Origin: Octopus vulgaris
Taxonomy: Eukaryota
Reading direction: 5' to 3'
Length of the DNA stretch: 64,000 bases
Assembly (NCBI GenBank): GCA_951406725.2
Contig: OX597819.1
Coordinates: 20,584,001 to 20,648,000 of the forward strand
Shown: piece after piece, positions 1 to 64,000 of the stretch
Position numbering within the stretch: the stretch's first letter is position 1
How the letters are laid out: each line of letters opens with the position of its first letter
Position numbers and translations under genes: made by a program
Notes under the pieces: generated by a model
What the model saw: only the letters and a program-made list of their open reading frames with translations
Told to the model about the DNA's origin: nothing
Database searches by the model: none

Positions 1-107
1 ACATGAAATAAATGACTTACTGAAGAATACAACGTATCGCCGGGAATTGAACTCACGCACTCATAAACGTGAGTCGAATGCCCTAACCACTAAGCCACGC
101 GCCTTCA
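1..107 (-). mobile_element. tRNA-derived SINE head (cut by window edge)
   Basis: Reverse complement reads GGCGCGTGGCTTAGTGGTTAGGGC (A box) ... GAGTTCAATTCCCGG (B box); resembles the head of the SINE at 34657. Confidence 0.75.
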
Positions 108-199
108 TGATATATGATGTAACCCAACGATGCTATATACTTTCAACTATCTTCTCTTCAGGAAAATTCGTTTAAGATTCTGATGTCACCATATTAATA

Positions 200-620
200 T
201 ATGTTCTGGTAAACTAGTAAGTGCATTGTTTCTTGCATTTAATATTTAATGCGAGATAAGTAGGAATTGTGACGTTTGTAGACAGAGATGTCGTTGATGG
301 TTAGCGTCCAGATATTTTTCTTACCAAATCCTAATCGAGGATATTTGGACGGATGAACAAAATGTAGAAAGTTGCAACGATTCCAGTAATGACGATTAAA
401 TGATGTGTCTTGTGTTGAACCTATGAAGGAAGTGTGAAAATATGTTGCTTACAGTTTAGGGTGTTTGTACGCCCGATGGGAAGGTTGTGGTTTAGAGTTT
501 TGGACTGTACAGTGCGTTATCTCTTTGAGAAAAATACTTTATTTAATAGTGTTACATTCCATGTAGCCGCCAGACGTAAAGTTGAGACGGGTTAGCGTCC
601 CATCTAGAAGGGCTGTTTTG
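200..620 (-). mobile_element. Highly degenerate Penelope-like RT fragment
   Basis: Minus-strand peptides LYSPKL*TTTFP (cf. LYGLPKIHK) and TTSLSTNVTI (cf. DVTSLFTNVP) in the expected order. Confidence 0.3.
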
Positions 621-739
621 ATCACGAACATTTATTATGCCGGGGAAACCATCAAAATCGTCATTGGTGTTGTAGTGGTTGATGGTGATGTGATATAAGA
701 GAAAACCTGAATTGGAAATTTAGAATCAGTGGGCGGAGG

Positions 740-1415
740 GGGGGAATTACAACCATGTTTCGCGGTCTGCTACCACAACAGTTCCTTTATAGGATACATT
801 TAGCTCAAGACATCATCAGGAGGAACCACGTCCAGTTTCGGCCCCTACTCCTCTACCGTTCTGACGTGGCGGGACCCCCCTTTCGGAGGTGTATTCAGCT
901 CTGGTGTTGGGTGCATATCTTCTTTCTTTTGTTCCCTGGCCTCTTCAGTGTAAAGTTAGCGAGTGTCAGCGGGCAACTGACTGTCTTGTCAATGTTTTCT
1001 CTTTCAATACCTGCTGCTAGGCTCCAGCAGGCAGCCCCAGTAAGTTGTCACGTGACACTGTCTCAACTTTAACTGACCAATGAAGGCGAGTAGCTTTAGC
1101 CCACGCAATCTCTAAACGACCATCACCTGTCCATCAGCGAAGCTAATTCAGTGTCAGCTTGTCTCACCTAGCGATGTTAATTCCCCCCGGCATGTTATGA
1201 CTTTCAAGATATATATAGAAGCTGGCTTTTTCGACCGCCTCCTGCACTCTCATTAGTTTTCTCTGCTCTGAGCCAGAAAAAACAAATCTTCTTTTGAATA
1301 GCGTTTTCATTTTTCTTTCAATGAGGCTTCTAGCCCCCACTGTCAGGTGGTAATACTCGACATTCCATCCCTGTTATCTGCACTCTTCGATTAGTTTACC
1401 GTACCTCATCTTAGC
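740..1415 (-). mobile_element. HERO-clade (R2 group, REL endonuclease) non-LTR retrotransposon, 3' fragment plus probable 3' UTR
   Basis: 1412->1200 translates KMRYGKLIEECR*QGWNVEYYHLTVGARSLIERKMKTLFKRRFVFSGSEQRKLMRVQEAVEKASFYIYL, matching the HERO C-terminal pattern K..Y..L...CR..GW......VG.RG...EA.EKAS.W.W; UTR extent inferred from composition. Confidence 0.7.
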
Positions 1416-1559
1416 TAGAGGAAAGTGACGAACATATTAATTGTCTTAGAAGAGGCGAGGAAAATTTTACAGCTCATATGATGGAGAAATATTTTATAGA
1501 TTTGTCGAGTGAGACTGCCAGTCGTCTGAAAGATATCACTGTAATACAATTCTTTTATA

Positions 1560-1690
1560 TGTTTTAGTCCTTAAACTTCGGCCATGCTAAAGCACCACCT
1601 GGAGGAGTCCACTCGAATAAATCTAACCCAATACGTCTGGTACTTATTCAATTTAACGAATAGCTATATGGCGGGGACATGAACAAGATT
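1560..1690 (-). mobile_element. Degenerate 3' part of the CORE-type SINE family
   Basis: Reverse complement GGTGGTGCTTTAGCATGGCCG matches the tail of the 43022 SINE. Confidence 0.55.
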
Positions 1691-1798
1691 TCACCTCTTG
1701 CAGACAAACGCAAGTATACATGCAAATATACTTACGCGCACAAGCACACTCACACACACACACATACACACAAACATAAATGATGATAATACTAATAC

Positions 1799-1831
<33 letters not shown>

Positions 1832-1884
1832 TAATAATAATGACGTTGATGATGATGATAATATGACAACTAAAGAATGAATGA

Positions 1885-2108
1885 GACCTCGATATTATGT
1901 AAAATAGAGGAATTCATCTATAAATATGATATGTAACAATTAGTTGGTTATCATTAAAAAAAACTCAGAGTTTCGGATACCGGGACTGAAATCTGCTCCG
2001 GCATCTCATCATTTATTAAGACTGATAAGATGCCGGAGCAGACTTCACCACCGGCATCCGAAACTCTGATTTTTTTTATGATAACCAACTAATTGTCACA
2101 TATCATAT
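1885..2108. mobile_element. Penelope-terminus foldback element with a hammerhead-like motif in each arm (family A)
   Basis: Imperfect inverted arms 1924-2011 and 2023-2108; plus arm CTGATAA-GATGCCGG...CCGGCATC-C-GAAA-CTC; 1885-2010 is homologous to the Penelope 3' end at 18900-19030. Confidence 0.75.
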
Positions 2109-2839
2109 ATATATATATATATAAGATTGGCTTCCTCACATTTTTCGTCGACCGAATTCCCTCACAAATACTACTACAGCAACAGACAGACATTAGTTAC
2201 TTCTGTTCTTCGTATTTCACATTTTAAATTAATTCTTCTTTTCTTCTTTTATTTCTATAGTTTACAGAAAATTATTTTTGGCAAGTCTGGCCGCGAGTAG
2301 GCAGCAAAAATCTATAATAATTATTTTAGTATATTCCTCGTTGAACTTGTCAATCTCTACTCACATATATTTTACTGCATGGTATCTTAATCGAGTTATA
2401 ATCTTCATAACCCTTGATTACCCCAAACCCCAAACACATTTGTTGACGATAGATCTTCAAAATCCTTGTCTCGAATTGTCTGACCTCGTAGTTATTATCT
2501 ACAAATATTTTATTCTATTGAATGTAGAACAATGGAAAACAGGAAAACAATCCTTGGTAACGAATATACGTGTATGTATGTTATTAGCAAAAATTTTAAA
2601 GTATTTTCTTTTGTTGGCAGTTGTATGCCATAAGAGGGTATTGTGTAAGTTTAAGTGAACTAACGATGTCCAACACGGGGCGACAAGATTAAATGTCATG
2701 AACGATACATTAAAGATTTCCGTAATGTGTGCAAAGACATCAATAACCTTGTCAAATACCACTCAAATAACATTCAACGCCAACAATAAAGGAACTCGTG
2801 TTTACCACATATTTTCCTAATCAATAACATTCTGACACT

Positions 2840-3200
2840 TACATAGGTACATATGTATATACATACATATATGTATGTGTGTATATCTATATATATGCAT
2901 GTATTTATATATATATATATATATGTATGAATGTATATACATATACAAACACACACGTATACACATATATGTACATAGATGAATATATATGTATGTGCAT
3001 ATATATATATAAATATATACAGATGGATAGATATATAGGTACACTTATATACATACATAAGTTCACATTCACATATATGTATGGATAAATATATATATAT
3101 ATATATATATATACAAATATATATACCCACATATATATATACATACAATATATAAATATGCATATACAATATATTTATATATATATATATATATACTCTC
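2840..3200. repeat. Compound (TA)n/(TACA)n microsatellite
   Basis: Directly visible; source of the YIYI ORFs. Confidence 0.95.
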
Positions 3201-3681
3201 ATAAAATACTTTGAATTCACTCCAAAATAATGGAAAAAAAACCAAATTATAACAGATTTCGTAATGTGTTATTAAATAGAAGAGACAAACATATATACAG
3301 ATACTTGTGTAGACGTATATCTACACAGAAAGTCCATGGCAGAAGGGAGTGAAAGTGTGAGGAAGACCAAGAGAGAGAGAGGAAGGGGGACAAGGAGAAA
3401 GGAAGAGGAGGGAGGGAAGGACACACGGAGAGAGAGACTCATGTTTATGCGAAACGAAATAAACATAGTTGCCACCAAATATGAACGTAATAGATATTAA
3501 CCTCAACCTACAAAAATAGCAGTCTAATTTGAATTACACTCACAGATACATAAAAACACACATACACACACAAACACACATGCAGATGCATACATTTATT
3601 CCTATATCTATCCATATAATCTATCTATAAATCTATCTACCTATCTATCTATCTATATATATATATATATAATTAATCAAT

Positions 3682-3723
3682 ATAGGGTGGCAAAAAATTT
3701 CGCAGAATTTTTTGCCACCCTAT
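3682..3723. repeat. Perfect 18-bp hairpin, probably a Tc1/mariner TIR-only remnant
   Basis: ATAGGGTGGCAAAAAATT-tcgcag-AATTTTTTGCCACCCTAT; arms resemble TA-(C/T)AGGGTG Tc1-type termini. Confidence 0.6.
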
Positions 3724-3729
3724 TTTTTG

Positions 3730-3802
<73 letters not shown>

Positions 3803-4490
3803 GCAGACAGACAGATTGATTATATATACGTAAATATAAGCGTGTTTATGTGTGTGTGTGTGCATGAGTATATATAAATATGAATATATATACATATATG
3901 TGCATTACATATCCATACGACACCGTCTATGTCCTTCCAACTAATTTGCAGAACAAAATTGATGGATTTCTTACTGTAACTTTGGATTACGTTACCTGCA
4001 AATTTCTGCGGAGTATGTCATCTCTGTAAGTTTGAGTGTATGAGTGTGTACATATATATCAGGCATTCGTCGCGACAAGACGTACTTTTCATAGCTCCGG
4101 TCAGTAGCCAAAGAAGCATATTTCAACTCAAGCCAGCAGAAACTCTCCTTGTTTTTAGCCCCAGAAATTTTGAATTCTACAATTCTACTATTCTACTCTT
4201 TTACTACCATCGGAGGATAAATTTATACAAATCTGTATACAACCTGGAGAAAGAAATATAAACCAAAACTAAGCCCAAGACTAGTTCTAAAAGTAGTCCC
4301 GTGAGTAAAATTATTTTTCTTGATCTGTATTGAACACACCGCTCATCCTGATTTGTAATAAATACACTGAACTCTCCCGCACACAAGCCACGCATTTCCG
4401 AATATATCGACACAAATTTTCAACGGTGTATTCACTATTTTACATCAAGCCATCAATAACTGACGTACAGTGTATAATACTGTCCCACTG

Positions 4491-5696
4491 AATATGGCCA
4501 ATAATATTCAAAAACGCTACAGGGTTGAAAATGAAATTACTGCACTGGTAAACGCTTGGTACACCCACCACAACGAAGCTAATGTTTACAGTAAAATAGC
4601 TGAAAACTTAGCAAAACAATCCTTTCACAGATCTGTAAAACAGATCGAAAATTAAAAAAAAGAGATTATAAGAATATTTACTATTTTCCACACGCAAATG
4701 GCAACACTAGAAGCCATCCTTATCAATGAATGTAGTGCACCAAATGGCCCAACTCCAACAGGTCAGGGGTCACTTCAACGACCCGATGACCAGCAACAAA
4801 CATCTGACCTAATTCCGCCATTTCCACCCAACATTACCCTGGCAAGCCAGAATTCACTATCACAAAAACATCTACAGCCTGCTTCTACTACTACATTGGA
4901 ACCAGAATCTGATCCGATTCCACACAACCCTACTGTTGCAAGTCAAGTTTCACTGCTGCTACAGCAACAACAACAACAACAACAACACCACTCTGCTACT
5001 GCTACTACAGCCAGAATAGAAAAATCACTACTACACCCACATAAAACACCCTGCCGTTAAAATTCTCAAGGCACCAACAACAATAGACGCTGGGCTTTTT
5101 TCCATCCTACCTTATGTCGTAGACTTGTTAAGGACACCTCTCCATATGGTATAACTGGAAAAAACTGCCGTCACCTCCACCCCAAATACTGTCCTAAATA
5201 CAGAGTCCATGGTCCTGATCCCAATTATGGATGCACAAAAGGCAATGGATGCACCTTCTTCCATCCTAAACTGTGCCAAACTTCTGTGTCACTAAGGATG
5301 TGCCTGAACCCAGAATGCAACCACCACCATCTGAAGGGTACAAAACGATCGCAAAATAAATATAAACAGCAACAGAGGAAATCTACGACAACAACAAGAA
5401 CAAAATACAACCACGTTTCCCCTCCTACAATCAAACAACGTAGACAGAACTATGAAAAAACCATAACACCAAATAACACCAACATGAAATATGTATCCTC
5501 TGATCAAGTGGCAAACCAAAGAGGTAACTCTTTTTTACTGACTTACCTAGAAAATATGAAGGCCGACCTGATCCAGGAGATCCAACGAGCTATCAGCAAC
5601 CACCTATGCAAATCACAAGGACCACACACCCACAACCAACAAGAAAATCATACACACACAGCTCCATACAAGAACTACCCACATTGTTACCACTGA
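4491..5696 (+). pseudogene. LINE ORF1 with four tandem CCCH-like zinc fingers (broken)
   Basis: PCR*NSQG...FFHPTLCRRLVKDTSPYGITGKNCRHLHPKYCPKYRVHGPDPNYGCTKGNGCTFFHPKLCQTSVSLRMCLNPECNHHH. Confidence 0.75.
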
Positions 5697-8608
5697 ACAA
5701 CATAATACATAACTTAGAACAATGCAAACATCAAAATTCCCTTACCTTGACATTCCTGTTAAATGTACGTGGAATCAACCCATCAATTATTGCCCAAAAA
5801 TGGAGGATCCCATATATAGAGAGTCGGCTTGCCGAAACGGCACATTGCTTCCCTTTCTTTATCCTTACCGAGACTCATTTGAAGAACATCCATATGGACG
5901 CCGAGGTGAAAATAAAAGATTTCACCGTTGTTCGTGCGGATCGCACAGACCGAAATAAGAGAGGGACAGCCATCTTTATCCATGACTCCTTTTCACTTGA
6001 TGCCAAGGACATATTTTCCAATGGCTACTGTGAATCGGTATCACTATTCAGCAAGGCCAAGGACATAAACATTCTTGGTCTTTACAGGCCTCCCCAAGCA
6101 CCTCTAAAGTGCTTTGAACAGTGCCTTAGCAAAGTCAAGTCCTTCCTTCGGAAGTACCACTCCGGAAACATACTAGTGATGGGTGATTTTAACCTCCCTC
6201 AAGTGAACTGGCCCACAAATACTCTGAAGTTAGGCACATGCTCCACATCAGATAGAGCAGCAGCAGAACTGCTCTTTAATCTAATGGATGAATACTTCCT
6301 GACTCAGCTAGTGCTCGAACCAACGAGACAGAATAAAACGATCTTGGATCTGGTATTGACCAATCACTCTAGCTTCGTTCACAGTATTTCAGTTGAAAAA
6401 ACTCTCCTCTCAGACCACGACATGGTACTCTGCAATTTTAATTACCGACATATAAAAACCAAACCAGCCAATCCCACTCCATGGCACTCATTTGACAACA
6501 TAAACTTCCACAAAGCGGACTGGGGAGCAATCAGAAAGGATCTGTCTTTCATCGACTGGTCTTTTACTCTCAATTCTACCCATATTGAGACCGCATGGCA
6601 GCACTTTGAAAACATTGTCACCTATACATGCTCTAAACACGCTCCCACGAAATCTACTAACGCAAACAGAAGCCGGCTCCCTAAAAAGAAAAAAAAACAC
6701 TCATCAAGCGCATCAAAAGACTCAACAAAAAAATCAACCAATTCAAATATTCCCACACACAACATCCACATTCAACAACAATGAAAAGGCTAGAGCTGGA
6801 AAAACTTCATCTGCAGACCGACATGAAAACCTCCATTGAAAATCAAAGAGCTGTGGAGGAACAGTGGGTAATCAAAAACATCAAACAGAACCCAAAATAG
6901 TTCTATTCTTATGCAAATAAGCATAGAACCACTGTCTCACCCATTGGGCCACTGATTGATGATAACGGCATTCCCCAACACGATACTAAAGAAATGGAAG
7001 AAATACTGCAGAAACAATACTGCTCTGTCTTTATTGTTCCCACTGATATTGACGTAAGAGAAGCGAACGATGTTGACTCCCAACATAACATCTCAGACAT
7101 AACCTTCACTGCCACTGACATCGTAGCAGCAATAAATGAGGTCAAATACTACTCTGTTGTAGGCCCTGATAGATTCCCCGCTAGTCTCCTGAAGGAATGT
7201 AGACACCAATTTGCAGTCCCTCTGACCAACCTCTGGATGAATTCGTTAGAGGCAGGTTATATACCGAAACAGTTTCTATCCCAGTCAGTCATACCGGTTT
7301 TCAAACAGGGAAACAGATCCCTCGCAGTCAAATATTGCCCAATCTCACTCACCTCCCACATCATTAAAGTGTTTTGAAAGAGTGTTAAGATCAAGGATAG
7401 CTGTCTTCCTGGAGACCCACAACTCCTAAATGCAAATCAGCATGGCTTTCGCTGTGGCAGGGATTGTCTAACACAACTCTTACACCACATTGAAGATGTA
7501 CTCAAAGCTTTGGGAACAGATTCGAACTCTGATGTCATATATCTTGACCTCAGTAAAGCGTTCGACAAGGTAGACCATAATATCCTACTCTGAAAATTGG
7601 CAAATGTTGGAATCCGTGGAAAAGTTCTACACTGGATTAAGTATTTCCTGGCGAATAGAACACAACATGTTGTAGTTGATGGAGTCCACCCAAGCCCAGC
7701 AAAAGTCACCAGCGGTGTCCCCAAGGGAACTGTCTTGGGTCCGCTACTCTTCATAATTTACATAAACGACCTTTCCAGTGTCGTACATTACTGCAAAGTG
7801 AAAATATTTGCTGATGACACTAAGCTCCAGCAAATCGTCAATGAAGAAGCAAACCGAACTCAACTTCAGTCTGATCTATATGCTGTGAGTCAATGGGCAG
7901 ACAGATACAAAATTCAACAATATCAATAGACCTAACAATATCAATAGACCTAACAATATCAGAGACCTGGGTGTAATTTTTGATGACGATCTCAGTTGGA
8001 GTGCACACATCAAGAAGGTCAATATAGCTCGCAGGATGAGTTCCTGGATCTTAAGAACTTTCCGGTCCAGAGAACAAGGTGTCATCATACCACTTTTCTC
8101 CTCCTTTGTACGGCCACACCTCGAATACTGCTGCCCACTGTGGTCTCCCCATAGAAGACACAACATCTCAAGAATTGAATCACCTCAGAGGGCACTCAGT
8201 AAATGAGTTCAGGGCATGGCTGCTCTCGATTATTGGGATCGCCTTACAGCCTTGAAACTCTACTCTCTCCAGCGTCGCCGTGAGCGGTACATCATTTGTA
8301 CGATGTGGAGAATATTCCGCCAACTTTGCCCAAACGACCTGAACATTAGCTTCAAGGTTCATTCAAGACTGGGACCACGGGCCATATGTCCCCTGCCCAA
8401 TTCAAGGTCACAACATACAGGTACACTGCAATATAATTTCTTTTCCTCAACAGGCCCTGCCCTACTTAACATTGCCCCGAAAGAGATCAAAGTGAAACAG
8501 GATCCCATCAACTTTAAACGGAGTCTGGATAGATTCCTTCAAAGAATACCAGATAAGCCAGCCATAATTGGATACAACTCACCCAACAAAAACTCACTAC
8601 TTGAATAG
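5606..8608 (+). pseudogene. LINE ORF2, endonuclease/reverse transcriptase (fragmented)
   Basis: ORF pieces 5606-6784, 6994-7377, 7597-7929 and 8216-8608 carry consecutive EN/RT motifs. Confidence 0.92.
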
Positions 8609-8712
8609 ACCATAAACAAAACTTGACTTAAACAGGATTCGAATAATCCTATCAGGTGGTGCTATTAAGTTAGACATGGCCTGGACCAATCTTTGGTCGA
8701 AACATATCTAAG

Positions 8713-8752
<40 letters not shown>

Positions 8753-8794
<42 letters not shown>

Positions 8795-8835
8795 AATACA
8801 TATCTATATATATATATGCAAATATATATAAATGC

Positions 8836-8920
<85 letters not shown>

Positions 8921-8953
8921 TATATGTACGTATATATATATATATACATATAA

Positions 8954-8998
<45 letters not shown>

Positions 8999-9027
8999 TA
9001 TCTATATATATCTATATATATACATAC

Positions 9028-9060
<33 letters not shown>

Positions 9061-9190
9061 CAATATATATACATACATATATATCTATATATATCTATAT
9101 ATATATACATATATATATATATACATATACATATATATACATATATATATACATACATATATATCTATATATATCTATATATATACATAC

Positions 9191-9223
<33 letters not shown>

Positions 9224-9469
9224 CATATATATATACATATATATATATCTATATATATTTATGCATATATTTATATATATATACATATATATATATACAT
9301 ATATATATATCTATATATATTTATGCATATATTTATATATATATACAATATATATATATATACATACATATATATATATATATATATACATACATACATA
9401 TATATATACATATATATATATACATATATATATATTTATACATATATACATATATACATACATATATAC

Positions 9470-9505
<36 letters not shown>
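8753..9505. repeat. Long compound (TA)n array with internal higher-order repeats
   Basis: Directly visible; recurring ATATCTATATATATCTATATATA..CATA blocks. Confidence 0.95.
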
Positions 9506-9889
9506 CTTTTATTAATCTTTTAATACTGTTGATATATATTTAAAATAATATAAATTAATTAATTTTATGTTTTGGCTTATATTTTTCATTGTTTGATTTG
9601 CCTAATAGTTGTTTTATCTCTAATTTAATATAATATATATATATATATATATATATAAATGCATATATGCATACATATATATATATGTTGGCTGCCCCCT
9701 CGTTATCGAGTATGGTAATTGCACGAAGCTTAATCAGTGTTGTTATCGTGCAATGCCTGTGCAAAAAAAATTTAAACTGAGGAAAGGCTGTGCACTGAGT
9801 CAATCCCACTCACTAAGAAACAGCAGCCATAATCCGAAAAGAAGAACAAGTCAACATCATCGCTAACCACTGAGCCGCAGGTTTTATGT

Positions 9890-10235
9890 CGGAGTTATCT
9901 CAGTTACCTGAGTTACCTTCTCCTAGAAGGATGCCCTAACAAAATCTAGGAATCCTTCACTCCCAATGTTTTAACCGCGTGATCGGGTATTCAGTCCGAT
10001 TATTTCTATGTCCCCGCGCATGGTACATCCTTAAATCATTTATTGGATTGCCGTTGACTCTCAAGGGTTCCTCCGCTCGAAGACGGGTTTTGTTTTTCAT
10101 CCCTCAGGGTGTCCAATAAACACCCTCCTCACCAAGCAAGCTTAGTGGGGTTGCCGGTTTAGTCGCCGACGACCTGACCATGCAACAGATTGTACTGGGT
10201 TACATGTTACCAGTAGCACTCGAAATGACATGACA
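9890..10235 (-). mobile_element. Probable RTE-clade LINE 5' UTR fragment
   Basis: Reverse complement contains GGGCATCCTTCTAGGAGAAGGTAACTC, similar to the CTAGGAGAAGG..AACTC motif of RTE 5' UTRs; GC-richer than flanks. Confidence 0.45.
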
Positions 10236-10239
10236 TAAC

Positions 10240-10356
10240 CCACTTTGGTCGGCCCGAGGCTATAGTAGAAGACACTCGTCCAAGGTACCACGTCGTCGGA
10301 CTGAACCCGGAATCATGTGGTTGGTAAGCAAGCAATTACCACACAGCCACACCTAG
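10240..10356 (-). mobile_element. CORE-type SINE 5' portion
   Basis: Reverse complement GGTGTGGCTGTGTGGTAA...GGGTTCAGTCC...CCTTGGACGAGTGTCTTCTACTATAGCCTCGGGCCG. Confidence 0.85.
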
Positions 10357-10436
10357 GCCTATTAATAAATTAATAAAATATATTTTAACTATTTTAAAAT
10401 TCGGTCTGTCTGTCTGTCTGTCACTCTCTCTGTTAC

Positions 10437-10526
<90 letters not shown>

Positions 10527-10968
10527 TGTATTCTACACAGATGACCAAAATATGTCTTTGGAGTTGTAGTACGGACGCAAAATTTGATGTTTCATTCCTA
10601 AGAAGCAATCAGTTCCATTAGTTTCCTCAGTAGCCTTTAAACCAAGGCAGAATATTTTGCATCGGATTTTTGTTAGAGTCTATCTAAATATTTCAGAGAC
10701 GGAATCAAGAATGTTCTAGTCAGCAGAGTGCATATTTGTTTTCCAATGATATTTAAAATTTGCTGCCTCGCAGCTAAACACAATTAGTAGAATATTATTA
10801 ATTTAGAGCAAGTTAGTTTAATGTAACTACGTAGATAGATATTTATGAGCAACTTGAGACACACAAAGCACCGAAACAGACTTGTGTACGTTTCACTAAA
10901 ATTCTATGTATCACAAACGAAATACTCTAACAAAATATAATAATGCAAGATATGATCATTATCAGAAA

Positions 10969-12020
10969 CTAGCATTATGACCCGTCGTTGCCGGGTCATA
11001 GTGCTAGTGCATGTATATATGTGTGTATATATATGTGTACACATTACATGTACATCTACTGTATATATATACATCTACACATAAAATACAAAATACAAAG
11101 TTATATCGTGATATCGCTAGTGATAACAATAATCAAAATATATAACAGACTGGAATTCTAAGCCCGTCTCTTGCAATTTCGATCAATTGTATCTTTTCCT
11201 CCCTCTTGTATACAAGTGTGGCTACAATCCAGCCTACTTCTATTGCTATTGGGGGGGGGGGGGCAATTAAAATTTTTATCCGGCACGTCCTACGTCCCAG
11301 ATATAAAGGTAAAAATAAAATATTTCCACTTTGCAAGTTCGAGTCGAGTACTCCCTTGCATACTCCGTTGACTCGAATCTTGCTTCAATTGTGGCGAATT
11401 TACCGCCTCTGGTTAGGTATCTTTCATAGTCGCACCAAGACACTTTTCGAAGGTGCTTTCCTCCAGGTGTTCAAATTTTTTTCTCTACATTGTATACTTT
11501 ATTGACAATAGTCTTTTCTTTAACTTAATTTTTTATTATCGAGCTGGACTATTCCATTTTCTGCACGCTAATTTTATTCTTAATTTATTCCCATTCATGT
11601 GAAACCACTTATTCAACTTCAAATCATTGATGCAATTTTATACCAATTGCTATATTTACTTTTGTTATGTTACGATTATATTATACTTTAGTTAGATTTT
11701 AATTATTACTTACTACATATAATTCAATTGTTATTATTATTTTTTATTGTTAAAGTGAAAGTATCTGACATAAAATAGAGAAATGTGTTTTTTTCACATT
11801 CAACAAATAATACTGAAATAGTGGAGAAGATATGATATTGCTATGGGCTCGCACTAGGCAAGAAGTTGAACATTTTTTGTGCCCATGAAACTACATGGAC
11901 ACTAAGTAAGACATGTGTAAAATTTGAATGAAATTGGTTGTGTAGTCCTCAAGTTTTAGGGAAACACACAGACAGACAGACAGACATACACACATTCTCA
12001 ATTTTATTTATATACAGAGA
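10969..12020 (-). mobile_element. Non-autonomous Helitron
   Basis: Minus strand starts A|TCTCTGTATATAAATAAAA...GTCTGTCTG and ends with hairpin TATGACCCGgcaacgaCGGGTCATA then CTAG|T; no TSD. Confidence 0.8.
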
Positions 12021-12039
12021 TGAAAGGAAATTATTACCG

Positions 12040-12197
12040 TATGTGACTGTGTAGTAAGTAGCTTGCTTAGCAACCACATGGTTCCCGGTTCAGTCCATCT
12101 TCGTGGCATCTTGGGCAACTGTCTTCCACTATAGCCTCGGGCCGACCAAAGCCATCTGAGCGGATTTGGTAGACGCAAACTGAAAGAAGCCCGTCGA

Positions 12198-12290
<93 letters not shown>

Positions 12291-12515
12291 TTTTTTTGTG
12301 TGCCTGTGTTTGTCCCCCAATCATCGCTTGACAAACAAAGCTGGTGTGTTTACGTCCTCGTAAATTTGCGGTTCAGCAAAAGACACCGAAAAAATAAGTA
12401 CAAGCTTGCAAAAAAATAAGTCCGGGGGTTCATGTGCTCGACTAAAGGTGGTGCTCCAGCATGTCCGCAGTCACATGACTGTAGGAATTAAATGAATTAA
12501 AAGAAAGAAAAGAAT
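12040..12515 (+). mobile_element. Full-length CORE-type tRNA SINE with expanded internal (TA)n(TG)n
   Basis: Head, CTTGGGCAACTGTCTT core, GGTGGTGCTCCAGCATG tail and AAAGA end; colinear with 43022-43416. Confidence 0.88.
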
Positions 12516-12942
12516 ATAGTTAGCTATATCTACACACTTATTTCTGTAGATTATAAGAATATATTTGTAACGCCAAGCCTGGTTTCATTGTTATTATTCT
12601 AGCTACTGAAATCCAGGTCATAAGTGACTCAGTGGAAGCATAAGAAGAGACGAGTTGAAATTCAAATCAGAAAATGACCTTTGGTTGAATTACAGATGCA
12701 TATTTTAAATATTTTTTTCTGATTCAAGTATATATAAAGGTATATACTTACATACACACCTAGACATGCATGATACCAGCACACACACACACTCGTGCAC
12801 GCGCGAAACATAGCATCAGTGTTTGTTCATGCAACATAAGATAATACTCTCCGTCTTTATAGCTATAAATAATTATCATGCATGTGTTGTGAGTTTGTGT
12901 TTGGAGGATGGCCCCCCCCTCCTCTCTCTCTCTCTCTCTCTA

Positions 12943-12944
<2 letters not shown>

Positions 12945-13022
<78 letters not shown>

Positions 13023-13450
13023 TCGTGTGTCTGTGTGTTTAACTTCCCGGTACATCTCCTCCTAGCCAACAAATCGTAGAACCACCAAAAATGGGTCACT
13101 TAAAGTTTAGGCAAATGGAAATTGAACAGCGCTATTTCTATTCCGTAATTCATCTCGCAAGTGCAAAAATCGATAATGTGTTTGTTTAGGCCTTATCCAA
13201 TGCTTTGAATAGTGAACTTTACTCAGTCAGCTGTTTGACGTGAACGGTGTTCACCACGCGTGCAAGCATGCGTAAATTGCATGAAAAACAAAAAATTAAG
13301 ATATAAAAACGAAGCGCAGTAAACATTGTAGAAATTCGGCAAAGAAATTAATTTTCGGGATGTAGCCTGGAGGGATTTCTCGTATTAAGGGTTTGAACTT
13401 TGTGAACACATACCACTTGTTTTCATAACATTTTTAACGATTTGAATTAA
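12945..13450 (+). mobile_element. Helitron-like 5' fragment
   Basis: TC(TA)n-AAAACTCGTGTGTCTGTGTG start resembles the 37153 Helitron start; no 3' hairpin/CTAG found. Confidence 0.45.
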
Positions 13451-13859
13451 ATGTGACCACTGAGTCTGCAGTTTGAATCCCTTTGACCAAATTTTTGGCC
13501 GGATTTTCGATCATCACGATACATCACCAACGACTCCCTGAAACTCTCTCCTGAAATCCCTGTTGAGAAATACTGATCTAAAAGAATAATTCAACAATGC
13601 AGTTATTTGATCAACAAAAAATTATGAAACACTTCTCCGTACTTCCTATTGAGGAAATGGAACACATATGCGCAAAAATTGAGGGCATTAAATGCTTGAT
13701 TTTAAAACCAAAATACTTGAATTTTGATTGAACTTCATCCAAGTTTAGCTTAATTCGCGCGTGCATAGAACGCACAGGCGTACGAGCTTTCGTCCATTCC
13801 ATTGGAGTTTTCAAATTGAACTATATATATATGCATGTGTGTACATGTATATATATATA

Positions 13860-13907
<48 letters not shown>

Positions 13908-14410
13908 TGTATAGACATACATTTATGCATATCTATACGTCTGTAAGTATGAATGCATCCGCATGTATGTATATATATATATATACACTTGAAGTACCCC
14001 GGTAGACTCAGTTAATACAGGTTGGATAATAATTTCCTCAATATTCTTTGGTGAGATTAAATATCTGAATTTAAAATGAAGATGTACAGAGAAAGGTTCG
14101 TGGAATATGCATGTCTAAAATCTTAACTGTGTATGTTTACATCCGATGCAGATAACCTCGCTAATGAAACTTACGTAGAGAGTAAATGATGAAAAGTTGT
14201 ATTTAGCACAAGTTCATATGTATGTGTTTTAGAATATGTATGCGCGCGCATGTTCTTCTACATTATCTGACGAGCAATATTAGAATGAAACTAGTTGTAA
14301 TGTAAATACGGAACGTGTTCCCATTATGTAAAAATTCGTTAATACAAAGCAATTTTTTCCTCTATACGTATGTGCCTGTCTGTAAGCGAGTGTTTGTGCT
14401 TGTGTGAATG

Positions 14411-14466
<56 letters not shown>

Positions 14467-15019
14467 CATGCAGAAATACATACATATATCCACATATACA
14501 TGCGTACGTAGATACATACGTCCATACATACATCTACATCTCAGCAGTGGACTATAATTAAGGGTTATATGTTAAACGAGTCCATGTGTTTCATCCAATC
14601 TCCACGTGAAGAAATAATTACAAGTTTAGAAGCATATTATTATTCATACTTTGAAAAAGAGAAACCTCCATTGTATGAAACTGAATACAGCTTATTTTTA
14701 GTATATATGCATTTCTTTATTAGTTTTTATTGTTGTTCGTATATTCATTATGATACTAATATTCCTCATCATTCTTTTATCATTGCTCCTATTGAAATTC
14801 CTTCAGGCCGTCTATGTAGACTTGGTCTTCTTTAATTACAGACAAGAAGGAAACCATTCAATTTTACCGACAAAACTCTTCATTCTTCTACGATGCTGAC
14901 ACATTTCATAGATTTCCTGCGTCTCATCGAATATTCCTTACTCACAGTTCAATACAATGCAACTGTTACAATAACGTCAGGCAATTTAACTTATATTTAT
15001 CATCTAACTACGATGGTAA

Positions 15020-15051
15020 AGGTAATAATAATAATAGTAATAATAACAATG

Positions 15052-15102
<51 letters not shown>

Positions 15103-15165
15103 GCAATAATAATAATAATAGTAATAATAGTAATAATAATAATATTAATAATTATAATAGTAGTA

Positions 15166-15213
<48 letters not shown>

Positions 15214-15345
15214 GTAATAATAGTAATAATAGCAATAATAATAATAATAATAATAGCAATAATAATAATAGTAATAATAGTAATAATAATAATATTAATA
15301 ATTATAATAGTAGTAATCATAATAATAATAATAATAATAGTAATA

Positions 15346-15378
<33 letters not shown>

Positions 15379-15440
15379 ACAACACTGGTTGCAGCAACAA
15401 GGACAACATTAATAATGATGATGATGATGATGATGATGCC
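15020..15440. repeat. (AAT)n/(AGT) compound microsatellite with an internal block duplication, ending in (GAT)n
   Basis: Block GCAATAATA...ATATTAATAATTATAATAGTAGT occurs twice (about 15103 and 15256). Confidence 0.9.
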
Positions 15441-15620
15441 GTACCAGGCAGAGGCTCTCTTGTGGCTTCTGATCTTAACTGATTGGAAGTGTTATCATGT
15501 ACATTGTTTTGTCTTGGTATAAAAGATGGGCTACAGCAAATATTCTGCTCAGTACCACAGATTTTCTTGTCAATTGTTTAACTATACCCGGTTGAGCATG
15601 TCTTTCTGTGGCTGACAATA
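15440..15620 (-). mobile_element. Probable SINE 3' fragment with (CAT)n tail
   Basis: Complex body ending on the minus strand in a (CAT)n run; resembles cephalopod SINE bodies from recall only. Confidence 0.4.
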
Positions 15621-15624
15621 TATG

Positions 15625-15800
15625 TCTGTCGTACACTGAGGTATGGTAACGTTCCTCACTAATCGTCATCACCACGATTAATTTTCGACATCTGAAAGTT
15701 TCAAGCAGCTTCCCATTGCGGCACCCGTTGCACCTTTGTGCTGGTGTGTGTGTGTGTGTATGTCGAGGTGTTCGGCATTTTTTGAGGTGGGGATATTGTA
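15625..15800 (-). mobile_element. Dong/R4 5' UTR fragment
   Basis: Reverse complement AAGGTGCAACG...CTTTCAGATGTCG...GTGATGACGATT..GAACGTTA..TACCTCAGT matches 40580-40670. Confidence 0.65.
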
Positions 15801-16042
15801 TCAGTATGTTTAATTTCTTCTTGTTATATTAGTTTTTATATTATTTGTTGTTTGTGCCGCGTAGGTTGTGTTCATCTGTCGAGTCTTGGACAACTATGAG
15901 ACATCTCGAGGCCTTCGTTCATTTTGTATATTGGAGGCGTGTTGCATAGTTGTGCGTGTGTAACATTTAAATCAACTATTTTATAATAATTATGATTATC
16001 CCTCCGCCGTTCTTTTGTTTCGTTTTGTTATGGGTTCTGTTA

Positions 16043-16176
<134 letters not shown>

Positions 16177-16238
16177 CACTTTCATTATAATCTTTAATAT
16201 CATTTTCTTGACTGATACCTACGGCAGAGAAACGCATC

Positions 16239-16299
<61 letters not shown>

Positions 16300-16301
<2 letters not shown>

Positions 16302-16515
16302 TCATTAAACTAAACACACCAGATTGTTCATTTAAAAAGTCATGTGATAGCAAAAAAAAGGAATAATTCACAGTGACAATGCTCCTCTCAATACATGTGA
16401 CCCCACTGTCAATTAATACAGTCTTTTTGCACTGCCTGCATGGATGGTAATCTAGGGATCATTGTCAAATAATTTTCAGTTCCGTTTTTGATCATTCCAA
16501 TTGCTCCTACAAGCG
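16300..16515 (-). mobile_element. Dong/R4 3' coding fragment
   Basis: Translates LVGAIGMIKNGTENYLTMIPRLPSMQAVQK...SHVLRGALSL*, homologous to the C-terminus at 27713-27853; (TAA)n lies downstream on the minus strand (16043-16175). Confidence 0.75.
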
Positions 16516-16616
16516 CTACACAAACAGCTGTAAGTCGAACAGCATAAAGGAAAATAAGTAAAGCCTATTATTTGTGTTTTCCTATACATATGTATGTGAG
16601 AATGTAAATATATATA

Positions 16617-16658
<42 letters not shown>

Positions 16659-16722
16659 TGTGTGCGTGGGTGTATGTATATGTATATAAATATATATGTA
16701 TGTATGTGTATATATATATATT

Positions 16723-16767
<45 letters not shown>

Positions 16768-16793
16768 GTATATTTATATATATATATTTATAT

Positions 16794-16972
16794 AATTTAT
16801 TATATAGAAGGATTATACAGGACTAGTACTGTTTCATTCAAGAGAAATCAGGAAAGAAATCTTCAGTTCCTGAAGATTTCTCTTGAATGAATATACTAGT
16901 CCTATAATATATAATAAATTAATTTTACTCTGCTATGTATTGAGTACCTTACTTATATCAACCCGGGACCTA
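16794..16972. mobile_element. Foldback element with degenerate hammerhead motifs (family B), opposite orientation to 62977-63170
   Basis: Inverted arms around CTTCAG-ttc-CTGAAG; flank TTTACTCTGCTATGTATTGAGTACCTTA...CCCGGGACCTA is the reverse complement of the 62977 flank; bounded by (TA)n. Confidence 0.8.
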
Positions 16973-16984
16973 TATATATATATT

Positions 16985-17400
<416 letters not shown>

Positions 17401-17679
17401 TTCCACGCTTCGTAAATATTAGATAAAATACTTTTAATATTAAGTACGTCTTAATAGCTAAAAATAAATTTTTTTCACTCAGCTGGCTCTTATTGTCAGT
17501 ATAATTTGCAAGAATATCACGTGGCCGCACTTATGCCCCAAGTCTGATAGTCATTTAATATTGTACAGTATGCTTGCTACGCTTACCTGACAACGTGCCA
17601 AAATTTAAGCAGCTAATTCAACTGAATCTTAATTATATTTCATATATATACATGTGTGCGTATCTAAGAAATACACTAT

Positions 17680-17805
17680 GAAGACTGTGGTCGGTCCGAC
17701 TCTATAATAAAAGACACTTGCCTCAAAGTACCACGCTGTGGGACTGAACTTGGAACAATGTCGTTGGTAAGCAAGCTACTTACGTCGTAGCCACTCCTGC
17801 GCCTA
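17680..17805 (-). mobile_element. CORE-type SINE 5' portion
   Basis: Reverse complement AGGCGCAGGAGTGGCTACG...GTTCAGTCCC...AGGCAAGTGTCTT. Confidence 0.8.
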
Positions 17806-17832
17806 TATAAATATATTTATTTATTTATTTAT

Positions 17833-18049
17833 AGCTGCCAAAATATCACAATAACTGCTACTCAGACTTTTATGCTTCCGTTCGTCGCGCAGAATATGCA
17901 TCACATCTGACCGACGAACTTGACCGTGAAAATCTGAGTAGCACTTTTTTTGTGGCTTTTGGAGCTTTGATATAAAAGCATATTACTCTACCTTCGCTAT
18001 ACTAGTACTATTTCTCCCACCTCGTTCTGCACTTATGTGCATACTCGTG

Positions 18050-18052
<3 letters not shown>
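17833..18052. mobile_element. Foldback element with hammerhead-like motifs (family C)
   Basis: Arms TGCTACTCAGACTTT..GTTCGTCG (17855-17887) and CCGACGA-AC-ttgacc-GT-GAAA-ATCTGA-GTA-GCA (17911-17943); same family as 44128. Confidence 0.65.
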
Positions 18053-18088
<36 letters not shown>

Positions 18089-18764
18089 GTATATATATAT
18101 ATGCATGCATGATGCATGTGTGTATATGTGCAAGCGTCTGTGTCTGCCTTGACACATCTGTAGTGTAGCTTTGTTGCTACTTTTGTTTGTAAACAAGTTA
18201 CAAAACAATCACCTCCAGCCTTATATTAGTTATCGCTCAATAAACACAGTAAATCAGATTTTATGTTCCAAACTTAAACACCGCATGACAAACAAATACA
18301 TGTTGTCACAGAAACAAGGGCTCCGATGGCTTCTCAATTCCGCTGTTAACCATACTAGTTAGAAAAACTCAATAATTGTATACGTTCCTTCAAGAAAAAA
18401 TTCTGCCAGGAATCTTAATAATTACATTTAACGATTGCGAAAATTATCATAATTTCGTTATAATTTTTTTTTTCTTTCTGATACAAATGCAACGTTTCAT
18501 ATTACTACTGGTGTTGTTTGTTTATCATGTTTTTCGATATGACGTTTGAGGAAGATGTCGATGGAGAAGTTAACCCTTATGGTGATGACGACGATGAAGA
18601 CGACGATGAATACGATGGTAATGATCATGATGATGATGAAGTAGTATTGATGGTGACATTCATATCATCTGTAATGCTCGTGTGAGAAATTATATTTATG
18701 TTTACTTTTCGACGTCTCTTGACAAATATTGTTTAAACACAAGCACGCACACGTACGCGCGCGC

Positions 18765-18869
<105 letters not shown>

Positions 18870-18889
18870 TAAAAACGGTAAAATAACAA

Positions 18890-20585
18890 AAGAAAGAAAG
18901 AAACCTCAATATTATGTAAATAGAGGAAATTTATCTATAAAATAATATGTTACATTTATTCAATAGTCAAGATAAAACTTTGAGTTTCAGATGCCGAAGT
19001 GGAAATCCACAACACCATCTCTTCGGTTATCTGGCCATCTGAAAAACGCTATGAATAAATACCGTTATATAAAGGGAACTTACTGTGTTATAATTCTGCT
19101 CGCAGACCCAAGTGCGTACTTATACGTAACTATGAAAACGTACACATCTTCACTCGCATTTTTCGCCAAATATATACGCATATATATACAAACTCATACA
19201 CACACATATGCGTACCGTAAAAGTTATACATACGCCTATATACGCACAAGCACAAGAAAAACCATGGTTAAATGTAACAGAAAAAAACATAAGGAAGTAT
19301 ACAAAGCATAAAAACCACGTTCATATACGGACATACCCCTATGCACTCATACACACACACACGCCCATATATGTACATACCCGCACATATTTATATATGC
19401 ATACATACACACGCATATACAAAAAATGAATATACATATGTCCCCCCCACCAAAAAAAAAATGGAAAAATACTAAGTAAAAACGTCTATATATATATGTG
19501 CATTCTTATGTCCGCACACACGCACTCATACATATTCACTGCCCACTCATACATATTCACACACGTGTACAAATGAATCTATATACACATCTATATAGGC
19601 ACAGGAAAAAATGCAGGATAGAAAATTACAGAAAAAATTAGTGTGTGAAAATATAAACGTATATATGAAATAATAAAAGGTATAATGAGATAAAAAATAC
19701 TTTTTGGGACATAATATAGAAAGCAAGTTCTATCTGTTTTCTTTAGGGGACCAAAAACGTAACAAAAATTTAGTCACATGTCGGCATGATCCGAAAAGTT
19801 CTGTCCTTGAGTTTAGACATGTAGAAGGGTCTAAGCTGCTTTTCCAGATAAGCCATCTCTCCATGTCGCATAGGCCGCACCTTCCGCTGCCGTTGGTGTA
19901 GGGCTTACATTTGGCCAAAATCTTCCAATGGATGTATAATCAACACCTTTATCTTTTAAAGACCAAATATGATTAGATAATTTTGTCGCTTTTCTTTTGT
20001 TCCAGTGTCTAAAACTCAAGGTGTGGTTATTGAACCTGGCCTAGAAATTACCCTCTATAAGGCTCACGTATTTCTTCGTCGAAACGGTGTCTTTAGTGGT
20101 TATAGAGTACACGGTAGCTTCATAGATGATGGTCTCGGACATGCAAGCTCCATTTAGCGGGCATAAGTTTTTATTCCTGCATGAACAGCTGTTTTCTTGT
20201 TGTGGTTTGTGTGTGTTATGTGTGATTATATTTTTAAAATTGGTAGTAGAACTAAAACTAATTTTTAAATTGTGTTTATTGAAGAGTTTCCTATAAGTAT
20301 GGTTGACTGGAAAATATCTATCTATCAGTGTTAAGAAATATTTACCTATATTGAAGGTCACCTCGGTTGAGTAAGGGGGTGTAAACCAGATGATCTTCTT
20401 ATTTCTATTTTTCCTCTTCTTTACTGTTGGGCTAGTAACTGGTGTATATTTTATTTTTTCGCTAAAACCACTATCTTTTAAAGCCTTATTATAAACTGGG
20501 GCAACGCTATTAAAAATGTCCTTATCGGAGGAGAGGCTAGAAATTCTCTTACTAATATTTTAAACTAAATTTTTGAATACTATAC
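18890..20585 (-). mobile_element. Penelope-like element (Neptune-type), 5'-truncated: RT thumb, Cys linker, GIY-YIG, 3' terminal repeat with hammerhead
   Basis: IIWFTPPYS, CSCRNKNLCPLNGACM..IIYEATV, KYVSLIEGNF, T.LSNHIWSLK, CGLCDMER..I, LNSRTELFGSCRH; frameshifted. Confidence 0.9.
18971..19031 (-). ncRNA. Minimal hammerhead ribozyme-like motif at the Penelope 3' end
   Basis: GATAA-CCGAAGA-GATG...GTGGAttTCCAC...CATC-T-GAAA-CTCAAA-GTT-TTATC; stem I GATAA/TTATC. Confidence 0.65.
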
Positions 20586-20587
20586 TC

Positions 20588-20795
20588 AGAAAGAGATGCA
20601 CGTATATCAATCTTTCTCACTCTATGTATATATACATGTGTGTATGCGATAATTTATTTGATAGAGGACAACATCGAAGTTGCAATTCCTAAATACTTTA
20701 CTTCTAAGAAGACATGAAATTGATTCTTTTAGCAATGATGTCAACCATACTTCTTTACAAGAGCTGTACACACGTCTGCTATCGCAATTAATACA
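20588..20795 (+). repeat. About 205-bp direct repeat, copy 1 (copy 2 at 28170-28377)
   Basis: AGAAAGAGATGCA...ATCGCAATTAATACA is colinear in both copies with only scattered substitutions. Confidence 0.92.
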
Positions 20796-20804
20796 TATAT
20801 AGGT

Positions 20805-20995
20805 ATATTTACAAAAATCATACGACGAAGACGGGTGTGTAAACACCAAACATATGTATTAGTTTAACGCTCGGGAGGTGGAAAATTCTTTTCACGTTTC
20901 AAGCCTATGCTCTGCGACACACAGGAGCACAGAAATAAACATAGGGAGTAAATAAAAATAAAAGGTTTATTGGCTAGCGATCTATCATGGCGAAT
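20805..20995 (-). mobile_element. Penelope-type terminal fragment with degenerate hammerhead (family D)
   Basis: Homologous to 55175-55385; reverse complement TCGCAGA-GCATAGGCTT-GAAA-CG-TG. Confidence 0.6.
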
Positions 20996-21015
20996 GTGTG
21001 TGTGTGTGTATATGT

Positions 21016-22410
<1,395 letters not shown>

Positions 22411-22412
22411 AT

Positions 22413-22611
22413 AAACTTAGATTGGTCCAAGCCATGTATAACTTAATAGCACCACCTGAGAAGATTATCTAAATCCGTTTTAGGTCAAATTTTGTGGTAT
22501 TATGTTCCATTCAAGTTGTGAGTTCATGTTGAATTAGCTGCATCCACCCATAGGTGGCTTATCTGGTATTCATTGAAGAAAGTTGTCCAGTCTCCGGTTA
22601 AAAGTTTGGGG

Positions 22612-22615
<4 letters not shown>
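22413..22615 (-). mobile_element. 3' fragment of the same CR1-group LINE family as 4061-8752
   Basis: Reverse complement matches about 8500-8692 (ATACCAGATAAGCCA...CAGGTGGTGCTATTAAGTTA.ACATGGC.TGGACCAATC). Confidence 0.85.
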
Positions 22616-22647
<32 letters not shown>

Positions 22648-25600
22648 GATACACCGGGGGACGTTTAAGATGTAAGAACGATAAAACAGAGCTCCGAAAT
22701 CTATCCACAAACATCGAAAACAAAGACATCGTATGGAGTCAAAGATTTACTAACAAGGGATTGGACTGTATCCGAGTAATAAATACTCATTGAAATTTAT
22801 TACTATTTTCGGAACGAAATGATGTATTTTGAGTCGATATCATCTCTACCTCTAACACAACACATGTAAATATGCGTGGTACATTACGATCCATCAACAC
22901 CAGATCATCCCCGACCCCAAACACCATGTACAAAGGAACTACGAAGAAATTAAGTACCACCGATATTATTCAACCCAAGAATAACAATGTGACAACAGAA
23001 ATGAACGGACCGGTACCCAACAAAAATGACGACCGTCAAAATAATGGGCCGGACGTTGTTCCTCATGTCCCGCAAATAAAACCCAAAATACATAAATGGA
23101 CACGTGAGGAATACATTTCTATCCTAAACGCATACTTCACAGCAGTGCTCTACCCAAAAAATGAAAACACAACAACACATACATATAAAATATGGAAGGA
23201 AAATAACATAAATGTAGACTTGGATACAGCAATGAACCCTAATAAACTAGCTAACGTACGAAGATACATTCTCGACGCAAAAAAAATATCAGAAATAGAA
23301 ATAGAACATCTAAAAGAAAATATACACTAGGAAAATGTAGATAGAAGCCACACAACAATGCCCAATAATATAAACACTGAAACAGTAAAACACGAAGCAA
23401 ACGTAACATTCCCAACAAACACGATGTAAACAAAAAGCAACAAACTCAGACCGTAAGGATGCATAATAATACACGACAAACAGCAAGCCAAAACACAACA
23501 AACAAACATATAAATAAGAAAGAAAGCGACACAAATCTAAAACCTGGAAACGACGAAGGGGAGCCTAATGATTATGATAATATAAAAAGTAAAATAATCA
23601 AAGAACTGAAAACCACAGAGCTCAAAATGGACCACCGACCATACCTCCCAAAAATCAAAATAGACAAAACAACAACACCAATTATAAACAGCATAAACCT
23701 AGCCGTCACGGAACTAATAGCCACTGAAACAAAAAGCGATATCACTGAGCTAAATGACTTAGTATACGCAGCAGCCACTGCAGCCACAAAAGAAGCTGGA
23801 TACTCATTCAAACCCATCCAAACAGAAGTACCACCACCCAAACAAACCCTGTGGATAAATAACATCAAAACAAAATACAAAAAATGAGAAAAGATCTGTC
23901 GATTCTTAATGAAATTAGTAGACAATCAACGCTACTGAGCAACAAAAAGAAAACAAAAATACTCCTCAACTATAACATCACAGAGAAAGATTTACCTGAG
24001 ATAAAAGAAAAGCTGAAACAAGATATCCTTGCCAAAGCACAAAGGATCCGCCGGTACGAGAAACGCCAGCGCTTCTTTGAACAAAACAAAAAGTTCAACT
24101 CCAACCCCCAAATGTCTACCAAGAACTTGGCAAAAATAAAATAGAAATCACTGCAGCACCAACGTCAGAAGTGGAAGAATTCTGGAGAAAAACATGGTCG
24201 GCGAACGAACAACCCGAAAAAAAGAGTATTAAAACAACAAACTCAGCATCTGAGCAACTTTGGACCCCCATAACAACTGAAGAGGTCACCCAGGCACTGC
24301 AAAGACTAAGCAACTGGAAGGCACCTGGGCATGACAAGATCGCCAACTTCTGGTTGAAATATCTAAAAGGAATGCATAAAAAGCTGGCTGAAAACGTTAA
24401 CAACCTACTAGCAGAGGCAGAGACAATGCCTGAATGACTCACGAAGGGGAAAAACCATCTTTATTCCCAAATCAAATGAGACAGCAAAACCAGAAAACTA
24501 CAGACCAATAACCTGTCTCCCTACAATGTACAAGGCATTTACTGCAGTGATATCGCAAAGGTTGAACAAGCAGCTGGACGAAAATAACCTGTTTCCAGAA
24601 GAGCAGAAAGTATGCCGCAAAGGCTCATATGGCTGTAAAGATCAACTAATGATTGATAAAGCCATAACTGAAGACAGCCACAGAAAGAAGAAAGGCCTCA
24701 GTATGGCCTGGATCGACTTCAAAAATGCGTTTGATAGTATCCCCCGCACATGGATCCTCGAAACACCTGCCATTAACAAACTAGCACCAACAATTATAAT
24801 ATCCATAGGGTACTCTATGAATAAATGGCAAACAGTGCTACAGCTCCAAACAAAAGAGGGACTCATGAAAACCAAAGACATCCCCATTAGAAGAGGAATA
24901 TTCCAGGGAGTTACGCTCTCTCCACTCCTTTTCTGCTTGGCACTGTCACCTCTATCTGATATGCTAAATAGAACTGCATGCGGATATAGATGTTACGGCA
25001 AAACGATCAGCCACCTTTTATATATGGATGACCTAAAACTATACGCTGCAAATAACAAACAACTGGAAACACTATTAAAATCAGTTCATGGGTTTACCAA
25101 AGAAATATATATGACATTTGGATTAGAAAAATGCACCTAAGTAACCATGAAAAGAGGAAAACAAGTTAAGAGTAGCAACATCACACTAGATAAAACCAAT
25201 GAATAAAAGAATTAGACCGAAGCCAAACTTACAAATACTTAGGAATCCATGAACTAGATAAGACACAACACACACAAATGAAAGAGAAAATTAAAAAAAA
25301 AATTATAGACGAGTTAGATCAATACTAAAAACAGAGCTCAATGCTAAAAACAAGATGATAGATATTAACTTTTCAGCTGTCCCAGTTATAAGTTACAGCT
25401 ACAATATCCTTAACTGGACACTAAATGAACTGATCAAAATAGATAGGAAAACAAGAAAAATAATGACAGGATCTAGGATGCATCACCCAAAATCTGAAAG
25501 AATATATATACGACGTATAGAAGGTGGTAGAGACCATATACAGCTGGAAAACTACTTTAAAATGACCATCATAGGTCTGCAAAGATATCTACTTCAGAAG

Positions 25601-26416
25601 GAAGGAAAGCTGATTCAAATAGCGGCAAAACACGAGCAAAAAAATGTTCTCAGTATTTAAGGAAGCTGACAAATACAAACAAGAAATCATACCACCTAAT
25701 AAATCTGAAGAAGAAGAAGAAGAAGAAGAGGAAACAACAAAAGCTATAAAACAAATGAAATCCAAATTAAAACTAGAACAGCAACGAACCATGATAAAAC
25801 AATGGCAAGAAAAGCCCCTTCATGGTAAATACTAAACGCAAAAGAAATAGACAAAGAAAAATCCCAGCAATGGTTGAGAAGCTCAGGACTCAAAGCAGAA
25901 ACAGAGGGTTTTTAATTGCAGCACATGACCAAAGCCTCCCCACCAGAAATTACCAAAAACATGTAATGAAAAGAAATATAACAAGTAACTGCAGAATATG
26001 TTGAGATGGACAAGAAACAATAAATCATATTATCTCTGGCTGCCTAGTCCTGGCTAAGAAGGAATATATTCATAGACATGACAGAGTTGGAACCTACATA
26101 CACTGGAAGCTATGCCAACATTATGGAATAACAACAGAAAAAGATGGTATAGGCATACACCAGGAGAGGTCACAGAAAACGAGAAAGCAACCATACTCGG
26201 GGATATGCCGATACACACAGATAGAGAAATTAAGGCCAACAGACCAGATATAGTTTTCAGAGATCATGAAGAAAAAAATGCTTTCTAATTGATGTATCAA
26301 TACCGGCCGATGACAACGTGTCTCTAAAAGAAATGAAGAAACTTTCAAAATACAAAGACCTGGAAATAGAGGTAACCAGAACGTGGAATCTAAAAACAGA
26401 AACAATTCCTCTCATA

Positions 26417-27710
26417 CGAGGGGCGTTCAATAAGTAACGACCCTGGCCCACTTGCAATTGTTTGATCTAGTTGAAATTTTTCGTGTGCTATTATTTATAT
26501 CTCTATAGAGTAAGCGGCAAATTACAGCTCTAAACTAATTGAGGTTTCTGATTTACAGGTGTTTGAACTGAGTCAAGTGTGAAATGGAGCCTGTTGAGTG
26601 TCGAGCAGTGATCTGGTTTTTGTATTTGAAAGGACGCAAACCACGGGAGACTTTTGATGAAATGAAAGTAACTTATGGTAATGTTGCCCCATCATATGAC
26701 CTTGTAAAACGCTGGCATCGTGAATTCAAACATGGTCGGAACTCGGTGGAAACAGCTCCCAGATCTGGTCGCCCCCCTTCTGCAATTGATGAGGCATCTG
26801 TCCGTCAAGTTGAGGCTGCCATTTTGGGAGATCGACGAATAACTATTCGCCAAATAGCCCACGAGTTCAAGATTAGTACCGGGTCTGTGGAAACTATCAT
26901 TCATGACAATTTGCATATGCAAAAGGTGTCTGCCAGATGGATTCCCAGGTTGCTCACACCTTTCCAGAAGCAAGAACGCGTCGAGTGCTCGAGGATGAAT
27001 TTGGAGATGTGCCAAGAAGATGAATCAACATTTTTCAAAAGTCTGATTTCACAGGATGAAACCTGGGTCCATCACTATGATCCAGAGACCAAAGCCCAGT
27101 CAATGCAGTGGAAGCACCGTGACTCACCTCCTCTAAAGAAGGCAAGGGTGCAGCCCTCCGCTGGTAAGTTCATGCTCACAGTCTTCTGGGACCAGGACGG
27201 AGTATTGATAACAGATTTCCTGGCAAAGGGTGCCACAATTACAGGAGTCTATTATGCTTCACTTTTGAGGAAATTAAGAGAAACTAGCAAAATCAAGAGG
27301 CGGGGCAAGATCAGCAATGGCATCCTCCTCCTGCAGGACAACGCTCCGGTCCACAACTCGCTTGTCGCTACATCAGAAGCACAGGCGTGCGGCTATAAAC
27401 TCTCCCCCCCTCCACCCTACTCTCCTGACCTCGCACCTTCTGATTTTCACCTCTTTCCAGCCATGAAGTTGTTTTTGAAAGGAAAGCGTTTCCCAGATGA
27501 CGCAGCCTTGATTTCTGAAGTCACTTCGTGGTTGGAGGACCAAGCTGGGTCTTCTAAAAAAAACGGTCTCCAGAGCTGTATCAACCGATGGGAGAAATGC
27601 GTAACTCTGGGTGGTTCCTATGTAGAGAAAGACTAATAACTGTGCAAAGTTTCGTTGCTCTACTGCTATGAGAAGTGAGTTAGGGGCATATACTTATTGA
27701 ACGCCCCTAG
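26417..27710 (+). mobile_element. Full-length mariner (irritans/Hsmar2-like), 1294 bp
   Basis: TIRs CGAGGGGCGTTCAATAAGTA / TACTTATTGAACGCCCCTAG, TA duplication at 26415 and 27711; removal restores the Dong frame TIPLI|VGALGMI. Confidence 0.96.
26584..27636 (+). CDS. Mariner transposase DD34D, uninterrupted 350 aa
   Basis: WIPRLL, QDETW, LQDNAPVH, PYSPDLAPSDF; 34 residues between 2nd and 3rd catalytic D. Confidence 0.95.
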   Translation: MEPVECRAVIWFLYLKGRKPRETFDEMKVTYGNVAPSYDLVKRWHREFKHGRNSVETAPRSGRPPSAIDEASVRQVEAAILGDRRITIRQIAHEFKISTGSVETIIHDNLHMQKVSARWIPRLLTPFQKQERVECSRMNLEMCQEDESTFFKSLISQDETWVHHYDPETKAQSMQWKHRDSPPLKKARVQPSAGKFMLTVFWDQDGVLITDFLAKGATITGVYYASLLRKLRETSKIKRRGKISNGILLLQDNAPVHNSLVATSEAQACGYKLSPPPPYSPDLAPSDFHLFPAMKLFLKGKRFPDDAALISEVTSWLEDQAGSSKKNGLQSCINRWEKCVTLGGSYVEKD

Positions 27711-27947
27711 TAGTAGGTGCATTAGGCATGATAAAAAAATATTCAGACAAATACATAACAAAAACACCAGGACTTACAAACACATATAACATACAGATAA
27801 TTGCACTACTAGGCACTGCACACATCCTACGCAGAACACTTTCCATACAATAACCATCGGAGCATCACAACAAATCACAGCACATACCTAAGGCACACAG
27901 AGCTGCGCTCGGTAGTGAAGTGAATGCACGCTATAAAAATAAAACTA

Positions 27948-27985
<38 letters not shown>

Positions 27986-28010
27986 TAATAATAATAATAA
28001 TAATAATAAC

Positions 28011-28047
<37 letters not shown>

Positions 28048-28169
28048 TTAGGGTGTATATCTCCAAACTTACAAGGAAAACTTCACTTTAGTATTAAATC
28101 AGCTTTCACAATATATAAATATATATGTATATACATATATACACTCACTCACAATATATCATTACACTG

Positions 28170-28377
28170 AGAAAGAGATGCATGTATATCAATCTTTCTC
28201 ACTCTATGTATATATACATGTGTGTATGCTATAATTTCTTTGTTAGAGGACAACATCGGAGTTGCAATTCCTAAATATTTTACTTCTAAGAAGACATGAA
28301 ATTGATTCTTTTAGCAATGATGTCAACCATACTTCTTTATACGAGCTGTGCACACGTCTGTTATCGCAATTAATACA
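28170..28377 (+). repeat. About 205-bp direct repeat, copy 2
   Basis: See 20588-20795. Confidence 0.92.
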
Positions 28378-28624
28378 AGGTGTTCACAACGTCTCCCTGC
28401 AAAATTAAATGAATATTTATAAGAAGGTGTAAGATTACAAAAGAATACATTAGACGCTACAATACTTTAAAAAACTTTATAAGGGGTTTTGAAAGTGTCG
28501 TCCTTCATTTTCAATACATAAGTTGACTCTTCTACACATGTTTTGAAATATATATCCGTGAGTCTGATTCTTGGAGAGACAGGATGAAAAACATTCACTG
28601 CGGCGAGACGTTTTGAACACCCTG
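28376..28624. mobile_element. Tc1/mariner-type MITE (249 bp)
   Basis: TA|CAAGGTGTTCACAACGTCTC ... GAGACGTTTTGAACACCCTG|TA imperfect TIRs. Confidence 0.78.
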
Positions 28625-29053
28625 TATTTATGAGTGTCTCTATGGACAAACATAACATACACGTAAGCATGAGAATTGACATATATGTCTATGTGTCTGC
28701 ATTGCCTTACATTCGATTGTATACTTCTTTCATGAACCGCATTAAAACATCATGACTTCAGCTTGCAAGTAGCTGACTATCATCTCAGTCACTTGTAGTT
28801 TAAACGCATTTCCACAATGACGGTGGACTCCATCAATTGAACTTCATTACAGTTTCCGTCAACCAAAATTCGTTTCGATGGTTCATATAGATATCCTAAG
28901 ACACACTCGCAACAAATGTCAGCCATGGATTTGAAACTTTCCTCTGTAGAGCTGATGACAAACTATCATGGAGGAAGAGACGAGATATGTAAATATCTAT
29001 AGATACGATGACATTCATATTCATATACATGTACATTCACACATACATGCATA

Positions 29054-29088
<35 letters not shown>

Positions 29089-29272
29089 TTTGAGGGAATA
29101 TTATTCCAAACTTACAGGGAAAAATTCAATTTAGAAATACTAAATCAAATTTCACAATTTTACTTAATCATCGGTATATTTTTTATCTAATATTTAATAT
29201 TTCTATTATATGTAATTTTCTAGATGGTGTAATTTAGTTTTTCATTTTGATTTGATAAAAAGGTGTTTCTTT

Positions 29273-29393
<121 letters not shown>

Positions 29394-29414
29394 TACATAT
29401 ATATATATATATAA

Positions 29415-29472
<58 letters not shown>

Positions 29473-29899
29473 GAATTTATGTATGTGTGAATGTATATGG
29501 AAAGCGAGAGAGAGAGAGATTAAAAATGCCTGTCAACAATGAACAAACTGAAGCATAAACGTATCCATTGTTGCTTAAAATCATCGATATGTTTGTTCCT
29601 TTATTTTTATTTACATGACATGCATCTCCGTTTTTCATCAAAAAATTAGCATACTTAGATTTCTCTCCAGAGTGTTTCTAATCTACAAAGCAACCAATTT
29701 TTCTATTTACCTTTCCTTTACATTCTTATACCAACATCCATAATGCGACATTGATTTTTTGGGTCTTCTTACTTTTTCACATTCGTTGACAAAACTAATC
29801 ACAAATTTATATGTAAGGTGACGATCTGTTTTTTTTATTAGGTTTTTTTTTATTATGCTTTCATTGTGTTCTCTTTTTCGTACGACATTATATTGTCCG

Positions 29900-29968
<69 letters not shown>

Positions 29969-30184
29969 GTTATCATTATTATTCTTATTTGTTTGTTTGT
30001 TTGCTTTCATACATTCCTTATTATTGTTTATTTACTTTCTCTATTTATATTTTTTTCTTTCTTCTCGGCATTATCTTGTATGCATTATTTCGAGTTGTCA
30101 ACAGAGACGAAACTAATCGCAAAAAAAGAAACAAAAACGGCGTGCAAACAATGCATACCTACACACATATGCATTTATACATAA

Positions 30185-30244
<60 letters not shown>

Positions 30245-30490
30245 ACATAAAACATACAGATTTTCAGACACAAATATGAAGGCATTTCTATGTCTGCTTG
30301 TATAAGTTTGCATATATTGGTTCTTTGTTTTAAAGATGAATAGCTCCAAACATCACGAGAGATCTTCATCGTCGAATATGGCGTATATACATGAGATTCA
30401 GACGCAAATTAGTAAAAATTATGTGGCAATGTGATTTCATAAAAGATACAAACACTATATACACTTATCTAGGAATGTGTATTGTATGTA

Positions 30491-30574
<84 letters not shown>

Positions 30575-31054
30575 AAGACTTCTGAGGCAGACAGATTCAC
30601 CACTAAATGCGTACGTGCATATATGATATATTTTACGTAGAAGATTGCCTCATCTCGTCAGTAGATATCCACATCATATTCGTGAGATGTCTGCATCATT
30701 GAATTTGAGGCAAGTTTCTAAAACACGTCTTCCAGTAACCAGCGTCGTAAGATTACTTATATTATAACGACAGCAAGTTTTATACCAGAGAACTTCATCT
30801 GTAAAATGCTTGTTTACACAAAGTACTCTTAAAACATAACGGAAGCTACATCTAATCCTGAAAAATTTACTTAACCAACAGAACCAGCCTAGGGAGACAT
30901 GATAATTGAGAGGTGACATGCTGCCCACTTCTTTGGGACGCTCGCTCTGCAGTTTCACCACCGTGTGCCGTTCAAGCAGTATAATATCATACATACATAC
31001 ATACACATACACGCTTATACACATACCTATATATATATATATATATGTGTGTGT

Positions 31055-31108
<54 letters not shown>

Positions 31109-31250
31109 CAATTAAGATTCAAGTCAATTCCAATGAATTTACTTGAATGTGGTACTTAACTTAGATGCACCAGAAAACTATATGGTGTTAACCATACAGT
31201 AATGTGGGGTGATTATAAACGAGAAAGAAGCAACAAGAATGTTGCTTCTT

Positions 31251-31302
<52 letters not shown>

Positions 31303-31388
31303 GTATGTATACACACATATATATATTGTATGTATGACTGTATGTATATGAATGTATGTATATATATATATATATAATATCATTATTA

Positions 31389-31446
<58 letters not shown>

Positions 31447-31719
31447 TGAGTGAGAGAGCAGTACATACCATCAAAGTGACACTGGTGTAAAATACATGAA
31501 GACCAGTATACCTATCATTACTACCCGTCTGATAAGGATATGCCAGGCACATGAATCATAACCATATGTGCACGACATGGTGATCTCATATCAAGATAAA
31601 AAGCACATATCTTTGCAGGAGGGACCCAGTAAGAATTTTCTTGATGTCGAATAACGCATCCGCTCAAAAGGTCCCTGAATAAGGTTTATTTAAATATGTT
31701 GAATGAAACGCCCATGTTT

Positions 31720-32120
31720 CCAATGACGAACTGAACGCCACCGTCGAAACAGATCCATGCCAAAGTGACCGTAAAATATCGATGTTACTTGGTGTTAGCA
31801 AGCAAACTATATTGACTCCCCTAGTTGAAATCAGTAAGGTGAAAAATTTGAATAAGTGGGTTCCACATGCTCTCAATGAAACTTATAAGCATCATCGTTT
31901 GGATGCCTGCATTATGCTCCTTTCTCGTCACAAAAATGAATCGGTTTTGATCAAAATTGTAACATGTGATGGGAAATGGATCTAGTACATCAAGCGTAAA
32001 CCTTCAGCACAATGGTTGGACAAAGACAAGCCAGCAAAACACAGTCCAAAAACCACAATTCATAAAAAGAAGCTGATGGTGTGTGTTTGGTGGTCTGGCG
32101 CAGGTGTGATCCATTATGAT
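31720..32120 (+). mobile_element. Internal mariner transposase fragment (Hsmar1/SETMAR-like)
   Basis: KWVPHAL, IVTCDGKWI, AQWLDKD, KKLMVCVWWSGAGVIHY. Confidence 0.85.
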
Positions 32121-32239
32121 TACATTATGTGCTTGTGAGGCTGAACGCACATGTCTTATAAAGTGAGACAGAGCGGTTTCCATTTTTGTAATTTTTCTTT
32201 CTGGTGTATTTTTATCACTCATGTTTGACTAGTTTCACT

Positions 32240-32610
32240 CATTGAACCGTGACCATAATGGGGCGCTACCTTCAAAAGTTGAGTGGAACAGATAAACCTG
32301 AGTATTTATTTTTTCTTCAAAAATCTGATACTTATTTCATCGGTCTGTTTGCTGAACCTCATGTTTGGGGAATATAAAAATATCAACACCATTTGTTAAT
32401 AAGTTGGAAATAAACAACACAAAAACAAATACACACCTACTCAGACACACACATGTATATGCAACGAACGTCTACATAGCTTCAGCCAACCAAATTCACT
32501 TTCAGAGCAATGGTTGGGCTATAATAGATGTCATTTGCCCAACATGTGCAGTAAAACTGAACCGAAAACCTGGCGGCTGCAAAGCGGGCTTCCTAGCTAC
32601 ACAACCATGA
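32240..32610 (-). mobile_element. Degenerate CORE-type SINE
   Basis: Colinear weak matches to tail, body and TTGGGCAA core of the 43022 SINE. Confidence 0.55.
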
Positions 32611-32899
32611 ACATGCTTACACTTCACATTTCCGAGGCATTTCTGTAATTTCTTTCGCAATTGTCACTCCCACATTGTTGTTATCCCATCCACTCGCATA
32701 CCACCCAACCCATGCATAGATCTTTAACGCATTTCTTATTTTGTTTTCATAAATGTTTGTGCTTTTCCTGAATTTCAGCATTATTTCCACCGAAGGATTC
32801 GATCAGCATCAAGGTATGTTCAATTTCTTCTTCATATCATTTTCATTGTGTAGCAGACTTCAGAGTGCTGCATTCGCACGTATATCCATTTCCTGTATC

Positions 32900-34300
32900 C
32901 CGTTCACCATCGATCTTTTAGTGAGGAATTTTTCGGGCAGGACTGTCTTTGATTTTCTTTGTTTTACTAATTCTCATAGACATTCGCTGTAGTGTTGCTT
33001 TGGGAATTATTCAAGTATGGCTGTTTGCATTTCTTTAATATGCCTTTCGAAGATTTTCTTTTCATCCATCTTATCCTTTGTCCTTCCATGTCTGTCTACG
33101 TATATTAGAAATGGGAGTGGTTCCAAAATTTAGTTTTAGCTACTGACATTATCATACTTAAATATTTTCTGCAGAAAGATTTTCAAGGGTTCGCCTTGTA
33201 AGTTGACAGTGTTTACAAATTCTCATATTTACTTCATAAAGGTTACGAGACATTTTATTCAACCCTGCGATGTGGTCATCTTAATTAGAGACCGCTATAG
33301 GGTTTTTCACGGAATTGAAATCCTCAGCGGTGATTATAAACGGAATCCGTTCATTCTTACATGTTGCACATACCAAGAAGTAGGAGTAAAATTTACAAAC
33401 TAAGAAATTAATAATAACCAAAAGAATTAGTTATTAGTAATGGAGCTATCATTTCTTTATATATACAGACGTAAAATATTTCCAAATTTTCCCGAAGAAA
33501 TGAGTTAAAATAAAACGTTAATCCTCTTATCTTGATTATTTTTAAAGGTTATTGTTCGATTCGTAGGAATTGAAGGCTTTCTCTTTGTACTATTATTTCT
33601 AGTTTGTTTGTCTTCCTTCATTCCCTTCTTTGAATATAAATCCACACGTGAATTTCCGTAATATACATTGTGGATTGCTTTACATACCTGCTGTGTTCTA
33701 TTGTTGTGGCGTAATTCTATGAGTCTATTTGCTAAGAAAAGGATAAGTAACAGGCTTAAAGTATTAAAGATTCTGTTCGTAGGAAGAGTTGTACATTTTG
33801 AGTGTTGGTTAAAGAGCATTTTGTATGATTTTCAATCTCCGTTGTGGGTAGTTCTCAAGGTTAGTTACCGAAACTTTATGATGTGCATATCGGAAAATTT
33901 TTGCGGTTTTAAATGTTTTTTTTTTTTCTTTCTTAAGTATGAATACAATTTGAAAAGCAAAGTTCCGTCGATTTAGTATTCGTAGCGAAACATGTATATG
34001 CTGCATGTTTCAACAATTGAGAAGTGAGATTGATGATGTATGCTTTGGGCAGGTAAATGGTATCCACTGTTGTCTGCTTGCAACGATTTATCTAAACAGA
34101 TTCTACATGGTACTTGTTAGGGATATTGCAATTTCCTGTGTTCGTGTTAGGATGTTTAAAAATAGGTTGAAATTTAATTGCCTGGAAGATGCAATATGTA
34201 AAGCGAAATGAGTTGCATTTCGGTAAAACATTTTGATGAATAAAGACAAACAAAATTATAATTATAAACACATCAAAATAACATAGACCGCGATAGGCTG
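32900..34300 (-). mobile_element. Old Penelope-like element, RT to GIY-YIG remnants
   Basis: TFKTAKIFRYAHH...ENYP (cf. FKT.VYRKPTH...S.HP), LYEVNMRICKHC and a frameshifted YV(G)QT in correct order; heavily decayed. Confidence 0.45.
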
Positions 34301-34656
34301 TGTCAGATGAATTATGTGATATTCACAACCAGAATTCCGTTGATGGGCTTGCTTGATAAGAGCATAAACTCGGCTCTAAATATCTCCCCAAATCGTTTCT
34401 ACCATAAAAGAGCTCCATTGTTTCGCTTCCCTGTCTTTAGTGTTTCTATTGCAAAACTGAACAGACATATATTTTATATATTTATTGCATCTGTAAATTT
34501 GATCGACTCCGAAACAATTTCAAAGGGGTTTCTCTCAACTTCAGGTTTCCTGCTTGATTAAGAAAACAACGCAATCAATATTGTATCATAAATGCCAATA
34601 AAATGACAGGAAACTCGTAGTCGACCCGCAGTAAGCATTTACATATTCAATAAAAT

Positions 34657-35022
34657 GGAGAGGCAATTGCGCAGTGGTTAGGGCAGCTGGCTTGCGTTGC
34701 GTTCGTAGGACCGTAGATTCGATTCTCAGCCTGGACGTTGTATTTTTGAGTAAAAACACTTAAAGCACCACCGGGTTCCGACAGGGCTGGTGGCGAATCC
34801 CGTTGTACTCTTTCACCACAAATTTCTCTCACCCTTTATTCCTATTTCTGTTGAAAGGGTCAGCCTTGTCACATTCTGTGTCACGCTGAATCTCTCCCAT
34901 AACTACAATACGGGTACACTTATCTGAGGTGTATTCAGCTATTTGCAAGGTAATTTCACGAGCAGCCTGTTCCGTTGATTGGATAAACCGGAACCCTCGT
35001 CGTCGTAACCAACGGAATGCAG
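34657..35022 (+). mobile_element. tRNA-derived SINE, family 2
   Basis: GCGCAGTGGTTAGGGC A box, ATTCGATTCTC B box; body shared with 41551-41725 and 53737-54024. Confidence 0.8.
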
Positions 35023-35124
35023 AAGTAATTCAATGACAGAATTTATCTCACAAGTATTAAATATCTGAAGATAAAACAAGTCCGGCGCTTATCAAAGAAA
35101 TAGTAACAACTATAGTTGAAAAGT

Positions 35125-35276
35125 TAGGCGTGTGGTAAGATTGTTTCCCAATCATATGGTTCTGGGTTCAGTCTCACTGCATGGCAACTTCGCCCAAGGC
35201 CTTATACTTTAGCCTCGGGCTGAGAAAGGCCTTGAGAGTGGATTTCGTAGATGAAAGAATCACGTTGTATATATGA

Positions 35277-35309
<33 letters not shown>

Positions 35310-35326
35310 CATACATTCATATATAC

Positions 35327-35359
<33 letters not shown>

Positions 35360-35565
35360 AGTGTTTGTGTTTGTGCTTGTGTTCCTACGCCCAGCTTGTA
35401 GGTGTGTTTACGTCCCCGTAATTTAGCTGTTCGGCTACAGAGAGCGAAAGAATAAATATCAGAAAAAAAAATACTTAGTAGGGTTGATTCATTTGACTAA
35501 ATATGCTTCTAGGTGGTGCTGCTGCATGGCCGCAGTCTAATAATTAAAATCAGTGAAAGAAGGAT
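35125..35565 (+). mobile_element. CORE-type SINE with internal microsatellite
   Basis: GTGTGGTAAG...GGGTTCAGTC...AGCCTCGGGC...(TA/TG)n...GGTGGTGCTGCTGCATGGCCGCAGTC. Confidence 0.8.
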
Positions 35566-35672
35566 AAACAAAAGATGTGTGTAATAATATCTTTGGTTTA
35601 TATCAAGTTTGAACAACAAAATGGCGGACTTGCAAGTCGATGTATTTGATATGATATTGAATATGGCTATCA

Positions 35673-36120
35673 TCTCTTATTATAAAAGGCAGATTTTATC
35701 TGCCTCCCTTTGGGAGTTATAGAAATCTACAATATAGGATTTCTTCAATTACAATTTACCTAGCATATTTAAGAGTACAATGCATCGCGTCATGCCAGGT
35801 CCAGTTTTTAAAATTTAAACTCTAATTAAGCAAAATTTACAGAAAACTCACATTCTGGTGTGTGTGTCAAATGCTTTTCTTAGTCTGGTTTACACCACAC
35901 GCAAACGCACACACACAGTGTGCAACGAATAAAGTGAAACTAGATGTAATATTTGTTTCTGTCTATGACGCTGATAGATACATGAGTAAAATGTATGGGA
36001 AGCTAACACATAAGAGTGAGTGAAAATGTTCTTGGAAGAGAGTAAATAGCGACAGAGAGTGATTTGAGGAGGACCTTACGTTAAATAACCGTAGTGGCTT
36101 GTGTTAGTAATAAAGTAAAC
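35673..36120 (+). mobile_element. Possible Helitron 5' fragment
   Basis: A|TCTCTTATTATAAAAGG start; no 3' end seen. Confidence 0.3.
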
Positions 36121-36540
36121 ATACACTCATACATACATACATACATACATACATACATACACACACATACATACACACACACACACACATACACACACAC
36201 ATACATACATACACACATACATACATACATACATATACATACATACATACATATACATACATACATACACACACACACATACACACACACAGTATTGAAG
36301 CTTGAGAACAATCAGATACATTTGCAACACATCTGTTGAAAATATTATTGTTCACACACATACATATACATATATAAATACAGACAGACAGACAGATAGA
36401 CACAAACACATACACACACATGATCCAGCATGGCCACAACCTCAAGGCTGAAACATATAAAAGAATAACAGAATATAAATGTGTGCATGTGTGTGAGAGA
36501 GAGAGTGTGTGTGTATATGTATGTATGTTTGTATATATAT

Positions 36541-37135
36541 ATAATAATGCGGTTTTTTCAACATCTTGAACTAAAAGTCAGAGGGGAATGGGATAAACCA
36601 CTTATATTAACTTGCTATAAAAGCAGGTAGTAATTTTATTTTGTCCTTATTCATAGTGCAAGTTTTGAAGAGTGCATTTCGATTTTAACAGCTATTTTTT
36701 TCAAAGCTATATTGGAAGTAACAAAGGAGCATATTTGGCATATTTTGCTTTATGAGTTCAATAAAGACAACAACGCAACGGAAAGTACAAGAAATATTAA
36801 TGTAGTATATGGGGATTGGACAATAAGCGTAAGGCAGTGTCAATGGTGGTTCCAGAAATTCCGAGCCATAAACTACAGCCTAGAAGACGAGCCTCATCCT
36901 GAAAGATCTGTAGAACTCGACAAGGACATCCTGAAAACCCTGGTGGAACAAAATCTCATCGTAACTGTTGAGGAACTAGCAGAGAAGCTTGGATTTGGTC
37001 ATTCAACCATTCATTGAGACCTGTGTGCTATCGGAAAAGTCAGCAAATTGGGTCAATGGGTTCCTCACGAACTTTCCGAGTCTAATTGCATGCAGGGAGT
37101 GAATGTATGCTTTTCTTTGCTGTCACATCTCACCA
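36541..37135 (+). mobile_element. 5' half of a mariner (Hsmar1/cecropia-like), truncated next to a Helitron
   Basis: TIR-like AATAATGCGGTTTTT; EVTKEHIWHILLYEFNK, WWFQKFR..NYSLEDEP, GQWVPHEL. Confidence 0.85.
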
Positions 37136-37152
37136 CTACTGCGCTATGTATA

Positions 37153-37787
37153 TCTATATATATAAAACTGTAGTTGTGTGAGTGTCTGTCCCCTTCGATT
37201 TAGATTCCTAACTACTCCCACATTTTGCGGTGCAGTTTAACCAAATTCGGGTAGCTTATAGTCGTGATTCATATCGAGCCCGTCTGAGTATTAGTGCGCG
37301 TCTACGATGAGTCTACGATTTTAAAAATAATTTAACATAATTTTTTATTCCATTTTAATGCATAATTTTTCGTGTGTCGATGGCGGCGGAGTTGGCGTCC
37401 ACGCTCACACCTGCACCTGTGGGGAAGGGAGTGTAAGGAAATCAACGTCGTAATGCGTTGTCAAGGAGACCAGCGTTCTTTTAGAACAACGACTTCATGG
37501 CTTGAAGACACCAAAACAGAAATGGCTAAGAAAGCGTCTACATGAGTCTACGATTTAAAAAAAAAATTACCATCGTTTTTTTTCCATTTTAATGCATTTT
37601 TTCGCTATTATATAAGGGAAGTAACTCTCTAAAAATGTCTACGATGAGTCAACGATTTTTAAAAAAAATTACCATCATATTATTTCCATTTGTAATGCAT
37701 TTTTGGCTATTTTTTGGCTATAACTCTAAAAATGCTTATATAGTTATTTCCCTTACAAACCCGAGCAACGCCGGGCGATACTGCTAG
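37153..37787 (+). mobile_element. Complete non-autonomous Helitron (635 bp)
   Basis: A|TCTATATATATAAAA start; CCCGAGCAACGCCGGG hairpin then CTAG|T; internal repeat GTCTACGATGAGTCTACGATTT...TTCCATTTTAATGCAT in three copies. Confidence 0.88.
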
Positions 37788-37796
37788 TTTTTAATA

Positions 37797-38010
37797 TTCT
37801 TTTGTACTTTGGGCAGGAGGACTGAAATATTTGGGGAGGGGGCCAGTCGATTAGATCAACCCCACTACGCAACTGCTACTTAATTTATCGACCCCGAAAG
37901 GATGAAAGGCAAAGTCGACCTCGGCGGAATTTGAACTCAGAATGTAAAGGCAGACGAAATACCGCAAGCGATTTGCCCAGCGTATAAACATTTCTGACAG
38001 CTTGCCGCTT
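37797..38010 (-). mobile_element. MetaSINE-type tRNA SINE (family 3)
   Basis: Reverse complement GAGTTCAAATTCCGCCGAGGTCGACTTTGCCTTTCATCCTTTCGGGGTCGATAAATTAAGTA. Confidence 0.85.
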
Positions 38011-38974
38011 TCCTCGTGTTTAATATTGCGGTACCTAATTTGGGTTTTTCGAATGATAAGACAAACTTGTGCGTTGAATTAAATGCTTTCTTGTTTCACT
38101 TAAAATTGTTTACCATTTATGTCGGTAAGAAGCTCATATTGATTTTTCTATAATCATATAACCGCCATTAGTGGGTATCCATTATATTTTAACCCTTGTA
38201 TATGGTAAGATTTTCTTTGCTTTGGTCAGAAGTTTAATCATAAGGCTTTTCTTATTTGCAGTAATTCACACTCGTAAGATCCGCTTTCTATATCAACAGA
38301 ATTATAGTCTAGAATTCATAATCCAACTCATGGAAAATTTTAATAACATGTAATATTCGCAAATATTTCAGTAATTGCTCAAGGATAAATCAATCTTATC
38401 AACGTTTCGACAAGCTCAGATAAAACACATCAGTCGTATTCTTCCTATGTCTATGTTCCGAATAATCCTTACTATCAATTTCATAAGGAAAAATCAATAC
38501 CAAAATCTTCATCATTTGCTGTATTTCTCTGATTATCTGACTTTAATTACATACATATGCCACTAATTACCAGTTCTCTGCCGTCCTCCACTTGGGAATA
38601 CAAGACGCATCATCTGTTTTAATGTGTCAATTTAGTACAAAGATAATGTTTTTAAAAAGAATAATTATAAACTGATATAGTACTGATAAATCATAATTTT
38701 CAAGTGCTCTAATTGAATTTGCCGTTTTGCAGCTGTAAGATATCTAGTTAGTTCTCTTCATGTTCGCAGCCAGCGAGATTAGTATCAAATGCTTCCAATT
38801 GATAATCAAATCCCAAAATATATTTGTAATCTCACCAACATTGGTACATTTGCGAGAGTAACCTCCTTTGCCTCCTGTTTCATCCCAGGAAAAGTTAATA
38901 TCATGCGATGTTTGTATGTGTGTGTGTGTATATGTGAGTGCGTGTAAGTGTACGTATGTATGTATATGTGTATG

Positions 38975-39024
<50 letters not shown>

Positions 39025-39062
39025 ATTATATGTATACGTAATATATATGTATATGCGTATAT

Positions 39063-39099
<37 letters not shown>

Positions 39100-39196
39100 C
39101 ACATATATATATATATATACACATATATATATATATATATATACACATATATATATACATAGCATTATATGTATATGTAATATATATGTATGTGCG

Positions 39197-39228
<32 letters not shown>

Positions 39229-39309
39229 TATATAGGTTGGTTGATAAATATATAGATAGATATACATATATATATATATACACACATAGCCACACACGCA
39301 AATATATAT

Positions 39310-39450
39310 ATATATGCGTGTGTGTAAGTATGTAAGAATGTATATGCGAGTGTGTGTGTGTGTGTGTGTGTGTGTGTAAGTATGTAAGAATGTATATGCG
39401 AGTGTGTGTGTGTGTGTGTGTAAGTATGTAAGAATCTATATGCGAATGCG
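39310..39450. repeat. Three-copy minisatellite (GT)n-AAGTATGTAAGAAT(G/C)TATATGCGA
   Basis: Directly visible. Confidence 0.9.
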
Positions 39451-39781
39451 TGAGTGTATGTGCGTGAGACGGCGTATATAGGCATCAGTATGAATCTATT
39501 TATGAATATATAGCTTTCCTGATAATAGGAATATTCTTAGAGTATGATATTTGATAAATTGATGATATTGTTATCTAGGGGTTATTTGCCAACATTCAGA
39601 CATATATCACCGTGGAATAAATTTTATTAAATACAAGTGCATCGAGCATGGCGGATGATAATGGTGATGAGTAGAGTGTGATGGTCATGATAACAACAAC
39701 AAGTATAACAACAAGAGCAAAAATAGTAGTAGTAGTAGTAGTAGGTATAACAATTATACTAATTATATTAATTATAATAAT

Positions 39782-39990
39782 CCTTTCTACTAACGGCTCA
39801 AGGACTTAAATTTTGGCGGAGAGTCTAATCGATTACATCGACCCAGTGTTTCACAGGTAATTAATTTATCAACCCCGTAACGATGAAAAGTAAAATCGAC
39901 CTTGGCGGAATATGAACTTAGAACGTAGCGGTAGACGAAATACCACCAAGTATTTTGCACGGTCAGCTGAGGAATGTACCAGCCCGCCTC
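39782..39990 (-). mobile_element. MetaSINE-type SINE (family 3), older copy
   Basis: Colinear with 37797-38010. Confidence 0.8.
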
Positions 39991-40049
39991 ATTAATCTAA
40001 TAATAATAATAATAATAATAATGATGATGATGATAATAAAAATAATAAT

Positions 40050-40480
40050 ATCTCTCAAGATCTACCAAAAACTGAGCAAGTATAAAGAACTTGAAATAGA
40101 CATTAGCAAAATGTGGAACCTGAAGACTAAAACAATACCTGTTGTCATAGGTGCCCTGAGAATTATTAGCAAAGCGGGCTGATTGCTACCTAGCTCAGAT
40201 ACCGGGAAAACCCAAAATGGAAGAAATTCAAAAGATAGTGCTCATGGGAACTGCCCATATCCTACGTAAAATACTGTCTATGTTTATCTCAAATGTTAAA
40301 ACAAACTCATAAATTTATTATGTTTTCTTAAATAATCTCTAGAACAATATCATGTGCAAAACCAAATATATGACACCCTAGGAATTACACCAATATGAAC
40401 GTCTAACTTGCTGTCTCTTGAGGTCTCTTGGTGAGACTTGGAGCTAGCTTCTAAAACTACAACGCAAGAGTCAAACATAT
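40050..40480 (+). mobile_element. Dong/R4 3' fragment between (TAA)n runs
   Basis: KLSKYKELEIDISKMWNLKTKTIPVVIGAL...EIQKIVLMGTAHILRKILS, then UTR and (AAT)n. Confidence 0.88.
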
Positions 40481-40487
40481 AATAATG

Positions 40488-40532
<45 letters not shown>

Positions 40533-40534
40533 TT

Positions 40535-41550
40535 TGCCCCTCATGCACAAAAATGTGTGCAGCACACACCACTCCATTAGCGCAAGGTGCAACGAAGTAT
40601 GCAATCTTTCAGATGTCGCAAAATAATAGTAGTGATGACGATTCTTACGAACGTTATGTTACCTCAGTTTATGAGTGACAGGCGTTTCCGCAAAACGCAG
40701 GTCGTAACAGCGAAAAGGAAACTGGACCTTGAAGCCGGATCTTTAAGTGATGAGCTTTTTCTCGACAGTGAATCGGTAAATATGCTGACTGACCACAGCT
40801 ATCATCCAAATACAGCATCAGAAGATAGTAGAGCGAGAAGGAAATGGACCAATGAAGAAAGTAGGATAGTGATACAGTGCTGCATAGAAAGTGAACCTAA
40901 AAGAAGGGGCTATAGAAAACGGATGTTTCTAACTTTGGTTAGAGAAGGATATATTAAATGTGACTGAACAGAGATTAGTTGAGCAAGGTAATGCTAGTAA
41001 GAGAAGAACGTGGATGTCATAATGGGAAGGGCAGAAGAGATCACAAGAAAACTGGAAAAGGAAGAAAAGACAACGGGAAAAACAAACACCGTAAGAGATA
41101 CATCTCAAACCAAAGGAGAACAAAGAAAAATACTTAAGTGATTTAGGTGAGGAAGATGAGAAGATTTTAGTTGAATTGCAGGAAGTAATGAGTAAAGAAG
41201 TAAGAAAAAGATTGCCAGCATTACAAGGTATCAACAGGAGGAAACTGTAAGGAAAGTAGATTCTGTTATCAATAGGATAAATACTAAAAATAGAGGAGAT
41301 GCTAACTTACTGATCTATGCAAGAGGGGTAATAGTCACCAGAATAATAGATATCTCACAGGGAAAGATTAAAAAGGAGCAAATGTGGAAAAGGAAACTAC
41401 AAAATATAATGGACACTTTAATACAAGTTCTGAGTAAAATAGAAGCCAGGAAAATAAGTTTGGAAACACATGATGCAAATCTTATCTCGAGGAAAGATGC
41501 TGTGTCCAAGAGAAAGGATTTGAGACAGTAATGAAAGAGTTAAAACAGCG
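40535..41550 (+). mobile_element. Dong/R4 5' fragment, truncated at a SINE
   Basis: RRKWTNEESRIVIQCCIESEPKRRGYRKRM...TEQRL, typical Dong N-terminus; directly follows (AAT)n. Confidence 0.78.
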
Positions 41551-41725
41551 TGAGAGAAAGTTGTGGTGAAAGAGCACAGCAGGGTTCGCTACCACCCTTG
41601 CCGGAGCCTCATGGATCATTAGGTGTTTTTGCTCAATAAACAGTCATAATGCCCAGTCTGGGAATCGGAATCGCGAGCCTATGGCCGCGAGTCGACTGCC
41701 CTAACCACTGGACCATTGCGACTCC
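41551..41725 (-). mobile_element. SINE family 2, 5' portion
   Basis: Reverse complement GCAATGGTCCAGTGGTTAGGGCAG...; body matches 34657. Confidence 0.82.
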
Positions 41726-43021
41726 ACCCTTGATAAATATTAATGACACGATCAATTAACCTTTTGTCTGCTGTTTTCACCGGTTTAGTGGTTCTGTGAC
41801 GATTAGTGTAGATCATGGCCGCTTCTGTCATCATCTTCTCAGCAAATACACTGAAAGGAAGGATGGTCCAATTTAAAATCTGTTATATATTCTAGTAAAA
41901 TTCCTAGAAATTTATGAGTACTTGCGACAAGTAGAATGAGTCCCACCTCAGTCTTTTCAATATGTTCCCTAATGTCATCTCTCTTGCTTCTGTCGTTAAG
42001 AGAAAAGAAACTAGGTTGTTATTCTTGGCCAAAGGTATGGATGCGAGGTCCACGGAATATATCTGAGCGTTAGCCGTAGCCGTCCTACGCTCAGATACAG
42101 CCGTTTAGTAAAATAAATTTTACATGTCAGCAATACTTGGAAAACAAAAAGTCACTATAAAGAATACTTACCCGGCTAAATACATTTTCGTCTGATGAAA
42201 AATTAAATACCTTTAGAATTCCTCGGAAACTGAAAATGTCTATGAAAATTACTCAGTATTTTATCCAAAATTACGAAACCTTCGGAAACCGAAGTTTTTT
42301 CACAACGCTGGTCAACAGTATAAATCTTATAAATAAATCGTCTGTGTTTATGTCACTGAATTTATTGATTTACTTCGTTACAAATAATTTATGCAATTAT
42401 TTAAAGTCTATATTTATCCCTCTCTGTGAATATTCATGAGGCAAAAGAACAATACTGTACAACGCATTCGCTAGACGGCAGTTATGCAACTTTGGCAGAC
42501 GTTTCATACGTCGAAGTATTTTCTTCATATGTGTACGATGTCAGTATAAACGTCTACGCACTGTACTTAGCAAGGCCTATCTAAACATTAAAATGGTATC
42601 TTTATGGAGTCAAAACAGTAAATTAATCTATGATTTAGATTTATATAAAGCAGGATTTTGTTTTCAAAATTGGTGGCAGCAACTTTAGCTATTCCTTGGA
42701 ACTACCATTTATAATAGAGTATGTAACCTATCGATACTCAATTATTATATCCGAAATTAGAAAATTTCCGAATTCTGAATGATACTTCGTCGCAATGTTT
42801 CCGGATAAGAGATTGCCTCCTCCTGTCAACACTACCATGTCCGGAAAGGCATAACTTATTTGTAGTTGACAGGATTAATCGGAAGAAAATGCAAGGCTGA
42901 TCGACTTCAATGTGTACAATGACAGCACAACAAAGCAACCGGTGACCTGCGTATTATCCAGGGTTGGCTTTCCCTAATGAGGGAAAATAGGAATGAGTAA
43001 AATTCTAAATTCTTTAATAAC

Positions 43022-43416
43022 AGGCGCAGGAGTAGCTGTGTGGTAAGTAGCTTGTTTACCAACCACATGGTTCCGGGTTCAGTCCCACAGCGTGGCACCT
43101 TGGGCAAGTGTCTTCTACTATAGCCTCGGGCCGACCAAAGCCTTGTGAGTGGATTTGGTAGACGGAAACTGAAAGAAGCCCATCGTATATATGTATATAT
43201 ATATGCGTGGTTGTGTGTCTGTGTTTGTCCCCCTAGCATTGCTTGACAACCGATGCTGGTGTGTTTATGTCCCCGTTACTTAGCGGTTCGGCAAAAGAGA
43301 CCGATAGAATAAGTACTGGGCTTACAAAAGAATAAGTCCCGGGGTCGAGTCGCTCGATTAAAGGCGGTGCTCCAGCATGGTCGCAGTCAAATGACTGAAA
43401 CAAGTAAAAGAAAAAA
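43022..43416 (+). mobile_element. Well-preserved full-length CORE-type tRNA SINE (family 1)
   Basis: A box TAGCTGTGTGG, B box GGTTCAGTCCC, CORE-like ACCTTGGGCAAGTGTCTT, short internal TA/TG run, tail GGCGGTGCTCCAGCATGG..ATGACTGAAACAAGTAAAAG. Confidence 0.92.
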
Positions 43417-43744
43417 TGCTCATCATTGTATGAGTCAAAACAGAAGGTGAAACTCTGACTTACAAACAAAAACAAGCGCAAACATAGACTACTACATCCT
43501 TAAAGGAATCATATTGGAGGTGGAGTAATTTGATGCACCAGTCTTGTTTTGTGTTCTGTGTTCTGTATTCTATGAACAATACATCAGATAAATATGCCTC
43601 TTGTTGGTGATATATCGGTAGAGTGTGTTCTGCTTTCATTCCACATTTTTCTTCTTAATGTTCTTCATGTTGATGCTGTTGACATACAGTTAAAATATTT
43701 TCTCCGTGTTTCTATGTTATGGATATCATTGTTTAACTCAGGTA

Positions 43745-43876
43745 TACAACGCTCCTATCCACAACTCGCTTGTCGCCAGATCAGAAGCAAAGGCATGTGG
43801 CTATAAACTCCTCCACCATCCCCTCTACTCTCCTGACCTTGCACCCTCTGATTTTCACCTCTTCCCAGCCATGAAG
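43745..43876 (+). mobile_element. Small fragment of the irritans-type mariner
   Basis: HNSLVARSEAKACGYKLLHHPLYSPDLAPSDFHLFPAMK. Confidence 0.9.
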
Positions 43877-44127
43877 CAGATCATAAAGCAAATCCACACA
43901 TATAGAAATATCAATTTGTTCAGAAGGATTGTATTTGCAATTAACTTCATACACCTATCAGACGGTTCTGGAAACACTAACTTTAGCAGATGGTTCTTCA
44001 GGAACATTTAAAGTTACATCACGTTACTTATACATTGCATTACTTAATTGTCTGGACAAATATCTACATTATTGCTTGATGTCACTCAGTCACCTCTAGA
44101 AGTATGTATGCATATATCTACAATGTC

Positions 44128-44173
44128 AAAACTGTCCGACGAACGGGAACGGGAAACTCCGAGTAACAGCTTT
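44128..44173 (+). ncRNA. Minimal type-I hammerhead ribozyme-like motif (family C)
   Basis: CTGT-CCGACGA-ACgggaacGG-GAAA-CTC-C-GA-GTA-ACAG; stem I CTGT/ACAG, GUA cleavage triplet; followed by a short tail and (TA)n. Confidence 0.65.
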
Positions 44174-44206
44174 AGTTATATTTCTGCTGCTTTTAAATGA
44201 AGTATA

Positions 44207-44248
<42 letters not shown>

Positions 44249-44358
44249 ATTTAAATATATGCATATGTGTGTGTGAGTGAGTGTCTGTGTGAATCTATTT
44301 GTGTACGTGTGTATAAATACAGATGCATATGATTGAATTGTCTATGTAAATAAACGTA

Positions 44359-45639
44359 CGAGGGGCATTTCATAAGTAATGCCCCTGACCCACTTCCTAT
44401 AGCAGTAGAGCAACGAAACTTGGCACAGTTATTAGTCTTTTTCTACATAGGAAACACTCAGAGTTACGCATTTCTCCCATCGTTTAATGCATCTCTGGAG
44501 ACCGTTTTTGTAGAAGACCCCAGCTTGGTCCTCCAGCCACGACGTGTCTTCAGAAGTCAAGGATGAATCATCTGGGAAACGCTTTCCTTTCAAAAACAAC
44601 TTCATGGCTGGGAAGAGGTGAAAATCAGAAGGTGCAAGGTCAGGAGTGTAGGGGTGGGTGGGGGAGGAGTTCATAGCCGCACGCCTGTGCTTCTGATCTG
44701 GCGACAAGCGAGTTGTGGACCGGAGCGTTGTCCTGCAGGGGGAGGATGCATTTGCTGATGTTGCCCCGCCTCTTGATTTTGATAGCTTCTCTTAATTTCC
44801 TCAAAAGTGAAGCATAATAGGCTCCTGTAATTGTGGTACCCTTTGCCAGGAAATCTGTCATCACTACTCCGTCCTGGTCCCAGAAGACTGTGAGCATGAC
44901 CTTGCCAGCGGAGGGCTGCACCCTTGCCTTCTTTAGAGGAGGTGAGTCACGGTGCTTCCACTGCATTGACTGGGCTTTGATCTCTGGATCATAGTGATGG
45001 ACCCAGGTTTCATCCTGTGTAATCAGTCTTTTGAAAAATTTTGACTCATCTTCTTGGCACATCTCCAAATTCATCCTCGACCACCCGACGCGTTCTTGTT
45101 TCTGGAAAGGTTAGAACAACCTGGGAATCCATCTGGCAGATACCTTTTGCATATGCAAATGGTCATGAATGATAGTTTCCACAGACCTGGTACTAATCTT
45201 GACCTCACGGGCTATTTGGCGAATAGTCATGCGTCGATCTTCCAAAATGGCAGCCTCAACTTGATGGACAGACGCCTCATCAATGGCAGAAAGGGGGCGA
45301 CCAGATCTGGGAGCTGTTTCCACAGAGTTCCGACCATGTTTGAATTCACGATGCCAGCGTTTGACAAGGTCATATGATGGGGCATCATCACCATTAGTTA
45401 CTTTCATTTCATCAAATTCTCCCGTGGTGTGCGTCCTTTCAAATACAAAAACCGACACTCAACAGGCTCCATTTCACACTTGACTCAGTTCAAACACCTG
45501 TATATCAGAAACCACAATTAGTTCAGAGCTGTAATTTGCCACTTAATCTATAAAGATATAAATAATTGTACGTGCAAAATCTTAGCTAGATCTAACAACT
45601 GCAAGTGCGTCAGGGGCATTACTTATTGAACGTCCCTCG
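44359..45639 (-). mobile_element. Full-length frameshifted copy of the same mariner as 26417-27710
   Basis: TA-flanked TIRs; ORF pieces 45111-45458, 44640-45074, 44432-44707 closely match the 350-aa transposase. Confidence 0.95.
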
Positions 45640-45662
45640 TATGTATAAGATATTAATTAGAA

Positions 45663-45705
<43 letters not shown>

Positions 45706-46051
45706 ACAGTTATATATACACACGCGCATACACACATGTACATACGTACATATAGAGAGGCAAATATATGGATGCATATGAAAAGTGATAATCATACAGT
45801 CTGCAAGGTAGCCACCCAGCCGCTGAGCCAGACAACCAGCCAGACTGACAGACAGACAAACAGGTAGATAGATGGATAGATAGATATATAGCTTGATAGA
45901 GAGAGAGGGGGAGAGAGAGAGACAGAAGACAGAAACAGACAGACAGATAGAACGATAGATAGAGTTACAGATAGATATATTGATAGATAGACAACTAGAT
46001 ATATTGATATATTGATATATAGATAAATAGATTGAGAGATGGTATAAGATA

Positions 46052-47172
46052 ACTTTCTTTATTAGCCACACAGGGCTGAACACAGAGGGGACAAATACAA
46101 ATGTAGAGTGTTTCTTTTCGAATATGAAAAAGAAAAAGGGGGGAAGAGGTAAAATTTCGATCAAAAAGGATCGGTGAAAAACATAACGATCAAAACGGAT
46201 CGTGTATCACAGAAGAATGTTTAAACTGTAAAAAGCAAGATTAGGTTTATCCTTGAAAAGAAAAGCCTAATGAAAAGCAAAACAAATGATAAATTCAGCC
46301 GACAGGCGGACTCGTCCGACACATGACAGCAGCCATTCGGCATCAGCCCACAGGTCCGAGATGGTTGGACACTTCATGAGTGCGTGCAGACCGGTTTCGT
46401 CGCTCTGACCGCATCTCGGGTAAGTCGATCCGGTGTGTCTCGAACCGTACCTGCAGAACTTATCCCGAACAAGTAATGCTTCACGATAGCATTGATAGGC
46501 CAGAGATCTTTGGTGGTTGTCCATAGGTCCAGGTACGAAAGTTGTCCTGAACAGGCGGGTCAGGTGTTCCTTGTCGACGCTCAGATTCTGCCCGAGAACG
46601 TCGTCGCACCTCCCCTCCACTAATCCTCTATAGAACGCCTTGGTTGTAAAGATGTCGCACAAGTTTGTTCCCGGACGGTAGAGTTGCTTGAGAGCAACGC
46701 GACACTCGCGATGCCATTCGCCTAGCCTCGGTCTCTGTTTGATCCACGACCGCATTTTGGCCAAGGAGACGAGCTGCAGGAAGGGGGCCCGCAAAAACGG
46801 CGACCATAACTGTTCTATGAAGCGCCGGAGAAGTCGCAGTCTCAGCGCACCGTCAACCACGGCATGCCTAGCCTTCCATTTAGCGGGTGTTGACAGCAAA
46901 TGGATCGCCAAACCATCGGAACGCTTCCCTTCCACAGGAAGCGGAAGAGTATGCGTTCCAGTTTGGTGATGATAGGGTCGGGACAAGGGACGACTGTTAG
47001 ACGGTAGTCGATGACGGATGCGATGTACGCGTTCGCCACCTCCGGTCGACCATGTTGGAATAGCTTCCTCTCGGCCCATTGCCACCTTAGTCGTCATTTC
47101 GCCACATTTCTTCTCCATTTGGACCCAACCAGACTCCGAGCAATTTAAGAGGTCTGTCGGTCCAACATTCCA
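46052..47172 (-). mobile_element. L1/Tx1-clade LINE, 3' portion
   Basis: ANAYIASVIDYRL..LERILFRFLWKG..ICCQHPLNGRLGMP; zinc knuckle PRCGQSDETGLHALMKCP..DLW; tail TTCAGCCCTGTGTGGCTAATAAAGAAA. Confidence 0.85.
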
Positions 47173-47192
47173 CTATAAGATAGTTAGATAGT

Positions 47193-47257
<65 letters not shown>

Positions 47258-47514
47258 TTATATGTGCTGCATATTTGTGCATGGACATGTATGGGGGAAA
47301 TATATGTCTGTATTTGAAAGTGTATGACAAAATAAGAGTGATAACAGCCAATATACCAGAGTGGTATATTGACCACACAGTCGTGTATACAGAGCAGAAA
47401 TAAAAAGGAAAGAAAAAAAGAGAAAACAAAACAAATTTCCCATTAAAGATGTAGTTAATAGAAATGAATACCGTCTCACACAGATCTACGTGAAAGAAAA
47501 TGCGTGTGTATGTG

Positions 47515-48080
<566 letters not shown>

Positions 48081-49150
48081 AGCGTGTTTGTGTATGTACA
48101 TATCCGCATACACACACACACACACGCACACACACACTCGCGTGCACATGCACGGATTTACTAATATAGATTTTATATTTTCCCACTTATTTGTATGTAA
48201 ATGTTTTCGAGATATTTCCATTTAAAATTCAAGCCATCATAATTTTATTATTGCATCTGACACTGCACAGGTTTCTTATGTGTTTGACCCTCAGGTGATT
48301 CGGATCAATACCGCGGTTAATTTTACATTATTAACCAATCAAATACAGTTTTTGCTTATAACGTTAAAAAAGAAAAAAATTATCGAAAAATAACGAAATA
48401 GACTACAAGAAAAAAAAAATGATAAAAATACGATGAAAACAAACGCAAAATCCTTCAGAGATAGTAAGGCAATGTTTAATACGAATGCTTGCAAGAGCCA
48501 GTCTAGTTTATGTCTTCAGGCATATAACAGAGTAATGTTTGAAATCCTCCAGTCAAGGGTAATGAAGGAACCAATTCTATTGCTTCTTCTACGTCTGCGA
48601 GCGACACTTGTGTATAATCCATTCGATGGAAACCTATTGGTTCTCTTTTAATTTTACGATATTGACTATGTTGAGTGGCTTTTCTTGCCGCTGGCTATCT
48701 TCTATTGATACGAAACTGTATTCTCCAACCGGATGTTTCGTCAGCGGAACTCACTGATTACATGGTGAGAGAATACACTTCCGAAACCTCGTTTCCTGTG
48801 AGGGACACCTAGAAATAATCTGGGAAAAATATTCAATACTTCTGAAAGAATCACGAAACTATCATTCATATGTATCTGAAGTGTTCCTAACTGTATAACT
48901 TCGTATGTATATACATATGTGTGTGTGTGTGTGTGTGTGTTTGTGCATGTGTCTTCAGAGTTTTATGTATATAGATAAATATAGGTATTTAGACTTCCAA
49001 ACAGATATATTCCTTTGGACAAATATATACATGTATACAAAAATACGTGCGCGACCATACGCACGCGGGAACACACACACTTACACACAAACACACACAT
49101 ACACACACAAACTGGCGCACGCAAACGCCCAACCAAACACAAACAAACAT

Positions 49151-49206
<56 letters not shown>

Positions 49207-49908
49207 GTGTGTGTGTGTGTGTGTAAATGTATATCTGTACGTATATGGCAATAAAAATACATGCATTCATGTATGTGGCGTGTGGTGCATCTGTAAATGT
49301 GTGTTAGTCTTTGCGAAGATGAGGAAGAAATGGTGTATATAAAGTATATTTTTGTAAGTGGGATTGTGATGCGTTACATCTCGGACGTCAGTGAATATCC
49401 TTGATTACGTAATTGATTTCAGATATCTCAGATATATATATATATATATATAAAGAGAGGGGGAGTGTGGGAGAGAGAAGGTGAGATACATACGGTCTCA
49501 GGAACACATGTATATATGTATGTATACGTATGTGGGTGCATTTCTGAGACTGTATGTCTCTCTCACTCCCTCTCTCTCTCTATTCATAGATAGATAGACA
49601 CTAAATATCTTTATTAAAGTATGTCATATCACATCCTCCATGCATTCATTTATTTGTTGTGTATGTACACACATACATAAACGCACCCGCACGCACACAC
49701 ACACATATAAACGCACGCGCACACACATATACGTGCATGCATTTACATATATTTGTATATGTATACATATAAATTTATTTGAGTATATATATACATATGT
49801 ATACATATATATGTGTATACTTTGTCATATATGTGTTATGAAATATGCTATACACTCATATATATATATATATGTATACATGTATATATATGGATACATA
49901 TATGTATG

Positions 49909-49942
<34 letters not shown>

Positions 49943-50253
49943 TAGACTTATATGTGTGCATATCTCTCTACTTGTATGCAACACCATGTGCAAGAAGAGT
50001 CCTTGAATGGCAAATAATAAAGGTGAGTGAAAAACGTATACGTATGTATATGTGCGTATCTAAATATATACCTATACATGTATGTATACATGTGAATATA
50101 TATTTATGCATATATAAATATATGTGCGTGTATACATATATATGTATGTATGCATATATAGATATATATGTATATATATATATATATTTCGATATATAGA
50201 GAGAGAAATACACATATCAGCATATATATATATATATATATGCTTATATACAA

Positions 50254-50322
<69 letters not shown>

Positions 50323-51435
50323 TACGCATAACTATATGCACAAATAAATATTTCTACCCATACATCTATATACATATATATGGATTGACATACAAGTTGA
50401 ATTTGCCAACAGCGGAAGAAAATCGAGTGAATACACTTCATTCTCTTTCTCCATCTCTCTCCTTTTCTCTGATTCCTTTCCTTTTCCTTTTCTTACACCC
50501 CCCCCCATCCGCGTCTCTATCCAGGTGTTTCTCTGCGTTTCTTTGTCCGTCTTCCTAACTGTATGTATTCATTTATGGAAATGTCTTCGCTTATTCCATT
50601 ATATGTCATACAGTATTTAATTTGTTTTCTTTCCCCTATGAATCTATCTTCAAACTAGTTTTTCCTTACAAACACCGTCTCCCATACAAGTAAATGCATA
50701 CATACACCAATGCTCTATGTTTACACACGTTTCAAATTTTTCTCTTATTTTTTTAGCCTTGTCTGTCTATTATTTACGTATATGTCAAACTGTCCTTACT
50801 CTTATATCTCTATATTCAATTCATATTAAAATTAGCGGACGCTCTCCAGATAGAAGCATTCAATATTGCAGATTATAAAAAGAGCCCGTGGGGAAGTGGT
50901 TTGAAAAGGAGGAGGATAAATAACAGCTTTTGGAATGAATAAGATTTTCAACTCAACAGCAGCCTCTTGCACGCATCCGATCTATAGATTCTCGGGCTTC
51001 GTGTGTGGCTGTTACATGTGGATTTTCTATGTGCAGGCTGCTTTTCTCTGGGCTACATTATTTCATGTAGGTGTTTTGAAAATGCCGCGCAAAACTTCGT
51101 AAAATTCATTGAGCGTCACTGATTACTGTTGTCTGTAAAATCTTATAACATGCCGACCGGTTTTACATCCTCCTTGCCTCCTTCCTTATATCACTGGCGC
51201 TAATAAGCATGGCCGCATGTTCCATATGCCATTTCCTCAAATACCACGCCTTCTTTAATTCAACCATCATCAATTCAGTGGTTGAGGTCAATGAATCGAC
51301 ATCGTCCTTCAAATATGAATGAAAACATGAAACGGATGTCTGATACAGTATGAAGATCATTGCTGCAGACGAATTCCTTTCTACAATTTGAAGCTATTGG
51401 TTTTGCGCAGCCACTTCACGCAAAAGTTGAGCCTC

Positions 51436-51860
51436 TGTTGGCTAGTTGTAAGAAGCTTGCTTACCAACCACATGGATCCGGGCTCAGTTCCACTGCCTGG
51501 CACCTTGGGCAATTCTCTTCTACTATAGCCAGGGGCCAAGCAAAGACTTGTACGTGGATTTGGTAGACAAAATCCGGAAGAAGCCCGTCCTATACACATT
51601 CACACACATATACGTATGTATATCTTTGTGTGAGTGTGCGTGTCTGTGTTTGTACCCCCACCATCGGTTGAATGCCAATGCTGGTTCTTTATATCCCCGT
51701 AATTTAGCGGTTCGACAAAAAAGGCCGATAGAATAACCACTAGGCTTACACAGAATAAATTCTGGGTAGCTTTCTGCGACTAACACTCTTTAAGGTTGGG
51801 CTCAAGCAAGATCGCAGTGAAATGACTGACACAATTGAAAGCATAAAAGAACATATAAAG
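51436..51860 (+). mobile_element. CORE-type SINE (family 1)
   Basis: Colinear with 43022-43416. Confidence 0.85.
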
Positions 51861-51885
51861 AATATACACACACACATATCTATGT

Positions 51886-51948
<63 letters not shown>

Positions 51949-52054
51949 AAACATTTAAATAATGAGGGAGATAAATTTAATATTAATTTAATTAATATCA
52001 ATTTAAAACCAGTAACTTAGCATACAAAAATCTGAAAAATCAGAGTAAGTGCTA

Positions 52055-52109
<55 letters not shown>

Positions 52110-52584
52110 CCTGTATACATACATACATATATAGATATGGATACATACATATATACATATGTGTGTGTGTGTGTACCTATATATGACAATATTCCATTCC
52201 TTCAGCATTCGCTACCTTCCCTCGTTTGGCCAAACGGTGCTCCATGCTTCATTTCATTTGGTTTGTTGCACGTCTCCACTATCCCGTTTTTGTTGCCCAC
52301 TTTAACCCTCCGCAAATCCCAAATTTTATTTTGGTTCGTGGGAGTAAGTAGCTTTTCGAAGACTCATATTTTCGTTAATTGCTCGAAATGAGCAGTAGCT
52401 GGACAGCTGACAACCGATGAAGGATCGTTTTTTTATGTTACTTGTCTTGTTTTCCATTTGCTTTTCTCGTTGTTCACATACCAAACTTTGTCTTCGTATT
52501 TCATATTCTATACATTTTGTGACGTCCTGCACCCATATATGCATATACATATACATACGTATATACATATATGCATGTATACAT

Positions 52585-52632
<48 letters not shown>

Positions 52633-52697
52633 CTGTGTCTGTGTATATTATTGACATCATTATATTATTGAACGCCACACATTCATTTCCAAGTAAG

Positions 52698-52756
<59 letters not shown>

Positions 52757-52779
52757 ATGTAACCACATGTGAATCGTTG

Positions 52780-52955
52780 GCGATTATCTTCCTCCGCCTC
52801 TGTTGGACTTTCCTCTGTTTCTTAAGAAGAGCTCTGCGCGAAACATTAAAACATCTTCCTCTCATTCCCTGAGCGTCTGCTAATACTTTACTGGTACCAC
52901 GTCCTTGTGTTGTTGTTTTTTGTGTTTGTTCTTCGTTTTTTTCTTTCGGTGGGGG
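52780..52955 (+). mobile_element. Penelope-type terminal fragment with degenerate hammerhead (family D-like)
   Basis: TGTTTct-TAAGAAGA-GCtctgcGC-GAAA-CATT-AAAACA then CCCTGAGCGTCTGCTAATA, similar to the reverse complement of 55175-55385. Confidence 0.55.
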
Positions 52956-53384
52956 CTATATATATATATACATATACGCACATACAGTCGCACACACATA
53001 TATACACACACAAACACACCTACAATATTCTACGCATGTACAAACAGCAGGCTCTCAGACAGTAAAATGCGTCCACCGTAATGGACTACGAGAGGAATCA
53101 CTGGAAGTGTTGCCAAATGCAATGACAAGGCTTCGGCGAAGAAGACAAAAAGGAGAACATATGAGTGTCTGCTTAACCAACAAATGAAGCAAACCATCGA
53201 TTACTCTGTGGGGTAGATGTTCATCCGAATGACTAAGTTAAAAAGGAGTGGATTTGAACCCGTGCGTGTGTCCTATTAATATTGATGTAGTGAGTCTCCC
53301 AGACACAACACACACATCGTTTCAACATATGAATTCCCATTAATTATCTTGCAAACCAAATAAAAATTTGTTGTCTGTGTGTGT

Positions 53385-53605
53385 AAGGCAGAAACGTTAG
53401 CGCGCCGGGCGAAATGCTTAGCGGTATTTCGTCTGTCGTTATGTTCTGAGTTCAAATTCCGCCGAGGTCGACTTTGCTTTTCATGCTCTCGGGGTCGATA
53501 AATAAAGTATCAGTTTCGCACTGGGTCTATGTAATCGACTTAATCCGTTTGTCTGTCCTTGTTTGTATTCCCTATGTTTAGCCCCTTGTGGGTAGTAAAG
53601 AAATA
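53385..53605 (+). mobile_element. MetaSINE-type SINE with Tx1-like tail
   Basis: GAGTTCAAATTCCGCCGAGGTCGACTTTGC..TCAT..TCGGGGTCGATAAA; tail TTTAGCCCCTTGTGGGTAGTAAAGAAA. Confidence 0.88.
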
Positions 53606-53695
53606 TATATATATATATATATTTAGATAGATAGATAGACAGATATATAGATATTCATACATAGATAGATAGATAGATAGATAGATATTCATACA

Positions 53696-53736
<41 letters not shown>

Positions 53737-54024
53737 CACCGTGTTCACCGTGACCGACCAGGCTATCAGATGTTGCTACACATCGCTGGTCACAATGCGC
53801 TTCGCATTCCTTCAAATGACGCCACCCCGCTGGCTAAGCAAGCAGGCCAACAGAAGAAAGAGTGAGAGTAAGTTGTGGCGGAAGAGTACAGCAGGGATCG
53901 CCACCGCCCCCTGCCAGAGCCTCGTGGTGCTTTAGGTGTTTTCGCTCAATAAACAGTCACAACGCCCGGTCTGGGAGTCGAAACCGCGATTCCGCTTCCC
54001 TAAGCATTGGGCCATTGCGCCTCT
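53737..54024 (-). mobile_element. SINE family 2
   Basis: Reverse complement AGAGGCGCAATGGCCCAATGCTTAGGG...GTTTCGACTCCC; body matches 34657. Confidence 0.85.
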
Positions 54025-54032
54025 ACGTGTAA

Positions 54033-54071
<39 letters not shown>

Positions 54072-54324
54072 CGTTTACACTGATTAGTTAGGAGAATGTG
54101 AGTCTCCCTCTGACAAGACACGAAACCCGTCAATAAGGTTTGCCTCTCAGATTTTGAGTTAGCAATTACACTGCCTGACGCCTATCATTAGCTTCCTTCA
54201 TGTTAGATTTCAGAAGATTCGTTTCTATCTTCAACTGTAGTATTCTATATTATTTGCAACAGTTAATTTTTAGTTACCTAGCTAACAGGATTGCCTACCA
54301 CACACACACACACACGCACGCATG

Positions 54325-54387
<63 letters not shown>

Positions 54388-55117
54388 CATATATTATATA
54401 ATCAATTGGCCAAGATTAGTTTCGTTTCTAACCAGAATATATTCACAGTAAATTGGAGGTGAAGAAATAGGGCCTTGGCATTATTGTTTTCTCTTTCTAA
54501 TAATTGCACGCTGAACTTACTCAATTTGCAGTTGTTATTTTAGGCGTTCGTGCCGAAGAATATAATTTTTCGCGTATAATTCCATTGATTATACTGAAGG
54601 CATGAGTAAATTATTGAATTATCGAATTCTTAGCACTTAACAAGTTGGTCGAGAAACACAGTAGAACATTGAGAAATGCTTTACACTACATAATTGTTAC
54701 GTTCGAATACATTAGAAAGCGCAAATCGTTTTGGCGTGAAATTTCCTTCTCGTCCTTTCGTATCTGATAAAATAAGTACCAGTTACACACGGAGCATGAT
54801 TACATTGACATGTTATACAAGCAAAATCCATAAAACTACGAATTATTATTAGTAGAGAGGAGCAAGGGTTTTGCCTTCATTATACCAAATTTTGTGGCAC
54901 CAGTCACTCGTTTGTACTTGTTTGTGCGCTCGTTGTTGTTGGTTTGCTATCATACAAATCATGGTAGCTGATTCCCCTTCCAACCATCATCAGGTGCTAT
55001 GTTAACCATGTACATGTGTATACATATATATGTGTGTGTGTATATATATATGTGTGTGCGTATATATATATACATGTAGTTACATGTATGTATATGTATA
55101 TATATGTATATATATAT

Positions 55118-55174
<57 letters not shown>

Positions 55175-55177
<3 letters not shown>

Positions 55178-55385
55178 GGAAAGTTTACGAAAATAAACAA
55201 AAGACGAAGGCAGGTGGAGTACAAACAAACAAATTATTAGTATGGCGCTCAGGAATAGAAATAGAAAAAGTCTTTTACGTTTCGAGCCTACGCTCTTCGA
55301 CAGAAAGATACACAGAAAAATACAAGGAGAGAAACAAGGAGAGAAAAAAATGCGTGTAGGAACTAACGATCTATCATTGCGTCTA
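55175..55385 (-). mobile_element. Penelope-type terminal fragment with hammerhead-like motif (family D)
   Basis: Reverse complement of 55270-55305: TCGAAGA-GCGTAGGCTC-GAAA-CG-TA, palindromic ACGT stem III; between microsatellites. Confidence 0.65.
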
Positions 55386-55390
55386 ACTAT

Positions 55391-55423
<33 letters not shown>

Positions 55424-55438
55424 CAGAGAAAGAGAGAC

Positions 55439-55495
<57 letters not shown>

Positions 55496-56346
55496 AATGT
55501 ATGCACATGTGTGTGTGTTTGTGTGTGTGTATGTATGTCAATGCTTTTACATCGCTGTGATGTTATCTACCAAATAGTCATCCATGCAGGCTTCATGTGT
55601 TATGATCCATTGTATATATATCAATGAGAAATGTTCTCCCTCTTATTTGAACCAAATTCATGCTGTTCAATATTAAATAAAAGAAAACCGTTGTAACGAA
55701 GTAACAATATATTTACTTTGGAAATCTCGCGAAATTGTTCGCCGTATGGCTTTTCCACATGTGTTTTCTCAAAGACATTCCATCTGAGCTTAATGTGATC
55801 AGCATTAATAATAACAGCAACAACAAATACACTGACCTACATGCTAATGCTTAACATCTGAAGCGAAGTCTTAATTTATGTTCAGAAATATTGCTTTGAA
55901 CTTCGTTCCAGAGAATCCTATTTTGTTTTTCACCATGAGCCATACGAACTATCATCTGTTCTCTTATATGATATATAAGTTACATAATAATAATAACAAC
56001 TGCATCAGAGTACACTTGTGATGAATTGCCTCAAATATGTTGCATGTTCGCAAACTTATTTTGTAACGGTTTAATCACAGAACGAAAGGAATATTTAGAA
56101 GAAATTTGAGGAACATTTGAAGTAGAAAAAAGAAGACAACTTCGGCTTGGAGATATGGATAGAATTTTTGTAACAAGGGGGAGTCCAGGAAAGAAATCCT
56201 AAATGGCAGATGGTATGATTTAATGGGATGAAAAATTAAGTTAACACTCAGAATCAGAAATGTTGACGTTGTAAAACTCCTTTTTAAGCTTCAAGAGAGT
56301 TTGGCGTTGTGTATCAAACTAAGAAGGTGGAAAGATTGTCTGAGAC

Positions 56347-57175
56347 TCATCTGGGTACTTTGTTGGTATATCTACCCACATAAAAGAGATTGGACAGGAA
56401 CTATTTTCAACACATGATCACAAAGAGGGCCTGACAAATCTTGCGTTGTCTCCGTATTTGAACAAAATAGCGACATCTGGTGGCAGCAGTATCCGCATTC
56501 ACGAGATGAATGACTCTCAGGAAATCTATGCTATAATTCAACTTGAAGAAGATTACACTGTTGACAAAATGCTGTGGACTGAGGATGGTCAATTGATGGC
56601 AGTTTCATCTTTTTATGGTCATCTGCAGGTCTTTTTGACTAAATTACCCATGCTAGCTGTCACTTACCAAACCCGAATTGCTAACTTAACATCATTACTT
56701 GAAGTCACAGTTCAGGACAATGTCAATAATGATTCAACTCTAGCAATTTCAATTGACATTGAACCCTCATTTATTGCTTTGGGCCCATCACATCTTGCTG
56801 TTGGCATGAACAATATAGCATGGTTTTACCATCTTGGAAAAGGTGACAAGAAGCTACGTGAAGTAGACTATGTGGGTAGTGTCCAATCCCTAAAGATGAA
56901 TGGCATTTATGTGGCTGCACATATAGGAGATAAAATTCATCTGCATATTCTCGATGCTAATAATTGTGAAAATGATGAATTCAAACAGAAGCAGTCTCGT
57001 CTCTTTGAAGGCAACAAGTCTCATATTACACATCATGCAATGGCTGAAGACTTTTTAATATTCTGCACCAGTTCTGGATTGCTGCAGTATTTTTACATGG
57101 ATGACTGGAAGTTTGTTAATGAATATAAACATACTTGTGGCATTCTCAAGGTCTTCCCTCATTCTATGGGAAATC
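56347..57175 (+). pseudogene. WDR19: WDR19/IFT144 internal fragment, intronless, probable processed copy
   Basis: In-frame SSGYFVGISTHIKEIGQELF..HK..LT.LA.SPYLNKIAT...WTEDGQLMAVS..GHLQVFLTKLP..TRIANLTSLLEVTV..IEPSFIALGPSHLAVGMNNIAWFY..DFLIF..DWKFVNEYKH..KVFP; stop at 56341 upstream, homology lost after about 57175. Confidence 0.88.
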
Positions 57176-57549
57176 TCAGTAATTTTTTACGAACCAGAAA
57201 ATTCCACAAACGAATCTTTCATTGACCCAATCGATAGCAGAAGTCACTTGCTTAAAGTACCATACTTGTACCATGCTGTCCTTAGACGTTGTTGTCATGC
57301 TACAAGGCCCATTTGTTTTTCACGATTGTCTATAACCCCCGTAAATCTTACTGCGTTGGGGCTACTCACACAGAAACCAAGGACCACATGATGAGAAGGG
57401 CCGATTTAATCTGTTAATAACAGGTTTGCTGTCGGCTTTCTCTGTCTAACGCTATTATAAGGGTACTCGCCCCTCGGAGTAGGCGAGCTTCGTAGCACTT
57501 CTACTCATCTACACTCAACGCACTCGCTTCTAATCATTTCGGCATTGAC

Positions 57550-57900
57550 CAAAATGACTGCAAGTATTGTCTTTACTGTTGTACGAAGTCAGAGATATTG
57601 ACCAGTAGGTTTTGCACTCTGCTCTGCTTCTTTGTGGATAGGGCATATAATGCCTTCTTTCAGCTTTTTGGAAGTATGCCACTTACAAGGAAACTTTGGA
57701 AAAGTATCTGAAGTGGTTTCGCTAAAGACTGCTTACATGACTTTAGGAGAATAGCTAGGAAGCCTTCAAGAGCAGTGGTGGAGCATGAACTCATTTCATC
57801 TATGGCTGTTGTTACATCTGTTTCCTCAATATTGATGTAATTGATGACTGGTGCCTCCTCTTTTACAGCTGCATTATCAAGGAATTCATCCGGATATTTT
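57550..57900 (-). mobile_element. CR1-group LINE RT fragment
   Basis: DVTTAIDEM...LLKSCKQSLAKPLQILFQSFL.SGILP...ICPIHK...RPISLTS-like; related to 7100-7370. Confidence 0.75.
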
Positions 57901-59089
57901 ATCTGCATCTGTCCAATGAGGGAAGTGAAGGCACGTCTGCTGTCACAGACAGACAGACAGATAGACACACACACACACACACACATATGTAACAGAAAAA
58001 TTGGTGCAACAAGAAATCTCACAAACAATTGATTTGTGACATAGTGATTTAAATATTCATGTCCCGTACTAAATATGCAAATACATCAGGTCTAGAGACA
58101 CATTAAGCAAACTACAAATTTTAATTCGCTATTTACACAGACAAACGTATGCACAAACTCATACAAACGACGCTGACACGTCGCTTCATCACTTCTTAGG
58201 CTTTTGTATTTATAGCTTTGATGGTTTTTCAAGATTATTTAAAGATTATTATGCTATTATATACATATAAGTGTATGCATGAAGATTTTGGTATTGGTAC
58301 TCAACTCTATGTTACTGTAAAGAAGTTTCTTAATACTTTCCGTACGTAAATCGTACGACCTTTAACAGGTTTTTAACAGAAATGTCTATACAAGTTAACG
58401 AGGTTTCACCACCATTGTCACTTCCAAATTATCGCTTCGGCGTGGCACTTTGTTCTTTTAATAAGTCATTGTTTCTCAATTCTTTATATCTGTGCCACCG
58501 TTCGTCTTCGAGAACTAATTCCGAATTTTATTCGACCTGCTCTTTTCAACTTTGCCCTCTTCCTTTGTTTGTATTTTATAGATAATTCAAAACTGACATT
58601 AATTCTGCTTCTGTTTTGTATAGTTTTCATTAGCATTCAATCGGGTTTCAAAGAACTCTTTTCTTTTTATTCATTTTCTCACATAATATATGGCAGCTAA
58701 TCCATGCAAGCATTGATCACAAATCAGCCATGATTATATAGATGCCAGCAAATTATATCCGAAGATAATATAGCAATCTTTGATAAAGAACACTGACAAT
58801 GCCTCGGTTTGGACAACGGTCTACTAGTGTTACAATAATGCTCACTAAATCTGGCTAAGAGCCATACATTTCTCTGCTAAGACTGTCTGATGCTATGACC
58901 TCACCTCCCAAGTCAACGTAAAGAAATATCTTCCAATCTCGCAACGAACTACTCCGTATATATATATAGCAATCTGCATTAAATTATAAGTGCTTTGACC
59001 AATATAACATATATGTATGCGTGTGTGTGTATATGTATCTGTATATGTTTACACACACACTCACACGTATATACATATATACATACACG

Positions 59090-59120
<31 letters not shown>

Positions 59121-59202
59121 GTATAAGTGTATCTATGTTTACACACACACGCAAACATATATCTGCGTATTTATTTATCTATCTATCTATCTGTCTATAA
59201 AT

Positions 59203-59255
<53 letters not shown>

Positions 59256-59273
59256 CACACTTTATCTCTCTCA

Positions 59274-59348
<75 letters not shown>

Positions 59349-60173
59349 GTATACGATCACATGAACCACTGCTATAGATACCGGCTATCAGGAAATTGAA
59401 AAGTGTGAAGTTTTTCGCATACAAACACTCGAATGATCCGTAAACCAACAGAATGTCCAGAGAGTGTATACAATAACAAATAAGAAAAAATAAATTCTGA
59501 AAACTATTTAATTCGTCCTTTACGATCGTTTCATCAATATTCAATATAACACAATATAAAACCTAAATTGCACATGGAAATTAATCAATAGTTGTTGGTA
59601 TAGTTACAGAATAACGAACGACTGATTATACTAAATAATGATGAAACGCTTGTAAACGTGATTTACTGCCTTCATTCTTTTATAAATATGTTTACACAAA
59701 TGCATACATGTGTGTGCGTGTATGCTTATACATATAAACATGCAATATTTAATAACGATTATTACGTAATATACACAAGAGATTTAACCGACACTGCTTT
59801 AAGAAATTAAATAAATATATTAAATTTGCAAGCTACATGAGGCAGACTTTTGTCTGCCATAGTTACCGTACATATGCATGCAGAAAATAAATGCGCCATG
59901 TTTAAATAGATAGCCACTGACGGTAGTATTGCCTACTGGGCTGTTCAAGGAGCGCCATCTATGATTTATGTGTCTTTTAGAAGGGCATTAGTGATTATTT
60001 GGCACGGAAGAACATCATATTTCAAATCATTGAGTATTTAGGTCAAAGTCTCTTGAATTTATAAGCGAATTTGTACATTTAAAACTATCTAACTTGTATG
60101 TAAGTAAAACAATGGACAGGACTGAATACGAAACTGGATTTTTTATGGTAGAACACGGGATAAGTGGAAGTGT

Positions 60174-60241
<68 letters not shown>

Positions 60242-61331
60242 GTATTTGTCTATCTGAGTTTTTCTCTCCCAATATATATACACGCACTTATCAAGTATAG
60301 TTGACATAAAAAAAAATTTAAATATATTGATTGATGAATGCAAATTATTAAAACTATTATTTTTATTATAATATCTTCAGAAATATTCAATATATGCGGC
60401 AATGTTCTGACATGTGAACTTCCACAGATCTCTATTGACATTTCCCATTCAACATATCTGCCTCTCTTTCCTTGACTTGCTTCCGTACATTTCTCTATAT
60501 TCCATGATCAGAAATTACATCGCTCTCTCTTTCTTTCTCTCTCACTCTCTCTCTCTCTCTCTATGTATCAATCTTTCTCCCTCACACACACACGCATGCA
60601 AACTCACTTTGATTCTATTTCTCTGGGTCTTGTATTTAAGCATAGATTGTATGACAACCATATTTGCATGTTAAAACCGGACACCGTTTCCTGTCGAGCT
60701 CAAACCTGGCATTCACAAAAACACAGACTTGCTTTCATTAAAGCGTGTATTTTATTCTAACTTATTTAAAGGACGCCATTTTGACAAGTAATAATTAATA
60801 TTAAAATTTGTCCAATAAATCAAATTTGAACACGAATTTCAGTGAATCAAAGATTTTGTGGTTGAATAAAATGTATCTAATTAAAATTTGTTAATATTGG
60901 ATCAATAAGATGCTTATTGATGCGGCGAAACATCATTATTTTGATGAGGCGTCTCTTAGAACGAATTTATTTTAAATTTATGAGTTTTTCTTATAACAAA
61001 ACATTCTAAAGAAAATCACTATGAATCCAAACAAACGGCTGATGTGTGTCGAAAATTAATTCAACGAAATAACATTGACTATAATTCATGCTAAGATTCG
61101 TGGTACATGCGGTTTCTTAAAGAGAGACACATTTAATAGAAACATAATATAAAATGAGCTTAATGTACACACGCCGAGTTAGTCACATCAAGCAGTGAGT
61201 GAAATTGGGCAAATTTCATGTTCTATGGTGGTTGTCACCATAGCTGTTTAACCCGGGGTCACAACTTGTGCAGATATGTCTCTGACAAAATATTATTCGG
61301 AAAGATATCATACATCGATTCTCTCAGATAT

Positions 61332-61385
<54 letters not shown>

Positions 61386-61504
61386 TTGCTATGATGATCC
61401 GGTTTCTGACTGAAGATTAAAGGCTTCGAATGACCCGTCTGTTTTCTGTGTTCGTCCCTTTGTGTATTTCACGTTCTTGTTTCTTTATAAATAAATTTTA
61501 TTCC

Positions 61505-61540
<36 letters not shown>

Positions 61541-61574
61541 ATATATAAGTGTGTGTGTGTGTGTGTGTTCTTTA

Positions 61575-61779
61575 AATTGCTTCAGTCATTTGATAGCGGT
61601 CATGCTGGCGCACAGCCGTTTTAGTCGAACGATTTGTTCTTTGTAACCCAAACACTTATTTTATCGCTCTCTTTTGACGAAACACTAAGACGTAAACAAA
61701 CTGACATCGGTTGTCAAATGATGGTGGAGAGACAATCACACATACAAACACAAATACGCAGACACACACAAACACACAA

Positions 61780-61780
<1 letters not shown>
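61575..61780 (-). mobile_element. CORE-type SINE 3' half, degenerate
   Basis: CAGTCATTTGA..GCGGTCATGCTGGCGCAC is the reverse complement of the family 1 tail. Confidence 0.65.
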
Positions 61781-61829
<49 letters not shown>

Positions 61830-62027
61830 TATATATTATATATTATATATATATTACATATTATATATATATATTATATTACATATATATTATATATATA
61901 TATATATATTATATTTATATATATTATATATTATATATATATATATATATGTATATTTTTATATGTATATGTTGTATTATGGGTATGCACCCACACCCAT
62001 GTGGGTATATATGTAGACTGATTTATA

Positions 62028-62165
62028 TTACATAATCTCCGAAGAGGCCTTATGATATTTTTGTAAACGACTCATTTATATCTATATATTGACCTACCAT
62101 AAAAGGCTGATATTGGTAAAATGAGACATACTTATCTATATGGCCGAAACAGCTGTAAGATGTAA
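62028..62165 (+). ncRNA. Hammerhead ribozyme-like motif with long loop II (family E)
   Basis: ATCT-CCGAAGA-GGCC-(about 90 nt)-GGCC-GAAA-CAG-CT-GTA-AGAT; stem I ATCT/AGAT extended by TTAC/GTAA; palindromic ACAGCTGT stem III. Confidence 0.7.
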
Positions 62166-62409
62166 TCTATACTTATATTTATATTTACTTATATTTATAT
62201 TCTCTTTTATATATATTCTCCTTATTATACAACATTACACTTTTATGTACACTTTTTTATGTACATTCCTTTATGTACACTTATTTGTTCTACTTTTTAT
62301 ATTTAACCCTAGAGTCTCTTATGTGGTGGTTCAATAAAGTATGTGATTGAGTATTATCTGGTAATTGATGTTTGATTTAGATGTATTTCCCCATTTTCTT
62401 ATCTTGTAT

Positions 62410-63380
<971 letters not shown>

Positions 63381-63855
63381 GTGATTTATTATTAATATAT
63401 CGTAACTTGTCAATTTCTGAAAGCAAGTCCTTTATTTTTATCTCTGCTCTATTAATTATGGCATTGTATGAATACTACACATTAATATAAATACACCAGC
63501 AACAAAAACAACAAGGAGGTGGACAACAACAACATCAACAACAATGTCTTCCAGAATATAAGATTGATGAAGATCTGCATTCATGGACATCATAAAGCTT
63601 AATTCCGACTAATTGAAATAAAGAAAGAAAATTAATCACATTTTTCATAACGTGTAAAAGAAAACCTTTCTCACACCTAAGAACATGCGTATGTACTTGT
63701 GTGTCTGTATGTGCGTGAGCGTTTTCTTGTGATTGCGCATACGAGCACCACGTTATGGCAATCAGCAAGAATCAGGCACCTCCTAATATGAAGATAACCA
63801 TCAATGCACCATCAAGAGAACAAACCAATAATAGAAATTGCAAGAATATCGCTAG

Positions 63856-63941
<86 letters not shown>

Positions 63942-64000
63942 TTAAAGAGGACATTGTTATCACGATAAAGGAAAAAAAGGTAGAAAGAACGTTAAATGGA

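Follow-up and report, generated by a model that had tools for sequence, protein, structure and literature searches.

Introduction

The role of hammerhead ribozymes in Penelope-like elements is described as unresolved (PMC7761336, PMC8557442). For Penelope hammerheads, a dimer mode and slow cutting in vitro have been described (PMC4209133), and the hammerhead of an anole Penelope element cuts only with the element's protein and is dispensable for insertion in vitro (PMC11167929). As for the catalytic core, the change U4C "considerably decreases activity in vitro," yet it is natural in a viroid that stays infectious (PMC3088659), and a full mutagenesis found single changes in CUGA to be of low activity (PMC9901934).

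Here, we describe a hammerhead with C at core position 4 (C4) from a 64-kb Octopus vulgaris window, the window being the whole stretch of DNA that was analyzed. The Penelope-type layout proposed in the preliminary description is supported by a close architectural match to published Penelope hammerheads (PMC8557442). Like the octopus motif, with its helix I of 4 bp, the hammerheads of the Hydra-clade elements Penelope-1_NV, Penelope-1A_NV, Penelope-1_SK, and Hydra-1_aMil are of type I with a helix I of 4–5 bp (PMC8557442, Craig et al. 2021). Further likenesses are a helix III of ACAG..CUGU followed by A at the cut site (PMC8557442 file S2), the lack of an extra base before helix II in several of them (e.g., Penelope-1_NV, Penelope-1_SK, and Hydra-1_aMil), (TA)n targets, and a hammerhead about 100–430 nt from the 3' end, compared with about 260 nt between the predicted cut site and the right end of the octopus element (PMC8557442 files S1, S2).

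There are also clear differences. CUGA is present in 34 of the 34 rows of the table in PMC8557442, whereas the octopus repeat has C4; loop II measures 3–10 nt in the rows of the Hydra clade and does not exceed 35 nt anywhere in the table, whereas the octopus helix II takes up 100 nt. The longest listed loop II (35 nt) belongs to PLE-X1_sMoe, which has 53 nt of stem plus loop, and two spike-moss elements have loops of 29–35 nt. No reverse transcriptase (RT) gene is linked to the octopus repeat. The hammerhead of an octopus element, Hydra-1_oBim (Hydra-1_Obim), is a different sequence, and five motifs of our repeat are absent from the consensus set of PMC8557442, which includes octopus Naiad and Hydra and in which line wraps can hide a match.

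The octopus motif likewise resembles the minimal hammerheads (min-HHRs) of metazoan Penelope-like elements in its short helix I, palindromic helix III, dimer mode, and G10.1-C11.1 pair, as well as in the thousands of dispersed solo copies that come from truncated elements (PMC4209133, Cervera and de la Pena 2014). Similar short palindromic helices III occur in the min-HHRs of Saccoglossus (2), Aedes, and Drosophila willistoni (PMC4209133). In contrast to the octopus motif, all 56 representatives of the 56 have U4 and their stem plus loop II is at most about 23 nt; the descriptor enforced both (PMC4209133 figures S3, S7).

A type I hammerhead motif with C at core position 4

All named parts of the hammerhead were confirmed within 62035–62161 on the forward strand of the window. 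They are listed here with the kind of evidence in brackets; we take the core position labels, and A17 at 62157, from hammerhead numbering.

62027..62031, forward strand: optional outer helix I, 5' strand, pairing with 62162–62166 past a 3-nt bulge
62035..62038, forward strand: helix I, 5' strand ATCT (sequence)
62039..62045, forward strand: first core strand CCGAAGA, C3-C4-G5-A6-A7-G8-A9 (sequence, contig variants)
62046..62049 and 62142..62145, forward strand: helix II base GGCC/GGCC, in which G10.1-C11.1 is the pair G62046-C62145 (sequence)
62046..62145, forward strand: extended helix II, the GGCC/GGCC base plus 92 nt, predicted as a single interrupted hairpin (folding)
62146..62148, forward strand: second core strand G12-A13-A14 (sequence)
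62149..62156, forward strand: helix III, 8-nt palindrome ACAGCTGT, A15.1 to U16.1 (sequence, folding)
62157..62158, forward strand: predicted cleavage site after GUA, A17 = 62157 (hammerhead numbering)
62158..62161, forward strand: helix I, 3' strand AGAT, giving a helix I of 4 bp (sequence)

The helices ATCT/AGAT and GGCC/GGCC, the palindrome, and the core CCGAAGA at 62039–45 are all found where the preliminary description had placed them. Three helices surround the core, with helix I open-ended (type I) and a helix II of 4 bp plus an extension, the two GGCC arms being 92 nt apart. The letters required of a type I hammerhead, G12 A13 A14, the A15.1-U16.1 pair, and H17, are present (62146–62149, 62156, and A at 62157), as is the min-HHR combination of a palindromic helix III and G10.1-C11.1. 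The consensus C3 U4 G5 A6 N7 G8 A9 is matched at six of its seven positions, the exception being the C at 62040 (position 4). The outer helix I has a pair probability of 0.78–0.98 in the monomer fold and is not kept in every copy of the repeat: 62028, 62030, 62031, and 62033 vary, and several contigs diverge to the left of 62035.

A relaxed descriptor (core C[CT]GANGA, loop II of up to 150 nt, palindromic helix III), searched on both strands, gave a single match on either strand of the 64 kb, namely this site, and matched in 0 of 300 windows shuffled in 500-nt blocks with dinucleotides kept. We therefore have little room for chance assembly of short motifs in AT-rich DNA, which is refuted by these shuffles and by the family-wide copies described below. 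What speaks for chance is that Rfam gave no match at gathering score anywhere in the 64-kb window, that the 150 listed of its 178 weak matches to 50–64 kb include no hammerhead family, and that a looser two-part pattern gave 70 matches in metagenomes (GC 0.46–0.76), all judged to be chance. Those look-alikes, however, contain the first core strand in 0 of 70 cases and have no BLAST likeness to the octopus element, while the octopus motif is conserved across its family and is close in architecture to the published Penelope hammerheads (PMC8557442). Chance is thus practically untenable, and the octopus motif is almost certainly a hammerhead by descent.

It is because of the altered core letter and the long insert that standard searches overlook this hammerhead. 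The published Penelope min-HHR descriptor demands CUGANGA, a stem II of 3–7 bp, a loop II of 3–10 nt, and GAAANNUH (PMC4209133 figure S7), and it failed here on three counts: C4, the 92 nt between the GGCC arms, and the 8 nt from A15.1 to U16.1. The preliminary description had foreseen that typical descriptors would miss the motif, and the CUGANGA and short loop II of the published one bear this out. Exact-motif scans of viral contigs and prokaryote genomes gave no match. We found no earlier description of a long-arm C4 hammerhead in the literature, in which Lunse et al. 2017, on Penelope hammerhead variants, may contain similar cases; the words "hammerhead" and "ribozyme" are absent from the main text of a 2026 repeat annotation of Octopus vulgaris (PMC13282606).

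The hammerhead lies in a dispersed repeat of likely Penelope origin

The motif lies in a repeat of about 450 bp that is bounded by (TA)n tracts on both sides.

61787..61960, no strand assigned: (TA)n-rich tract, left flank (sequence)
61965..62420, forward strand: repeat element with the hammerhead, ends approximate (contig matches; right end past 62400 from sequence alone)
62333..62338, forward strand: AATAAA followed by a GU-rich stretch, a possible polyadenylation signal of the element (sequence; putative function)
62410..62550, no strand assigned: (TA)n tract, right flank (sequence)

Parts of the repeat are present in 20 sequencing runs with 5 organism labels from 11 studies. Contigs matching 61965–62400 number 729 in run X1 and 893 in run X5, most of them at 90–99% identity; summed contig depth over the repeat is not a copy number. 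We viewed the copies as contig variants in four runs (X1, X5, X8, and X14), two of them guessed to be RNA, and in three runs the repeat at 62162–62220 had no contig cover. To the left, 61560–61780 is presumably a SINE-like repeat.

The octopus copy is solo: the 64-kb window holds no second copy of the repeat and no partner hammerhead of the same family. No RT or GIY-YIG gene linked to the repeat was found among the 47 of 94 frames scanned against Pfam, none of which lies to the right of 59562, so that short or broken RT remnants within 58–64 kb may have escaped; the long frames to the right of 59562, beside the element, are microsatellite only, and between 59563 and 61624 there is no frame of 100 aa. 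The absence of an RT frame beside the octopus copy is what a truncated copy would show. A 65-codon frame from the ATG at 62140 is of low complexity. A small hairpin is present upstream of the hammerhead at 61980–61993 (forward strand), and loose ends of X14 contigs show both of its arms changed, from G-C to A-U; in the octopus copy, a hairpin at 61983–62012 is no better than shuffles (z -0.16).

Several Penelope-like traits are present, namely insertion at (TA)n, a hammerhead near the 3' end, and a dispersed high copy state (hundreds of contigs), and the repeat is probably of Penelope-like origin. Since U4 is lacking, the descriptor limits are exceeded, the Rfam score is not reached, and no RT is linked, we file it as a Penelope-built variant of likely Penelope origin rather than as a demonstrated member.

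Animal non-LTR retrozymes suggest another origin, in which the repeat would be the monomer of a non-coding tandem repeat that is cut by its hammerhead, circularized, and reinserted by a Penelope RT. The octopus repeat shares with them its shortness (about 450 bp), AT richness, non-coding nature, and type I hammerhead with a helix III of 2 bp plus tetraloop (PMC7229834, Cervera and de la Pena 2020); solo monomers exist, and an origin of retrozymes from Penelope pseudo-LTRs has been proposed (bioRxiv 10.64898/2026.07.22.740005). However, retrozymes are described as tandem units of 170–400 nt with loop 1–loop 2 contacts and well-paired circles (PMC7229834), and none of these features is seen in the octopus repeat. 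There is no tandem copy in the window and no head-to-tail joint among contigs within 61965–62400; the whole repeat unit has no advantage over shuffles in folding (z -0.5), whereas retrozyme circles are highly self-paired; and helices I and II lack the retrozyme layout of 6 bp and 4 bp plus loop. We therefore consider a retrozyme monomer very improbable.

The 92-nt insert is predicted to form a long helix II

In the preliminary description, stem II closed a very long AT-rich loop. The insert is instead predicted to form an extended helix II of 34–37 bp, and its length is constant among the long contig pieces that cross it, with a single indel row in the four runs. Folded alone, 62046–62145 gives one interrupted hairpin of 34 bp at -23.1 kcal/mol (z -3.2, reached by 0 of 200 shuffles, GGCC ends included). 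The inner 92 nt without the GGCC ends are mildly stable in the octopus copy (z -1.9 and -1.7), and among 427 GC-matched 100-nt segments, 25 fold no worse than the arm of this copy.

In all four runs, practically the entire depth (about 100%) at 62068, 62070, and 62109 shows a different letter, and these three changes are thus private to the octopus copy. Each of the majority letters pairs in the existing register, adding three pairs (37 bp) and together -5.3 kcal/mol, a gain equaled by 15 of 1500 random triples. Once these letters are put in, the inner 92 nt reach z -3.7 (0 of 1000 shuffles). The base and the middle of the arm look held and the tip loose, the variants being unphased and the likeness partly due to shared descent. 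We read the tip as loose because costly letters and shortened versions cluster there: among 16 natural letters tested in the arm, 4 cost 0.8–3.8 kcal/mol, all near the tip, and loose contig ends show some copies with an altered or shorter tip.

The arm makes the hammerhead fold feasible, because the fold is computed at -24.1 kcal/mol with the long arm and at -4.2 kcal/mol with an open 92-nt loop. The hairpin is worth about 20 kcal/mol over the open loop, and the length of the insert therefore costs the fold nothing. The same comparison bears on the literal reading of the preliminary description, a helix II of 4 bp with an unstructured and freely varying loop of about 92 nt, or a loop removed as an intron. 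That the insert is AT-rich and holds 15 variable places (among the 40 of 81 variant rows listed) would fit this reading, and Penelope pseudo-LTRs can carry introns beside the hammerhead (PMC4209133). Apart from the energies, the majority letters add pairs, which speaks against an open loop, and against both forms stand the single indel row and the lack of any joint in the four runs, two of them guessed RNA. We give this reading hardly any credence. Splicing out of the 92 nt was likewise rejected, no such joint being present in the contigs; two X14 joints at repeat positions 62162–62220 lie outside the view. An origin of the arm as an inverted copy of the element's own 3' part was also rejected, the alignment scores being reached by 273–1477 of 2000 shuffles.

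The core looks constant among copies and C4 is the family state

The comparison of variants uses the 40 of 81 variant rows listed from the four runs, and the contigs are interrupted at 62162, which makes it a weaker test of the last core letters. Variable places in these rows number 15 of 92 in the insert and 9 of 25 in the 5' flank, but 0 of 35 in the core and helix bases. The core differs from the insert with a Fisher p of 0.011 (0.034 once private and X14-only places are left aside) and from the 5' flank with p 0.0001. The preliminary description had proposed aligning copies to see whether loop II varies while the GGCC pairs and the core are fixed; this expectation largely held. By arithmetic on the counts of each type of change, assuming a 1% rule that fits the rows at 62098 and 62370, at most 1 (X5), 1 (X14), 3 (X8), and 4 (X1) of the 19 G/C places of the core and helix bases can vary at >=1%. 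Shared descent from a single master, rather than selection, accounts in part for the likeness among the copies.

Position 62040 is absent from the variant rows (40 of 81 listed). All C>T places of X5 (5 of 5) and X14 (3 of 3) are explained by listed rows elsewhere, and T at 62040 is therefore, under the same 1% rule, below 1% in these runs; X1 and X8 each have one unlisted C>T, so that a minor U4 subfamily is conceivable there. Most copies share C4, which is the state of the family and not decay of the octopus copy. Decay to C4, or a letter repaired by editing, found no support, as there is no C>T at 62040 at >=1% in X5 or X14.

A hammerhead with C at core position 4 has been described in a viroid, where it is slower in vitro and sufficient in vivo (Ambros and Flores 1998, via PMC3088659). 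The viroid form is a rare variant with full tertiary contacts (PMC3088659), whereas C4 is the majority state in the octopus family, which is without a known tertiary contact. As U4C lowers activity (PMC3088659), a catalytically dead family has to be taken seriously as a rival. Under this reading, a master copy with no more need to cut would have acquired C4 and the long arm and would have spread because the Penelope protein still recognizes the 3' region, and constancy would reflect descent. In favor of this rival, CUGA mutants are weak (PMC9901934), and anole hammerhead mutants insert normally in vitro, with no RNA ends seen at the cut site (PMC11167929). Invariance is not specific to catalytic letters, since the 3' arm of the insert shows no more variation than the core does (0 of 26 places, among the 40 of 81 rows listed). 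One X8 contig (record 30, 62142–62346) spans the predicted cut site uncut, although any solo copy, or DNA, would be expected to give such a contig.

On the other hand, contigs with about 18% other letters (X1 record 2, X8 record 26) change in the flank and the arm and not in the core, in line with the difference between core and 5' flank given above. Apart from C4, the catalytic letters are all intact, as are the palindrome and the GUH site, and the viroid lives with U4C (PMC3088659). We consider a dead family unlikely, but worth keeping in view.

Helix III and the predicted cleavage

According to the preliminary description, stem III cannot close as a hairpin and activity would need a dimer. 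The first statement does not hold, for a helix III of 2 bp plus a 4-nt loop is possible in the monomer and costs 0.5 kcal/mol; invertebrate retrozymes with this layout are reported to cut as monomers (PMC7229834, PMC7761336). Pair probabilities in the monomer ensemble are nevertheless at most 0.02 for the inner helix I and for helix III. Between two copies, the palindrome ACAGCTGT forms an 8-bp duplex at -11.1 kcal/mol, and a double hammerhead is computed at -64.1 kcal/mol against -56.6 kcal/mol for two monomer minimum-energy folds, so that the dimer is favored by 7.5. The dimer minimum-energy fold (-68.1 kcal/mol) keeps the palindrome duplex and loses the inner helix I, the drawn double hammerhead lying 4 kcal/mol above it. 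A preference for the dimer thus stands.

Penelope hammerheads cut slowly or with the aid of protein and U4C and CUGA mutants are weak, and for these reasons the parent element would cut slowly and in dependence on a dimer or a protein. We lean slightly toward the view that the parent family cut at a useful rate. Cleavage of the octopus copy in vivo is quite improbable, and this solo copy is probably idle.

Signs of RNA, editing, and splicing

None of the runs that contain the repeat is recorded as RNA, and this has no bearing on expression. In run X14, which is RNA by guess, there are 31 A>G places compared with 1–4 of any other kind, while the DNA-like runs have 8–9 A>G. At 62084, 62321, 62333, 62334, and 62363, A>G reaches 32–51% in X14 and at most 0.3% in X1 and X5; two of these places (62333 and 62334) fall on the AATAAA. 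None of the five places has G on its 5' side, the side at which ADAR enzymes have a preference as to the letter. Read by eye, one loose end in X14 has 8 T>C within 30 letters of the 5' arm, which would correspond to editing of the opposite strand. The X14 changes, seen in 25 contigs, resemble A-to-I editing of repeat RNA from both strands and give a weak hint of it. The idea that only the ribozyme strand is transcribed was dropped because this loose end reads as the opposite strand edited.

A possible intron at 62155–62314 (forward strand) was also noted. Its GT 5' splice-like site (GTAAGA) overlaps the predicted cut triplet and is followed by a U-rich tract, and a CAG that could be the intron end is present at 62312–14 in nearly all other copies. 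Splicing of this stretch would remove the cut site. No joint for it was seen, and one RNA-guess contig is unspliced.

Half-core elements and other hammerhead-like stretches

The Naiad elements classed as "HHR_half_core" resemble the octopus repeat in that their core halves are too far apart for descriptors (35–50 nt) and in their (TA)n targeting, and they include the cephalopod cases Naiad_Ovul and Naiad_Esco (PMC8557442). The 3' end of Naiad_Obim differs: it has the core halves in opposite order and no likeness by eye, whereas the octopus repeat has full type I helices (PMC8557442). In some Naiad 3' ends, including that of Naiad_Obim, GAAAC precedes CTGATGA, as it does in hammerheads of type II or III, and in one a type I-like core has its 5-bp arms 33 nt apart (PMC8557442). 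Naiads may hold more hammerheads than were scored in that study.

Within the window, another repeat at 55270–55310 (reverse strand) holds a minimal hammerhead relic with a GAGC/GCTC helix II, a 4-nt loop, an ACGT palindrome, and one core mismatch at position 6. Further relic-like stretches were seen by eye near 52430 and 52820 (forward strand). At 63040–63165, there is a near-perfect inverted repeat with about 60 bp per arm, each arm with CTGATGA and, about 12 nt later, GAAAC; it is possibly an inverted pair of Penelope ends. Fragments of a LINE endonuclease, an RT, and three mariner-type transposases lie at 5528–6784, 24412–25140, 26572–27636, 36634–37017, and 44640–45458.

About 5 kb upstream of the hammerhead, 56286–57177 (forward strand) is an intronless WDR19/IFT144 fragment. 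Its identity is 97% with a UniRef cluster labeled Octopus bimaculoides, 76% with Argonauta, and about 50% with other animals, which marks the window as octopus DNA. Its pieces are out of order, with residues 663–683 directly 5' of residues 266–542, and it resembles a retrocopy spanning a back-splice junction, which would make it a circular-RNA-derived pseudogene.

Discussion

Our preferred explanation, held with moderate confidence, is that the locus is a type I hammerhead in the 3' remnant of a (TA)n-targeting Penelope-like element, the 92-nt insert forming a long helix II that unites the two halves of the core. The insert is predicted to zip into an interrupted hairpin of 34–37 bp and would so join the core halves. 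A transcript of the parent element with two copies, arranged as tandem pseudo-LTRs, would form an 8-bp helix III from their palindromes. The resulting dimer would be cleaved after GUA (62157) at a rate that C4 keeps low, probably with help from the element's own protein, as reported for the anole Penelope. The octopus solo copy would be a by-product of retrotransposition, 5'-truncated and with three private changes that weaken the arm, and may rarely cut. A function of its own is unlikely for this single copy.

A further idea goes beyond this explanation. Octopus might carry a whole family of Penelope-type hammerheads that every published descriptor overlooks, and its 100-base helix II arm might act as a control module, serving as an RT landing site that offsets the weak C4 and as a double-stranded target for A-to-I editing that switches cutting off. 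We regard it as improbable; if it were true, long arms may explain part of the "half core" Penelope-like elements that were scored as ribozyme-free.

A high-copy family with C4 and a 100-nt helix II reveals a blind spot in surveys that demand CUGA and a short loop II. The octopus family offers contrasts for tests, namely C4 and U4, long and short arm, monomer and dimer. If the natural form cuts, the space of tolerated hammerheads would be wider than it has been drawn; if it does not, the family would be a good case of a Penelope family that spread after the loss of cleavage.
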